This document shows, one piece after another, positions 1 through 57,491 of a stretch of 57,491 bases of DNA. Location: assembly GCA_003139775.1 (NCBI GenBank), contig PLGI01000075.1, positions 1-57,491 of the forward strand, written 5' to 3'. A model generated the notes under the pieces. It had not been told where the DNA came from and made no database searches. It was given only the letters and a program-made list of their open reading frames with translations. The position numbers were made by a program, and so were the translations under genes. The first letter of the stretch is position 1. Every line of letters begins with the position of its first letter. This DNA is from Syntrophaceae bacterium (GTDB lineage: Bacteria; Desulfobacterota; Syntrophia; Syntrophales; Smithellaceae).

Positions 1-125
1 CAGCTCTCTACTCTACTGAAAGATTCAAGTATTCTTTAGTCTTGAGTTTAGTCAGAACTTAATAGGATTTATACGACGAGATTGCCTCGGTCGTTTCCCT
101 CCCTCGCAAAAACACTTGTTATTCT

Positions 126-2309
126 CTATTCGTTCATCACGGTGACTTTTGCTCTAGCTTCGTCGCTCAAATAATTCCATAAGCCGATTTTTTTGAGGGT
201 CTCGACCTTCGGAATACCAGCCGTGTTCCAGCCGCGCTGCGCGTAATAGACGCCGATCAGTTTCTTCAATTCTTCTTTGCGATGCTTCATCAGAATTATC
301 CGCTTTTCGAAGGTTGGCATTTTCTGAATTTCATCAAGCGGCTTATTCAGGATGGAGCTGAGTTGCCCGTCATTATAATCTTTCTCTTTCTCATAAAGGG
401 CATCTTCCGTGGGACCAATCGCCCTGTCCGGAATCCAGTCGTGTTCGCCTGTAGTTCTTTCATAGGCCATCATGTTCATTATTCGCTGTAAATTAATATC
501 GCGGTCAGTCTGTTCGAATATCTGTTCCCAAGTCATATTTGTACCCAGCATACCGTTATAGAAATCAGCGTAGATTTCCTGAGAGGCGGGATTAATGTAG
601 ATGTCCGTATTCTTACGATTGCCGGAATCGGGATTGAACACATCCACCCACGGCAGTTTGCACAAGCCCAGATTATCATTGCCCAGACGCACGCGCGGAT
701 AAGTTATAAGCGCCTGTGCCTTGGCCTCAAAGGTTGGAAACGCGCCCAGCAAATCAACCTTGACGAGCCAGGCGGCGGCATGATGCGCGCCGATATCGCT
801 GGCCGCCGCGTAAGAGGCCTGCATGGATAGAGACCTATGTGTCCGGTAAAGTGAAAAAGGCAGACCTTTGGTCTGCATGGCGAATTGTTCCAGTTCCTTA
901 CGGGGATTGGATTTGCCGGTTCGGTCAGAGTATCGTTTACCAATCCAGTTGATAAGTTCAGTCATGCCCAAGCCCGCAATGCTGGTGAGCGCCGTTTTAC
1001 GGTAAGCAAGATCATGGATAAATTGCAGCGCGGCCTGTTCATCGCCCCACTTAAGTTCAAAATCATCCGTGTCTTCTTTTGTCAGATAAGCGCGCTGGTA
1101 GCATTCCATGACAAAGGCCATGATTACCGCGGTGGTGATGGTATCTATTCCATAATTATCGCAGTGCCAGTTGGCTTCCATGATAAATTCCGGATTCCAC
1201 ATCCCCAGGTTGGAACCGAAGCCGGCTGCTGTTTCGTATTCGGGGCCGTCAACCCATACCTTATTGCCTTTGCGCTCTCCGGAAACCAGAGTTACCCAGC
1301 CGCCCTTGGTGCATCTCAGGTTACATCCGGGAAAACAGCCGTCCATGCCGCGGTGATCAAAAAGATGTTCAGCAAAATTTTTCCCGCAGATTTGTCCCGC
1401 CCGCGGGTCTGAACCATACTGGTAATTATTTACAGGCAGTGATTGGTAATCGTCCTTATTCATAAAAGCAATGAGCCCCGCCGATCCTTTGCGGTACATC
1501 TTGAGCGACTGGGGATCTACTTCTTTGACAACCTTGTGCAGTTTTGTGCCGGACTGTTTTACTTTCTCCCAATCCGCCGCCCCGTAAGGATTTTCGCCAT
1601 GCGGAAAGCCGGAAAGCACGACAATCGCCCGGATATTTTTATTAATCATTACCGTGCCTAAGCCAGTGCGTCCGGCCTGCTTGGTCCTGAATAACCCTTT
1701 TGTGCCATCGACAGGTTTTGCGGCATCATAGTAATGGCTGTTGATGCAGCCGTATATGGTATTGGCGGCGCCAATGCCCGTAGTCAGAAAAACGATGTCT
1801 TTCTTTTCATGACCTTCCTGAAGAAACTTCTCGACGATTGCTCTTTCCAAATCGAAGACGTGATCAATCGCCGGCGCTGCGGTGATGTATATCTCGTTTT
1901 TAAAATCGTCGATGACAATCATGGCGTTGGTTGCGCTGATGCCTGTGATTTGGAGGGCGTCAAAACCGGCATATTTCAAATAAGCGCCGAAATGCCCGCC
2001 GAAGTTCGAAACACCCGGAATGTGTGTCAGAGGTGATAATGAAATGGCCATGCATTTGCTGGTTCCCGGAAATTGCGGAATACCGCCCAGTGGTCCCGGA
2101 GAAAAAATCAGCGGATTTTCCGCGTCGTCGGCTTTAGTTTTGGCGTTAATTTTTTTGTGCAAAAGATAAAGCCCCAAGCCCCGGCCGCCAATGAAGAAAT
2201 CTCGAATCTGCTCATCAAGCGGCTGCGGATTGATTTTACCGCTTTCCAAATCAATGGTCAGAATCTGGTTGGCATAACCATGAATAAGCGGCATTTTTGT
2301 ATATTTCAT
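126..2309 (-). CDS. Aldehyde:ferredoxin oxidoreductase family (W/Mo-pterin) protein
   Basis: 727 aa; AOR motifs FFIGGRGLG, SPLT..SNFGGHFGAYLKYAGFDA, QAGRTGLGTVM, CFPGCNLRC, DGPEYET, GIDTI, YYAQRGW..GIP. Confidence 0.9.
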   Translation of the reverse strand: MKYTKMPLIHGYANQILTIDLESGKINPQPLDEQIRDFFIGGRGLGLYLLHKKINAKTKADDAENPLIFSPGPLGGIPQFPGTSKCMAISLSPLTHIPGVSNFGGHFGAYLKYAGFDALQITGISATNAMIVIDDFKNEIYITAAPAIDHVFDLERAIVEKFLQEGHEKKDIVFLTTGIGAANTIYGCINSHYYDAAKPVDGTKGLFRTKQAGRTGLGTVMINKNIRAIVVLSGFPHGENPYGAADWEKVKQSGTKLHKVVKEVDPQSLKMYRKGSAGLIAFMNKDDYQSLPVNNYQYGSDPRAGQICGKNFAEHLFDHRGMDGCFPGCNLRCTKGGWVTLVSGERKGNKVWVDGPEYETAAGFGSNLGMWNPEFIMEANWHCDNYGIDTITTAVIMAFVMECYQRAYLTKEDTDDFELKWGDEQAALQFIHDLAYRKTALTSIAGLGMTELINWIGKRYSDRTGKSNPRKELEQFAMQTKGLPFSLYRTHRSLSMQASYAAASDIGAHHAAAWLVKVDLLGAFPTFEAKAQALITYPRVRLGNDNLGLCKLPWVDVFNPDSGNRKNTDIYINPASQEIYADFYNGMLGTNMTWEQIFEQTDRDINLQRIMNMMAYERTTGEHDWIPDRAIGPTEDALYEKEKDYNDGQLSSILNKPLDEIQKMPTFEKRIILMKHRKEELKKLIGVYYAQRGWNTAGIPKVETLKKIGLWNYLSDEARAKVTVMNE

Positions 2310-2462
2310 GCTCTATTCCTCTAAAAAATAATTGGTGCACGTTAGAGTAATATTCAAGAAAAATCAATAATAAAAAGAGCGTAAGACTGTTCTTTTCCTA
2401 TGATGCTCATAACGATTACATGCAATATTATTCTGCTACGGTCCACTGAAAGTTTATTGACA

Positions 2463-2491
2463 TTGACATACCTGTCTTTTGCTCCTATACT
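2463..2491 (+). promoter_or_regulatory. sigma70-type promoter for the SCP2/M24 genes
   Basis: TTGACA-17 nt-TATACT. Confidence 0.7.
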
Positions 2492-2614
2492 TTTAAAAGT
2501 AAAAGATGTTTGTTATCAAATCGTTGTTTAGAAGGAAGCGCAACTCGTAAATTAAATCTATAAGGACGGCATATCCATGCCGCCCAACAACAAAACAAAG
2601 CAGGAGGTATAAGC

Positions 2615-3016
2615 ATGTCCGAATTACACGCCTATTTAGGCCCATCATGGCGCGATGAAGCGATCAAAAGACTCCAGACGGAACTCACCCCGGAAAAAAT
2701 GAATAAGGTCACAACGTCAATGTCCAACATTTATAAAAACTGTCCCGGCGGGACGGAAATGTTTCTATTTGTTGAATGCAAAGACGGGAAAGTAACCAGG
2801 GTAGAAACGGGGACCGGCGAGCCTCCCAAGGCTGAATTTTTAATTATTGGCAATTATGAAACTTTCGCCAGAATTTCCCGCGCGGAACTTGGCGCGCAGA
2901 AGGCCCTGATGACCGGAAAACTTAAACTTAAAGGTAATCTGGCCAAAGCTCTCAAACTAGCGGCCGTGTCAGACCGTATGAATAAAGTTCTGGCCCAGAT
3001 ACCCACTCAGTATTAA
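2615..3016 (+). CDS. SCP2 sterol/lipid-binding domain protein
   Basis: 133 aa with the SCP2 C-terminal signature ALMTGKLKLKGNLAKALKL; strong RBS GGAGG. Confidence 0.85.
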   Translation: MSELHAYLGPSWRDEAIKRLQTELTPEKMNKVTTSMSNIYKNCPGGTEMFLFVECKDGKVTRVETGTGEPPKAEFLIIGNYETFARISRAELGAQKALMTGKLKLKGNLAKALKLAAVSDRMNKVLAQIPTQY

Positions 3017-3029
3017 AAGGAGACTAGAT

Positions 3030-4253
3030 ATGACCAGAATATTAGATCCCAAGGATAAGTATTATATCGACAACCCGGGGCGCGTTAAAGCGATTCAGAA
3101 AGAGATGCATAAACGGGGTATTGATGTGTATCTCGGCTCGCGCATACGGACAATGAGTTTTGTGATGGATACTTTCTGCCCCTGGCGCAGCTATTTAATA
3201 ATTCCGCCGGAAGGACAGCCGACGTATTTTACGTTTGTCGTTGACTCAATGCGCGTGGGTGATGAGACATGGCTCGACAGCGATCACGTTCGCGCCTATG
3301 GCCCGATGGGCGGTATGGATCAGGTTTCCGCAATAACTGATTACATTAAAGAAGAAGTTGGCATTACAAAAGGACGTATAGGCTATGAGGATGGAATTTC
3401 CACTTACACGGCAGAAGGAAATCTAACACATTGGGAATATACTCATTTTAAAGACGCGCTTCCCGGTTTTGAGTGGGTAAACTCGCATGACATTATTGAC
3501 GTTCTTTCTCTAATCAAAGACAAGGGCACAATTGAACGTTTCCGTACTGCTTCGCTCATTGTTGACGAAGGACACAAGGCGGCGCGTGCGGCGCTGGAAC
3601 ATGGCGGCTACAAAGGAATGACGGAAACCGTGATTGCAGGCATCGCCGCTCTGGCGATGCGCAGGGCGGGCAGTGTGTCGGAGTGGAATTTTGCAGGGCT
3701 TAATGAAATTTCCAGCGGATTCCGCACGGGATTAGGCGCGTGTACGCCTCCGACAACCAAAGAGATTAAAGCAGGCGAACCGCTGATGCTGGATTTTCAC
3801 GCGATGTTTAAACTGGCGCTGGGCGACCACTCGCACAATTATTTGATCGGGCCCGCGACAAAACGTCAGCGCTGGCACGCGGATAATTTTGTCGCAATTG
3901 TTCAGAAAGTGATTGATAATTATCGCGCCGGGACAACACCCGGAACGCTTGCCGCAATGATGATGGATTTTGCAGAATCGCGCGGATGCGGCGACTTCAT
4001 CCAGCCTGCTTGCGAACACGGCATCGGTCTTTTCGGCGATGAGTGGCGTATCGGCGCAATCGTCAATCCCGACCTTCCCTACTGGACTGATCAGGATCAC
4101 GTATATCAGGAAAATGAAATGGTCGTCTGCGCGATGCAGTATGCCGCGCCGGAAGAGAATATCGGATTCCGCTATGAAAATGATATTGTTATCATCAAAG
4201 GCGGCTGTGAGATTTTATCAAAATATCCGCTCGGTATTGAAGAAATTTCATAA
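3030..4253 (+). CDS. M24 (Xaa-Pro peptidase/creatinase-fold) hydrolase
   Basis: Creatinase-like N-terminal domain; C-terminal pita-bread motifs LMLD..GD, HGIG, GFRYENDIVI. Confidence 0.8.
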   Translation: MTRILDPKDKYYIDNPGRVKAIQKEMHKRGIDVYLGSRIRTMSFVMDTFCPWRSYLIIPPEGQPTYFTFVVDSMRVGDETWLDSDHVRAYGPMGGMDQVSAITDYIKEEVGITKGRIGYEDGISTYTAEGNLTHWEYTHFKDALPGFEWVNSHDIIDVLSLIKDKGTIERFRTASLIVDEGHKAARAALEHGGYKGMTETVIAGIAALAMRRAGSVSEWNFAGLNEISSGFRTGLGACTPPTTKEIKAGEPLMLDFHAMFKLALGDHSHNYLIGPATKRQRWHADNFVAIVQKVIDNYRAGTTPGTLAAMMMDFAESRGCGDFIQPACEHGIGLFGDEWRIGAIVNPDLPYWTDQDHVYQENEMVVCAMQYAAPEENIGFRYENDIVIIKGGCEILSKYPLGIEEIS

Positions 4254-4258
4254 ACCAG

Positions 4259-4298
4259 CTTTGCCTTCCGGCGCACCGCATTGCGCTGGAAGGCAAAG
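4259..4298. terminator. Strong stem-loop after the M24 gene
   Basis: CTTTGCCTTCCGGCGCA / TGCGCTGGAAGGCAAAG inverted repeat; weak U-tract on the + strand. Confidence 0.5.
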
Positions 4299-4473
4299 AA
4301 AATATTTTTCGGATTTACTCTGATAACCTAAATAACCTTATACTCTGAATAACCGAATGCCCTACAGGGCACACGAGTTCACTTTGTCACGCGAGAGCAC
4401 AGCGCCAACAGTTTGCGGATTCCGGTCAGGTAATGACAAATAATTGTCTCTGTTCCAGAAGGGTGATCTTATT

Positions 4474-5109
4474 TTGGAGAAATATTCTTTATTACAAAAC
4501 ATACTTTTAGGGTTAACACTTGCGGCGCCGATCGGACCGGTAAATCTGGAAATTATCAAACGCGGCCTTAATTCGGGATTTAAGCAGGCATTTTTCACAG
4601 GCACAGGCGCTATGTGCGCCGACACCACCTATCTGATTTTAATATTTTTCGGCCTCACTTCTTTCTTTAATATCGCCTTTATGAAAATTTTATTAGGCGT
4701 GGCCGGAAGCTTTATTTTAATTTATCTGGGTTTAGTCAGCGCAAAAGAGTTTTTCCGTAAAACCGCCATTGTAGAAAATCATCCGCGGCGAATTTTCACG
4801 AGCCCCTTTGTCACCGGCTACGTTCTGGCCATCTCCAGCCCGATGACCCTTGTCTGGTGGACCGGAGTTTTCGGAGCCCTGCTTGCTTCGCAAACCAACA
4901 CGCAAACAAGTTTATCCGCATTTTTGTCGTGCCTTTCGATTTTGCTGGGTTGTTTTATCTGGGTGTGCTTTCTCGCCATCGCTTTGCACCGGGGCAAGAA
5001 AATAATCAACGAAAAAATAGTGGGATTTATTTCTCTGGTCGCCGGAATTTTTCTAACGGTGTTCGGAATTTATTTTTTATACCGGACAGTATCTCTGATT
5101 ATAAATTAA
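4474..5109 (+). CDS. LysE family amino-acid exporter
   Basis: GLTLAAPIGPVN and GYVLAISSPMTLVWW motifs, multiple TM segments; probable TTG start at 4474 (ORF is open from 4444). Confidence 0.85.
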   Translation: MEKYSLLQNILLGLTLAAPIGPVNLEIIKRGLNSGFKQAFFTGTGAMCADTTYLILIFFGLTSFFNIAFMKILLGVAGSFILIYLGLVSAKEFFRKTAIVENHPRRIFTSPFVTGYVLAISSPMTLVWWTGVFGALLASQTNTQTSLSAFLSCLSILLGCFIWVCFLAIALHRGKKIINEKIVGFISLVAGIFLTVFGIYFLYRTVSLIIN

Positions 5110-5135
5110 TAGCCCGGAACTTTGCCCGGGCTATT
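5108..5135. terminator. Hairpin between convergent lysE-like and nfnB-like genes
   Basis: AATAGCCCGG / CCGGGCTATT inverted repeat. Confidence 0.6.
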
Positions 5136-5144
5136 TGGATTAAA

Positions 5145-6560
5145 TTATTTTTTGGAAAGGTATTCGTGTATGGCGTTGGCGGCCTTACGTCCCGCGCCCA
5201 TCGCCAGAATAACCGTTGCCGCACCGGTAACAATATCGCCTCCGGCATAAATGCCTTCACGACTGGTCAGACCGGATTCATCTTTAGCCACAATGTAACC
5301 CCACTTATTGACTTCCAGTCCCTTTGTCGTTGCCGGAACAATGGGATTGGCTACCGTTCCTACGGCCACGACGACTGTATCAACATCGATCACATACTCG
5401 GAACCTTTGATAGGTTTCGGGCTTCTTCTTCCCGAAGCATCGGGCTCGCCCAATTCCATTTTAAGGCATTTCATGCCGGTTACCCAGCCATCCTTGTTTC
5501 CAATATATTCCACAGGAGCAGTCAGCATTAAAAACTCAACGCCTTCTTCCTGAGCGTGATGGACTTCTTCTTTTCTTGCCGGCATTTCCACTTCAGTGCG
5601 GCGATAAATAATCATTGCTCTTTCCGCGCCCAGTCTCAAGGCGGTACGCACTGAATCCATAGCCACATTACCGCCGCCGATAACTGCAACTCTCTTACCG
5701 CGAACGATGGGCGTATCATATTCGGGGAAGCGGTACGCTTTCATCAAATTGGAACGAGTCAGATATTCGTTAGCCGAATAAATACCGATTAAGTTTTCCC
5801 CGGGAATATTCATGAATACGGGAGCTCCGGCACCCACACCGATGAAAACAGCCTGAAAGCCCTCTTCAAAAAGCTCGTCAATTGTTTTCGTCCGGCCGAT
5901 GACATAATTGGTCTCAATCTTTACCCCTAGATTTCTCAGACCTTCCACTTCCGCTTCCACGATAGCTTTCGGCAGACGAAATTCCGGAATGCCGTACACA
6001 AGCACGCCGCCGGATTTATGCAATGCTTCAAATATGGTCACATCATATCCCAGCTTGGCGAGGTCTCCGGCAATAGTGAGTCCGGAAGGTCCGGCGCCGG
6101 CGATGGCTACTTTCTTACCGTTGGATTTAGCAACTGCCGGGACGGAAACTTTACCGCTTTTGCGTTCATAATCGGCAGCAAATCGCTCCAGCCGGCCAAT
6201 GGCCACGGGTTCGCCTTTTTTACCCAGAATGCAGGTTTTTTCACATTGATCTTCCTGAGGGCAAACACGGCCACAAACCGCCGGAAGACTGTTGGTTTCT
6301 TTCAGAACCTTTGCCGACTCGATAAAATTACCTTCGGCAATCTCTTTGATGAATTCCGGGATCTTTACGTCAACCGGACAGCCGGCGATACAAGCAGGCT
6401 TTTTGCATTGAATGCAGCGCTTTGCTTCGATGATCGCCGTTTCCTCGGTATAACCGAATGGCACTTCTTCAAAGTTCTGAATCCTTTTCTTAGGATCCTG
6501 CTCCGGCATTTTCTGACGCGGTACTTTTTCTTTCTTTTCTTTGGTTTCTTTAGTTTCCAT
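5145..6560 (-). CDS. nfnB: NADPH-dependent GltD-like subunit of electron-bifurcating transhydrogenase (NfnB/SudA)
   Basis: EAKRCIQCKKPAC..CP, CGRVCPQEDQCE, GAGPSG and GGGNVAMD motifs; directly follows an NfnA-like gene; likely ATG at 6560. Confidence 0.85.
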   Translation of the reverse strand: METKETKEKKEKVPRQKMPEQDPKKRIQNFEEVPFGYTEETAIIEAKRCIQCKKPACIAGCPVDVKIPEFIKEIAEGNFIESAKVLKETNSLPAVCGRVCPQEDQCEKTCILGKKGEPVAIGRLERFAADYERKSGKVSVPAVAKSNGKKVAIAGAGPSGLTIAGDLAKLGYDVTIFEALHKSGGVLVYGIPEFRLPKAIVEAEVEGLRNLGVKIETNYVIGRTKTIDELFEEGFQAVFIGVGAGAPVFMNIPGENLIGIYSANEYLTRSNLMKAYRFPEYDTPIVRGKRVAVIGGGNVAMDSVRTALRLGAERAMIIYRRTEVEMPARKEEVHHAQEEGVEFLMLTAPVEYIGNKDGWVTGMKCLKMELGEPDASGRRSPKPIKGSEYVIDVDTVVVAVGTVANPIVPATTKGLEVNKWGYIVAKDESGLTSREGIYAGGDIVTGAATVILAMGAGRKAANAIHEYLSKK

Positions 6561-7386
6561 CACATCCACACCTATGTTTTTCATAAGCCTCGCGCTCTGA
6601 TTCACAATAAGTCTTCAGGCGGTCGGACAGTAATTTAAAGTCAACTTCATGTCCGTCAAATTCAGGACCATCCACGCAGGTAAACTTTGTTTTGCCTCCC
6701 ACAGACACGCGGCACGCACCGCACATCCCGGTAGCATCCACCATGATTGAATTCAAGCTCACAACAGTTTTGATGCCATGCGGCTTTGTTACGTCGCAAA
6801 TCACTCTCATCATGGGAACAGGGCCAATGGCGAAAACGTGGTCAATCTTTTCACCTTTATCAATCATTTCCTGTAATACGGCGCTGACAAAGCCATGAAC
6901 TCCGTAGCTTCCGTCATCAGTAGTGACTATCAGACGATCAGAATTTTCCCCTATTTCTTTTTCCAGAATGAGTAAATCTTTGGTGCGCGAGCCGATTATC
7001 GAAATCACCTCATTGCCCGCCTTCTTCAGAGCAACTATCAGCGGATAAACAACACCGACCCCAACTCCTCCGCCGACGCAGACAACGCGTCCGAAATTTT
7101 CAATTTCCGTAGGATTTCCCAACGGTCCCTGGACATCCTGCAGCGAATCACCAGCTTTCATCTGTGATAATTTCGCCGTCGTTTTTCCGACAATCTGATA
7201 AATGATTGTCAGGGTGCCTTTTTGCGCGTCGGAGTCTACGATGGTTAGGGGAATTCTTTCACCCTTTTCATCTATTTTCAAAACGATAAACTGACCGGCT
7301 TTTCTCTTTTGCGCGATGACCGGAGCCTCAAATACCATTTTGACCACGTTCTCGGATAATTTCTTGTTTTCAACAATCTTGTTCAA
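6550..7386 (-). CDS. nfnA: NfnA/SudB-like FAD/[2Fe-2S] subunit (PyrK family)
   Basis: GERIPLTI, GGGVGVG, MVDATGMCGACRV..CVDGPEF motifs. Confidence 0.88.
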   Translation of the reverse strand: MNKIVENKKLSENVVKMVFEAPVIAQKRKAGQFIVLKIDEKGERIPLTIVDSDAQKGTLTIIYQIVGKTTAKLSQMKAGDSLQDVQGPLGNPTEIENFGRVVCVGGGVGVGVVYPLIVALKKAGNEVISIIGSRTKDLLILEKEIGENSDRLIVTTDDGSYGVHGFVSAVLQEMIDKGEKIDHVFAIGPVPMMRVICDVTKPHGIKTVVSLNSIMVDATGMCGACRVSVGGKTKFTCVDGPEFDGHEVDFKLLSDRLKTYCESEREAYEKHRCGCDGN

Positions 7387-7463
7387 CTTTCATTTCTCCT
7401 CTATTATAAAGAGTATACTTAATTATGATTTACCAAAACTATACAGCAAATCTTTAATTATCG

Positions 7464-8324
7464 TTAAAAATCGCGCGGCAGTTGATCCAGTTCCGCCAGC
7501 GAAAATACCGGACCGTCTTTACATACATACTGACTGCCGACATTGCAACGACCGCATTTACCGATACCGCACTTCATACGCATTTCCAAAGAAGTCAGAA
7601 TATTTTCCTTGGAAAAACCAAGCTCAAAGAAGACCGGCAGCGTAAACTTGATCATAATGGGCGGACCGCAGATTACGGCTACTGCATCCTTTGGAGATGG
7701 CGCGGTATCCTTGCAGACAGCCGGAACAAATCCTTCCCTGCCCTTCCAGGTTTCATTACCCTTATCCACGGTGATGATCGTCTTGATATCATCTCTTTTC
7801 TCCCATTCGGCAAGTTCGTCCTTGTAAAGGAGAAGGCCGGGATTCCTTGCGCCATAGACAACAGTAATTTCACCGAAGCGCTTACGGTTATCTTTGTACA
7901 GCATGTAATTGATCAGCGAACGCAAAGTTGTAAAGGCAAAACCACCGCCAACCACAACGATATTCTTATTCTCCAGAAATTCAATCGGCCAGGAGTTGCC
8001 CAGGGGACCACGCAAACCGATTTGAGCGCCTTCATCCAGGTCATGCAGGGCAGCGGTTACCAGACCAGGAACAATCGTTCCTGCTCTCTGAACGGTAAAT
8101 TCAACATAGCCCAGTTCTGTCGGGGAAGAGGCAATGCCGATGGGCGATTCACCTTTGCCATAAATAGACAGCTCACCAAACTGTCCGGGCGTGTATTTAA
8201 ATTTTTCTTCGTCTTCCTTGTTTAGAAAGGTAAACCGAAATGTTTTGATATCGTTGGTATCAACTTCGTTGGTGATCTTGGCGATCTGAACCGGCATAGG
8301 TATGTAGGGGTTGTTATCTGACAT
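7464..8324 (-). CDS. flxA: FlxA/AsrB-like FAD/NAD-binding oxidoreductase
   Basis: PGQF, RGPLGN, GGG, CGPPIM, MKCGIGKCGRC..CKDGPVF motifs. Confidence 0.8.
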   Translation of the reverse strand: MSDNNPYIPMPVQIAKITNEVDTNDIKTFRFTFLNKEDEEKFKYTPGQFGELSIYGKGESPIGIASSPTELGYVEFTVQRAGTIVPGLVTAALHDLDEGAQIGLRGPLGNSWPIEFLENKNIVVVGGGFAFTTLRSLINYMLYKDNRKRFGEITVVYGARNPGLLLYKDELAEWEKRDDIKTIITVDKGNETWKGREGFVPAVCKDTAPSPKDAVAVICGPPIMIKFTLPVFFELGFSKENILTSLEMRMKCGIGKCGRCNVGSQYVCKDGPVFSLAELDQLPRDF

Positions 8325-8361
8325 CTTTTTTCCTCAAAAATGTTTTTTCAATACACGCAAC

Positions 8362-9399
8362 TTATAGTTTCAGCGCTTCTTCGACAATCGAATATATATC
8401 GATGTTGACCGGGCAAGAACGCGTGCAGCGTCCGCAGCCAACACAAGAAATTACGCCGTACTTTTTCACATGATATGAATATTTGTGATTTATCTTCTGC
8501 CTTAACCTCTGATAAACCTGTGTTCTGGGATTATGGCCGCTCGCTTCCAGTGTGAAATCGGTAAACATACAGGCATCCCACACTCTGCGCCTCGTACCTT
8601 TGCCGAAGATCGTATCATCACAAATGTCAAAGCAATAGCAGTTCGGGCAGACAAAAGTGCAGGCGCCGCAGCTCAGGCATGCTGATGAAACTTTTGTCCA
8701 GAAATCGTTGTTATTAAAAACGGCTTCCAATTTCTTGGCAATGACATCCTGATCGATGCACAGGAAACGAGTTTTATACTCTTTACCCTTTTTAAGAGTT
8801 TCTTCATAATATTTCTCATCATCTTTTCCCGCATCAACAAGAGTATTGAGTTGGGCGAGAAGTTCCTCACCTTTGGGAGTGATGCCTTTGAGCAACAAAT
8901 CTTTATCTTTCTTCACCATAAAGATATCGCTGCCTTCGGGATCAGCGGCATAGATGCCCAGCGAATTATAAAAATCGGCTGCATCAACCGGCTGATTCAA
9001 ATCGTAGGCATAACCGAAAATGGTTGTTGCTTTTCTTCTTTGGCTCCAATAGGGATCAATAATTCCCGCGGCATTGAAATGAATATCCATAATGGAAAAA
9101 CTCTTAACATCGCAGGGACGTACTCCAAACAGAAACACGGGTTTGGAATCCACCTTTATCTGTTCGGCTTCCGTAATGGTCTTGCCTATCTTATATTTGA
9201 TAAAATCTTCCTTGGGGGGAAAAAACGCTCCCTTCGGACTTATGATGGTATTGTAGAAATTCAGATCAACCTTTTGCGGATCATTAATCTCCGCAAAGTT
9301 ATGTCCGGCAACTTCCTTGACGGGAGCCAGAAGCGTCCCCTTTTCCATCAGCACGGCCGCCAGTTGGGATATTTTTTCTATTGCTGTTTTTTTCAACAC
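8362..9399 (-). CDS. flxB: FlxB/AsrA-like 4Fe-4S protein
   Basis: GVRPCD, CLSCGACTFVCPNCYCF, CVGCGRCTRSCP motifs. Confidence 0.8.
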   Translation of the reverse strand: MLKKTAIEKISQLAAVLMEKGTLLAPVKEVAGHNFAEINDPQKVDLNFYNTIISPKGAFFPPKEDFIKYKIGKTITEAEQIKVDSKPVFLFGVRPCDVKSFSIMDIHFNAAGIIDPYWSQRRKATTIFGYAYDLNQPVDAADFYNSLGIYAADPEGSDIFMVKKDKDLLLKGITPKGEELLAQLNTLVDAGKDDEKYYEETLKKGKEYKTRFLCIDQDVIAKKLEAVFNNNDFWTKVSSACLSCGACTFVCPNCYCFDICDDTIFGKGTRRRVWDACMFTDFTLEASGHNPRTQVYQRLRQKINHKYSYHVKKYGVISCVGCGRCTRSCPVNIDIYSIVEEALKL

Positions 9400-9413
9400 A
9401 AACCGCTCCTTAA

Positions 9414-10277
9414 TTATTCCAAAATTTTATCGGAATCTTCAACCCGAAAATTAACCAGAACGGGCTTATCTTCTATACTCATACCGGACACCTGATTAAA
9501 CATCTCCTCGCATTCCTTGGCCACTTTCTTATGGAAAAGGTATAGGGGAATATCCACCGGGCAAGCGCGTGAACACTCGCCGCAGTCGATACAACGTCCT
9601 GCCAGATGATGAAAACGTGTCAGATGATACATTATATTACCGGGAGACTGCGGCGCCTTGTCCGCCCATTTGGGTTTGTTCTGATCAATAAAACAGGGAT
9701 CACAATAACACATCGGACAGGCTTTACGACACGCATAACAACGAATACATTTATCAAATTGATCCTTCCAGAATTGCCAGCGAGCGTCTTTGTCCATTGC
9801 TTCATACTCGGCCAAGACATCGTAGGGCGAAACAATCTTCTGTCCGTGTACCTCTTCACCCAGTAAAACATCGTACAAAACAGGATTATGCATGCCGCAC
9901 GTGGTCTTGCTGTCAATCACTTCGTCTGTTTTGGGATTTTTCATCCCGATGACGGGAATTCCCAGCAGCACCAGATTTTCTTTCTTGATTTTTTCTTCCT
10001 GAATTAACTGAATGACCGCACGGCTGTCGGCTGCCTTAACGGCGATAGCAATTTTTGTCCCCTGCGGGTAACGAACAAGATAGCGGGCCATGTTATAATT
10101 GCAGTATTCATTGAATACAATATTATCGACATCCGCAACGCTTTTCGCGGCAAAGGGCATCGGATGCTTTTCATCGAAGCCTTTTCCATAAGCCAGCACC
10201 ACGGTTACTTCGCCGGACTCCAATAACCTTTTTGCTTCCTTCTTTAAATTTTCTTCGATTTTTTTAAAATCAGTCAT
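9414..10277 (-). CDS. flxC: FlxC/FdhB-like 4Fe-4S protein
   Basis: CIRCYACRKACPMCYC and AGRCIDCGECSRACP motifs; likely ATG at 10277. Confidence 0.75.
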   Translation of the reverse strand: MTDFKKIEENLKKEAKRLLESGEVTVVLAYGKGFDEKHPMPFAAKSVADVDNIVFNEYCNYNMARYLVRYPQGTKIAIAVKAADSRAVIQLIQEEKIKKENLVLLGIPVIGMKNPKTDEVIDSKTTCGMHNPVLYDVLLGEEVHGQKIVSPYDVLAEYEAMDKDARWQFWKDQFDKCIRCYACRKACPMCYCDPCFIDQNKPKWADKAPQSPGNIMYHLTRFHHLAGRCIDCGECSRACPVDIPLYLFHKKVAKECEEMFNQVSGMSIEDKPVLVNFRVEDSDKILE

Positions 10278-10291
10278 ATTTTCTCCCAACC

Positions 10292-10708
10292 CTACTCTTG
10301 GATCTTCAACTTCGTCTGGGGGCCAAGATTCTTAACTTGAGTCGTAAACTCCTCAACCACTTCGGCAAATCTATTGCCTTCGGAAGCGGAGATCCATTCC
10401 ACGCGGAATCTTCCCGGTTCAATTCCTGCAAATTCCAGAATCTTTTTAGTCGTGGCAAGCCTTCTTCGCGCATAGAGATTTCCGGTATTGTAATGACAAT
10501 CGCCGGGATGACAACCGCCAACTAAAACTCCGTCCGCACCCAACTGAAGCGCCCTAAATATAAAAGAAGGATTGATGCGACTTGAGCACATCACCCGGAC
10601 AACCCGGACATTCTGCGGATACTGCAACCTAGTGGTGCCGGCAAGATCCGCCCCTGTATATGTGCACCAGTTGCAGGCTATACCCAATATTTTCGGTTCA
10701 AAATCCAT
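10292..10708 (-). CDS. mvhD: MvhD/FlxD [2Fe-2S] subunit
   Basis: CNWCTYTGADLAG, VMCSSR, GCHPGDCHY, WISASEG motifs; all Cys, no in-frame TGA. Confidence 0.9.
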   Translation of the reverse strand: MDFEPKILGIACNWCTYTGADLAGTTRLQYPQNVRVVRVMCSSRINPSFIFRALQLGADGVLVGGCHPGDCHYNTGNLYARRRLATTKKILEFAGIEPGRFRVEWISASEGNRFAEVVEEFTTQVKNLGPQTKLKIQE

Positions 10709-10795
10709 TTTAATTACCTCATAATTATTACGTGCCGTTCAAAAGTGCTCAGATGCGCAGCCCGGCGCATGCCGGGGGATTTCTATAACGTCATG

Positions 10796-12745
10796 CTAAA
10801 ACTCCATCAAGCCTTCCATCTCCGCCAACACCTGCTCGTTGGTAAAATGACGGGCAATAATCGCCGATGTCGGGCAGACGGATGCACAAAGACCGCAGCC
10901 TTTACACAAAGCCTCATTGATTTCGGAAACGCGTTTATCAACATTAAATGAGGGCGCGCTATAGGGACACACGCGCACACAGTTCTGACAACCGCAACAT
11001 GATGCGGGATTGACCATCGCCGTTGTCGCATCGAGTTCCATTTTATCCTTGACGACAATCGTCAATGCTTCCGCCGCCGCACCGTAAGCCTGCGCCACGG
11101 TATCGGGAATATCTTTCGGACTTTGACAAACACCGGCGATGAAAACACCTTCCGTCATCGTAGCCAACGGCGCCAGTTTAGGATGACGCTCCATGAAAAA
11201 GCCCTGTTTGTCGGTGCTCAAATTAAAGAGCCTGGCAAGGTCTTTGGAATCTGCCCGAGGCACGATGGCCGGGCAAAGCACAACCATATCCACCGGCACC
11301 CTCAGAAACTTGCTGGTAAGCGTATCTTCCGCCTCGACAATCAAGCGCCCCGGTTCCTCTTCACTATCTGTAACACGAGCCCCTTTACCCCGAATAAACT
11401 TTACATCTTCCTCGATCAAGCGGTTGTAAAATTCTTCATAGCCTTTACCTGCCGCTCTCATATCAATATAAAACTGGTAAACATCTGCGGAGGTTTTTTC
11501 TTTGAAGAGATGTGCAAATTTAAGCGAGTACATACAGCAAACGCGGCTGCAATGCTCACAATAATTTTTATCACGGCTGCCTATGCAATGCAGAAGGGCA
11601 ATGGACTGAGGCTCCTTGCCGTCACGCAGCGTTACCTTGCCGCCGGTGGGACCAGCGGAATTAAACAGTCTTTCCACTTCCAGCGAGTGATATACGCCGG
11701 GATACTGGCCGTAACCATATTGAACCAGCGGTTTGGTATCCATCAGATCATAGCCCGTCGCAACAATGACCGCTCCGACTTTCACTGTGGAGAAGGTTTC
11801 CTGCTGTTCGAAATCAATAGCCTTTTGTTCGCAGACTTTCTGACAAAGTTTGCACTTGCCTTTGATAAAATAAGTACAAGACTCTCTGTCGATAACCGGT
11901 TTTTGCGGCACAGCCTGCGGAAATGGAATGTAAATAGCTTTTCTCTTCACCAGACCTTCATCCCATTCGGAGACGCCTTTGCCGGGACATTTCTCCGTAC
12001 AGGCCAGACAGGCATTACACTTGTTATGATCGACATAACGCGCCTTCTGTTTAATGGTGATATCAAAGTTGCCCACATAGCCTTTGACTTCTGTAACTTC
12101 AGAGTAGGTAAGCATTTGAATGTTCTTGTGCTGCAAAACGGCATCCATTTTAGGGGTCAGAATACAGGCGGAGCAATCCAGAGTGGGAAATGTTTTGTCA
12201 AACTGGGCCATATGGCCGCCGATCGTAGAATTTTTTTCCACGAGATATACTTTTGTGCCGGTATTGGCCAGTTCAAGAGCTGCCTGAATTCCGGCGATGC
12301 CACCGCCGACGACCAATACATCAGGGTTGACGTCAATAACGCGCGAGGTCAGCGGCGCCAAAAGCCGTGCGCGATAAACCGCGCCGTTGAGCAGCGCCTT
12401 GGCCTTTGCTGTGCCTTCTTCGATATCATGAGTTACCCAGGAAAGCTGTTCGCGGATGTTGACTATGGTTAGCAGGTATTGATTCAAGCCTGCATTTTCA
12501 ATAACTTTGCGGAAGGTTTTTTCGTGCATTAACGGAGAACAAGCCGTAACAATCACGCGGTCGAGTTTATATTCTTTGATATCACGTTGAATCATTTCCT
12601 GTCCGGGCGTGGAACACATAAACTTATAGTCTCTTGCTACAACAACATCCGGCAGTGTAGCTGCAAATTCCGCCAATTCGCTTACCCGAACCGTCTTGGC
12701 TATATTCAAACCGCAGTGGCAAACAAAAACACCAATTCTGCTCAT
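10796..12745 (-). CDS. hdrA: Heterodisulfide reductase subunit A-like flavoprotein
   Basis: IGVFVCHCG, GGGIAG, DKTFPTLDCSAC, CSRVCCMYS motifs, C-terminal ferredoxin domain. Confidence 0.93.
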   Translation of the reverse strand: MSRIGVFVCHCGLNIAKTVRVSELAEFAATLPDVVVARDYKFMCSTPGQEMIQRDIKEYKLDRVIVTACSPLMHEKTFRKVIENAGLNQYLLTIVNIREQLSWVTHDIEEGTAKAKALLNGAVYRARLLAPLTSRVIDVNPDVLVVGGGIAGIQAALELANTGTKVYLVEKNSTIGGHMAQFDKTFPTLDCSACILTPKMDAVLQHKNIQMLTYSEVTEVKGYVGNFDITIKQKARYVDHNKCNACLACTEKCPGKGVSEWDEGLVKRKAIYIPFPQAVPQKPVIDRESCTYFIKGKCKLCQKVCEQKAIDFEQQETFSTVKVGAVIVATGYDLMDTKPLVQYGYGQYPGVYHSLEVERLFNSAGPTGGKVTLRDGKEPQSIALLHCIGSRDKNYCEHCSRVCCMYSLKFAHLFKEKTSADVYQFYIDMRAAGKGYEEFYNRLIEEDVKFIRGKGARVTDSEEEPGRLIVEAEDTLTSKFLRVPVDMVVLCPAIVPRADSKDLARLFNLSTDKQGFFMERHPKLAPLATMTEGVFIAGVCQSPKDIPDTVAQAYGAAAEALTIVVKDKMELDATTAMVNPASCCGCQNCVRVCPYSAPSFNVDKRVSEINEALCKGCGLCASVCPTSAIIARHFTNEQVLAEMEGLMEF

Positions 12746-12805
12746 AATTTCTCCCTACTTTTTTCCTTCATAATCATCATTCTATCTTTTTTATTTTCAA
12801 CTGCA

Positions 12806-13981
12806 TTACACGCTGCAGGCATCCACAACCGGCTCGTCGATGCTAATTTCCAGGCTTTCCAGAACAAGTTCCGTGACATCCTTCACTGAAATTTTATCAT
12901 CAGCATTGAGTGTGCGGATACTGTCTTCAAACATGGTTATGCAATAAGGACACGAGGTAGCCAAAATAGATGCTCCCGTTGATAACGCCTCTTCTATCCT
13001 CAGATCGCTTAAACGTTCTCCCTTGAGTTTTTCCATCCACAATCCGCCGCCGCCGCCGCCGCAGCACATGCTTTGTTCGCGGCTGCGCTTCATCTCGACA
13101 AATTCAAGACCCGGTATGGATTTCAGAACATCGCGCGGTGCGTCATAAACACCGCTGTGCCGTCCCAAATAACAAGGATCATGATACGTGACCTTGGCAC
13201 CGCCAAAATCTTTCTTGGGGATCAGCTTGCCTTCTTTTATCTTTTTGTCAATCAATTTACTGAGATGGAGAACTTCATAATCCTGTCCGTAATCTTTCTT
13301 GAATGATGCCAGGCAGTGGGGTGATACCGTGATTATTTTGCTTACGCCGGAAGACGTGAAGAAATTCAGATTATTGTTTTTCAGCCTTTCGAACAACTCC
13401 AGATCGCCGACCTTTTTTAAGCTCTCACCGCAGCAATTGACATCTGTAGTCGGCAACCCCCAACTGATTCCTGTCTGATTCAATACTTCAGCGGCGGCCT
13501 TTGCCAGCTTAACATTGCGGGGATCATAACAAACAGTGCAGCAAGTCCAGAACAGGTATTCCTTATCTTCGGAAAACAGCGGATATTTTTCTTTAGTCCA
13601 GTCGTTACGACTTCCCTGATCGCCTGACCAGGGATTGCCTCGGGCCGACATGCTGCCAACAAAAGCACGGAGGCTCTGCGGAAGCATACCTCCGCCGCTG
13701 TATACATTACGAATGGCCATAACCACATCAATAAGTTCGACACCGCGAGGGCATCTGTCCACACAGAATTTGCAGGTGGAACAGCCCCACATAAAATCTT
13801 CAATACCGTCCAAACCCAACTGGCCATAGCGGACAAGCTTGCGAATATTGAAATGGGTAATGGGCGTCCATGGACAAGTGCCGCTGCATGTTCCGCACTG
13901 ATAACATTTTTTCAGTGCCTCGCCACCGGCATCCATTATCGCCTGGGACATTTCCAGGTAAGGCGTAACTGCTTGTGACAT
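12806..13981 (-). CDS. HdrD/BamD-like Fe-S protein (2x4Fe-4S plus two CCG domains)
   Basis: CYQCGTCSGTCP, CSTCKFCVDRCP, CCG, YHDPCYLGR, CCGGGGG, TSCPYC motifs. Confidence 0.85.
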   Translation of the reverse strand: MSQAVTPYLEMSQAIMDAGGEALKKCYQCGTCSGTCPWTPITHFNIRKLVRYGQLGLDGIEDFMWGCSTCKFCVDRCPRGVELIDVVMAIRNVYSGGGMLPQSLRAFVGSMSARGNPWSGDQGSRNDWTKEKYPLFSEDKEYLFWTCCTVCYDPRNVKLAKAAAEVLNQTGISWGLPTTDVNCCGESLKKVGDLELFERLKNNNLNFFTSSGVSKIITVSPHCLASFKKDYGQDYEVLHLSKLIDKKIKEGKLIPKKDFGGAKVTYHDPCYLGRHSGVYDAPRDVLKSIPGLEFVEMKRSREQSMCCGGGGGGLWMEKLKGERLSDLRIEEALSTGASILATSCPYCITMFEDSIRTLNADDKISVKDVTELVLESLEISIDEPVVDACSV

Positions 13982-14457
13982 TCAACATCTCCTGTTATTT
14001 AGAAGCGTAATTTAAAATACAACCGAATTTATAATCTGTAAGAGAAAAATTTTTTAGTGGAGGTCTGTCTGGAAAAGCCGGAACCGGGTGTATAGTTATT
14101 TATCCAAGATTGCTTTTCTTAATTTAACTGCACTAATTTTTCCGTTATCTCTCAGCTCTTGATTATAACTCGTTTTTCTATGTTAAAAAGCGTCTCAGCT
14201 ACCGTATTAGACAAGATCCAACCGGCGTGGATCTGCTAACATAAATTGATAAACCTGTCAAGAGTATAAGCTTATTTTTTTTAATTTTCCCTTCTAACTT
14301 ATTGATATAATAAAAATAAAAAATGACTGCCGTTCACTGACCGGCGTTCACGAAAAACTGAACAAACAACGTCTTCAGTTATCCGCAAGTTTTCAAAAAC
14401 CATTATTTGATATCAATCACGGGTATGAACCACCAAAGCAGGTTTTGGAAACAAATT

Positions 14458-14553
14458 CCGCAGCAAGCTGCGGGGTATTATATCCATGCTTATGCAGGAT
14501 AATTAGACTAACAAACTTTGATGCGCTTAGCTTTTAAAGCTTGAGTCTCATTA
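14458..14553. repeat. REP-like palindrome plus a short element with TAAT(T/G)AGAC ends
   Basis: CCGCAGCAAGCTGCGG palindrome at 14458; TAATTAGACT...AGTCTCATTA at 14500-14553, with ends shared by the elements at 21061, 23418 and 45276. Confidence 0.6.
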
Positions 14554-14656
14554 CAACTTAACAATTCCGCTACGCCTATAGTGACCCCATGGTGCCCTTC
14601 AGGGTATTTAGGTTATTCGCTTTCGTAATTGTAGTTTCACAAATAATTTTAGTCTG

Positions 14657-15253
14657 TTAAGCAGGAAGTGAACTTAAATGATCTTCCATGAATTGCCAGA
14701 TATCATCCTTGCCCTTTTGCGTTACTGCCGAAAAAAGGATGGGCTTTTTGTCAGCCGATACACCAAGAGTTCGTTCGATCGCGCGCTTACGAGCTATCAC
14801 CTGATTATTGGATAATTTATCGGTCTTGGTCAAAATATATAAATAAGGTATGCGGTAATTTTCCAACCAGTCACGCAAAGACAAATCATCTTCACTGGGA
14901 TCGCGCCGGATATCCAGGATTAAAATTACCAGAGCAAGGCTCAGTCTCTCCCGCAAATAGGCTTCAATCATATCTCCCCAGTCTTTTTTCACGGACTGAG
15001 CAACCTTGGCAAAACCATAGCCGGGAAGATCAACAAACGACACCATTTCGTTAATCGTGAAAAAATTGATCAACTGCGTACGGCCAGGAGTATTGCTAGT
15101 CTTTGCTAATTTCTTGCGCCCGACAAGCGTATTGATTAAAGATGATTTGCCAACGTTGGAACGCCCGACAAAAGCGATTTCCGGCAGTGTAGCCGGTGGA
15201 TATTGAGGCGGCCAAACCGCACTTTTGATAAATTCCGCACTTATTATTTTCAT
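14657..15253 (-). CDS. engB: Ribosome biogenesis GTPase YihA/YsxC
   Basis: GRSNVGKSSLIN, PGRTQLIN, DLPGYGF, TKTDK motifs. Confidence 0.95.
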   Translation of the reverse strand: MKIISAEFIKSAVWPPQYPPATLPEIAFVGRSNVGKSSLINTLVGRKKLAKTSNTPGRTQLINFFTINEMVSFVDLPGYGFAKVAQSVKKDWGDMIEAYLRERLSLALVILILDIRRDPSEDDLSLRDWLENYRIPYLYILTKTDKLSNNQVIARKRAIERTLGVSADKKPILFSAVTQKGKDDIWQFMEDHLSSLPA

Positions 15254-15267
15254 AATTTAATATTAGA

Positions 15268-15389
15268 GTGCTGTTGAAAAACTCTCACCTGCTGTGTTGC
15301 GCTCCATTCGTGTCGCTGCGACCTACGCAAAAGTAGGCCTCACTCCATGATACTCGCGCGCCTTGCATCTGAACATTTTTGAACAGCCC
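15268..15389. mobile_element. 122-bp MITE-like element, family 1, copy A
   Basis: Ends GTGCTGTTGAAAAA...TTTTTGAACAGCCC; closely matches the reverse complement of 16589-16710. Confidence 0.8.
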
Positions 15390-15417
15390 CACTGTCCCAT
15401 ATTTTCTCCATAATATT

Positions 15418-16434
15418 TTATCTAGGCATATCGTCAGGAATATAAAAAAGATCAGTTCCGGAAACCATCTCAATTTTATCTTCCATAAATTTCTTCATAG
15501 CTATAACATCATATAACGTTAATAAGCGTTCTTTATGGCTCTGATATTCTTTTTCTTGTACCTGTATAAAAATTTTTACTAAAGTAGGATGCATAGCGTT
15601 AATGATCATTTGATCTGTTTCACGGTTAAAATATGGCAATGAATATCCAATAATTACTAATGTTGTTGTTCCTTGGAGTTCTTGTTTAACTTTATCTTCA
15701 ATGTCTTTTTTTTCCCATGCAAAAGAAATATTAGGTTGATAGCCTACAACTTCTCCTTCTATGGTTGTAAAGTTTTTAAATAGTTTAATGACCTCTTCCA
15801 AAAAGGGAATGTTGAAATCACAATGGCCCAAAAATCTCGTATTATCTTTCTCTGGTAAAGCACAAGTTCCATTTAATCTAATAATATTTTTATTTAGTGT
15901 CAGTCCCGTATAAACAAGAGATGAATCCGTACAAAATCCCTCATATGATTTTTCCAGTTGTGTATCATAATTCCATGTTATTATATTAATTCCATCGGGC
16001 AATAATGGTATGCCATTTGAATTGCTGGATAAAATGGACGCAAAAAAATTGTCATATCTTCTGTCTGCCGGCTTAAATGATTGTTCTAGTAGAAAATAGC
16101 AGGAAAGAGTGGCTTTAAGTTTCTTCAATTCCTTTATCGCTTCATTATTGTCTTTTTTAATAAATAGTTTTTTAGCATATGTATCAATAGAAGCGTGTAT
16201 ATCTACTTTTTCTTTAAGCCAATTAATATATTTTATGAGGTCTTCTGCATATTTACCCCTCGGATGTAATAAATACTCTGTAGATGCTAAATTTTTGTTT
16301 TCAATATGAAGACGAATATCTATGTTTTCTTGAAGCCTATCTTTGAAGTCTGCTAACTTTTCAGGAAAACCTTTTACCATAGGAAGATATTCACAACTTG
16401 CTCCAGCCCCTAACAGGTAAGTAATTTTACTCAT
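15418..16434 (-). CDS. SIR2-like (SIR2_2-type) domain protein, possible anti-phage NADase
   Basis: YLLGAGAS, IITWNYD, IRLNG, LVIIGYSLP motifs; markedly AT-rich relative to its neighbours. Confidence 0.7.
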   Translation of the reverse strand: MSKITYLLGAGASCEYLPMVKGFPEKLADFKDRLQENIDIRLHIENKNLASTEYLLHPRGKYAEDLIKYINWLKEKVDIHASIDTYAKKLFIKKDNNEAIKELKKLKATLSCYFLLEQSFKPADRRYDNFFASILSSNSNGIPLLPDGINIITWNYDTQLEKSYEGFCTDSSLVYTGLTLNKNIIRLNGTCALPEKDNTRFLGHCDFNIPFLEEVIKLFKNFTTIEGEVVGYQPNISFAWEKKDIEDKVKQELQGTTTLVIIGYSLPYFNRETDQMIINAMHPTLVKIFIQVQEKEYQSHKERLLTLYDVIAMKKFMEDKIEMVSGTDLFYIPDDMPR

Positions 16435-16556
16435 GCGCCTATCTCAACAAAAATTATTTTTTTGGTTTCTTTTCGTATTTTTAATAAAATTAGGGCCAAT
16501 TCTTGAAATATCAGTTTTCTTTTCCTCAATTGTATTTGTGTTTTCACTATTACTGG

Positions 16557-16576
16557 ATTCCCGCCTACGCGGGAAT
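16557..16576. repeat. REP-like palindrome ATTCCC-N8-GGGAAT (dRS3-like)
   Basis: GGATTCCCGCCTACGCGGGAATGAC; degenerate relatives near 4417 and 28331. Confidence 0.6.
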
Positions 16577-16588
16577 GACAACTTTTAG

Positions 16589-16710
16589 GGGCTGTTCAAA
16601 AATGCTTAGATGCAAGGCGCGCGAGTATCGCGGAGTGAGGCCTACTTTTTCGTAGGTCGCAGCGACGCGAACGGAACGCAACACAGCAGATAGGCATTTT
16701 TCAACAGCCC
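16589..16710. mobile_element. 122-bp MITE-like element, family 1, copy B (inverted relative to copy A)
   Basis: GGGCTGTTCAAAAA...TTTTTCAACAGCCC terminal inverted repeats. Confidence 0.8.
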
Positions 16711-16711
16711 G

Positions 16712-18112
16712 CTACTCCCGCTCAAAAGTAATGCCGTACTTTTCCAGCTTCCGTTCGAAGGTCGGCCGGGAAATTCCCAGTGTCTCACAAATTTCCCCTT
16801 TGTTTTTATCCGTCTCTTTGATAACTTTGCGAATGTATCGTTCTTCCACTTCATCCAGAGTTAAAAATTTGCCCGGCTCCGGCGATTTAAATAAATCATC
16901 AGACGTATCGCCCGGCAATTTAGAAGCATCTTCTTTATCCAATTCCGGAAAATCACTAACTCCCAAAACCTGCCCTTTGGCCACAACACAGGCGCGCACA
17001 AGCAGATTTTCCAGTTCCCGGATATTGCCCGGCCAATTATAATTCATGAAAATTTCCATCATTTCGTCGGAAACACCGATGACCTTTTTGTGCAGATCCA
17101 AATTAATTTTTGCCAGCAGGTAGTCTATCAACGACGGAATATCCTGGCGGCGTGTGCGCAGCGGCGGTAAGTTAATGGCTACAATATTCAGACGATAATA
17201 CAAATCATCGCGAAATTTTCCTTCATTAACCAAAGTCTTTAAATCTTTGTTTGTCGCGGCCATAATCCGGGCGTTAACCTTGACCTTATCTTTCCCCCCC
17301 ACTCTGTCGAATTCCATTTCCTGCAAAACTCGCAAAAGTTTCGCCTGCAGGTTTACGGACATTTCGCTGATTTCATCCAGAAAGACTGTGCCGAAACGCG
17401 CCAATTCAAACTTGCCCAGTTTTCGTGCGATAGCGCCGGTGAAAGATCCCTTTTCATGACCGAATAATTCCGATTCCAGCAGGGTTTCGACAATGGCCGA
17501 ACAGTTGACTGCGATAAAAGGTTCGTCGGGTGACGTATTATGATGAATGACTTTAGCAATCAACTCTTTGCCCGTGCCGCTCTCTCCTTGAATCAAAACG
17601 GTGGTGCGGCTCTGAGAAACAGTCCCGATAGTTTTAAAAATTTCCCGCATTTCATTACCGGTGCCGATTATATCTCCCACCCGGAAACTCCTTGACGGTT
17701 CCATCAAAAGTCCGTCAATCTTTTTTTCCATTTCCAGAGATTTCAAGGCTTTCTTAATAGCCAGATCCAGTTCATCGACATTGACCGGTTTATGAATATA
17801 ATCAAAAGCGCCGCTTTTCATGGCTTTGATGGTTGTCTCCATGTCATGAAAAGCGGTGATCATGATGACCTTGATGTTTTCATTTTCTTCTTTGAGATCT
17901 TCCAGTACCGAGAACCCATCAATGTCAGGCAAACGGATATCCAGAATGACGACATCAGATTGTTCCTGAACATACTTATTCAAACCTTCCGTGCCGGTCA
18001 GGGCTGTGCGAACTTTGTAACCTTCCTCAGTTAAATACAGATCCAGTGTTTCCACAATCGAAGCATCATCATCAATAACAAGAATACTCGGCATAACCTT
18101 AACCTTCGCCAT
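16712..18112 (-). CDS. sigma54-dependent response regulator (NtrC/AtoC family)
   Basis: Receiver domain (ILDIRLPD), GESGTGKE, ESELFGHEKGSFTGA, WPGNIRELEN, C-terminal Fis-type HTH. Confidence 0.93.
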   Translation of the reverse strand: MAKVKVMPSILVIDDDASIVETLDLYLTEEGYKVRTALTGTEGLNKYVQEQSDVVILDIRLPDIDGFSVLEDLKEENENIKVIMITAFHDMETTIKAMKSGAFDYIHKPVNVDELDLAIKKALKSLEMEKKIDGLLMEPSRSFRVGDIIGTGNEMREIFKTIGTVSQSRTTVLIQGESGTGKELIAKVIHHNTSPDEPFIAVNCSAIVETLLESELFGHEKGSFTGAIARKLGKFELARFGTVFLDEISEMSVNLQAKLLRVLQEMEFDRVGGKDKVKVNARIMAATNKDLKTLVNEGKFRDDLYYRLNIVAINLPPLRTRRQDIPSLIDYLLAKINLDLHKKVIGVSDEMMEIFMNYNWPGNIRELENLLVRACVVAKGQVLGVSDFPELDKEDASKLPGDTSDDLFKSPEPGKFLTLDEVEERYIRKVIKETDKNKGEICETLGISRPTFERKLEKYGITFERE

Positions 18113-18155
18113 TCAACGGGTTTCTCAAACTTCATGATCCGTTTTTATAATTTTA

Positions 18156-20759
18156 TTAATCTCTTGAAATATGACGCCTTTCATTACTAGACAATGTAAC
18201 ACAAACTTTCGTTCCTTTGTACTTTTCACTGATAATTTCTATTTTACCTTGATGGAGGTCAACTATTTTTTTTACCAGGGAAAGGCCTAAACCAGTACCA
18301 TAGTTTTTCCGCGTAAAGAAAGGATTAAATATATGCGGCATGTCTTCCTTATCAATGCCGCTGCCATTATCTCTAATCTCCACGACCACTGCCTGACGAG
18401 TTTCATCAAAATAGCGCAACGAAACCATAACTTTGCCATGTTCCTCCACTGCTTCCACAGCATTACGGATAACATTTAAAAAAGCGTCAGCCATCATTGC
18501 CGCGTCAACTGCTATGGGAGGAATACTGCCAAAATTTGTTTGCATTTCAATTTGTTTATCGGCAATTCCTTTTTCAGCCATAGCTATAGCCTGCTCCAGC
18601 ACTTTGGCCAAATCCACAGGATTTTTTTGGGGTTCTACCGGTTTGGCAAAAGCTAAAACATTATTGACCAGCACTTCCAAATGGTCTACTTCTTTTTCAG
18701 CAATCCTGAATCTCTTCAAATCGTTTCCTTCAGGATTCATGCGTTTTGCCAATATTTGCAAACTCATTTTAATCGACGAAAGAGGATTGCGTACTTCATG
18801 AGCTATACCAGCCGATAACTGCCCCAAAGCCGACAACTTTTGACTTTCGTAAAGCTTTTTTTCCAGATTCTTGAATTCCGTAATATCGCGTTGAACCAGT
18901 ATGTAATGATTGGTTCCTGTAACAGGAGAGGTGGTAATCAGAAGATTATGTTTGCGGCCATCCTTGCTCGTTGCTTCAATTTCATAAGGGTCATAGACAC
19001 CTTTTTTCGCAGCTTCCCATTTGGACAAGACGAATTCCTCATAGCCGGGCGCGACAAAATCCAAAAAGTATTTCCCTTTGAACTCACGGTAATGAACTCC
19101 TCCTCCCTTTCTTAAACCGAGGCTCATATAGTTGATGATGCCGTTTTCATCCATCTCATAAATTTTATCCGGCAAACTATTTATTATCGACTGCAAATAG
19201 TTGTATAGGTCTTCAATCTGCCGCCGCAGCTCAATATTCTCAACCAATTCATTTTGCAATGTTTCGGCATACTCGTTTAAACTTTTAGTCATTTCCCGCT
19301 CTCGCGAAACATCCTGCAGTGTTTCAATTGCGGCAATAATTTTACCTTCTTCATCGTAGATGGGAGAAGCCAGGAAATACATGGACCGGCTTTGTCCTCC
19401 AATGTTCTCAAAATAATCCGTTGCTTCGTAGGCACCGATCACTTTATCAGATTTTTTAACCTTTTTGCCGCCATAGTACTTACTCAGGCCATCTATATCA
19501 TTATCGACGATTAAATCGGCTATCATGGGCCTCCTGACGGAATAAAAAGGGATATAATGCCTGTCTGTGCCAACCATATCTTCAGTCGAATAACCGGTAA
19601 GCTCCATACAGGCTCGATTCCACAGTATGACTTTATGTTCATTGTTGATGACAAAGCTGGGAATTGGCGAACCTTCAATAATACCGTCGATAGTTTTTTT
19701 CTCTTGCAGCAGTTTTTCCTGCCAGTCCTCCCGCTCTTTCAATCTTTTATTTTCTTCTTTGATGCGCAGTCTTTTACCCTCTTTATAAGCAAAAGACATA
19801 CCGACAATTATAACCACCCCAATGAGCAATAATGAACTGAAAAGCGTATAAACAAATGTTTTACGAACAGGTGAAACTACTTGACTGTATGGAGCAACAA
19901 CTAAAAGGATCCATTTTTTATCTCCAGCATGGACCGGATAATAAGCAATAATACTTCGTTGTTTTCTTTTATCAACCTGAAGAATGGATGCGTCTAAATG
20001 CCCTTTGCTTTCGGAAGGAAAATTAATTTTTGATTTATCCAGATTTTGAATTAGATCACTAATATTTTTTCCTATAAAAGAAGAATCATGATGAAGAATT
20101 ATTTGCCCCTTCTCGTCAACGATCCACAATTCACCCAGTTGATTATCACGTATTTGTTTTTCACAAACATCTACTAAAGCGGCAAGTGAAAAAGAAACCA
20201 CCCAGGCGCCGGAGAAAACATTGTTTTGACGCCAGATGGGATATCCCCAAATTAAATACCAATCAGCTTTTTGTGTTATTTTATCTTTGGATTGTTTTTC
20301 CGATAAAGCCAAACTCACATATTGCTTATTTTGCTGTTTTAGATCTTTAAAATGTTTGGTCAGATTTACCTGAGGTATGGCGCCATGCGGTAAAATTATC
20401 TTGATTTTTCCATCTACATCAAAAAGCAAGACAGCGTTAATCGAGTTTTCCCAGCCGGAATAGAAAATTTTTATTTCCTGATCACTTTCTCCAGTTAGAA
20501 TTTTACCCTGAGGATCAAAATGAGAAAACAAAGCGATGCTTTTCCCAACCTGATCGAATATGTCTGTCATTCGAGTAGCTGCATTTTGAGCAGAGGCAAG
20601 CTGCTGACGGCTGAACAAATCAACCATATCCCTTTCCCTGGCGTTGTTCACTGTCAAAGCTAAAAGTAGAATCAGGATGATCACCGTTATACTGGCTAAC
20701 CAGATGCGTGCTTTTATAGCCTTATGGTAGAGTTTCTTAATTTTACTGAATAAAGTCAC
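18156..20759 (-). CDS. Membrane sensor histidine kinase (Cache-like periplasmic domain, two PAS domains)
   Basis: Two TM segments, PAS motifs, H-box AHEVRNPL, N-box, DNGSG, FNPFFT, GTGLGL. Confidence 0.92.
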   Translation of the reverse strand: MTLFSKIKKLYHKAIKARIWLASITVIILILLLALTVNNARERDMVDLFSRQQLASAQNAATRMTDIFDQVGKSIALFSHFDPQGKILTGESDQEIKIFYSGWENSINAVLLFDVDGKIKIILPHGAIPQVNLTKHFKDLKQQNKQYVSLALSEKQSKDKITQKADWYLIWGYPIWRQNNVFSGAWVVSFSLAALVDVCEKQIRDNQLGELWIVDEKGQIILHHDSSFIGKNISDLIQNLDKSKINFPSESKGHLDASILQVDKRKQRSIIAYYPVHAGDKKWILLVVAPYSQVVSPVRKTFVYTLFSSLLLIGVVIIVGMSFAYKEGKRLRIKEENKRLKEREDWQEKLLQEKKTIDGIIEGSPIPSFVINNEHKVILWNRACMELTGYSTEDMVGTDRHYIPFYSVRRPMIADLIVDNDIDGLSKYYGGKKVKKSDKVIGAYEATDYFENIGGQSRSMYFLASPIYDEEGKIIAAIETLQDVSREREMTKSLNEYAETLQNELVENIELRRQIEDLYNYLQSIINSLPDKIYEMDENGIINYMSLGLRKGGGVHYREFKGKYFLDFVAPGYEEFVLSKWEAAKKGVYDPYEIEATSKDGRKHNLLITTSPVTGTNHYILVQRDITEFKNLEKKLYESQKLSALGQLSAGIAHEVRNPLSSIKMSLQILAKRMNPEGNDLKRFRIAEKEVDHLEVLVNNVLAFAKPVEPQKNPVDLAKVLEQAIAMAEKGIADKQIEMQTNFGSIPPIAVDAAMMADAFLNVIRNAVEAVEEHGKVMVSLRYFDETRQAVVVEIRDNGSGIDKEDMPHIFNPFFTRKNYGTGLGLSLVKKIVDLHQGKIEIISEKYKGTKVCVTLSSNERRHISRD

Positions 20760-20945
20760 CTAATCTTCGTTGTCCTTTTTATTTTCTTTTTTGGAGAGCT
20801 TAATCCCGATTAAGACATAAACCAGGATTGCCGCTGTCAGTGAAATAAGAAGTTTGGCCAAACCACTTTCAATTTTTAAAACATAAGAACAAACAAGCCA
20901 TCCGAGGGGGTAAGTAACTGCCGTTAAAAGTTCCTGCATTATCAT
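20760..20945 (-). CDS. Small two-TM membrane protein, first gene of the two-component operon
   Basis: 61 aa hydrophobic ORF with RBS AAGGA; its stop abuts the kinase start. Confidence 0.6.
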   Translation of the reverse strand: MIMQELLTAVTYPLGWLVCSYVLKIESGLAKLLISLTAAILVYVLIGIKLSKKENKKDNED

Positions 20946-21030
20946 CCTTTAAAAATACTTCTCGTGGTATTTTATTTTAACAAAACCGATTTTTGTAATA
21001 CTAACGGCCTTAGCGGAAAATTTCAATAGA

Positions 21031-21258
21031 AATTATCCCCGAAGCGAAGCGAAGTGGGATTAATGAGACTCGCTGAAAATGAGACCCAAGCTTCAGAAGC
21101 AAAGTGCACAGAAGCTTGCTGGACGTAATGAGACAAAAATTTCACAAGAGTAGTGTAGTGAAATTTGCAAGTCGAATTATCCAATAGTCTTTAGCTATTG
21201 GAAATTATACCAGGCGCTTAGCGCCGTGGTAAAACGAACGAAGTGAAGTTTGAAGCAT
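21031..21258. repeat. Mosaic REP/MITE-like intergenic element, family 2
   Basis: Modules shared with 45254-45404 (reverse complement) and 23418-23465. Confidence 0.7.
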
Positions 21259-21507
21259 TGTTTTGAAGCTCATACGCATAATTTGAATGTTTTATAGTAA
21301 ACCATTTAACAAAACATTAAATCCGGCTTCAAATTTTCATGCTCTTCAAGTTTGTGAAAAAAACTTGCGGATGTTTTTTCCCATGAAATATTTTTATTTT
21401 TATTGTATTATTAAATGAAGCAATCTCAACAAATTAGGCAGGTATCTTTTCCATAACCGCGTTCTTCAAATGAAATATTTTGAAATAATTTTTTCATATT
21501 AAAGCCA

Positions 21508-21523
21508 TGGCATAAGTCATGCA
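21508..21523 (+). promoter_or_regulatory. sigma54 (-24/-12) promoter upstream of the stand-alone atpE
   Basis: TGGCATAAGTCATGCA has exact GG-N10-GC spacing; a sigma54 activator is encoded divergently. Confidence 0.65.
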
Positions 21524-21627
21524 CCTAAGTTCGCATAGAATAAATTATTTCTCTTTCACATGGCTATCAATTTATGTTATGGAAACAGGAGGTAATAATA
21601 AACAACTATTATGAAAGGAGACAAACA

Positions 21628-22005
21628 ATGTCACACAAATTTGGTAAAAAAATTTTAACAGCATTTACATCCGTAGCAGTTCTACTCTTGGCAAGTCCGC
21701 TTGTTTTTGCCGCAGAAGCTATTCCGGCAGGTGGCGAATCCTACATTAAAGTATACTTTGCTATGGCCGCAATGATCGGTGCAGGCTTGGCTATTGGTTT
21801 AGGAGCAATCGGAGCCGGTGCTGGTATTGGTAACGCGGCAAACGGCGCATGTCAGGCAGTTGGAAGAAACCCCGGTGTACAGGGAAAGATCATGATGGTT
21901 ATGCTCGTCGGTATGGCCATGGCTGAATCCATCGCAATTTATGCGTTGGTCATTTCTCTGATTCTTCTCTATGCTAACCCTTACATGCGTTATTTTTTGG
22001 GTTAA
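21628..22005 (+). CDS. atpE: F-type ATP synthase subunit c with N-terminal signal-like extension
   Basis: GAGLAIGLGAIGAGAGIG Gly motif, RNP loop, AESIAIYALV ion-binding helix; RBS AAGGAG before ATG at 21628. Confidence 0.92.
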   Translation: MSHKFGKKILTAFTSVAVLLLASPLVFAAEAIPAGGESYIKVYFAMAAMIGAGLAIGLGAIGAGAGIGNAANGACQAVGRNPGVQGKIMMVMLVGMAMAESIAIYALVISLILLYANPYMRYFLG

Positions 22006-22055
22006 TACTAAAATAAGTTAACTACAAAATTAACAAAGGTTAGGGGGAAATAGTA

Positions 22056-23363
22056 ATGTCAGAAACTAAAAAAAATAAGCGGTTTATTAATATAGGAGGC
22101 GTGTTCTTCCTGCTTATTGTAATTCCCTTATCACTGATGGCGTTTTTAATCGCTAACGGCATGTTTAAATTGGGGGTTACTATAAAAGAGAGCACCCTTA
22201 ACGTTCTCGATAATAAATCTCAGGAAGATATACGAGCAAGGGCCGTCAATGCAGCAAACGAAGTTGCCAATTTCCTCATGGAAAGCAATAAAGATTTACA
22301 AGTCGCAACAATCATTCCCTCAACAGAATCTGTATACAAACAGTTTATTTCTGAAAATAAAAAACCTGTCTGGGTCAAACGTAACGGTAAAATACAGCAG
22401 ATATTGATCCCGCTATACAAAGAAATGGCTCTGATTGATAAAAACGGCAACGAACAAATTAAAGTCGTTGACGGTCAGGTACTACCGGCGAAAAAACTGG
22501 TTAATGTCAGCAATCCGGCCAATACAACATATAAAACTGAAGATTATTTTGCGAAGACAAAAAATCTGAATAAAGGCGACGTTTATGTTTCCCCGGTAAC
22601 AGGGTTCTATGTCAATAAGGCAGCGTTTGAAAAGGGACAAAGATTTGAAGGCGTCGTCCGTTTTGCGACACCGGTATTCAATAAAGATGGTTTCGCGGGT
22701 ATAATTACATTGGCCTTGGATTATCGTCATCTGGCCGAGTTTACCCATCATCTTGTTCCTACGCAGGCGGAAAAGGTATTTGAAACAACGGCTGCTTCCG
22801 GTAATTACGCCTATATGGTTGACAATCGCGGTTTTGTCATTTCCCATCCTAGTGATTTTCATATTGTTGGACTCACCCCTGACGGAACAATTGTTCCAAC
22901 TCTTTCGGCTCAGAACGCAGCAGAACTGGCAAAGAATGGCACAGAAGCGTTGAATATGTTCCAGTTGGGTTTTCTGGATCCCAATATATTTAAAATCACG
23001 AAAGAAGCTGCACAAGGGAAATCAGGAATTTTAATGTATAAATATGGTGGAATCAACAAGTTCGTCACCTATGCGCCGATCAAGTTTTATGCGTCAAACC
23101 TTCCCCAACCTACCGGTTTTGGCTGGATAGGACTGGGACTGGAAGTTGAGAAATATAACGAAGCGGCAACGAAGTTATCTCAGAAAATTGAAAAGGAATC
23201 AAAAGCATGGACTGCGACAGTCATCTTTATTCTTATCGCTTCCATGATTATTCTGTTCTTCATTATGCTGCTTTTGGTTCGTGGAATCAGCCGTTCATTG
23301 CAGGCGGAAATCCCAAGAGGTTCAGAAGGCCTATCATTCGACGATGATGACGATGATAAATAA
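22056..23363 (+). CDS. Two-TM protein with a large Cache-like extracytoplasmic domain and no cytoplasmic output domain
   Basis: N- and C-terminal TM segments; Cache-like motifs DYF..VYVSPV, VRFATPVF..GIITLALD, YAYMVDNRGFVISHP; short acidic tail. Confidence 0.75.
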   Translation: MSETKKNKRFINIGGVFFLLIVIPLSLMAFLIANGMFKLGVTIKESTLNVLDNKSQEDIRARAVNAANEVANFLMESNKDLQVATIIPSTESVYKQFISENKKPVWVKRNGKIQQILIPLYKEMALIDKNGNEQIKVVDGQVLPAKKLVNVSNPANTTYKTEDYFAKTKNLNKGDVYVSPVTGFYVNKAAFEKGQRFEGVVRFATPVFNKDGFAGIITLALDYRHLAEFTHHLVPTQAEKVFETTAASGNYAYMVDNRGFVISHPSDFHIVGLTPDGTIVPTLSAQNAAELAKNGTEALNMFQLGFLDPNIFKITKEAAQGKSGILMYKYGGINKFVTYAPIKFYASNLPQPTGFGWIGLGLEVEKYNEAATKLSQKIEKESKAWTATVIFILIASMIILFFIMLLLVRGISRSLQAEIPRGSEGLSFDDDDDDK

Positions 23364-23388
23364 TTAAACTTAATTTAATCAATTAACC

Positions 23389-23418
23389 AAAAGGCCGAAT
23401 TTCGATTCGGCCTTTTTT
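23389..23418 (+). terminator. Intrinsic terminator ending the atpE-Cache transcript
   Basis: AAAAGGCCGAAT-loop-ATTCGGCCTTTTTT. Confidence 0.8.
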
Positions 23419-23465
23419 AATGAGACTCGCTGAAAACGAACGAAGTGAAGTTTGAAGCGTTAGTC
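23418..23465. repeat. Family 2 repeat module
   Basis: TAATGAGACTCGCTGAAAA joined to ACGAACGAAGTGAAGTTTGAAGC; both pieces also occur at 21061 and 21233. Confidence 0.65.
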
Positions 23466-23717
23466 GACTCCCGCCAACGTAGTTGGCAGGGATGCGGATG
23501 ACTCATCGTGCTAAGCTAAGTGGGACTACGAAGCGTATTGATAATATCACGCCGTTTGCTTTGGGTTTCAAACCCATGATTTCTATTATTATCCTTTAAA
23601 AATAGAATGGACTTTAATCAAATACAATATATAATAATGTACATACTTATTCACACGTAAACTACAAAGGGTTGTTTTCTATTAATTTTATTTTTATAAA
23701 AAGAAAAGGAGACCAGA

Positions 23718-23912
23718 ATGAACTATATTCCGCATCTGTTCGCGTTAGTTACAGGTGGTATTCTTCTTTGGATAATAAAAAGAAAATATGAGAAAATACA
23801 AAACCGCGAATTGATCATAATATTCATCCTCTTTGTTCTATTAGTTGCCATCTTTACAGCTCCCGGGATGGACATGATAAAAAGATTTATAAATTTTATC
23901 CAAGTAGAGTAA
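23718..23912 (+). CDS. Small two-TM membrane protein
   Basis: 64 aa, two hydrophobic stretches, RBS AAAGGAG. Confidence 0.65.
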   Translation: MNYIPHLFALVTGGILLWIIKRKYEKIQNRELIIIFILFVLLVAIFTAPGMDMIKRFINFIQVE

Positions 23913-23987
23913 ATGACGCCTGTATAATAGCTAGCCAGGTAGAAAAAGTTTGTTAAACGCGTTTTCATGTTCATATTTTGATGTGGC

Positions 23988-24251
23988 TTGAGTGAAATGA
24001 AGGGTTACCAGATAGGAAAAAAACCAAAGGCAGACCCTGAGCAGTTCCGCAAGTTCAGCGGTATTTTTATGTTATCGGCTTGGGGAATCGCGATGGTGGC
24101 GTCCTCGTTCCTATTCCTTTATATCGGTTACCTTGTGGATGAAATTCTGGGAACCACACCTAATTTCATGCTGTGTTCTTTCTTTCTCGCAATCGGTCTC
24201 TGCATGTGGAGGCTTTATAAGGAGGCAAAGGAAAAAAGTAAGAAGATGTAA
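23988..24251 (+). CDS. AtpZ/AtpI-like (ATPase gene 1 family) membrane protein
   Basis: GIAMV..FLYIGYLVDEILGTTP..L..FLAIG pattern resembles the ATPase_gene1 family; start codon uncertain. Confidence 0.65.
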   Translation: MSEMKGYQIGKKPKADPEQFRKFSGIFMLSAWGIAMVASSFLFLYIGYLVDEILGTTPNFMLCSFFLAIGLCMWRLYKEAKEKSKKM

Positions 24252-24255
24252 TTAT

Positions 24256-24377
24256 GGGCTGTTGAAAAACGCTCATCTGCGGCGTTGCGCTGCAAACCGC
24301 ATCGCTCAACGTATATTTATATACGCCTCGCTATACGTTTTTTGCGCGCCTTGCATCTGAACATTTTTGAACAGCCC
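24256..24377. mobile_element. 122-bp MITE-like element, family 1, copy C
   Basis: GGGCTGTTGAAAAA...GCGCGCCTTGCATCTGAACATTTTTGAACAGCCC. Confidence 0.8.
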
Positions 24378-24410
24378 TACTGTAATAAAAGGTCTCCTTT
24401 TGATTTGATA

Positions 24411-25067
24411 TTATTTAATGCTACCAGGAAGAAATTTAATCTGTGAATGCGGTTCAATTTGCAGATATGTTGGCGTTCCCAAAAATTCAGGTCTGTCCTC
24501 TATCGTATTGACCTCAACCCGGTATATCCCCGGTTTGAGATCGATAGCTATTATTTCTCTAAGATGATATCCAAAAGCACCGGCATATGTTCCGTGGGTC
24601 AAAATTGTATCTTCATAGATTAATTTAGGCAGTAAGCTTCCAGTATCCGGCTTGCTGATTTTTAGGTGGATTGGAATATTTATGCCTTTGTGCTTCATCG
24701 TTGACATATCAACATCAACCAGCGCAAGAACACGGTCACCATCAGCCTCAATACGCTCTTGACTACCTTTAGTAACAAACTCAAAGCGAAGGGCAAAGTA
24801 ATAAGAACGATACTCACGAATCCTAATCTCCTGATCGACTGTACTATTCTGTTTGCTCACATCAAACGGCCATTTAACAACCGGTATTGGGAGTGTTGTT
24901 GACGGTGATGTTGATGAAAACCACGAAAATGCTTCACAGACTGTCATACAGATAAAAATAATCAAAAAACTGCTATCAATATTTTTAATATTTTCATTAT
25001 TATTTTTCTCCTCCTTTATTGCGCCTGATTTTTTCAGTGCAAATTTTTTATCACTGTCATTTTTCAC
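24411..25067 (-). CDS. Hypothetical exported protein (DUF5625-like)
   Basis: One TM segment, then PFDVSK..Y.F.L.F..IPIHLKI..R.I..IDLKPG.YRVEV pattern; family call from recall only. Confidence 0.5.
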   Translation of the reverse strand: MKNDSDKKFALKKSGAIKEEKNNNENIKNIDSSFLIIFICMTVCEAFSWFSSTSPSTTLPIPVVKWPFDVSKQNSTVDQEIRIREYRSYYFALRFEFVTKGSQERIEADGDRVLALVDVDMSTMKHKGINIPIHLKISKPDTGSLLPKLIYEDTILTHGTYAGAFGYHLREIIAIDLKPGIYRVEVNTIEDRPEFLGTPTYLQIEPHSQIKFLPGSIK

Positions 25068-25074
25068 GGTATAG

Positions 25075-25198
25075 TACCACTTTTAAATCAAAGATGATAT
25101 CGAGGCGGCAAGGAGGAGGCTCCGCAGGCGTATTATACATACGTTGAGGAAGCCGACAACGACGCCAACAAAGATAGCGCTTTGATTTAGAAGTGGTA
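25075..25198. mobile_element. MITE-like element, family 3
   Basis: Terminal inverted repeats TACCACTTTTAAATCAAAG / CTTTGATTTAGAAGTGGTA; relatives at about 30754-30880 and 50105-50165. Confidence 0.7.
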
Positions 25199-25210
25199 TA
25201 AACAGGCGCT

Positions 25211-25583
25211 GGAGAAGATCATAAGCCGAGTCCTGTCCCGCGTTTCAGTTACCCTACGTGCGGTGATGATCCTTCATCTGGGACAGCAGTTACCTGCAGT
25301 CTCAAGCGACACTACCCGAGAACATCAGGCGGGCCGCCCTTAAACGTTCTCCTATTTGGTCTTGCTCCGGATGGGGTTTACCATGCCTTTCCTGTCGCCA
25401 GGAAAGCGGTGAGCTCTTACCTCGCCTTTTCACCCTTACTCAAGGCTTTCGCCCTGGGCGGTATGTTTTCTGTGGCACTTTCCTTAGGGTCGCCCCCAGT
25501 CGCCGTTAGCGACCATCCTGCCCTGTGGAGCTCGGACTTTCCTCCGGCAGATAAATTCTGCCGACGATCATCTGATCTTCTCC
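25211..25583 (-). ncRNA. rnpB: RNase P RNA (class A)
   Basis: Minus strand contains GAGGAAAGTCCG, AGTGCCACAGAAA, GGTAAACCCC..GAGCAAG and ACAGGACTCGGCTTAT; complementary GGAGAAGATC ends form P1. Confidence 0.95.
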
Positions 25584-25741
25584 GACCTGAGTCTTAAGTC
25601 TACACTTGATTGATTTTTCTTTCAAGATATCTTCATTATAAATAGGCGAACATTTAAAATTTCCCTGTTCACCAATTTCATCTTGACAAATAAATGCTAC
25701 TATGATTTATGAGTTATTTTATTACTTTTAGAGGATTAACT

Positions 25742-25879
25742 ATGAAAAAGACTTTGACCAATAAAACAAATACCAAAAGAAAAAGGACCCACGGTTTTCT
25801 CGTCCGGATGGCTTCAAAATCCGGAAGGCAGGTTTTAAGCCGCAGAAGAGCTAAAGGCAGAAAACGTTTAGCCGTATAA
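25742..25879 (+). CDS. rpmH: 50S ribosomal protein L34 (absent from the ORF track)
   Basis: [45 protein letters not shown]; RBS GAGGA. Confidence 0.95.
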
Positions 25880-25920
25880 ATTCTGGACTTTAGTACCTCA
25901 AGGATGGTCGGTCGACATGC

Positions 25921-26268
25921 ATGAAAGAACAATCTTACCGGAAATCGGAAAGGATAACTAATCACAGCAGATATAGAACCATTTACAACCAGGGAGTGTG
26001 GAGGAGTTCTCAACACTTTACAACTATAACATGCAGTAATGCCCAAGAGGCTAGAAGGCTGGGAATTACCGTAACCAAGAAAACGGGAAACGCCGTAAGA
26101 AGAAACAGAGTCAAACGGTTGATCAGAGAATTTTTCCGCCTCAATAAGGCTTTGTTTCCCGCTGAGCATGATGTTGTTGTCATGGCTAAAAGAATTATGC
26201 CACCCCTTACTTATCAAGAAGCATGTAAGGAATTGACGGAACTCTTCACGCGGAAAGCTAATATATAA
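25921..26268 (+). CDS. rnpA: RNase P protein component
   Basis: [25 protein letters not shown] (RNR motif); synteny. Confidence 0.95.
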
Positions 26269-26271
26269 TTT

Positions 26272-26499
26272 ATGCTCAGGACAATTTTGGTAAAAATTTT
26301 TGTTTCCATAATTCGTTCATACCAAATTTGCGTATCACCTTTCTTTTTTGCTCCATGTTGCCGCTTCTACCCCTCATGCTCCGAATATACCATCTCGGCA
26401 ATTAAGCTGCATGGGCCGGCAAAAGGGCCATTCATGGGCATAAAAAGGATTCTGCGCTGCCATCCTCTGCATCCCGGCGGTTACGATCCCGTCAAGTAA
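26272..26499 (+). CDS. yidD: Membrane protein insertion efficiency factor
   Basis: [10 protein letters not shown] and [16 protein letters not shown] motifs. Confidence 0.95.
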
Positions 26500-26520
26500 A
26501 AAATAGGGAGGTTTTTTTTA

Positions 26521-28215
26521 ATGGATAAAAGGACAATTCTTGCCGTAGTCCTGTCACTTGTTGTTCTTATAGCATACCAAAAGTTTTTCGCACCACCGCT
26601 ACCAAAACAGGCTGCGCCCGCTCAGGAATCAAAGCAGGCAAGTATTGATACGGCTGCAAAATCGCCTGAAAATCCGGCAACGGCGGCAGTGCCGAAGTTA
26701 GCAGCCAAACAGACAGCTTCTAAAAAAGAATCTGCGCCGAAAGATATCAAGGTAGAAACTGAAAATTACACGGCGATATTTTCTACCAGAGGCGCCGCCT
26801 TGAAATCTTTTCAGCTCAAAAGATATCAAAAAGAATGTACTAAATGTACAGCTGATATTTATCCTGTAATTAAGAATTTATTAACCGGCACGAAACAACC
26901 GGTCAAAGCAAAAAGCAATGAGCTGATAGAACTTGTTCAGGTTAAAGAGGGCATGCCTTATCCGTTGGCGATTACCTTTCCCGAATCATCCCCTGAGATT
27001 GCCGCCGATTCAGTTTATGATGCCGATGTAACCAAATTGGACTTGATCAGCGTCAAAGAAAAACAGCGTTTGGTATTTTCCCGGACTTTTAATGGAATTA
27101 AAATAGAGAAGATTTTTACTTTCAATCCCGACAATTATTCAATCACACTGGACGTAAAAGTATTTAACCTTACAGACACATCTCTGACCCAGATACCGCA
27201 TCTTAACTGGTATGAGTATGTAGATTCAAAGAAAGAAACAGACAGATACAGCAAGGAAGGTCCTGTCGCCTATGTGTCTAAGTCCATCAAGCGTAAGAAA
27301 GTATCGGATATATCGACTGATACTAGTCTTGGTCCTGATGTTTCCTGGGGTGGATTTGAAAAAAAATATTTCATGGCTGTAATCATACCGCAAGATCCGT
27401 CCCTGACCAGCATCAACATGTCCAAAGACAGCAATAACATGGTCTCCGTAGAGATTAAAGAAACCAAAAGTATAATCCCGCCGAACCAGTCTGATTCATT
27501 GAACTACGAACTGTTTATCGGCCCAAAGGATTATACTCTCCTTAAGAAACAGGGTATATCGCTGGAAGAAGCTATTGAGTTTGACTCATTTATACCGGGA
27601 TTGAAATGGCTTTCTATTGCGTTGCTTATTTTCATCAAATTTTTGTATCAATATATTAGCAATTACGGAGTCGCCATTATTATACTGACAATCCTGATCA
27701 AACTTATCTTCTGGCCGTTGGGTAATATAAGCTATAGATCCATGAAGGAAATGCAAAAACTTCAGCCTAAATTAGCTGAGTTAAAAGAGAAATACAAAAA
27801 TGATCAGGCCAAAATCGGTCAGGAAACCATGGCTCTCTACAAGGCCCATAAAGTTAACCCCCTTAGTGGCTGTCTGCCGATATTAATTCAGATTCCTGTG
27901 TTTATCGGCCTGTACAATACACTCCTTTATGCCATTGAACTGCGCCACTCGCCATTTTTCTGGTGGATTCAGGATTTATCGGCCAAAGACCCTTATTACA
28001 TTACGCCGATCATCATGGGGGCAACGCAATTTATTCAACAGAAAATGACCCCTTCTACAGGTGATCCAAATATGGCAAAGATGATGTTGATTATGCCCAT
28101 TGTATTTACCTTTATCTTTTTAAATTTTCCGGCAGGGCTGGTCATTTACTGGTTATTAAATAATATTTTAAGCATCGGTCAGCAAATTTACATTAATAAA
28201 AAATTATCTGATTGA
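26521..28215 (+). CDS. yidC: Membrane protein insertase YidC
   Basis: NYGVAIIILT, NPLSGCLPILIQIPVF, DLSAKDP, PAGLVIYW motifs. Confidence 0.96.
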   Translation: MDKRTILAVVLSLVVLIAYQKFFAPPLPKQAAPAQESKQASIDTAAKSPENPATAAVPKLAAKQTASKKESAPKDIKVETENYTAIFSTRGAALKSFQLKRYQKECTKCTADIYPVIKNLLTGTKQPVKAKSNELIELVQVKEGMPYPLAITFPESSPEIAADSVYDADVTKLDLISVKEKQRLVFSRTFNGIKIEKIFTFNPDNYSITLDVKVFNLTDTSLTQIPHLNWYEYVDSKKETDRYSKEGPVAYVSKSIKRKKVSDISTDTSLGPDVSWGGFEKKYFMAVIIPQDPSLTSINMSKDSNNMVSVEIKETKSIIPPNQSDSLNYELFIGPKDYTLLKKQGISLEEAIEFDSFIPGLKWLSIALLIFIKFLYQYISNYGVAIIILTILIKLIFWPLGNISYRSMKEMQKLQPKLAELKEKYKNDQAKIGQETMALYKAHKVNPLSGCLPILIQIPVFIGLYNTLLYAIELRHSPFFWWIQDLSAKDPYYITPIIMGATQFIQQKMTPSTGDPNMAKMMLIMPIVFTFIFLNFPAGLVIYWLLNNILSIGQQIYINKKLSD

Positions 28216-28366
28216 TATAGTGGAGCCTCCACTATAATAACGCGACCTCCCGCGAGTACAGCCTGCCCTCGACCTGACATGTGACCTTTAGGTTATCGGG
28301 GGGCGCATTCCTCCCTCGGCTGGAGCTGGGGGATTCCAAGTCCCGGGATTGACATGAGGTATAAAA

Positions 28367-29329
28367 ATGAGTCCGAAAATTTTAGAGATAGAAGAAAAAT
28401 CAATTGACGAAGCCATTGAAAAAGCTTGCCTTGAGTTTGGTGTGTCACGGGATAAATTAAATATCGAAATTATCTCCGGAGAATCCGGAGGTTTTTTGGG
28501 ATTATTTTCCAAAAAAGCAAAAATAAAAGCATCTCTGGTTTCTCTGGATATGGATTTTAGCTTTACGGATCATCCAAAAGCTAAAAGCGAATCAAAAACA
28601 GAACATCGAGAAAAGCCGGAAAAAGAGGTTATACCTGAAAAAAAGATTGTAACGGAAAAACAAAAAAAGCAGACAGAGCCTGTAGTTTCCCACTCCAACT
28701 TTATACCTGTGTCAAAGGTAAGTGAATCAAAAATAAAAATAGAACCACGGGTAAAGCCCGCAAAAAAGGTTATACCTGAAAAAAAAATTATAACGGAAAA
28801 ACCGGTAAAACAGACAGAGCCTGTAGTTTCCAGCTCCAGCGCTGTGCTGGCATCAAATGCAAAGGATCTGTTGGAAGGCATTTTGCAGAGAATATCATTG
28901 GAATGTAAGGTGACTGTTAATGAAACGCCGGAAAAAATAATTCTCGACATTGAAGGCGATAACAGCGGTTTGCTTATCGGCAAACGCGGACAGAATATCG
29001 ATGCTCTTCAGTATATATTGAACAAAGCAATCAATAAATTTGATAATGGACACAAAATGATCCTGATCGATTCGGGAGAGTACAGAAAAAGAAGAGAAGA
29101 ATTCCTGCTTGGTTTAGCGGAAAAAATAAGGGAAAGAGTAAAAAAGACGCTAAAACCAGTATCGCTTGCACACATGAACGCCCATGAACGGCGACTTATC
29201 CATCTGATGCTGCAAGAAGATGAATCGCTGATCACGCAAAGCCGCGGCGAAGGTAAGTACAGAAAAATCGTCATTCTTCCCGCGAAAGCGGGCAATAACA
29301 AGCATATCAGAGAAAAAAAACAAGAATAG
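28367..29329 (+). CDS. jag: Jag/KhpB RNA-binding protein (Jag-N, KH, R3H domains)
   Basis: GGFLGLFSK, LLIGKRGQNIDALQY, MNAHERRLIH motifs. Confidence 0.9.
   Translation: MSPKILEIEEKSIDEAIEKACLEFGVSRDKLNIEIISGESGGFLGLFSKKAKIKASLVSLDMDFSFTDHPKAKSESKTEHREKPEKEVIPEKKIVTEKQKKQTEPVVSHSNFIPVSKVSESKIKIEPRVKPAKKVIPEKKIITEKPVKQTEPVVSSSSAVLASNAKDLLEGILQRISLECKVTVNETPEKIILDIEGDNSGLLIGKRGQNIDALQYILNKAINKFDNGHKMILIDSGEYRKRREEFLLGLAEKIRERVKKTLKPVSLAHMNAHERRLIHLMLQEDESLITQSRGEGKYRKIVILPAKAGNNKHIREKKQE
28626..28830 (+). repeat. Intragenic imperfect direct repeat (141-nt period) in the Jag linker
   Basis: VIPEKKIVTEKQKKQTEPVVS and VIPEKKIITEKPVKQTEPVVS lie 47 aa apart. Confidence 0.85.
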
Positions 29330-29373
29330 TTTTTAGTCAATTTAACTAATATATAAAGGGGAAGTGTCCAACT

Positions 29374-30753
29374 GTGCTTCACCAAGATACTATAGCCGCT
29401 ATAGCAACTCCTTTCGGTATGGCCGGAGTCGGGATCATTCGGATCAGCGGTCTCGAAGCTCTCAAAATTGCGCGACGTATTTTTCAACCTGCTCATGCAA
29501 ATTGCCCATGGGAAACCCACCATTTATATCATGGCGATATTATCTCGGCCGACGGTATAACCATCCTCGATGAAGTTTTAATATCTTTCATGCGCAAACC
29601 TCACTCTTTCACAGGAGAGGATATTATAGAAATCAACTGCCATGGCAGCCCGCTCATCATCGGGTCTATTCTGACACAATTACTGGAATTGGGTTGCCGC
29701 CTTGCCCGGCCCGGCGAATTCTCCCAGCGCGCTTTTTTCAATAACCGGATTGATTTATCGCAAGCGGAAGCGCTCGCTGCAATGGTTGCCGCAAAATCGG
29801 CAAAAGCTTACGCCATCGGTCTTGGCCAGTTAAAAGGATCTCTAAGCAAAGAAATAGAAGCTCTGCGCACTCTGGTGATTGATGCGCTGGCCGGACTTGA
29901 GGCGGCCATTGATTTTACCGAAGATACATCCACAGAAAAAATTCCGCTATTGCCACCGCAAATTGATCCGGCGTTAGAACATATCCAATCGCTTCTGTCA
30001 TCATATCGCACGGCAAAAGTATACACAGAAGGTATCAATGTCGTCATCACGGGCAAACCCAATGTGGGAAAATCGAGCTTACTCAATACCCTGACGGGCA
30101 AGAAAAAAGCGATTGTTACCGATATCCCGGGTACAACACGCGATTTAATCACGGATACCATCAACATCAGCGGCATTCCTGTAAATCTGACGGATACTGC
30201 CGGGATTAGAGAACCGCAAAACGTCATCGAAAAAGAAGGTATCGATCTGGTTTGGGAAAGTCTGACCAATGCTGATGTTGTGATTATACTATTGGATTGC
30301 AGCAAACCATTAACAAATGAAGATAAAGTTATTATTGATAAGAATAGGGATGGCAATATTATTGCCGCGATAAATAAAATTGATCTGCCGCCTGCCTGGG
30401 AAATAAATACAATTGAACACTTATTTCCGCGAGAGAAAAAAATTCTTAAAATATCAGCTAAATTCGGCGTCGGATTGGAAGAGTTGAAAAAAACCATCAT
30501 GGATTTATCCGGTAGCGGCGATGACAAAAATACAGGCTCCGCGATGATTACTAATATGCGCCATAAGCTGGCCATGGAAAAAGCTCTTAAAAATATTCAG
30601 GTGGCAAAGGAAAGTATCGTAGGCGGCATGTCTCCGGAATTCGCCGCTTTCGACCTGCGCGAAGCCTTGGATAATCTGGATGAAATAACCGGTAAAAAAA
30701 TCAATGATGAAATATTGGATAAGATATTCTCCAGTTTTTGCATCGGCAAGTGA
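29374..30753 (+). CDS. mnmE: tRNA modification GTPase MnmE
   Basis: DTIAAIAT, GKPNVGKSS, PGTTRD, DTAG, NKID, terminal FCIGK. Confidence 0.96.
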   Translation: MLHQDTIAAIATPFGMAGVGIIRISGLEALKIARRIFQPAHANCPWETHHLYHGDIISADGITILDEVLISFMRKPHSFTGEDIIEINCHGSPLIIGSILTQLLELGCRLARPGEFSQRAFFNNRIDLSQAEALAAMVAAKSAKAYAIGLGQLKGSLSKEIEALRTLVIDALAGLEAAIDFTEDTSTEKIPLLPPQIDPALEHIQSLLSSYRTAKVYTEGINVVITGKPNVGKSSLLNTLTGKKKAIVTDIPGTTRDLITDTINISGIPVNLTDTAGIREPQNVIEKEGIDLVWESLTNADVVIILLDCSKPLTNEDKVIIDKNRDGNIIAAINKIDLPPAWEINTIEHLFPREKKILKISAKFGVGLEELKKTIMDLSGSGDDKNTGSAMITNMRHKLAMEKALKNIQVAKESIVGGMSPEFAAFDLREALDNLDEITGKKINDEILDKIFSSFCIGK

Positions 30754-30880
30754 TACCAATCCGCTTTCATCGGCTAACTTTGTTGGCAGTGTTGTCGGCT
30801 TCCTCAACGTATAATCTGAAGCTCACGCGTGTTTAAAATACGTCTCGTCGCCTCCTCCTCGCCGCCGCGTTATCCTTTGA
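30754..30880. mobile_element. Degenerate family 3 element in the opposite orientation
   Basis: CTTTGTTGGC.GTGTTGTCGGCTTCCTCAACGTAT..GCCTCCTCCTCGCCGCC matches the reverse complement of the 25075-25198 interior. Confidence 0.6.
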
Positions 30881-31068
30881 CCGGGTGCGCAACCAAAGGG
30901 AGCGCAATATAAAAATATTTTTTCTTACTATACCGGGAAATGACGCCCAACAGGCGGCAACTTCCAATTGAAATGGTATAAATTTGAATCTCCCATAATT
31001 TTGTGCTAGCATTGCATCATATTTTTAGTATGGTTTTTATCGTCGATGACATAAAATCAGATAATATT

Positions 31069-32199
31069 ATGAAGAAATTTTATTTTTTACTTTGTCTTAC
31101 GGTAATTTTTTGCTGGTCAATAAACAATGCCCTTAGCCAGGAAAAATGCGTTAATGCAGAGGCGGAATCAGCCATTCTTAATGACGATATTCCCTCCGCT
31201 AAACTCGAAGCCATCGCCCGCGCCAAATGGTCGGCAATTGAAGAAGTCATCGATACCGAAATCAAACTACGGAGCTTTGTGCAAAACTTCACACTGCTGG
31301 AAGATGTTATTAAAACAAAAGACGACGGTGTAGTTAAAAGTTATAAAGTGATCAATCAGAAAAACGACAAAGATAGTGTCAATATCAAGATTAAAGCTTG
31401 CGTGGAAGCGGCCAAAGCCAGAGAGGCCGTTTCCCAGTTAGGATTAAATAGTTCTATTGCTGTTTTTATTCCCGTGCGCAAACCCGGCCGCAGCGGCGAT
31501 GAATTCGAGGAAACAAATATTCTTTCCGAAACCCTAATCGGCATTCTCACCGAACAGAACTATACCGTTGTCGATGTCGCTCCGACACAAGCCATTGACG
31601 CCGCGGAAATAGAAAAAGCTATCCGCAGCGGCAACACTTTAAATCTGCGCAGTATGATGTATAAATTTTTATCCAACTTGATTATCATCGGCAAAGTTAA
31701 TTACACAATTTCCACGAAAAAAGGAGAAATTACTGGCCACGGTATTTCCCTGTCTTTAAATAATGTGACAGTGCGCCTGACTTACCGGATCATTGCCAAA
31801 AACAATAAGACCGGCAATATGGAAATTTTGACCGCAGGTACAGAAGAAGCTAGAGGAGTGGCAAATGACGTGGAAGCTGCGGCAGGGGAAGCAATGAAAG
31901 AATTGGCTCAAAATCTGGCGCCCGCCATTCTGGATAAGGTCAGCCAATACATCATTGGCAATACGAAGAAAGTTGCCATTAAGGTTAATAACGTAAATGA
32001 TATAGATACGGTTATAGAAATTAAAGAAATACTTCAAAATATCGCCTGGGTTTCTGATGTCGAAGAAAAACAGATGGGTGATTTTGTTGTCAGCTATCCG
32101 GAAAACACATTTTACCTGGCCAACAGTATTGAACAAAAAAGTGATTTAAAAGTTCTAAATTTTTCGCCCTCTTCTGTTGTTCTGGAGTATCAAGAATAA
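31069..32199 (+). CDS. Exported protein with a FlgT-N-like N-terminal domain
   Basis: Signal peptide MKKFYFLLCL..; A..EAI.RAKWSAIE..I.S pattern; likely start at 31069. Confidence 0.55.
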   Translation: MKKFYFLLCLTVIFCWSINNALSQEKCVNAEAESAILNDDIPSAKLEAIARAKWSAIEEVIDTEIKLRSFVQNFTLLEDVIKTKDDGVVKSYKVINQKNDKDSVNIKIKACVEAAKAREAVSQLGLNSSIAVFIPVRKPGRSGDEFEETNILSETLIGILTEQNYTVVDVAPTQAIDAAEIEKAIRSGNTLNLRSMMYKFLSNLIIIGKVNYTISTKKGEITGHGISLSLNNVTVRLTYRIIAKNNKTGNMEILTAGTEEARGVANDVEAAAGEAMKELAQNLAPAILDKVSQYIIGNTKKVAIKVNNVNDIDTVIEIKEILQNIAWVSDVEEKQMGDFVVSYPENTFYLANSIEQKSDLKVLNFSPSSVVLEYQE

Positions 32200-32393
32200 G
32201 GCGATACAATTTTATATGAAAATTGCTGCTAACAGGCACAAACATAGATTGATGAAATGTATGAACGACTCTGGCTGGAGCACGCCCTTCCAAATCATGA
32301 CGCGCCGTGCTCATCACTTTTAACGTGTTCACCTACAACTAAATGTTTTTAATTTTGAATCGCAGTGATGATTACCATTTATAATAGAAAGTA

Positions 32394-33167
32394 TCAGTTG
32401 GTTAAGAATAAGTAGTTGTTTTGAACATTAACATTATTAATAGAGTACCGTAAGGGTGAGAGAACCGGAATACGATAAAATGGGTTGAACATATTTTGTA
32501 ACTCCTGACGTATTGCACCGGGGATTAGAAAATGGTTGACAATGACCTTTGAAGATAGAGCAAAAAGGGAATTATCCTTTGCTTTCATCTGTAAGGCTGT
32601 ATAGCCTTCCAGCCTTTTCCCTTTCACATATTTATTTAGAAGCTTCAGGGTCTTAGGGGGGATTTCAGAAACCGGAATATCAAAAAAATATTCGGCATAA
32701 GGCGGCGAAAACCTGATCGAGACTCGAGCCTGTTTATTTTTAAGTTTTTTTACTCTACCGGCAATGTATCTCTCAATGGCTTTGGCCGAAATCAGAATAC
32801 CCACTTTGCCCTCAGAAGAGGAAATGATTTTGAACTTTTTTGCTTTTTTTAGCTGGTTGAAGTCGATGACCGGTTTTTCGTATAAGATGGTTATATAATC
32901 CGCCACAAGATCTCCAATTACGGCATTTTCAAACTTCACAGCAAGAGTTTTTATTTCATTTGGTTTCTCTTGTGATAACCTGATCTGAACCACAATTTTT
33001 TTGCACTGAATATTCTTACCCAAAATATTCATTATCTCATTCTCTAAAGTCCTGGCGGTAAGATTCGGTGTTTCTGCGAATGAGGCAACGGGGAAGATAA
33101 GGCCAATGGAGATCAAAAGGAAATAAAACAGTAATCGAATCCCTTTATTTTTGTATGATTTTTCCAT
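32394..33167 (-). CDS. Hypothetical exported basic protein (possibly LmeA/DUF2993-like)
   Basis: Signal peptide ending ASFA; likely start at 33167, overlapping the upstream gene. Confidence 0.5.
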   Translation of the reverse strand: MEKSYKNKGIRLLFYFLLISIGLIFPVASFAETPNLTARTLENEIMNILGKNIQCKKIVVQIRLSQEKPNEIKTLAVKFENAVIGDLVADYITILYEKPVIDFNQLKKAKKFKIISSSEGKVGILISAKAIERYIAGRVKKLKNKQARVSIRFSPPYAEYFFDIPVSEIPPKTLKLLNKYVKGKRLEGYTALQMKAKDNSLFALSSKVIVNHFLIPGAIRQELQNMFNPFYRIPVLSPLRYSINNVNVQNNYLFLTN

Positions 33168-33540
33168 TTTCAATAAAAAGCTCCTTAAATCCATAGCGCG
33201 ACGGTTGCGAAACTGTAATTCGATAACAATCAAGACCATCCGACTCGTAGATAAATGATTTTTCCGTGCCCGTCTCCAATGGTATTTTATCAATAAATTC
33301 CGGTTTTAACTGTTCGAGCTTATCAGGGTATCTCATATTTTTCGCATAATAGGCTTCAACAGTCTGAGACAGGACAGTCATATCGCTCAAAATCTGCATT
33401 TTGGGATCATCTATTTTTTTCACTGGCGGATTGTAATATTCAGTTCCTCCCTGCTGATAGAGGAAAAAAACATAAACTGCGATGACAATCATTACAAGCA
33501 ATATGATGCCCAACAGGAATTTCCATTTTCCGCGAAACAT
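33145..33540 (-). CDS. Pilin/GspG-like small membrane-anchored protein
   Basis: N-terminal TM; EAYY...RYP..L..L.P.FI..IP pattern typical of the pseudopilin C-terminal part. Confidence 0.5.
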   Translation of the reverse strand: MFRGKWKFLLGIILLVMIVIAVYVFFLYQQGGTEYYNPPVKKIDDPKMQILSDMTVLSQTVEAYYAKNMRYPDKLEQLKPEFIDKIPLETGTEKSFIYESDGLDCYRITVSQPSRYGFKELFIENGKIIQK

Positions 33541-33785
33541 ATTAAGACATGTCTCCTGTTCTTCTATTATATTAAATATTAATATACGTTAAATTTGGTT
33601 TGATAATGATTTAGCTTCTATACAAAATATCATTGGAAATCAAACAAATGTTATTTATGGATTCCGGATATTGAATACCGTTTGAAATAGAGCATACCAT
33701 AAAAATTATAGGACGCTCTCTTCCTTAGAAGAGGAAGTGAGATTTACAGTCCGTATCAACCGCTAATCCGCAATAGCCCCAACTG

Positions 33786-34011
33786 GGGTGGTTGAAAAAC
33801 TCCATGCTTTGGGGTTTTTCAAATACTCTAAAGGGCATGCGAATATTCAGATGCAAGGCGCGCAAAAAACCGAGCCGCGAGGCGTATAACCTAAAGGTCA
33901 CACGTATGGACATACATTGAGTGGTGCGGTTTGCAGCGCAACCCCGTGCCTTCGCCGGGGTAAACTCCGCAGATGCCAGCACGGAGCATGCCGTAAGCGT
34001 TTTGTAAAGCC
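33786..34011. mobile_element. Composite or degenerate family 1 element
   Basis: GGTTGAAAAAC, TTCAGATGCAAGGCGCGCAAAAAA and GCGGTTTGCAGCGCAAC are shared with copy C (reverse complement), with extra inserted palindromes. Confidence 0.6.
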
Positions 34012-34097
34012 TTAGGCTTTTTCCGGCAAGGAATGCGTCCTGTAATAATTGCGCCTCCCTGAGGGAATGCACTCCCGATCAACAGTCCCTATCTATA

Positions 34098-34844
34098 TTA
34101 TTTTTCTTCCAATCCTTGAATAAACGCCAGAACATTTTTACCCAGAACGCTGTGGTTGTAGCCACCTTCCAGAATACCGAAGCAGCCGCCATTGTTATGC
34201 CGGGCGGCATCTCGCACCAGCTTGCCCATATATTTGTAGTCTTCAGTTTTCAAAAGGCCGCCCCAGTCGGCTTCATGATTATCAAACCCGGCAGATACGG
34301 CGATAATATCAGCATTTGTTTGCGCTAAACCATTCTGCACATTTTTCAAATATTCATTACGATTAGATGCTGTGGGATTAAGTATTGTCACATATCCCTT
34401 GCCGCCCAGGATATTCACATTGCCATCACCGAAATGCAGATCGAAATCCAGAATGAACGCTTTTTTAATTTTATCCTCACACTTTAGTTTTTCCAACGCT
34501 ATCGCCATATTGTTAAAATAACAAAACCCCCACGCGCTTCCCGCTGAAGCATGGTGGCCGGGCGGACGAATTACAGCAAAGCATGGCTCGGCTAAGCCGA
34601 TTTGTGCCGCTTTAATCGCGCCTCCGGCGGCGAGCGCCGCAATGTCGTATACGCCCTCACGTTCGACCGACTTTACATATTCGGCAGTGTGCACTCGGAG
34701 AATATCTTCTTGGGAGGCCGGAAGAGGTGTGACAAAACTTACTTTACCGCGCAGTGCTATTTCAATGGCGTGAATACGGCCTGCGGCAGAAGCGGGATCA
34801 GACGAATAAATTTCGTTATAATCTTCATGATAAACAACCTTCAT
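34098..34844 (-). CDS. Zn-dependent histone deacetylase family protein
   Basis: RPPGHHA, GFCYFNN, LDFDLHFGDG, VSAGFD, LEGGY motifs. Confidence 0.93.
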   Translation of the reverse strand: MKVVYHEDYNEIYSSDPASAAGRIHAIEIALRGKVSFVTPLPASQEDILRVHTAEYVKSVEREGVYDIAALAAGGAIKAAQIGLAEPCFAVIRPPGHHASAGSAWGFCYFNNMAIALEKLKCEDKIKKAFILDFDLHFGDGNVNILGGKGYVTILNPTASNRNEYLKNVQNGLAQTNADIIAVSAGFDNHEADWGGLLKTEDYKYMGKLVRDAARHNNGGCFGILEGGYNHSVLGKNVLAFIQGLEEK

Positions 34845-35619
34845 TTAATCCTCCTTTTTCCAGTTTAAAAGAAAATCGGCTCGTAACCCACGGTTCAGGG
34901 TTTTCATCAAGAACTTTTTCCACGAATTTTACGCGATTATTTTTTCCTATAAGCAAAATTGTCGAAGAACGGGTGCCGTAAACAGGGCTGGTAATAAATA
35001 TAGACGACAATACCCGCTCCCATTCCAATCCGATGCCTGTTGCGGGCAGTTTTCTGTCCGGCGGAATGTGGCGATCCGCCAGCAGGTCAAATAATGCTTT
35101 TCCCAATTCAGCGCCTTTTTTATCCAGTGCGGCCTTCAATAGCCTCTTACCCCTTGATACTTTTGGCCAGGGTGTATTCAAGAGATGATTGCTTAAGCCA
35201 TAGATTCCGGGTTTTAGTTCTTGTTTTCCTCCGCAATTGGAAAAAACAAAAAGGTCACTGCCCTCCCCCAGGATCAAATTAAAGCCATTGTATTTATCTG
35301 CCTGCGGGGAAATCTCTTCCAGATAATTACTTGGGTTTTGTTTTCCGGAAATGTAACGGCTGACAAGCCCTCCGCGCGAAAGAGCATTGCTTTTAAAAGT
35401 GGACGGATCGCGATAATTAGTGATGGCGGCAAATTTCCCTTTTTTGGTTACACCAAGCCATGTACCACCTTCTTTTAAATCGCGTCCGGCAAGCACTTGC
35501 GGTTGATCCTCCCAAAAGTCCGCCGGGGCCGATGGCCGCTCATAAAATTCATCGCGGTTAGCCGCAAGAATTAATCTGTATGAGGGATGAAAATTGTAAG
35601 CGAATACTATCAGGCACAT
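34825..35619 (-). CDS. NRDE/TANGO2 family protein
   Basis: N-terminal MCL, AANRDEFYERP, GGTWLG, SRGGLV, YNGFNL, YGTRSST motifs. Confidence 0.93.
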   Translation of the reverse strand: MCLIVFAYNFHPSYRLILAANRDEFYERPSAPADFWEDQPQVLAGRDLKEGGTWLGVTKKGKFAAITNYRDPSTFKSNALSRGGLVSRYISGKQNPSNYLEEISPQADKYNGFNLILGEGSDLFVFSNCGGKQELKPGIYGLSNHLLNTPWPKVSRGKRLLKAALDKKGAELGKALFDLLADRHIPPDRKLPATGIGLEWERVLSSIFITSPVYGTRSSTILLIGKNNRVKFVEKVLDENPEPWVTSRFSFKLEKGGLNEGCLS

Positions 35620-35641
35620 TAGGCTTTATATAATCCGGAAC

Positions 35642-36409
35642 TTATTTTACAATTTTTTTTAATCTCGTCATTATTCTCGCCATCGTATCTCCGGCCGGTG
35701 CGTTGATAAATACATCGGCTATATCATCATGCCCTGTGTCTCCCATATTAATAATGACAATATTCGCGCCTGATCGTTTGGCGTACATCGGCATATAAGC
35801 GGCGGGATAAACAATCAGCGTTGAACCTATAACGATAAACAAGTCGCATTCCCTGGATTCCCGCTCGGCCATCATCAAAGTGTGCTGCGGAAGCATTTCG
35901 CCGAAAAAAACAACATCGGGTTTCAGAATACCCTGGCATTTTTCACATACCGGGAAATAATCCGGTGACGGATGTTTTTGTCTCATTTCTTCGACAGGAT
36001 AACGCATGCCACAATCAAGACAGATCAGCCACTGCATATTGCCGTGTAGTTCATGAACTTTCTTTGGATTGTTACCCGCCTTCTGATGCAGGTTGTCTAT
36101 GTTCTGCGTAATGACTGAACTTAATTTGTTCATCTTCTCCAGCTCGGCTATTGCCAGATGAGCCCTGTTAGGCTCGGCATTGAGCAACGATCCGCCTTCC
36201 ACAAAAAGATACCAGACTTTCTTGCGGGTCTCGCCCGAACTAAGAAATCTGTCAATGGTGAAATCTTCGGGATCAACTTTTGTCCAGAGGCCGTCCGGAC
36301 CGCGGAAATCAGGTATGCCCGATTCCGTGCTGATGCCTGCTCCGGTGAAAACCACCAGCCTTTTCGACGCCGCGATCATTTCCGCAGTTTTATTGATTTT
36401 TGTTTCCAT
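35642..36409 (-). CDS. cobB: NAD-dependent protein deacylase (sirtuin)
   Basis: TGAGISTESGIPDFRG, TQNIDNLHQKAG, ELHG, two CxxC, KPDVVFFGE motifs. Confidence 0.93.
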   Translation of the reverse strand: METKINKTAEMIAASKRLVVFTGAGISTESGIPDFRGPDGLWTKVDPEDFTIDRFLSSGETRKKVWYLFVEGGSLLNAEPNRAHLAIAELEKMNKLSSVITQNIDNLHQKAGNNPKKVHELHGNMQWLICLDCGMRYPVEEMRQKHPSPDYFPVCEKCQGILKPDVVFFGEMLPQHTLMMAERESRECDLFIVIGSTLIVYPAAYMPMYAKRSGANIVIINMGDTGHDDIADVFINAPAGDTMARIMTRLKKIVK

Positions 36410-36450
36410 AAACGGCCGTTACCCCTTTTTATGGTTTTTCCGGTTTTCGA

Positions 36451-37224
36451 TCAGAACAATTTCTTTGCTGCTTTCTCGATAGCTTCTTTTAATTTCGTTC
36501 CACCACCGGACTCAATTGTTTGACGAATATCTTTCAGCTCTTTTTCGTAGATATCCAATACTTTCCCCATTTCTAGATTTCCCATAATTATATCAATATA
36601 AAGTTCAGGACTTTCCGTGAATATTTTTTTTATAATCTCCAGTTTAGTCCGGAAAATTGGCGTGGAAAATTTACTTATTTCCGCAAGAGGAATATTTGTT
36701 TTGGCCAGCGCCAGTCCCAGAGTAATTGTGTTGAAATGATTGAGTGCCTGAACAATCGCCATCATCTTATCGTGCTTTTCGGGAGTCGATTCCAAAACAG
36801 TCAGTTTATTATTTTTAAATACTTCTTTGAGCCATGGCTGCCATTTTTTTCCGCGCGCCGTACATAAAATAACATTCTGTCTGGTAACATCTTTTAACTG
36901 AGGTCCGAAAAGCGGATGACAGCCAATGACTTCGGCCCGCGAATTTTTCAGCATCAGTTTAACCGGTTCTTTTTTCAGCGACGTTAAATCCATCAAAAGC
37001 GCGTTTTTGGCTAACAAAGGACCAACCTGTTTGATAATTTCAGCGGTAGCAGAAATGGGCACAGCAACGACAACCACGTTGCAGAGCCTCGCCAAATCGT
37101 TTATTTGCAGCTTTGTTTTTCTGCCGCAGACATGAACGGTGCAGCCTTCTTTTCTCAGCAAACCGGCAAACCAGTGCCCCATGCCTTTTGTGCCGCCAAT
37201 TATGCCTACATTAATATGTTCCAT
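36451..37224 (-). CDS. tyrA: Prephenate dehydrogenase
   Basis: GIIGGTKGMG, DLTSLK, HPLFGP, HDKMMAIVQALNH motifs. Confidence 0.9.
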   Translation of the reverse strand: MEHINVGIIGGTKGMGHWFAGLLRKEGCTVHVCGRKTKLQINDLARLCNVVVVAVPISATAEIIKQVGPLLAKNALLMDLTSLKKEPVKLMLKNSRAEVIGCHPLFGPQLKDVTRQNVILCTARGKKWQPWLKEVFKNNKLTVLESTPEKHDKMMAIVQALNHFNTITLGLALAKTNIPLAEISKFSTPIFRTKLEIIKKIFTESPELYIDIIMGNLEMGKVLDIYEKELKDIRQTIESGGGTKLKEAIEKAAKKLF

Positions 37225-38297
37225 CTACTGATCGCCTTTTGTCTCAATAAGTGATCTGCTAAAACAATCATGACCATTGCTTCGCAAACCGGCACGACCC
37301 TAGGCAACACACAAATATCATGTCTTCCCTGAATTTTAATTATCTGCTCTTTCCCCCTGAAATCTATAGTCTGCTGCGGTTTGGCTATTGATGGAACAGG
37401 TTTGCAATAAACCCGCAGAACAATTTGTTCACCGCTTGTTATACCCGCGAGCATTCCTCCGGCATGATTTGTTTTAAATCCTTTTTTATTCATTTGATCA
37501 TTGACTTCCGAGCCCATCCTTCGAGCGGCTTCCATGCCCTCACCGATTTCCACCGCTTTTACCGAACCGATGCTCATCAGCGCTTTAGCCAAATCAGCGT
37601 CCATTTTGTCAAAAACTGGTTCGCCTAAACCGGCGGGACAACCACGCACAATAATCTCCACAATCCCGCCCAGCGAATCTCCCTTTTTGCGGACTGCCAT
37701 AATCTTTTTTTCCATAGCTGTCGCCGCCTGTGCATCGGGACAGAAAAGAGCATTATCACGCACAACTTTCTTTAAATTTTTGTCTGACTGCATTTTATCA
37801 CGGTCGATTGCAATTGTTCCGATGGCCTGCGTGTAAGCGATCACATCCATCCCCGCCTGAACAATAACTTTTTCGGCAATAGCTCCCGCGGCAACGCGCG
37901 CGGCAGTTTCTCTGCCGGATGAGCGTCCTCCACCGCGCCAATCGCGAATACCGTATTTTTGCAGATAGGTGAAATCTCCTTGCCCAGGACGGAATATATT
38001 TTTTAATTCATCGTAGGAGGAAGATTTCGCATCAGCGTTTTTGATGATCAGCGAAACAGGAGTGCCCGTGGTCTTTCCCTCAAAAACACCGGAGAGAATC
38101 TCGACTTTGTCACTCTCCTGCCTTGTCGTTGAGGAAACCGACATCGATGGTCTTCTTCTGTCCAGAGCTTGCTGAATATCAGCTTCGTCCAAGTCAAGCC
38201 CCGGTGGACAACCATCCACAACCGCTCCTAAGGCCTTACCGTGTGACTCTCCCCAGGTTGTAACGCGAAAAACGCTACCAATTGTATTTCCGGACAT
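37206..38297 (-). CDS. aroC: Chorismate synthase
   Basis: TWGESHG, RGGGRSSGRETAARVAAG, GRHD motifs. Confidence 0.95.
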   Translation of the reverse strand: MSGNTIGSVFRVTTWGESHGKALGAVVDGCPPGLDLDEADIQQALDRRRPSMSVSSTTRQESDKVEILSGVFEGKTTGTPVSLIIKNADAKSSSYDELKNIFRPGQGDFTYLQKYGIRDWRGGGRSSGRETAARVAAGAIAEKVIVQAGMDVIAYTQAIGTIAIDRDKMQSDKNLKKVVRDNALFCPDAQAATAMEKKIMAVRKKGDSLGGIVEIIVRGCPAGLGEPVFDKMDADLAKALMSIGSVKAVEIGEGMEAARRMGSEVNDQMNKKGFKTNHAGGMLAGITSGEQIVLRVYCKPVPSIAKPQQTIDFRGKEQIIKIQGRHDICVLPRVVPVCEAMVMIVLADHLLRQKAISRWNILM

Positions 38298-38309
38298 AGA
38301 TATTACCTC

Positions 38310-38882
38310 TTAATTTTTGCTTTCTTTAATCTTAACTAAATTTCCTGATTTTCGCAAATATTGATAAATTTCTTCCGCGACCTGCGCAGCACTCTTGCCT
38401 CCAGTATCCACAGTGTGGTCCGCGGCGCTCTCATATAAAGGAAGCCTTTGTCTCATAATATCTATCGTTTCCTGAATAATATTACCGGAAGTAAACTGAG
38501 GACGTGTCGCTCCTTTTCGGGCGTCTTTCTTGAGCCTGTCAATAATATCCTGCAGGGGAGCATTGAGCCAGATAATCACACCTTCCTGCTTTAACAAATC
38601 CACATTCTGTTTTAACAAAGCCATATTCTCTCTAAACAAAACCACTCCGCCGCCGGTGGCGATAACGCAATCTTCTTTTTGCGTCAGATATTTAATTGTG
38701 TCTCTTTCCTTGGCGCGGAAAAAATCCCACCCGTGAAGCGCCACAATTTCTTTGATCGGCATCGCCATGCTTTTTTCTACCATCGCGTCGGTATCCCAAA
38801 AAGCAATTTTCAGCTTAGCGGAAAGAATTCTGCCCACTGTGGATTTTCCTGTCGCCCGATAACCGATTAAGACAACATTCAT
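38310..38882 (-). CDS. aroK: Shikimate kinase
   Basis: GYRATGKST and ATGGG motifs; ATG at 38882 overlaps the aroA stop (ATGA). Confidence 0.92.
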   Translation of the reverse strand: MNVVLIGYRATGKSTVGRILSAKLKIAFWDTDAMVEKSMAMPIKEIVALHGWDFFRAKERDTIKYLTQKEDCVIATGGGVVLFRENMALLKQNVDLLKQEGVIIWLNAPLQDIIDRLKKDARKGATRPQFTSGNIIQETIDIMRQRLPLYESAADHTVDTGGKSAAQVAEEIYQYLRKSGNLVKIKESKN

Positions 38883-40135
38883 ATCTTCTCTAATTCCTTC
38901 CAAAATGAGGGGAATGATTTATCAACGCATTTTTTGTCGCTGATTTCTATGCCGCGGACAACCAAACCGGCAACGGCAAAGCTCATGGCTATGCGGTGGT
39001 CGTTATAAGTCTCAATTTTTGCCGGCCGCATTTTCCCTCCTTGAATAACAAGACCTTCCGGTATCTCCTCGGCTTCAATGCCGGTGCGGTTCAGTTCCGT
39101 AACCAGAGCTGCCAGCCGGTTGCTTTCCTTTATTCTTAAATGCGCCACGTTATCGATAATTGTTTGTCCTTTACGGAAAGCGGACAAAACCGCTAAAGAT
39201 GGCACCATATCCGGCATATCGTTGAGGTCGAAAGTAAAATCACCCTCCGCCAGATTATTTCCGGAAACTTCCACCCAGTTTTCTCCTGATCTTACTTTAC
39301 ATCCCAGTTCTTCCAGAACACTCAGCAACCGGATATCTCCCTGTTTACTTTGCCGGTTAATTCCGGTAACTTTAATTGTTTTTTTTAAAAGCGCCGCGGC
39401 CAGAAAAAAATAGGAAGCGCTGGAAGCATCTCCTTCTATGCGGTATTCACGCCCTTGATAAATTTTCCCGGCGGCAACATGGTATTTATATTTTCCTGTT
39501 TGAGTAATCTTCGCGCCGAAATCGCTCATCACGGCAATCGTTAAATCAATATAAGGAATCGAAACGACACTGCCCAGCAAAATTAAATCCATGCCTTTGG
39601 GCGTGTAAGGCGCACAAAGAAGCAGCGCCGACACGTATTGCGAACTTTCGATATCCTGTAGAGTTATTTTTCCTCCGGTCAGGCCGTTGGCATTTATTTC
39701 CACCGGAGGACAATTGTTCCGGGAAGAAATATCAGCGCCCATGTTTTGCAGCGCTTCCACCAAAGCACCTACAGGCCTTTCGCAGAGCCGTTTTTCGCCG
39801 GTTAAGACATATTTTCCTTTGCCCAGACAGACCAGCGCCGTAAGAAATCGCAACGCGGTGCCGTTATTTCCCAGAAATAATTCTTTGCCGCCGTTTATTA
39901 TTTTGCCCGCCGTGCCGGAAATAAAAAAACCGCCTTTCGCGGAAACAATTTGCGCGCCTAACGCCCGCAAGCCTTCAATCAAATGCAGTGAGTCCTGAGC
40001 GATAAGGGCGTTGTTGATGAAAGAATTATTCTGTGCCAAAGCGGCAGCCACCAGCGCCCGCTGGGTCAGGCTTTTGGAACCGGGAACACAAACGGTCGCA
40101 GAAACTTCCTTAAAATGAGCATCGTCGTTATTCAA
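38879..40135 (-). CDS. aroA: EPSP synthase
   Basis: PGSKS, GNNGTALRF, SSQYVSALL, LRIKESNR, NDHRIAM, KSFP motifs. Confidence 0.95.
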   Translation of the reverse strand: MNNDDAHFKEVSATVCVPGSKSLTQRALVAAALAQNNSFINNALIAQDSLHLIEGLRALGAQIVSAKGGFFISGTAGKIINGGKELFLGNNGTALRFLTALVCLGKGKYVLTGEKRLCERPVGALVEALQNMGADISSRNNCPPVEINANGLTGGKITLQDIESSQYVSALLLCAPYTPKGMDLILLGSVVSIPYIDLTIAVMSDFGAKITQTGKYKYHVAAGKIYQGREYRIEGDASSASYFFLAAALLKKTIKVTGINRQSKQGDIRLLSVLEELGCKVRSGENWVEVSGNNLAEGDFTFDLNDMPDMVPSLAVLSAFRKGQTIIDNVAHLRIKESNRLAALVTELNRTGIEAEEIPEGLVIQGGKMRPAKIETYNDHRIAMSFAVAGLVVRGIEISDKKCVDKSFPSFWKELEKI

Positions 40136-41696
40136 TTTGAGTTAACCTCTTCAATATTACTTTTTTCATCAGCGCGCGGGGCGGCTCGACGCCCGTCCAC
40201 AGACGTAATTGCTGGGCTCCCTGATGAACAAACATATCCAATCCAGAAAAAATATGACAGCCCTGTTTTTCGGCGTCAGCCAGTAATTTAGTCTTGAGCG
40301 GATTATAGATAACATCCATCACATATCTAAATCCGGCCAGCGCCGACGCCTTCACCGGAGATTTATCTTTAGGATACATGCCCACAGGCGTTGTGTTGAT
40401 CAGGCAGTCAGCCTTGATCCTGCCGATTTCGGCAAGAGGATAAAACGGGCAATTCAATTTGCCGGAAAGAATCTTTCCTTTTTCCGGCGTGCGATTAACA
40501 ATAACCGGAAATCCGCCCTCCTTCATTATTCCATATGCCGCCGCTCGCGCTGTTCCGCCCGCACCAATGATTACAAAAGTTTTACCTTTAATCGGCATTG
40601 CTTCTTGGAGCGTAAGAATCATTCCCAGCCAATCGGTGTTGCAACCAGTCAGGCGGCTACTTTTGCTGATAATTGTATTTACCGCTCCGATTTTCAGAGC
40701 ATCATCGTCAATATCATCCAGATATTCCATGACCGCGACTTTAAAGGGTATGGTTACACTGGCGCCGCGGATATTCATTGCTCTCATACCCTGCAACGCG
40801 CCGCCCAAATCATCAACGCAAAACGCACAGTAGTTTCCTTCGATTCCCATTTCTTTAAAAGCAGCGTTGTGCATCATTGGAGAAAGGCTTTGCCTCACCG
40901 GGTTACCCAATAAAATATAATTCTGTGGCTGAGGTGTCGACGTAGATAAAACTGTTACTGAAGGAGTCCGTTCGCCTGCAAGCAATTCATTAATTTGTTT
41001 CATCTCGTAAATGGTGAACTGTCCCGGCGCGGATTGACCTTCTTGCTCCAGTGTGGCAAAGCTCAAATAATTTCCCAATAGAGGCGCTACGGCACGACTG
41101 ATGCGGCCTTTATCTCCCATGCACAAGGAAATAAGTTCCGGAGAATGCTTCCGCGCATAGGAGATCAAGCTGAGAGTCACTAGATTATCTTTGGCAGTTT
41201 TAGCGAAAGTAACGATTTTCACAACGGCTGGTTTGGCCTTGGCGCATTGATGAAATATTTCTTTTAATTTTGTCAGTGCCGGAGTCTCTTTAAGATTATG
41301 ATAAGAAACTATAATTTTTGTTTTCCCCCTGTGTTCTGCACAAAAAGACTGGAGTTCCTTAATTGCCGCGCGTCCTTCCGCAAGTTCGATATCAACAAAA
41401 TCCGCACCCAGTTCAATTGCCTCTTTGAGCAAAGCTATTTTCCGGTCAATAGTCTTTTTCCCGACACCTTTGATACCTGCTGTCCCTCCGGCAGGAGCCG
41501 CCTCCTCTTTTTTGCGGCATGTAACAATTATTTTAATCAAACCGGAACTGTTGCGAGCGGTAGAAATCAATTCCGCAAGCGATCCATCCTCGATCAAATC
41601 CATTCTCAATTCGATAAAATCGGCAAGCCGGCAACTTCTTTCTATGGTATGCAAAGCTTCTTTTTTTTTGCCGGCCGTAATGGGAATACAAATCAT
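40128..41696 (-). CDS. Fused type I 3-dehydroquinate dehydratase / shikimate dehydrogenase (AroD-AroE)
   Basis: N-terminal half has ELRMD, DIEL, VSYH, SAPGQ; C-terminal half has SLSP.MHN, VTIPFK, GAVNT, NTD, GAGG. Confidence 0.9.
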   Translation of the reverse strand: MICIPITAGKKKEALHTIERSCRLADFIELRMDLIEDGSLAELISTARNSSGLIKIIVTCRKKEEAAPAGGTAGIKGVGKKTIDRKIALLKEAIELGADFVDIELAEGRAAIKELQSFCAEHRGKTKIIVSYHNLKETPALTKLKEIFHQCAKAKPAVVKIVTFAKTAKDNLVTLSLISYARKHSPELISLCMGDKGRISRAVAPLLGNYLSFATLEQEGQSAPGQFTIYEMKQINELLAGERTPSVTVLSTSTPQPQNYILLGNPVRQSLSPMMHNAAFKEMGIEGNYCAFCVDDLGGALQGMRAMNIRGASVTIPFKVAVMEYLDDIDDDALKIGAVNTIISKSSRLTGCNTDWLGMILTLQEAMPIKGKTFVIIGAGGTARAAAYGIMKEGGFPVIVNRTPEKGKILSGKLNCPFYPLAEIGRIKADCLINTTPVGMYPKDKSPVKASALAGFRYVMDVIYNPLKTKLLADAEKQGCHIFSGLDMFVHQGAQQLRLWTGVEPPRALMKKVILKRLTQIE

Positions 41697-42775
41697 AACG
41701 CGCCTTCATTTTTCGGGTATGAACCCAGTATTTTCAGAAAAGTTGTTTTTTTCTTCAATTCCTCCAAACAGCTCTTTACCTGTTCGTCTTTTATATGACC
41801 TATCATATCCACGAAAAAGCTGTATTCCCATAATTTCTCTTTTACCGGATGCGATTCTATTTTTGCCAGATTAATTTTTCGCCGCGCGAATGATGCCAGC
41901 GCACTGTGAAGCGAACCGGGTGAATGAGGCGTGGCAAAAATCAGGGAAGTCTTATCATTGCCCGTAACTGTATTTTCTCCTCTGCCTATAACCAAAAAAC
42001 GCGTCATATTGGAAGAATTATCTTCAATTCCTTCCGCCAGCAGATTCAGTCCGTACATCTGGCCGGCAAGAGAACTGCCTATTGCCGCTTCATTTTTTTT
42101 CCCCCGCACTATTTGAACCGCGGCTGCTGTGCTTTCCGCTTCGCTCAGTATGCAATTGGGCAAATTGGTTTTTAACCATATCTGACACTGAGCCAGAGCT
42201 TGCGGGTGAGAATAAATTTTCTTAATATCTTTCATACTTTTGGTTGAAGATATAAGGCATTGGCTGATCCGCAGATAAATCTCCGCCTTGATTTTCAGCG
42301 GGGTCGTAATCAGCAGGTCAAGCGTTATGTTCACCGATCCTTCCAGCGAATTTTCTATGGGGACGACGCCCCAGTTCACAAAGCCTTTTTCCACTTCATC
42401 AAATACACGATCAATCCTTGGCTGAGGGAAATAACGGCTGGAATCACCAAAGTGCAAACGAGCCGCCAAATGCGTAAAAGATGCTTCCGCGCCGAAAAAA
42501 GCTACGGTCATTGGTTTTTGCAATTCACGCGAAGTGGAAATAATTTCCCGGAAAATCGATGTTACCGCTTCCCGCGGCAGAGGACCGGAATTTAGTTCCT
42601 GCAGATAGCCGTGAACCCTTGCTTCCTGAGCGGGATCGTATACGTCAATTCCGCCTTCGCCTTTAACCTTGCCGATCTGGACTGATATTTGCGCCCTTTC
42701 ATTCAACAAACGGATAATCTCCCGGTCTTTCTCCTTCATGTTTTCTCTTAAGTCTTCCAACTTTCGCGGTTTCAT
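41693..42775 (-). CDS. pheA: Chorismate mutase / prephenate dehydratase
   Basis: AroQ N-terminal domain, VPIENSLEG, SHPQALAQC, TRFLVIG, ACT domain IESHP. Confidence 0.93.
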   Translation of the reverse strand: MKPRKLEDLRENMKEKDREIIRLLNERAQISVQIGKVKGEGGIDVYDPAQEARVHGYLQELNSGPLPREAVTSIFREIISTSRELQKPMTVAFFGAEASFTHLAARLHFGDSSRYFPQPRIDRVFDEVEKGFVNWGVVPIENSLEGSVNITLDLLITTPLKIKAEIYLRISQCLISSTKSMKDIKKIYSHPQALAQCQIWLKTNLPNCILSEAESTAAAVQIVRGKKNEAAIGSSLAGQMYGLNLLAEGIEDNSSNMTRFLVIGRGENTVTGNDKTSLIFATPHSPGSLHSALASFARRKINLAKIESHPVKEKLWEYSFFVDMIGHIKDEQVKSCLEELKKKTTFLKILGSYPKNEGAL

Positions 42776-43866
42776 TTTTTCATCTCCTCAAGCACTGCCG
42801 TGATCAGTTTCGGTTCAATGTTTCCGTTGATAAAAGGCATTCCTATTTTCTTTAACAAAACAAAATGGATTATGTCACCTTTTTTTTTCTTATCCATCTG
42901 CAACAGGGGAATAATACTATCGCCAGTAAAAGACTCCGGTATTTTTCCGGGCAGGCCCGCACTGTGGATAAGAGCTTCGATGCGTTTGGTTTCATTGTCT
43001 TTGAGGTAACCCATTTTTTCGGAAAGACGCGCCGCCACAATCATTCCCAGAGCTACGCCTTCGCCATGCGTTATTGTATATTGGGAAATTGTTTCCAGCG
43101 CATGCCCCAGCGTGTGACCGAAATTAAGAATACGCCGCAGGCCCTGCTCTTTTTCATCAATTTCGACAATTGATTTTTTGATCTGACAGCAGGTTTCCAC
43201 AATATTCAGCAACAGCTTCGAATCTTTTAATTTTATCGCCTCCATATTGCTCTCGAGAGTATGAAACATTTTTTCATCGTCAATAGCGCCGTATTTAATA
43301 ATTTCCGAAAGCCCGTTGTTAAATTCTCTTTCCGGAAGCGTTTCTAAAAAACTCAAATCCGTGAACACGGCGCACGGCTGGTAAAAAGTCCCCAGCAGAT
43401 TTTTCCCGTGGGGAAGGTCGATACCTGTTTTTCCGCCGATGCTGCTGTCCACTTGCGCGACCAGCGTGGTTGGAATCTGAATGTAAGGTATAGAACGCAT
43501 AAATATAGAAGCAATTAAACCGACGATGTCGCCGACAACTCCGCCGCCTAAGGCAATCAGACAAGTCTCGCGGTCAGCTTCTAATTTAAGCAATTTCCCC
43601 GCAATATCCAGCACGGTGTTAATATTTTTGGAAGCCTCGCCGACGGGAAATTCGATCAGATATACATTTAATCCGACATCTTTTAAACTGGAAAGAAGTT
43701 TTTGCCCGTAAAGACTGCCGACACAATTGTCAGTAATCACCACATATCGCCCCGCGTTATGACTTTTGGCAATAATCGGCGCCATCCGGTCGATTATGTC
43801 TTTACCGATGCGAATTTCATAAGATGATAGAACCTTCTTATCAAGATTAACTTTTATCGATCGCAT
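42772..43866 (-). CDS. aroB: 3-dehydroquinate synthase
   Basis: GGGVVGD, PTTLVAQVDSSIGGKTG, LNFGHTLGHA, HGEGV motifs. Confidence 0.95.
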   Translation of the reverse strand: MRSIKVNLDKKVLSSYEIRIGKDIIDRMAPIIAKSHNAGRYVVITDNCVGSLYGQKLLSSLKDVGLNVYLIEFPVGEASKNINTVLDIAGKLLKLEADRETCLIALGGGVVGDIVGLIASIFMRSIPYIQIPTTLVAQVDSSIGGKTGIDLPHGKNLLGTFYQPCAVFTDLSFLETLPEREFNNGLSEIIKYGAIDDEKMFHTLESNMEAIKLKDSKLLLNIVETCCQIKKSIVEIDEKEQGLRRILNFGHTLGHALETISQYTITHGEGVALGMIVAARLSEKMGYLKDNETKRIEALIHSAGLPGKIPESFTGDSIIPLLQMDKKKKGDIIHFVLLKKIGMPFINGNIEPKLITAVLEEMKK

Positions 43867-43882
43867 ATATTCACTCCGTTAT

Positions 43883-44893
43883 TTAATGTCTCATTGCCGT
43901 AGTAATTGCTCTTAATTCGTCCATCAATTGGTAGAACTTTTCCGGTTTCAAAGATTGCATTCCGTCGGAAACTGCTTTTTCCGGTTGGGGATGAACTTCT
44001 ACTATAAGACCATCGGCGCCGACAGCCGCAGCAGCACGGGACAGCGGAATCACATATTGCCAATGACCGGCAGCATGACTGGGATCGACAATAACCGGCA
44101 GATGCGTCAAACCCTTCAACACCGGAACAGCGCTTAAATCCAGAGTGTTTCTTGTGGCCGTTTCAAACGTCCTGATGCCGCGTTCGCAGAGAATAACATT
44201 AGGGTTACCTGAGGAAAGAATATATTCCGCCGACATGAGCAACTCTTCAATAGTGGTCATCATCCCTCTTTTTAAAAGCACCGGCTTTTTCGAATGGCCG
44301 ACTTCTTTGAGCAAGGCAAAATTCTGGGTATTGCGCGCGCCGATTTGCAGCATGTCGGCGTAAGATTCCACAAGATCAACATCAGCGGGATTGACCACTT
44401 CAGTGACCGTCGGCAGACTCGTTTTCACACTAACCTTATTTAATACTTTCAAGCCTTCTTCTTCCATACCCTGGAAGCTGTATGGCGAAGTGCGCGGTTT
44501 GTAGGCGCCGCCTCTAAGAATCTGGGCGCCGCCCTTTATGGCGACATAGGCGGACTCCAGTAATTGCTCTTCGCTTTCAATAGCACAGGGGCCTGCTATT
44601 ACCACGAATTCCGGGCCGCCGATTTTAATTGGACCTACGGAAACCACGGTATTACCTTCGTGCGATTCACGGCTTGCCAACTTGTATGGTTTTAAAATCG
44701 GCATGGTTTTTTCTACCCCTGGTAAGGATTCCGCGTATTTAAGGATCCCCTTGTCGCGATTGTCACCGACTGCTCCGATAATTGTCCGTTCAACACCGAT
44801 TGAAGGATGCGCTTTGTATCCGACAGATTCAATCCAGTGAATCACATCTTCAATTTGCTTTTCTGTAGCTTGATTTTTCATTACAATGATCAT
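43883..44893 (-). CDS. aroF: DAHP synthase (class I-beta, N-terminal regulatory domain)
   Basis: AGPCAIES, KPRTSPYSFQG, QIGARN, LLKRG, CERGIRTF, DPSH motifs. Confidence 0.93.
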   Translation of the reverse strand: MIIVMKNQATEKQIEDVIHWIESVGYKAHPSIGVERTIIGAVGDNRDKGILKYAESLPGVEKTMPILKPYKLASRESHEGNTVVSVGPIKIGGPEFVVIAGPCAIESEEQLLESAYVAIKGGAQILRGGAYKPRTSPYSFQGMEEEGLKVLNKVSVKTSLPTVTEVVNPADVDLVESYADMLQIGARNTQNFALLKEVGHSKKPVLLKRGMMTTIEELLMSAEYILSSGNPNVILCERGIRTFETATRNTLDLSAVPVLKGLTHLPVIVDPSHAAGHWQYVIPLSRAAAAVGADGLIVEVHPQPEKAVSDGMQSLKPEKFYQLMDELRAITTAMRH

Positions 44894-44913
44894 GATTTTC
44901 CCCTCCTGAAATT

Positions 44914-44988
44914 AAAAAAGGCCATGGCTTTTGCCGCCATGGCCTTAAAAAAGAAAAGCCATGGGAGCTCTTCGATCTACCCATGGCT
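44914..44988 (-). terminator. Two tandem intrinsic terminator hairpins (attenuator) upstream of aroF
   Basis: Minus strand: AGCCATGGG..CCCATGGCT-TTTCTTTTTT, then AAGGCCATGGC..GCCATGGCCTT-TTTT. Confidence 0.8.
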
Positions 44989-45006
44989 GTTTTGGTTTAT
45001 TTAACC

Positions 45007-45105
45007 TTAACAAGTCCTCCTCAGCGACGGGCAGACCAATACAAAATAGGTATAAAACCAATAACCATAAATATTGTTGTTTGCAGTTAGTTTTCTGTCC
45101 ATCAT
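45007..45105 (-). CDS. Aromatic amino-acid attenuator leader peptide (32 aa, absent from the ORF track)
   Basis: MMDRKLTANNNIYGYWFYTYFVLVCPSLRRTC*; YGYWFYTYF cluster; RBS AGAGGA; lies between the promoter and the terminators. Confidence 0.8.
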   Translation of the reverse strand: MMDRKLTANNNIYGYWFYTYFVLVCPSLRRTC

Positions 45106-45131
45106 GAAAAACCTGTCCTCTATTTGAAAGA

Positions 45132-45160
45132 TATATAATCAAACTAAAAATATTTGTCAA
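45132..45160 (-). promoter_or_regulatory. sigma70-type promoter of the aro operon leader
   Basis: TTGACA-17 nt-TATATA. Confidence 0.6.
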
Positions 45161-45253
45161 GAGAAAATTTAAAGAGTGTTAATTTAAAAGAATGCGCTTT
45201 TTCTTAAAAATACTTTTAAGTGTTTCACAAAGTTTCAGTAGAGGGTGTCTATA

Positions 45254-45404
45254 CCACTCCGCTGCGCTTCGGGGATAATTAGACTTATGCTTCAAACTGC
45301 ACTGCTCTTTTACCACGGCGCTACGCGCCTGGTATAATTCGTCCAGCAAGCTTCAGTGCACTTTGTTTCTGAAGCTTGGGTCTCATTATCAGCTTGTCTC
45401 ATTA
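45254..45404. repeat. Mosaic family 2 element (reverse orientation)
   Basis: Same modules as 21031-21258 in a different order. Confidence 0.7.
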
Positions 45405-45600
45405 GAATTGAGGATTACTGGTGGAAGAACTAAACCGCTGCGCGGTAGATATATAAGGTTGGTGCAGAAGCACCATTTTTTTATTGACAAGCCCATTCGA
45501 TCTGGTATTAAAGGGTTGTTTTTGATAAGTATTAGTAAATTATGGGAGAAGATCCTCTATTGAAACCCCATAGCCCACAACACGCGGCTTAGTTCTTCAT

Positions 45601-45673
45601 GCGTCAATCCAAAATTGAACCAACATCTCGAATATGAATCTGTCTGTCTGTTACCTCAACTTCGGATTGACGC
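45601..45673. repeat. Short element with imperfect terminal inverted repeats
   Basis: GCGTCAATCCAAAATTGA ... TCAACTTCGGATTGACGC. Confidence 0.5.
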
Positions 45674-45725
45674 TTATTCGAAAGGTGCAACGAAAAATTA
45701 GCCGGAATGTTATTTGGCAAAAGGT

Positions 45726-46913
45726 CTATATATTTTCCCTGTTAATGTGCGCGACTTTGGCAACAGGGAAGCCGTTAAAGTCCGTGGCCGAGGCTAAAGT
45801 GTAGGCGCCAATATTTTCCGCGTAAAGCAAATCGTCAATTTGCAAATTTTCCGGCAGTTCATCAGCCAGTGAAATTGTATCAAAAGCGTCGCAGGTCGGT
45901 CCAAAAGTGGCACAAAGTTTTAGTTCGCCATCTTTAAAAGCATGGAGCGGGTAATGCTGGTGGTCATAAACCTGGCCGGAAAAAGTATGATACACGCCAT
46001 CATCAAGATAATAACAAGTTTTGCCGTCGCGAATGGATTTGCCAATAATTTTTGTCACCAAGGTGCAGGCTGTGGCCACCATAAATCGGCCAGGTTCGGC
46101 AATAACCTGGATATTGTCTTTGCTGAACAAGCGTTTAATTTCCAAATTCAATTTTTTAGCTAAAGCAGAAAATGATTTTACATCCGGTGTGTATTTAACC
46201 GGAAATCCGCCGCCAATATCCAAAACTTTTTTCTTTTTGCCCTCTTTATCCGTAAAACCAATTTCAAAATTCCGCAAAGCAACTTCCTTCAAAATAGAAT
46301 GCGCAAAATTCAGCGCTTGCAAATAGTTTTCAAAATTATTGCATTGACTGCCCACGTGAAAACTAATGCCTTCCACATCCAAACCCATGCCAATGGCTTC
46401 GGCAATTAGATCCATGGCTTCGCCGGGATGTGCGCCAAATTTGGAAGACAACTCCACTATACTTCCGGTGTTAGGCACGCGAATGCGTAAAATCAGCCCT
46501 ACGTCCGGCGCGTGTTGCTTGATTTTTTTCAGTTCCTCAATATTGTCAAAAGTTACCAAAATTTTGTACGGGTTTAATTTTGTCAAAACTTTGAACGGTT
46601 TAATCGTGTTGGCGTAAATAATTTTATCCCAAATAAAATTTTGGCGTTCTTTGTCCGGCCAGATTTCAATATTTTTATAAACAAGCTTGAATTCGTAAAT
46701 TGAAGCCACGTCAAAGCTAGAGCCAAGGTTAAACATGGTTTTAATTATCTCAGGATTGGAATTAGCCTTAACCGCAAAATACGGTTGCACATCCGGCAAT
46801 TTTTCACGGAATTCCTTAAAATTGTTGCGCAGGATTTCGTGGTCAACCACAAACAGCGGCGTCCCGTTTTTAGCGGCCAATTCCTGCAAAAGTTTTTTCC
46901 TTGTCTCAATCAT
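45726..46913 (-). CDS. Fold-III PLP ornithine/lysine decarboxylase
   Basis: YFAVKANS, FDVAS, SKFG, SFHVGSQ, DIGGGF, EPGR, FGPTCD, GAYT motifs. Confidence 0.9.
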   Translation of the reverse strand: MIETRKKLLQELAAKNGTPLFVVDHEILRNNFKEFREKLPDVQPYFAVKANSNPEIIKTMFNLGSSFDVASIYEFKLVYKNIEIWPDKERQNFIWDKIIYANTIKPFKVLTKLNPYKILVTFDNIEELKKIKQHAPDVGLILRIRVPNTGSIVELSSKFGAHPGEAMDLIAEAIGMGLDVEGISFHVGSQCNNFENYLQALNFAHSILKEVALRNFEIGFTDKEGKKKKVLDIGGGFPVKYTPDVKSFSALAKKLNLEIKRLFSKDNIQVIAEPGRFMVATACTLVTKIIGKSIRDGKTCYYLDDGVYHTFSGQVYDHQHYPLHAFKDGELKLCATFGPTCDAFDTISLADELPENLQIDDLLYAENIGAYTLASATDFNGFPVAKVAHINRENI

Positions 46914-48364
46914 GGAATAAACCGAAAGTTTTCAAATTGCCAGACATCTGCAGTTGGCTTGTTGGCCGGGTTTTCTTTAAAATAGACTACGCGGTTTTTA
47001 ATGGGAGTCCAGTCCGAGACTTTGGAAATAAAATTGCCTAAATAAGGTTTAGAAATATCCAGAACAAAGTCGTGCGGTAAATCATCGGGTAAATTCAATC
47101 CCCTTTTCGGGTTTTCTATCATCCAAAGTACTGCGCTGATAACTCCGAGCGCGACCTGCAAAGTTGTGGCATTTTGTCCCGGCGCCAGCCTTCTGGCTTC
47201 TTCTATGGAAAGATCACTGCCTGTCCACCAGGAATTGTATTCATGGCCCATAAGCAAAGCGCCTAAGATATCCGCGCCGGTAGTAATTTCATCGCCCATA
47301 ATTCTTAATTTTGGCGGCAAAACATAATTTCTGCCGCGAAGTTCGTAAATGGAAGACAACGTTTCGTGGCAAGGCATGTATGCGTAATGCACGGTGGGAC
47401 GAAAAACGGCCTTTTCTTTTTCCCAAACTGTAAGTCGATCTGATAATCCAAAAGCTTCGCCATGGCGGATAACCATGCCCACAATTTCCTGGTCCGGAAT
47501 CCAGGATCTGACCCAGGTGTTCATACCCATTTGCGCCAAAGCGATTTGGTTTTTCGGGCCATATGGCGGAACATGCGCCAGGTCCGGAAGTTTTTGCTCA
47601 TGCGTACCCCAGCCCATTTCCGCCGGCGCTGTGCCTTCTTCCCGAAGGCCTTCTATGCTCCAGGTGCCCACGAATTCATCCACTTCCTTGGGGCGATTAG
47701 TAATTTGCGTGTCGCGCTCGCTGCAATGAATGACTTTGACCTTTAGTTTTTGGGCAAGCAAATTAAATCTTCGGGATTTGATTAATTCTTCCAGTTCTTC
47801 TTTGTATTTCACGGTTACCTTGCCACCAGCTATCATTTTATTTGCAATATCAATCAGGCCCTGTTTTACAAAATGTGAAATCAGCCCTGGATTAGCGCCA
47901 TGGTCAACAACTGCACTGGTGGAGTCTTTTGGCCAGTCTTTGATCATTTCGCAGAGTTTCATTTGCCGCCAGTACAAAGATTTTTCAAACGGACTGTCTT
48001 TGTATATCCCTTCTAAAGAATCCCAAACCTCAACTGAAGTATTTATGTACAAAATATTATTGTCATGGCACCAGCCAATAATATCATTGGCGCCGATATT
48101 CCAGGCCAAATCTATGATCAGGCCGCCATTGTCAGTGTATTTGGCAAGCTCTTTGCCCATATTTTCCGGGGTAATGCGGTTTCGGACAAATTGTACACCT
48201 TTATCGGTAAATTTCTTTAAACTTTGGACTTTGTCTTCAAAATCCATAACAGTGACATTTTTCGGGTCCACTTTCAAATGCTCAAAAAGAATCGGCAAAG
48301 TGCATTGCGAAACCGAGCCATAGCCGATAATTAAAATTTTGTGGCCAAATTTTTTCTTAGTCAT
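46910..48364 (-). CDS. hss: Homospermidine synthase
   Basis: IIGYGSV, HGANPGLISHFVKQGL, HCSERDTQ, EFVGTWSIEG, HGEA, RPTVHYAY, QNATTLQV motifs. Confidence 0.88.
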   Translation of the reverse strand: MTKKKFGHKILIIGYGSVSQCTLPILFEHLKVDPKNVTVMDFEDKVQSLKKFTDKGVQFVRNRITPENMGKELAKYTDNGGLIIDLAWNIGANDIIGWCHDNNILYINTSVEVWDSLEGIYKDSPFEKSLYWRQMKLCEMIKDWPKDSTSAVVDHGANPGLISHFVKQGLIDIANKMIAGGKVTVKYKEELEELIKSRRFNLLAQKLKVKVIHCSERDTQITNRPKEVDEFVGTWSIEGLREEGTAPAEMGWGTHEQKLPDLAHVPPYGPKNQIALAQMGMNTWVRSWIPDQEIVGMVIRHGEAFGLSDRLTVWEKEKAVFRPTVHYAYMPCHETLSSIYELRGRNYVLPPKLRIMGDEITTGADILGALLMGHEYNSWWTGSDLSIEEARRLAPGQNATTLQVALGVISAVLWMIENPKRGLNLPDDLPHDFVLDISKPYLGNFISKVSDWTPIKNRVVYFKENPANKPTADVWQFENFRFIP

Positions 48365-48443
48365 TTTTTTGATCCGTATCCGCCCATTAATAGTGTTCGA
48401 GCTTGTTTTATTTTTTTTAAGATATTGCTTTTATGAGGGTTGA

Positions 48444-48472
48444 ACTATAGGAATTACGGTCTCGTATGTCAA
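48444..48472 (-). promoter_or_regulatory. sigma70-type promoter of the hss-decarboxylase operon
   Basis: TTGACA-17 nt-TATAGT. Confidence 0.65.
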
Positions 48473-48733
48473 GAAAATATTAATTACCGATTGAAATGTT
48501 GAATAAATTGGAAAAATAATAAAAACATCATAAGGAAGTAAGAAACAGTATTTCACTCCATTATTATTCAGCTGGATTGAAAAGTAAGTACAATGGGGGA
48601 AATATCTTCGTTCTTATACCAAGTTGCTTTCAAAAAATAATATATAAATTTTTGAAAGCTTACTTGGTATTAGTTTCTATTCGTGAAATAAGGCCTCGAT
48701 TAACGAAAGCGGATTACATCTCTTCGGCAAACT

Positions 48734-49950
48734 TTACGCCGGCAACAATTTGAAAATGATATCCGAGGGCAATCGCAGTAGTTCAACGTTGATGATTGAA
48801 GTTGTATGCGGTTTAATCCATTTTAAGAGATTATCCGGATCAAACTCGTAGCGTAGCGGTAAATACACAATCTGATCAGTCTGCGGCTCTGTAGCTGACA
48901 CTTCGAGATATACGCCTTTTAACTTCGGTAAACGCGGCATCCACTGCTTCAGCGTAGCGTCGACGCAGATAGAATGTAATCACGTTTGGCGTAACGTTAT
49001 TTTTATGCTTGTCTCCAAAGATCTTTAGGACCGGAATTTCCGATTTTTACTCTGTGTTCTCCGAATCGAATAAGATGTCGTAATGTTCTACAGGCCACCC
49101 GTCTTGATCGCGAACGCGAAAGATAACCTGCGCGTGGCTTATCGTATTGCGTCCGTGGTTCGTCAATCCACTTTTTCCACCACGGGGATCGGGGATGCCT
49201 GAAATTCCAACGCCTCGCGGTAGGTGATCTCGGTTTCCTCGTCGAACGTCTTGCTGGCAGCGGTCCACTGATCATCGTTAGTGGTCGCCAGCGCAACTTT
49301 GACGAGCCGAAGAACCTGTTCCCTGGGCTGTTTGCCTATCACGATCCCCATTTCATCACCGGAATGCGCGCAAGCATACGGGATTGCCATGGGGACCTTT
49401 GGCAGATTATTTATACGGGCTGCTTTGCCTAGCTTAGCTTGTACCACTTACTCTAGTTGTCAGAGCGTCTTAGATTTTCACTTCGCTGTTCGGACGCTTC
49501 ATTCCAAGCTAGTTTTTGGGCCTCGTCCGTAGGTTTGAAATGCAGATAATGCACGTTGACGTTGCTGGACGAGACACGAACTACACCGTCGGAGCCGTCT
49601 TCGTTCGCGTAAGGAATCGAAGCTTCAAACCATTTGACATTGGCCTATGTTCCGATTACGACAAACTCATAGATGCCATAGTTCGCACGCGTGTACGACC
49701 CCTGCTGCAGGAAATGCAGGTGTAGATCGAGCGTCCACGAAGAACCGAATTCGAGCGCATCGAGCGCTTGGACTCCGCGCTCGGTTCCGGCTTGGAACAC
49801 TAATCGAGCCCACTTCGCAAGTTGGCCTTTACCTATGTGCGCCCATCCGCTACCGAGATTCGCACCGGCAAGGTAAACAATTCGTTTCACAGGTGATGGA
49901 CGACCCGAACGACCAATGACAGGCAAATAACTACCCACCAATCCGTCGTG
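48734..49950 (-). pseudogene. Decayed alpha/beta-hydrolase (lipase/esterase-like) gene
   Basis: Collinear fragments RIVYLAGANLGSGWA, EDGSDGVVRVSSSNVN, AHSG..MGI, QVIFRVRDQDG interrupted by in-frame stops and frameshifts. Confidence 0.65.
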
Positions 49951-50326
49951 GATTGAAGTTTTTTTTGATAAGAACTTGCTTTTATGGGAAAGGGGTATAG
50001 GAAAATCATTCCTGTATGTCAAAGGAATATTGCAGGCTTCAAAGCATGGGATGCGATCGCAATGTTTATCAGCAGCCATTCACTCCATGACAATGAATAT
50101 TTCCTACCATTTCTAAATCAAAGATGGTATTGAGGTGGTTAAGCGGAGGCAGCGAGGCGTACCTGAAAAAAATAGCTGAACTATATCTTAATATGTGTTA
50201 GAAGTATCACAGACAGGCAATCTTGGTTAATAAGCGATCGGGTATTATGGTGGGCAAATTTTGACTTCATAAGACTTGACGAAAGGTAATCGTAAATCGG
50301 TATCCTAAATAGTTACTAAGGAGAGT

Positions 50327-51235
50327 ATGGCACATAGATATGTTTTAGGAATGGTAATCCTTTTGAGTGGCGCGATAATGGCGGTTCCGGGGGTTGTAGG
50401 ATTTTCAGATGCATCAAGAATCCCGGCTAACCATGTAAACTATTCGCGAACCAAGGCCGTCCGGGCTCCCCGGAATCTCGTTTTGCGCTCCGCCTCCGCA
50501 TTGGTGGAGGATCAAATGACAGGAGAATGTTTGGTTCAGAAACAGGCAGAAGCAATAATGCCCATTGCCTCCATCACCAAACTCATGACCGCCATGGTAG
50601 TGCTGGATGCCAAAATGGACCTCGAAGAATCTATCACCATCGAATCTGAAGACGTGGACACTGTTCGCCATAGCCGCTCTCGCCTGCCTGTTAATACCAC
50701 TCTTACACGCGGAGATACCCTGCTGCTGGCTTTAATGGCTTCCGAGAACCGCGCCGCTTATGCTTTGGGGCGGACGTATCCCGGCGGTCTCGGTGCTTTC
50801 GTTGCTGCCATGAATGCCAAGGCCAGGTCACTGGGACTCGTCGAGACACACTTCATAGATCCCACCGGTATTCACTGCGGCAACGTCTCCTCTGCCAGAG
50901 ACTTGGCGCGTATGGTGGACGCAGCTTACCACTACAGCATTATCCGGGAATACACCACATGCAAAGAAGCCACAATCCGTTCAAGTAGTCGAACAATGCA
51001 ATTTCATAACACCAATCACCTGATCGGAAATCCTCGATGGCAGATCGGACTCTCTAAGACTGGTTTCATCGATGAGGCTGGCCGGTGCCTGGTAATGCAG
51101 TCACAGTTGGCCAAACGCCCTGTTCTGATCGTGCTGCTCGATTCTCAAGGCAAGCTGACCCGTTACGGAGATGCCAATCGCATCAAACAATGGATGGAGG
51201 GTTCACAGACAGTGCGACAAAAACATAGAGGTTGA
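50327..51235 (+). CDS. pbpG: D-alanyl-D-alanine endopeptidase (PBP7, peptidase S11)
   Basis: ASITKLMT (SxxK), SEN (SxN), KTG motifs; signal peptide. Confidence 0.88.
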   Translation: MAHRYVLGMVILLSGAIMAVPGVVGFSDASRIPANHVNYSRTKAVRAPRNLVLRSASALVEDQMTGECLVQKQAEAIMPIASITKLMTAMVVLDAKMDLEESITIESEDVDTVRHSRSRLPVNTTLTRGDTLLLALMASENRAAYALGRTYPGGLGAFVAAMNAKARSLGLVETHFIDPTGIHCGNVSSARDLARMVDAAYHYSIIREYTTCKEATIRSSSRTMQFHNTNHLIGNPRWQIGLSKTGFIDEAGRCLVMQSQLAKRPVLIVLLDSQGKLTRYGDANRIKQWMEGSQTVRQKHRG

Positions 51236-51321
51236 AAAAATCATCAGGTATTCCATTTAAAACCTTGCATTTTCGTCCAAATTTACGATTTACTAACCCC
51301 GGCAAGAATTATCATAGCCGG

Positions 51322-52167
51322 TTAAATTATGTCTTCATTTCTGAAACGCCAAAATAGTAACACGCCGAGGATAAGGCCGTAGATAAGGATGTTGATGAGC
51401 GGATATATAGATCCGAATCCATGTAACCCTTCACTGCCGCCGATAAACGAAGACGCAAAATGTTGTGTGCCGGAAAGTTTCGGCCATAAATAGTAGACAA
51501 CCCTCCACCCTGTCCAGTCCGACGGCGAACCCGGTTGCTGTATCATCGCCTGAGCCATTGGACTATGGCTTATAGCGAATATCCCGTCGGCCACAAAACT
51601 AATGACGCCGATGCCCAGAACACAAAGAAATGCGACGATGTCAGGCATCAGGAGCGATAAAAGGAGCACGGCAACAACCACAAAGAGCAGGTTGAAAGAG
51701 CATAGCAAAGATGCAGCAAGGTATCCGGGCATGACAACATTCAAATTTACGGAAACAGTCAAGAATATAATGGCGTGGAGAATAAACATGAAGAAGGTCG
51801 ACAAAACCCACAGCCCGAGCACCTTGCCTACAACGTACTGCCGTCGAGTTATCGGTTTGGAAAGAATAGACGATTGCATGCCTTCATCCCGGTCGCGCTT
51901 GAACACGCGCATGGAAAGCAACGCCGCTATGAGCATCACGACCACAGCAATGAAATGAAAGGTCATTTTTGACACTGCCCCCACAATGGTTCCGGCATCG
52001 AGCGCCTCGCCGTTCACCATGTAATTTCCTTGATAACAACCGCGAATGAGAAAGACGAATACGACGCACATAACAAACATAACGACAAAGCTCCTCTGAC
52101 GAACTTCATCGGTAAGGGTATATTTCGCAATTTTAATGATGGGGGAAAGCGCTTTCGGCATTTTCAT
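51322..52167 (-). CDS. ABC-2 type transporter permease
   Basis: Six TM segments; RDRDEG..ILSKPITRRQYVVGK motif. Confidence 0.85.
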   Translation of the reverse strand: MKMPKALSPIIKIAKYTLTDEVRQRSFVVMFVMCVVFVFLIRGCYQGNYMVNGEALDAGTIVGAVSKMTFHFIAVVVMLIAALLSMRVFKRDRDEGMQSSILSKPITRRQYVVGKVLGLWVLSTFFMFILHAIIFLTVSVNLNVVMPGYLAASLLCSFNLLFVVVAVLLLSLLMPDIVAFLCVLGIGVISFVADGIFAISHSPMAQAMIQQPGSPSDWTGWRVVYYLWPKLSGTQHFASSFIGGSEGLHGFGSIYPLINILIYGLILGVLLFWRFRNEDII

Positions 52168-52168
52168 T

Positions 52169-52873
52169 TCAACCTTTCACAAACCTGACAAACACATCTT
52201 CCAGGGTATCACCGTCCTTGACCAGAGCGGAAATTGTGTCCTTCACCAAAAGCCTGCCGCAATTTATGATTGCGGCGTTATCACATATTTTCTCAACTTC
52301 CGACAGCAGGTGTGAATTCAGAAAGATAGTCATCCCTTGCTTTTTAAGCGATTCTAAAAGCTGGCGTATTTCTCTGATCCCGATGGGATCAAGGCCGGAG
52401 GTGGGTTCATCAAGAATTAACAGCTTCGGATTTCCTATGAGCGCGGCGCCTAGTCCGAACCGTTGAATCATGCCTTTGGAATAGGTGTTCGCTTTGGTGT
52501 GTTCCCTGCCCTGCATGCCGATAAGCTCAACGATGCGCCTGCATTGATCAGTCGCCTCGGATCGGCTCATATCCAATAGTTCCGCACAGCGTTGCAAATA
52601 TTGCCATCCGGAAAGATATGGAGGAATATGATAGTTCTCCGCCAGATAACCGACCGCCGTACGGCTTGCCGCATGTTTGCTGGGAAGACCGTTTACCGAC
52701 AAGCTTCCCGCTGTCGGCTGTGTAAAGTCCAACAGCATCTTAACAATTGTCGTCTTTCCCGCGCCATTGGGTCCAAGAAGAGCAAAATACTCACCTGCCT
52801 TGACGGAAAAGGAGACATTGTCAACGGCGGCAAGAGAACCATATCTTTTGGTTACGGCGTTCAATTCAATCAT
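52169..52873 (-). CDS. ABC transporter ATP-binding protein
   Basis: GPNGAGKTT, YSKGM, LILDEPTSGLDP, SHLL motifs. Confidence 0.93.
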   Translation of the reverse strand: MIELNAVTKRYGSLAAVDNVSFSVKAGEYFALLGPNGAGKTTIVKMLLDFTQPTAGSLSVNGLPSKHAASRTAVGYLAENYHIPPYLSGWQYLQRCAELLDMSRSEATDQCRRIVELIGMQGREHTKANTYSKGMIQRFGLGAALIGNPKLLILDEPTSGLDPIGIREIRQLLESLKKQGMTIFLNSHLLSEVEKICDNAAIINCGRLLVKDTISALVKDGDTLEDVFVRFVKG

Positions 52874-52879
52874 AAAAGA

Positions 52880-52908
52880 AGTATATGTATCCCTATTAGG
52901 TATGTCAA
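52880..52908 (-). promoter_or_regulatory. sigma70-type promoter placing the TSS at or near the ABC ATG
   Basis: TTGACA-17 nt-TATACT, then 6 nt, then ATG. Confidence 0.6.
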
Positions 52909-52983
52909 TAAAATATTAAACACAAAATGCGAGGTGTGGTGTCTATCTTGGTCATAGGACTTAAATTGTGTTTATCGTGAAAA

Positions 52984-53078
52984 CCTGAACTTAAGCAATC
53001 ACTTCTTCCTGAACTGTTGTTTTTCTTATTTTCCAATTTACTCAACATTTTAATCATAAATAATTAAAAATGGCTGAA
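52984..53078 (+). repeat. Left arm of the long imperfect inverted repeat flanking cstA
   Basis: AGCAATCACTTCTTCCT..TGTTGTTTTTCTTATTTT..CAACATTT..AAAAATGGCTGAA. Confidence 0.75.
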
Positions 53079-53143
53079 CTCTAGATTAATATATGGTAAA
53101 ATTACAAAATATTTGTTTTTTCTGAGAAGGGTGGAAATGTTTC

Positions 53144-54985
53144 ATGAGTGCATTATATTTGATGATTGGTGCTTTATGTTGTTTTGTTTTGGCGTATCGT
53201 TATTATGCTGCGTTCATCGCCGCAAAGGTTCTTATGCTGGACGACAGGAATATCTCACCGTCCATTTCCTGCAATGACGGCCAGAATTATGTCCCCACCA
53301 ATAAGTGGATCGTTTTCGGCCATCATTTTGCCGCCATCGCCGGTGCGGGGCCACTGATTGGACCGGTTCTGGCCGCCCAGTATGGCTGGGGACCGGGCTT
53401 TTTCTGGATTCTGCTGGGAAGCGTCTTTGCCGGTTGCGTTCATGACATGATTATTCTTTTCGCATCCTATCGCCACCAGGGACAATCCCTGTCTGTCATC
53501 GCCGAAAAGGATGTCGGCAAGATCACCGGCGGCGTAACGGCGGTCGTAATCCTCTTCATCATCATCGTCGCTCTGGCCGGGCTGGGTGTAGCCGTGGTCA
53601 ACGCCCTGTTCAACAATCCCTGGGGCGTCTTCTCCATTGCCATGACGATTCCCATCGCGATGTGCATCGGTGTCTACATGTTCAAGATCAAACCGGGAGC
53701 GATTCTTTCCGGATCCATCGCCGGATTCATCCTGGTTTGCGCCGCTGTACTTGTAGGCCCCTTTGTTGCCGACTCCGGCCTTGCCTCCTGGTTTACCTTC
53801 AGCAAAAAGGAAGTGTCCGTCCTTCTGCCTCTCTATGGTTTCTGTGCAGCAGCCATTCCCGTCTGGCTCCTCCTCGCCCCGCGGGACTATCTCAGCACCT
53901 TCATGAAGATCGGCGTCATTGCCGCCCTGGCGATTGGCCTTTTCTTCGTGAACCCTACGATAAAGATGCCCTTCACCACACAGTTCCTGTCTGGCGGCGG
54001 TCCGATCATCTCCGGTCCCTGGTGGCCCTATGTGTTCATTACCATCGCCTGCGGCGCTATTTCGGGATTCCACTCCCTCATCGGATCGGGAACGACGCCG
54101 AAGATGATCGAACATGAAACAGAGATCACCTTTATCGGCTACGGCGCCATGTTGACAGAGGCTTTCGTAAGCATCATGGCCCTGCTCTCCGCCATCACTC
54201 TCAATCCGAGCGATTATTATGCTATCAATACCTCCGCCGATGTCTATGCGAAACTGAAGATGACCGTCGTCGATCTGCCGGTCCTCAGTCAGTTGGTCGG
54301 GCTGGACATTGCCCATCGCCCGGGTGGCGGCATCTCCCTGGCCGTGGGCATGGCCCATGTCTTTGCCAATGTCGGCGAGAGGCTCCGGCATACGATGAAA
54401 TACTGGTTCCAGTTCATCATCATGTTCGAGGCTTTGTTTATCCTGACTACCATCGACGCCGGAACGCGTGTGGCCCGCTACATCCTCCAGGATATTCTCG
54501 GCTATGTCTTCAAGCCCCTCAGCAGGAAAGACTGGATTCCCGGCACAGTGTTGTGCAGCGCCCTCGTTTCCTTAACCTGGGGTTATTTGCTATACACGGG
54601 CGACATTTCTTCCATCTGGCCGATGTTCGGCGCCACGAACCAGACCTTGTCCGCCCTGGCACTGGCCATCGGTACGACCATCATTTTAAGGATCGGGCAG
54701 AAAAAGATCTACGCGCTGATCACCTTTGTTCCCTGTACCTTTGTGACAGTCACCACGTTCGCGGCGGGAATCATGAACGTCCAGATGTACCTTGCCAGGA
54801 ATCAGATGCTGAACGCTTGGTTGAGCATCGGCATTATCGTGCTTGTGATCATCATCATTGCGGACAACGTCCGTGTCTGGATGAAGCTGCTCAAGACCGA
54901 CAAACCCATCGGCATGAATGTTGAGCGTGACACCGTTTACTGTCCGACGATTTCTCCTGATGCGCCGCCCGACGCGAGGCCATGA
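53144..54985 (+). CDS. cstA: Carbon starvation protein A family transporter
   Basis: GHHFAAIAGAGPLIGP, PRDYLS, ITIACGAISGFH, LTTIDAGTR, WPMFGATNQ motifs. Confidence 0.95.
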   Translation: MSALYLMIGALCCFVLAYRYYAAFIAAKVLMLDDRNISPSISCNDGQNYVPTNKWIVFGHHFAAIAGAGPLIGPVLAAQYGWGPGFFWILLGSVFAGCVHDMIILFASYRHQGQSLSVIAEKDVGKITGGVTAVVILFIIIVALAGLGVAVVNALFNNPWGVFSIAMTIPIAMCIGVYMFKIKPGAILSGSIAGFILVCAAVLVGPFVADSGLASWFTFSKKEVSVLLPLYGFCAAAIPVWLLLAPRDYLSTFMKIGVIAALAIGLFFVNPTIKMPFTTQFLSGGGPIISGPWWPYVFITIACGAISGFHSLIGSGTTPKMIEHETEITFIGYGAMLTEAFVSIMALLSAITLNPSDYYAINTSADVYAKLKMTVVDLPVLSQLVGLDIAHRPGGGISLAVGMAHVFANVGERLRHTMKYWFQFIIMFEALFILTTIDAGTRVARYILQDILGYVFKPLSRKDWIPGTVLCSALVSLTWGYLLYTGDISSIWPMFGATNQTLSALALAIGTTIILRIGQKKIYALITFVPCTFVTVTTFAAGIMNVQMYLARNQMLNAWLSIGIIVLVIIIIADNVRVWMKLLKTDKPIGMNVERDTVYCPTISPDAPPDARP

Positions 54986-55055
54986 TTTCATAACTTAATT
55001 GCTTTTTAATCGAATAGAGGACTATTGATCTCCCCTTAAATATTTAAAAATTAGA

Positions 55056-55160
55056 TTCAGCCATTTTTTGATTCTTTCCGATTGAAATGTTGTGTGAATT
55101 GAGAAAATAAGAAAAACAACATTAGGAAGAAGTTATTGCTGAAAACATCTTGTGTTCAGG
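55056..55160 (-). repeat. Right arm of the inverted repeat flanking cstA
   Basis: Reverse complement reads CCTGAAC..AGCAATAACTTCTTCCT..TGTTGTTTTTCTTATTTT..CAACATTT..AAAAATGGCTGAA. Confidence 0.75.
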
Positions 55161-55236
55161 GTGGCTGATTGTGATAAATCATTTAATGCGGGTTGAAATG
55201 TGCGTGCTCTTAGTTGCTTATCATCCGGTCATGCAT

Positions 55237-57369
55237 TCAACGTCCGGGTATACCAGCCTCGGCGTGCAGCACCGGCGGCGCACGCAGGGCTGACCCCAGC
55301 GTCACCATATCGAGGAGAACGTTGACGCTCTCGTTCACGAACGGAACATACTGGTCCCTGGCTTTCTTCTTAAGCTCGGTCGGCGTTTCCTTCTTCTTGA
55401 CGCCGCCTTCCTTCTCCACCTCCTTGCGTAAGTCGGCGAGTCGGATGACACCCTTCTTGCCGGCGGCCTCTTTGTTGTTCTTGATAATCTCGGCAAACTT
55501 AGCATCTTTGGCGACCCGGGCCTGGGACCTTGCTGCCAGCTTCGCGAGCAGGGGCTGCTCCATAGGTTTCCATAGTGGCGCGGCGTCTCCCTGCACGCCG
55601 AGGAAGGGTGTAATTGCCTGGGCCGGAAGCGGGTAATCAAGGGCCTTTTCACCAACATCTTCGAGAATGAACCAGATAGGCAGCCGCACATCTGCTTCCA
55701 CGCCAATTTTCTGCGTAGACTTGCCTCCGGGCAGGAAATACAGACTCGTGGTGACTTTCATGGCGCCCAGTTCCCAGGGCAGAGGCGTCAGTTCCTGCAC
55801 GGACCCCTTGCCGAAGGTATGGTCCGACCCGACGATCACAGCGCGATGGTAGTCTTTGAGAGCGCCCGCCACGATCTCGCTTGCCGATGCGCTCAAGCGG
55901 CTCGTCAGCACGACAAGGGGGCCCGTATAGACCGCGCGGGGGTCTTCCGCAGGGAACGCAATCACTTTGCGCTTGTCGCCTTCCGTCCCCGAGGAGGCAG
56001 AACCATTGGCAAGAATCGTCACCTGCTCGCGTATGTCTTTGGTCGCCACGACTCCGCCCTTGTCAAGAAAAAGGCCGGCAAGGCGCACCGCCTCCGTGAG
56101 CAGGCCTCCCCCATTGCGCGACAGGTCCAGCACGATCCCATCGACATGCTGACGTTTGGCCTCAGCGAGAAGGCTTTTCACGTCTTCATAGCAGGATTTA
56201 TTTTCCTTCTCGTCGCCATAAAAGGAAGGAAGATCGATCACGCCGAAATGATACTGCCGGCCGGCCACAGTCCGTGTCTCATAGGAGATTTTGGCTTCCT
56301 GCTCCTTGATGTCGATCTTGTCGCGCGTGATCGTGGCGGCAAAGCGGTTCGTGTGTTCCGCCTGCCGCAGGATTGTCAGGGTTACCTGCGTGTCTTTCTT
56401 GCCGCGGATCATCTTGATAATGTCGTGCAGGTCCATGTCGATGACGTTAACGGGCTTTTCCCCTTCCTGGGCCACGGCGATGATCTTGTCCTTCGGCTTC
56501 AGCAGTCCCGAACGCTCGGCGCCTCCCCCGGGGATCAACTCCTCAATGACGGTAAAGCCATTGTCACTGCTGAGGACGGCCCCGATCCCCTCCAGAGAAA
56601 GCTGCATCTGAATCCGGAGGTCCTCAAAGTCTTCGGGAGGCAGGTAGCTCGTGTGCGGATCCAGAGCCAGGGCGAATGCCTCGGCGAAGCTCGTAATGAG
56701 CTTTTCAGAATTGCGCTCGACCACCCGCATCGTCTGCAGCTCGTAGCGGTGAATCTGCTGCTTCTTGGCCTCCGCCAAGTCGACGCCTGCCAACAGAGCA
56801 TTTTCAATCTGGAATTGCACAATCTTTCTCAAGAGCGCATGCTTTTCCGCCGTCGTCTTCACATAGGGGCGCTTGTTCACGTTAACATTCAGCTCCACCG
56901 TCTCGTCGAGTCGGTAGTCCGGCCCCAGAATCTTTTTGACAATGGCCTCAGTCTCCCGCGCCCGCGCGACGAGTATGTCGTATACCTGAATAAGCGAAGC
57001 ACAGTCGCCCGCTTGTACGCTTGCAAACACGCCTTGCAGAACCGGCTTTAGCCTTTCCAAATCGGACTCGTACAGCAGCGTTTTAGAGGGGTCCAGACTC
57101 TTGATCATCTGGTCGATGGCGTGAGTCTTGATCTCCCCGGTCATCTTCTTCATCTCGTAGTGGTTGTCCAGGAACATTCCCATCAGCATGGGCAGGCGGC
57201 GGCATGTAAGGTTTTCAGCCACTGAGGAAATGGGCAACAACAAGATCAGCAGCAGAATCAGCAGCAGCTTCTGGAAACATAACCCGCCCTTGCTGCTGAA
57301 ACGGGTATGGTGATTGTCTCCGTGGGTATTTTCGGAGATGTTTTCGTCTCTTCTATCGCACATGCTCAT
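55237..57369 (-). CDS. prc: C-terminal processing protease (S41, Prc/Tsp type)
   Basis: LDPHTSY, GIGAVL (PDZ), LDLSRNGGG, SASASEIVAGAL, TFGKGSVQ motifs; start codon uncertain. Confidence 0.88.
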   Translation of the reverse strand: MSMCDRRDENISENTHGDNHHTRFSSKGGLCFQKLLLILLLILLLPISSVAENLTCRRLPMLMGMFLDNHYEMKKMTGEIKTHAIDQMIKSLDPSKTLLYESDLERLKPVLQGVFASVQAGDCASLIQVYDILVARARETEAIVKKILGPDYRLDETVELNVNVNKRPYVKTTAEKHALLRKIVQFQIENALLAGVDLAEAKKQQIHRYELQTMRVVERNSEKLITSFAEAFALALDPHTSYLPPEDFEDLRIQMQLSLEGIGAVLSSDNGFTVIEELIPGGGAERSGLLKPKDKIIAVAQEGEKPVNVIDMDLHDIIKMIRGKKDTQVTLTILRQAEHTNRFAATITRDKIDIKEQEAKISYETRTVAGRQYHFGVIDLPSFYGDEKENKSCYEDVKSLLAEAKRQHVDGIVLDLSRNGGGLLTEAVRLAGLFLDKGGVVATKDIREQVTILANGSASSGTEGDKRKVIAFPAEDPRAVYTGPLVVLTSRLSASASEIVAGALKDYHRAVIVGSDHTFGKGSVQELTPLPWELGAMKVTTSLYFLPGGKSTQKIGVEADVRLPIWFILEDVGEKALDYPLPAQAITPFLGVQGDAAPLWKPMEQPLLAKLAARSQARVAKDAKFAEIIKNNKEAAGKKGVIRLADLRKEVEKEGGVKKKETPTELKKKARDQYVPFVNESVNVLLDMVTLGSALRAPPVLHAEAGIPGR

Positions 57370-57447
57370 GTTCTCTGTTCTTCCCGCCGTATCGGGGCAC
57401 GGCTGTCCATTCTTTTTTTGCTCTATATGAGAAATTATACAATTGTG

Positions 57448-57476
57448 AGATTAGAAGGGTGGAAGTGTTCTGTCAA
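57448..57476 (-). promoter_or_regulatory. sigma70-type promoter for the protease gene
   Basis: TTGACA-17 nt-TAATCT. Confidence 0.5.
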
Positions 57477-57491
57477 GAGAAAAAGAAAAAC

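Follow-up and report, generated by a model that had tools for sequence, protein, structure and literature searches.

A stand-alone ATP synthase c-subunit gene paired with an output-less dCache protein gene beside a sigma-54 two-component system in Syntrophales

The window analysed here, a contig of 57,491 nucleotides (PLGI01000075.1) from a Smithella-type syntrophic Syntrophaceae bacterium, carries a gene for an F-type ATP synthase c-subunit followed by a gene for a membrane protein with a dCache sensor fold but no signalling output. We propose, with a probability that we put at roughly one half, that these genes form a two-gene operon run by the neighbouring two-component system, and that they encode a regulated accessory isoform of the rotor subunit together with a ligand-binding partner. 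Every feature named in the initial annotation was found where stated, and the features concerned are as follows.

16712..18112, minus strand: NtrC/AtoC-type sigma-54 activator response regulator (Pfam REC, AAA+ and HTH_8)
18156..20759, minus strand: sensor histidine kinase (Pfam periplasmic dCache_1, two PAS, HisKA and HATPase_c)
20760..20945, minus strand: 61-aa two-helix membrane protein (small61), first gene of the kinase operon, an ORF abutting the kinase start
21281..21322, no strand assigned: candidate activator binding site of inverted ATTTnAATGTTTT half-sites, ~200-225 nt ahead of the -24/-12 element
21508..21523, plus strand: sigma-54-type -24/-12 element TGGCATaagtcATGCA, GG and GC correctly spaced
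21628..22005, plus strand: accessory F-type ATP synthase c-subunit, 125 aa (over the cut-offs of PF00137 and TIGR01260)
22056..23363, plus strand: membrane protein of TM-dCache-TM layout with no output and an acidic tail at its C-terminus (structural model, Foldseek and Pfam)
23389..23419 (about), plus strand: intrinsic-terminator-like hairpin with a T-run at the end of the two-gene unit (fold -17.2 kcal/mol, z = -4.8)
23718..23912, plus strand: small ORF for a 64-aa two-helix membrane protein, loosely associated
23988..24251, plus strand: small membrane protein of the AtpZ/AtpQ family (PF09527), one of three paralogues in the genome (36.3 bits, cut-off 26.6)

RESULTS

An accessory c-subunit gene apart from the atp genes

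The c-subunit of the window scored 67 bits against PF00137 (cut-off 24) and 45.3 bits against TIGR01260 (cut-off 43.95), and none of the narrower NCBIfam equivalog models reached its cut-off. Its start was assigned to the ATG at 21628, 8 nt downstream of an AGGAG, and an ATG at 21574 was rejected. The N-terminus resembles a signal peptide (…LVFA/AEA), which is probably cleaved from the pre-protein, and stands ahead of a two-helix hairpin with the polar R-N/Q-P loop (here RNP) and the helix-2 carboxylate E100; R80, N81, P82 and E100 were invariant in 35 sequences. The protein was aligned residue by residue with the solved c-rings 4bem, 2wie, 3zk1 and 1yce, the c1 chain of 4bem being the best solved-structure match (E = 3e-26). 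As a signal-peptide-like extension is found on all F-type c genes examined in the order, it is no distinguishing mark of the accessory copy. Phylogenetic analysis placed the window c in a separate clade (support 100/100), and bit scores against it were at least 154 for the Cache-linked c genes and at most 108 for all others. The accessory c is 66-95% identical across the order, a conservation about equal to that of the Cache gene.

The initial annotation had described an intact atpE with no atpB/F/H/A/G/D/C in the window, and this description holds, since every match to atpB and to the alpha and beta subunits lies on other contigs and no ATP synthase core was found in the window. Nevertheless, this is not the only atpE of a split atp operon, because the genome holds three c genes (and three PF09527 genes): a copy in an N-ATPase operon, a solo copy on contig C46, 6 kb from atpZ-atpI-atpB on the opposite strand, and the window copy. 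The search for a second atpE therefore succeeded in part, i.e. extra c genes are present, but none of the three follows the F-type atpB, and the same was true in five of the five complete genomes examined. The housekeeping-type c gene is apart from atpB in most genomes examined and a stand-alone atpE is common in this order. Like the accessory c, the solo c genes of the order have no neighbouring Fo genes, so that separation from atpB is no argument against function of the accessory c, which may join the F1Fo synthase. Five genomes without the Cache protein had only c genes from outside the clade.

The idea of an alternative c-ring module that retunes the synthase, put forward at the outset, has fared unevenly. 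A signal-controlled extra c-subunit is well supported by the three c genes and by the conserved synteny and -24/-12 element described below, but for retuning, comparison of the two isoform sequences gave no sign that they differ in ring size or in the ion site; helix 2 reads E-S…Y in both, and the helix-1 position aligned with the Q/E ligand of sodium-binding rings is variable inside each c clade.

The Cache protein and its pairing with the c-subunit

The second protein of the pair consists of two transmembrane helices flanking a dCache fold. It scored 42.4 bits against Pfam dCache_1, slightly below the cut-off of 45, and its predicted structure (pLDDT 83.3) shows a long stalk helix that carries a double PAS-like fold; the best Foldseek matches were dCache sensor domains (3lid, 2p7j, 6iop and others; E = 3.6e-11, probability 1.00). 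No HAMP or kinase part was found in the protein. Residues 16-419 are 31-35% identical to dCache-HAMP kinases, which are followed by sigma-54 regulators, and these kinase-fused homologues adjoin TRAP DctPQM (L088) or a DASS symporter (L086). The sensor halves of DctB-like kinases are thus homologues of the orphan Cache protein, whose ligand is possibly a carboxylate. It was not assigned to the DctB-type C4-dicarboxylate sensors, as it lacks the kinase part; only the homologues of 31-35% identity are fused to one.

The Cache protein is encoded in 139 of the 201 genomes of the order (E < 1e-90), and the module is widespread in Syntrophales. When three paralogous pairs are counted, the c gene lies 46-68 nt upstream of the Cache gene in 121 of 125 loci, the remaining four being the kinase-fused homologues; this spacing was seen in all orthologous loci with room, and no locus examined had kept the Cache gene of a pair without its c gene. 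The pair in G007 is frameshifted in both genes, which may reflect joint decay or a long-read assembly error. A second, paralogous c-Cache pair, which is new here, was found in a sister order beside rnfABC or nfnAB-like genes, with no two-component system adjoining; a canonical atpB-atpE operon is present in these genomes as well. Since c-Cache pairs come in two paralogous forms, of which one adjoins rnf genes, the pairing is old.

Such a history would be compatible with the two proteins, which may contact each other, making up a membrane complex of their own outside ATP synthase, for example one in which the dCache protein, on binding its ligand, gates the c-ring's ion conduction or its occupancy, or a sensor complex with the ring as the sensed or the sensing partner. 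The narrow occurrence of the orphan Cache form (1.84 billion representatives yielded just two clusters, of 438 and 434 aa) would fit such a complex, as would the conservation of its first transmembrane helix, the most conserved segment of the protein (mean column identity 0.86 versus 0.73 overall), and of the acidic tail, which is kept in all orthologues. However, the nearest relatives of the Cache-paired c genes are the solo c genes, which in one-c families necessarily serve an F-type synthase, and the accessory c retains every hallmark of a working rotor subunit; we consider a separate complex unlikely.

The divergent two-component system

A Cache/PAS kinase and a sigma-54 activator had been predicted to be encoded divergently from the c gene, and both the Pfam domains and the positions bear this out. 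The activator combines REC, Sigma54_activat (221 bits) and HTH_8, and its translation contains a GSFTGA loop. AtoC was its best NCBIfam match, below the cut-off, as were NtrC and ZraR, so we regard it as an NtrC-family member that is none of those named. It is 73-94% identical in other families, where it adjoins the kinase, and the place of the kinase opposite the c-Cache pair is conserved. The small61 protein has no match in Pfam or NCBIfam. Nearly every locus encodes it immediately ahead of the kinase, at 50-90% identity. The whole arrangement, in which the pair diverges from small61, the dCache/PAS kinase and the NtrC-type activator, is conserved.

There are regulons that include a modulator of the sensor controlling them, and the Cache protein could accordingly do no more than give feedback to the neighbouring kinase or sense alongside it, with the c gene a largely redundant copy sharing its transcript. 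It is, after all, a kinase sensor half without the transmitter, its homologues are true kinases, and its gene is a target of the very system that would be modulated. Yet no similarity could be detected between the kinase's own sensor domain and the orphan Cache protein (E = 1.2), the second pair of the sister order has no two-component system at its side, and the conservation and constant retention of the c gene are hard to square with redundancy. We therefore judge this account improbable and retain that of a regulated accessory rotor subunit.

Promoter, transcript and downstream genes

The -24/-12 element TGGCATaagtcATGCA has its GG and GC ten bases apart and the form TGGCAT-N5-ATGCA; the correct spacing noted for it initially was confirmed and its position proved to be conserved among relatives. 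Of 36 genomes searched with a strict motif, TGGCAY-N5-NTGCW, 33 had a match 112-138 nt ahead of the start codon of the c gene, and so did 68 of the 72 named loci that offered room. Both of the two sister-order pairs had it, versus none of eight other c genes (0/5 solo and 0/3 second-pair). Module and element are thus kept across families and into a second order. As the motif shows no genome-wide enrichment (54 matches versus ~48 expected), the evidence lies in the conserved position of the element. The genome has rpoN. The inverted pair of the ATTTnAATGTTTT half-site occurs once in the genome, an exact AWTGTTTT-N17-AAAACAWT pair stands at an equal distance in 30 of 64 upstream regions, and the activator probably binds there. 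Taken together, these features suggest that the c-Cache operon is sigma-54 dependent.

Peat metatranscriptome data show that c and Cache are transcribed as one piece of ~1.8 kb. The X5 RNA contig (1836 nt, depth 160) covers 21565-23400 with no differences, with zero cover over the kinase and regulator, and the X2 and X1 contigs cover 21564-23291 (depth 111) and 21717-23392 (depth 43), whereas the depth of the genes flanking the pair is 0-17. Eighteen RNA runs from peat and permafrost held good representation of transcripts from the pair, and the operon may be on most of the time in these habitats rather than rarely induced. At the 3' end, contigs stop at 23392 and 23400 and depth drops beyond the hairpin, which was missing from the list of a simple terminator scan. 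The predicted order of atpE, Cache membrane protein and terminator is upheld.

The 5' edges of the RNA, at 21564 and 21565 with an adapter at 21569 (three of four runs), lie ~30 nt past the expected start at ~21534, so that use of sigma-54 is not proven; they come from metatranscriptome contigs, which cannot show transcript starts or expression levels, and possibly reflect processing or another promoter. That the operon is not sigma-54 dependent, with another promoter near 21564 and another role for the TGGCA…TGCA element, seems very unlikely to us, for although it would account for these edges and for the three of 36 genomes in which the strict motif is absent (one of them without a near-variant too), a promoter scan listed no sigma-70-like site on the plus strand between 21412 and 21600, the element holds sigma-54 spacing and position in two orders but does not precede other c genes, the neighbour that is conserved is a sigma-54 activator, and contigs are a poor guide to 5' ends.

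The small membrane ORF and the AtpZ/AtpI-like gene listed in the initial annotation are both present, but the latter is doubtful as a member of the c-Cache unit. It sits past the terminator with low RNA depth, is not at the head of an atp operon, and has orthologues (at least 72% identity) that adjoin the Cache gene only in the closest families (f1 and G022); other PF09527 paralogues are scattered and often multi-copy. Its tie to the module is loose. The 64-aa protein, for which Pfam and NCBIfam gave no family match, accompanies the AtpZ-like gene in Smithellaceae and also, though at a different position, in G007 and G243.

DISCUSSION

According to the accessory-rotor model, a signal would lead the kinase, through its periplasmic dCache and two cytoplasmic PAS domains, to phosphorylate the NtrC-type activator, which would bind upstream, probably at the inverted ATTTnAATGTTTT pair, and open sigma-54 RNA polymerase at TGGCAT-N5-ATGCA. 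A single mRNA of ~1.85 kb would then give the accessory c-subunit and a DctB-like sensor module without a transmitter. The c pre-protein would be inserted into the membrane by its signal peptide, processed, and taken into the rotor ring of an F1Fo enzyme, either as a separate ring or mixed with the solo c, the receiving enzyme being that of the atpZ-atpI-atpB cluster, which has no c gene of its own. The co-made sensor module would bind a periplasmic ligand, possibly a carboxylate, and act on the ring or on the kinase. A bolder version, which we hold to be quite improbable, is that the output-less dCache protein is a dedicated c-ring partner that senses a metabolite in the periplasm and works directly on the rotor, whether as brake, gate or assembly switch; if true, syntrophs would couple their ion-to-ATP machinery to an external signal while bypassing gene expression.

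Several known systems share parts of this arrangement. The F1Fo enzyme of Acetobacterium woodii (PDB 4bem) reportedly has several c-subunit genes that contribute to one mixed ring and that are said to lie inside the atp operon and to be made together. In both organisms a single F-type enzyme is, or could be, supplied by two or more c-type genes, but the window c is a lone gene elsewhere that has a dedicated regulator, carries a signal peptide and is accompanied by a sensor-like protein. The c-subunits of Aquifex aeolicus are likewise said to have a cleavable N-terminal signal peptide, and the window c resembles them in its N-terminal hydrophobic extension, which ends in an Ala-X-Ala-like site ahead of the hairpin. 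As in DctB/DctD-dctA, a dCache kinase and an NtrC-type activator are found with their target alongside behind a -24/-12 element, and the fused homologues of the Cache protein occur with sigma-54 regulators near TRAP DctPQM or DASS transporters. Unlike in that system, the target here is no transporter but a c-subunit together with a sensor half that lacks HAMP and kinase domains, and the sensor of the window kinase comes from a different dCache lineage than the orphan Cache protein. DcuS, a sensor kinase that uses DctA or DcuB as a membrane co-sensor, offers a possible model for a periplasmic sensor domain working with a membrane protein of other function, although DcuS-type sensors keep their kinase and have a transporter as partner, whereas this Cache sensor is without any output. 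The idea of a c-ring acting outside the assembled synthase has a precedent in the free c-ring as a leak channel in mitochondria (PMC9433415); that channel is eukaryotic, debated and not known to have a dedicated partner gene, unlike the module of the window.

A literature search found no description of the c-Cache module, and the ATP-synthase passages of the Smithella genome papers examined do not mention it. Syntrophic degraders of propionate and alkanes live near the thermodynamic limit, where the number of ions per ATP is decisive. For such organisms, regulating a rotor subunit separately would offer a simple means of changing or controlling ATP synthase, and a ligand-binding partner without known output would, if so, be a new kind of ATP synthase accessory. 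As many Syntrophales have the module and peat metatranscriptomes represent its RNA well, it is open to study in enrichments and in existing data. Our results suggest that it represents an undescribed way of adjusting or controlling the ATP motor.

Gene content of the locus

By Pfam searches and inspection of the sequence, all of the features described for 16712–24251 in the initial annotation were found in place.

Features of the 16712–24251 stretch (strand in brackets)
16712–18112 (−): NtrC-type activator with REC, sigma-54 AAA+ and HTH_8 domains (Pfam)
18156–20759 (−): histidine kinase, dCache-PAS-HisKA-HATPase (Pfam)
20760–20945 (−): small61, a 61-aa membrane ORF abutting the start of the kinase gene
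21508–21523 (+): TGGCATaagtcATGCA, a −24/−12-type element upstream of the c gene
start at 21628 (+): c-subunit gene, PF00137 with 67 bits, TIGR01260 narrowly above cut-off
22056–23363 (+): Cache protein, 435 aa, Cache domain between two transmembrane helices
approximately 23389–23419 (+): strong hairpin followed by a T-run (fold computed)
23718–23912 (+): small64, a 64-aa membrane ORF
23988–24251 (+): AtpZ/AtpQ gene, PF09527

The ATG at 21628, preceded by AGGAG, is the start codon of the c gene, whose product has 125 aa and a signal peptide-like N-terminus. The parts of this locus are of known kinds, i.e. an F-type c-subunit, an NtrC-type system and a dCache sensor.

Several further elements were observed around these genes. 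Within a stretch of low GC content (0.37), the activator gene is separated from engB by a 338-aa ORF (15418–16434, −) that matches SIR2_2 faintly (E = 0.004); in most of the other genomes examined engB is found at most about 150 nt past the activator gene, and the ORF resembles a small inserted segment that may be defence-related. A DUF5625 protein with an N-terminal membrane anchor (24411–25067, −; 71.6 bits) is encoded between the AtpZ-like gene and an RNase P RNA gene. In addition, an REP- or MITE-like element of approximately 45 nt (TTAATGAGACTCGCTGAAAA…GAAGTGAAGTTTGAAGC) is present as a whole copy at 23417–23461, past the operon terminator, and split in two upstream of the operon (21046–21259), with approximately 150 nt separating the halves; in one run, RNA contigs and DNA contigs are joined in alternative ways at these sites.

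A second c-subunit copy of a separate type

The assembly (3.4 Mb in 206 contigs, the window being contig C108) contains three c genes and as many PF09527 genes. Besides the window's copy, one c gene lies on C174 inside an N-ATPase-type operon (beta, PF09527, a, c, alpha), and a solo c gene with a signal peptide (345–722, −; 125 aa) lies on C46, 6 kb from atpZ-atpI-atpB and on the opposite strand, with no c gene after that atpB. The F1 genes are on C5, i.e. off the window contig. The window's copy is thus not the only atpE of the genome, and none of the three c genes directly follows an F-type atpB. Nor was a c gene adjacent to the F-type atpB in any of five genomes examined from the order that are complete or nearly so, and of five genomes lacking Cache only G011 has atpB and atpE side by side. 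As atpB and c are dispersed in most of the genomes examined, a stand-alone atpE is ordinary for this order; dispersed Fo genes are also described in the ATP-synthase passage of one Smithella genome paper. The description of the window's atpE as standing alone was correct in that no atp core genes lie in the window, although such isolation from atpB is usual across the order, and the feature of interest is the second c copy rather than its lone position.

Scored against the window's c, Cache-linked c genes all reached 154 bits or more and no other c gene exceeded 108 bits. In a tree of 44 hairpins, built on only 88 columns with most forks open and a long N-ATPase branch, the Cache-linked c genes formed one clade with a support of 100/100. 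Beside this clade lay an unresolved grade made up of the Syntrophales solo c genes and the c genes of a second pair from a sister lineage, with the atpB-linked c genes apart from both. Five genomes without the Cache protein contained only c genes from outside the clade, and the families without it mostly gave a single c match. The solo type thus serves as the housekeeping rotor subunit, with the window's c as an accessory copy. The c sequence gave no reading of ion specificity or ring size, the candidate helix-1 ligand position varying within clades.

Conservation of the c–Cache pair

The Cache protein was found with E below 1e-90 in 139 of the 201 sampled genomes of the order, or in 149 if weak matches are included; no match was found in the sampled genomes of families f12 and f24, and matches were few or weak in f7, f15, f18 and f21. 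A c gene lies 46–68 nt upstream of every orthologous Cache gene with room upstream, and the pairing held at 121 of 125 loci, three paralogous pairs included, the four misses being kinase-fused homologues; these counts are of loci and not genomes, several genomes being represented twice and some named records possibly duplicating other loci. Across the order, identity was 66–95% for c and 50–90% for the Cache protein. In most families small61, the kinase, the activator and usually engB are found next to the pair on the opposite strand; in f2 (two loci, L047 and L049) the kinase and activator genes are not adjacent to it.

At one locus (L046; G007:C1, 8650–10340), in a single-contig genome, both genes of the pair are disrupted, the clade c gene by a single frameshift in the signal peptide and the Cache gene by two; a solo-type c gene lies on the opposite strand at a distance of approximately 400 nt. 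The pair may have decayed jointly, or the assembly may contain indel errors.

Candidate promoter and transcription

In 33 of 36 genomes the strict motif TGGCAY-N5-NTGCW was found 112–138 nt before the c start codon; it was also present in 68 of the 72 named loci with room and in both sister-order pairs, so the −24/−12 element noted in the window is indeed conserved, even into another order. Two of the three genomes without it have one-base variants, and it was absent before other c genes (0/5 solo and 0/3 second-pair). As the motif is not enriched genome-wide (54 matches versus about 48 expected), the evidence lies in its position and specificity. An rpoN gene is present in the genome. Two ATTTnAATGTTTT half-sites in inverted orientation (21281–21322) form the sole such pair in the genome. 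In 30 of 64 upstream regions, most of them from Smithellaceae, the pair recurs at an equal distance, and we propose it as a candidate activator site. The fold of the leader RNA was unremarkable (z = −2.3), and no Rfam match was found there.

Parts of the stretch were present in 18 RNA runs, all from peat except one from permafrost, and we compared four of these metatranscriptomes with the window.

RNA contigs over the c–Cache pair
X5: 21565–23400, 1836 nt without differences, depth 160
X2: 21564–23291, preceded by adapter, depth 111
X1: 21717–23392, depth 43
X6: same range covered by tiling, loose adapter end at 21569

Depth in the four runs was 0–17 for the kinase, regulator, small64 and AtpZ-like genes, and X5 had zero cover across 16500–21315, uncovered parts being read as a contrast inside one run only and not as silence. 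The two-gene contigs, flanked by low or zero depth, indicate that c and Cache lie on one piece of RNA ending at the hairpin, and carried-over DNA is not the source of the signal over the pair. At their 5′ ends the contigs begin approximately 30 nt downstream of the start predicted from the −12 GC; as contig edges cannot fix transcript starts, nor contigs give expression levels, the use of sigma-54 is unproven. A depth of up to about 119000 at 25229–25500 is due to the class A RNase P RNA encoded there (25207–25583, −; full-length match with 324.8 bits), which lies close upstream of rpmH-rnpA-yidD-yidC.

The AtpZ-like gene had been proposed as part of the module. We do not count it as part of the c–Cache unit, because it lies 3′ of the terminator, its RNA depth is low, and orthologues at least 72% identical stand beside Cache only in the closest families (f1 and the genome G022). 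More distant paralogues are scattered, often as identical multiple copies, and the gene is only loosely associated with the module. The synteny suggested earlier thus holds in most families for regulator, kinase, c and Cache, but not for the AtpZ-like gene. Four genomes (G190, G076, G057 and G135) contain PF09527-like genes, 51–59% identical to the window's AtpZ-like protein, in two to six identical-score copies at distant places, which suggests that these ride on a repeated element.

The Cache protein as a sensor half

In the model of the Cache protein (pLDDT 83.3) a first transmembrane helix and a long stalk lead into two PAS-like domains, and a second transmembrane helix precedes a disordered acidic tail; the protein's best Foldseek matches are the dCache sensor domains of kinases and chemoreceptors. 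In sequence it is not similar to the sensor domain of the kinase encoded next to it, and a PDB profile search with the Cache alignment gave no match. Outside the order, among 401 sampled genomes of the phylum, residues 16–419 matched the N-terminal halves of proteins of 830–1150 aa with 30–36% identity. The three fused homologues examined were all dCache-HAMP-HisKA-HATPase kinases followed by a sigma-54 regulator, and their neighbours were TRAP DctPQM, a DASS symporter and a GGDEF protein, one each. By this homology the orphan is the sensor half of a DctB-like protein, ending at the point where a HAMP domain would start; the neighbours of the fused kinases allow the guess that its ligand is a carboxylate. 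The full-length orphan form was represented by only two clusters (438 and 434 aa) among 1.84 billion representatives, the next matches being mostly longer. Complex prediction with the full Cache protein and mature c, each with an alignment, gave scores of 0.01 and 0.00 in runs without controls, which have no bearing either way.

In one Syntrophales genome a 49% identical Cache module is fused to a PAS-GAF-PAS-kinase of 1143 aa (L080; G166:C69, 3249–8198), and the fusion gene lies directly 3′ of a gene for an Mrp/NuoL-type antiporter subunit.

A second c–Cache pair in a sister family

Our literature search found no description of a c isoform under its own sigma-54 two-component control, nor of a fixed pairing of a c-subunit with an output-less sensor module. 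The ATP-synthase passages of two Smithella genome papers mention neither feature; their supplementary tables may list the genes.

The same module is present in f67, a family of another order of the phylum, with a clade c, a Cache protein 50–53% identical, small61, kinase and regulator, and in G243 small64 and an AtpZ-like gene follow the regulator. These f67 genomes also have a canonical atpB-atpE operon. Tandem c hairpins were observed here too: atpB is followed by very long ORFs (326–494 aa) of four to seven PF00137 hairpins each, i.e. fused multi-hairpin c-subunits, after which a single-hairpin c gene comes (G512:C47:245246–246956; G243:C41:118968–120165; G581:C137:1875–3583).

In addition, f67 has a second pair, in which a solo-type c gene with a signal peptide is followed after approximately 200 nt by a Cache paralogue of 431–434 aa (38–39% identical), flanked by genes for an MshEN/T2SSE ATPase and by rnfA-B-C… or nfnAB-like genes. 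This second pair indicates that the pairing of a c-subunit with a sensor-like protein is older than the two-component link and independent of it. The function of the c–Cache module is inferred, and the second pair is the strongest hint that the c-subunit and the Cache protein may work together.
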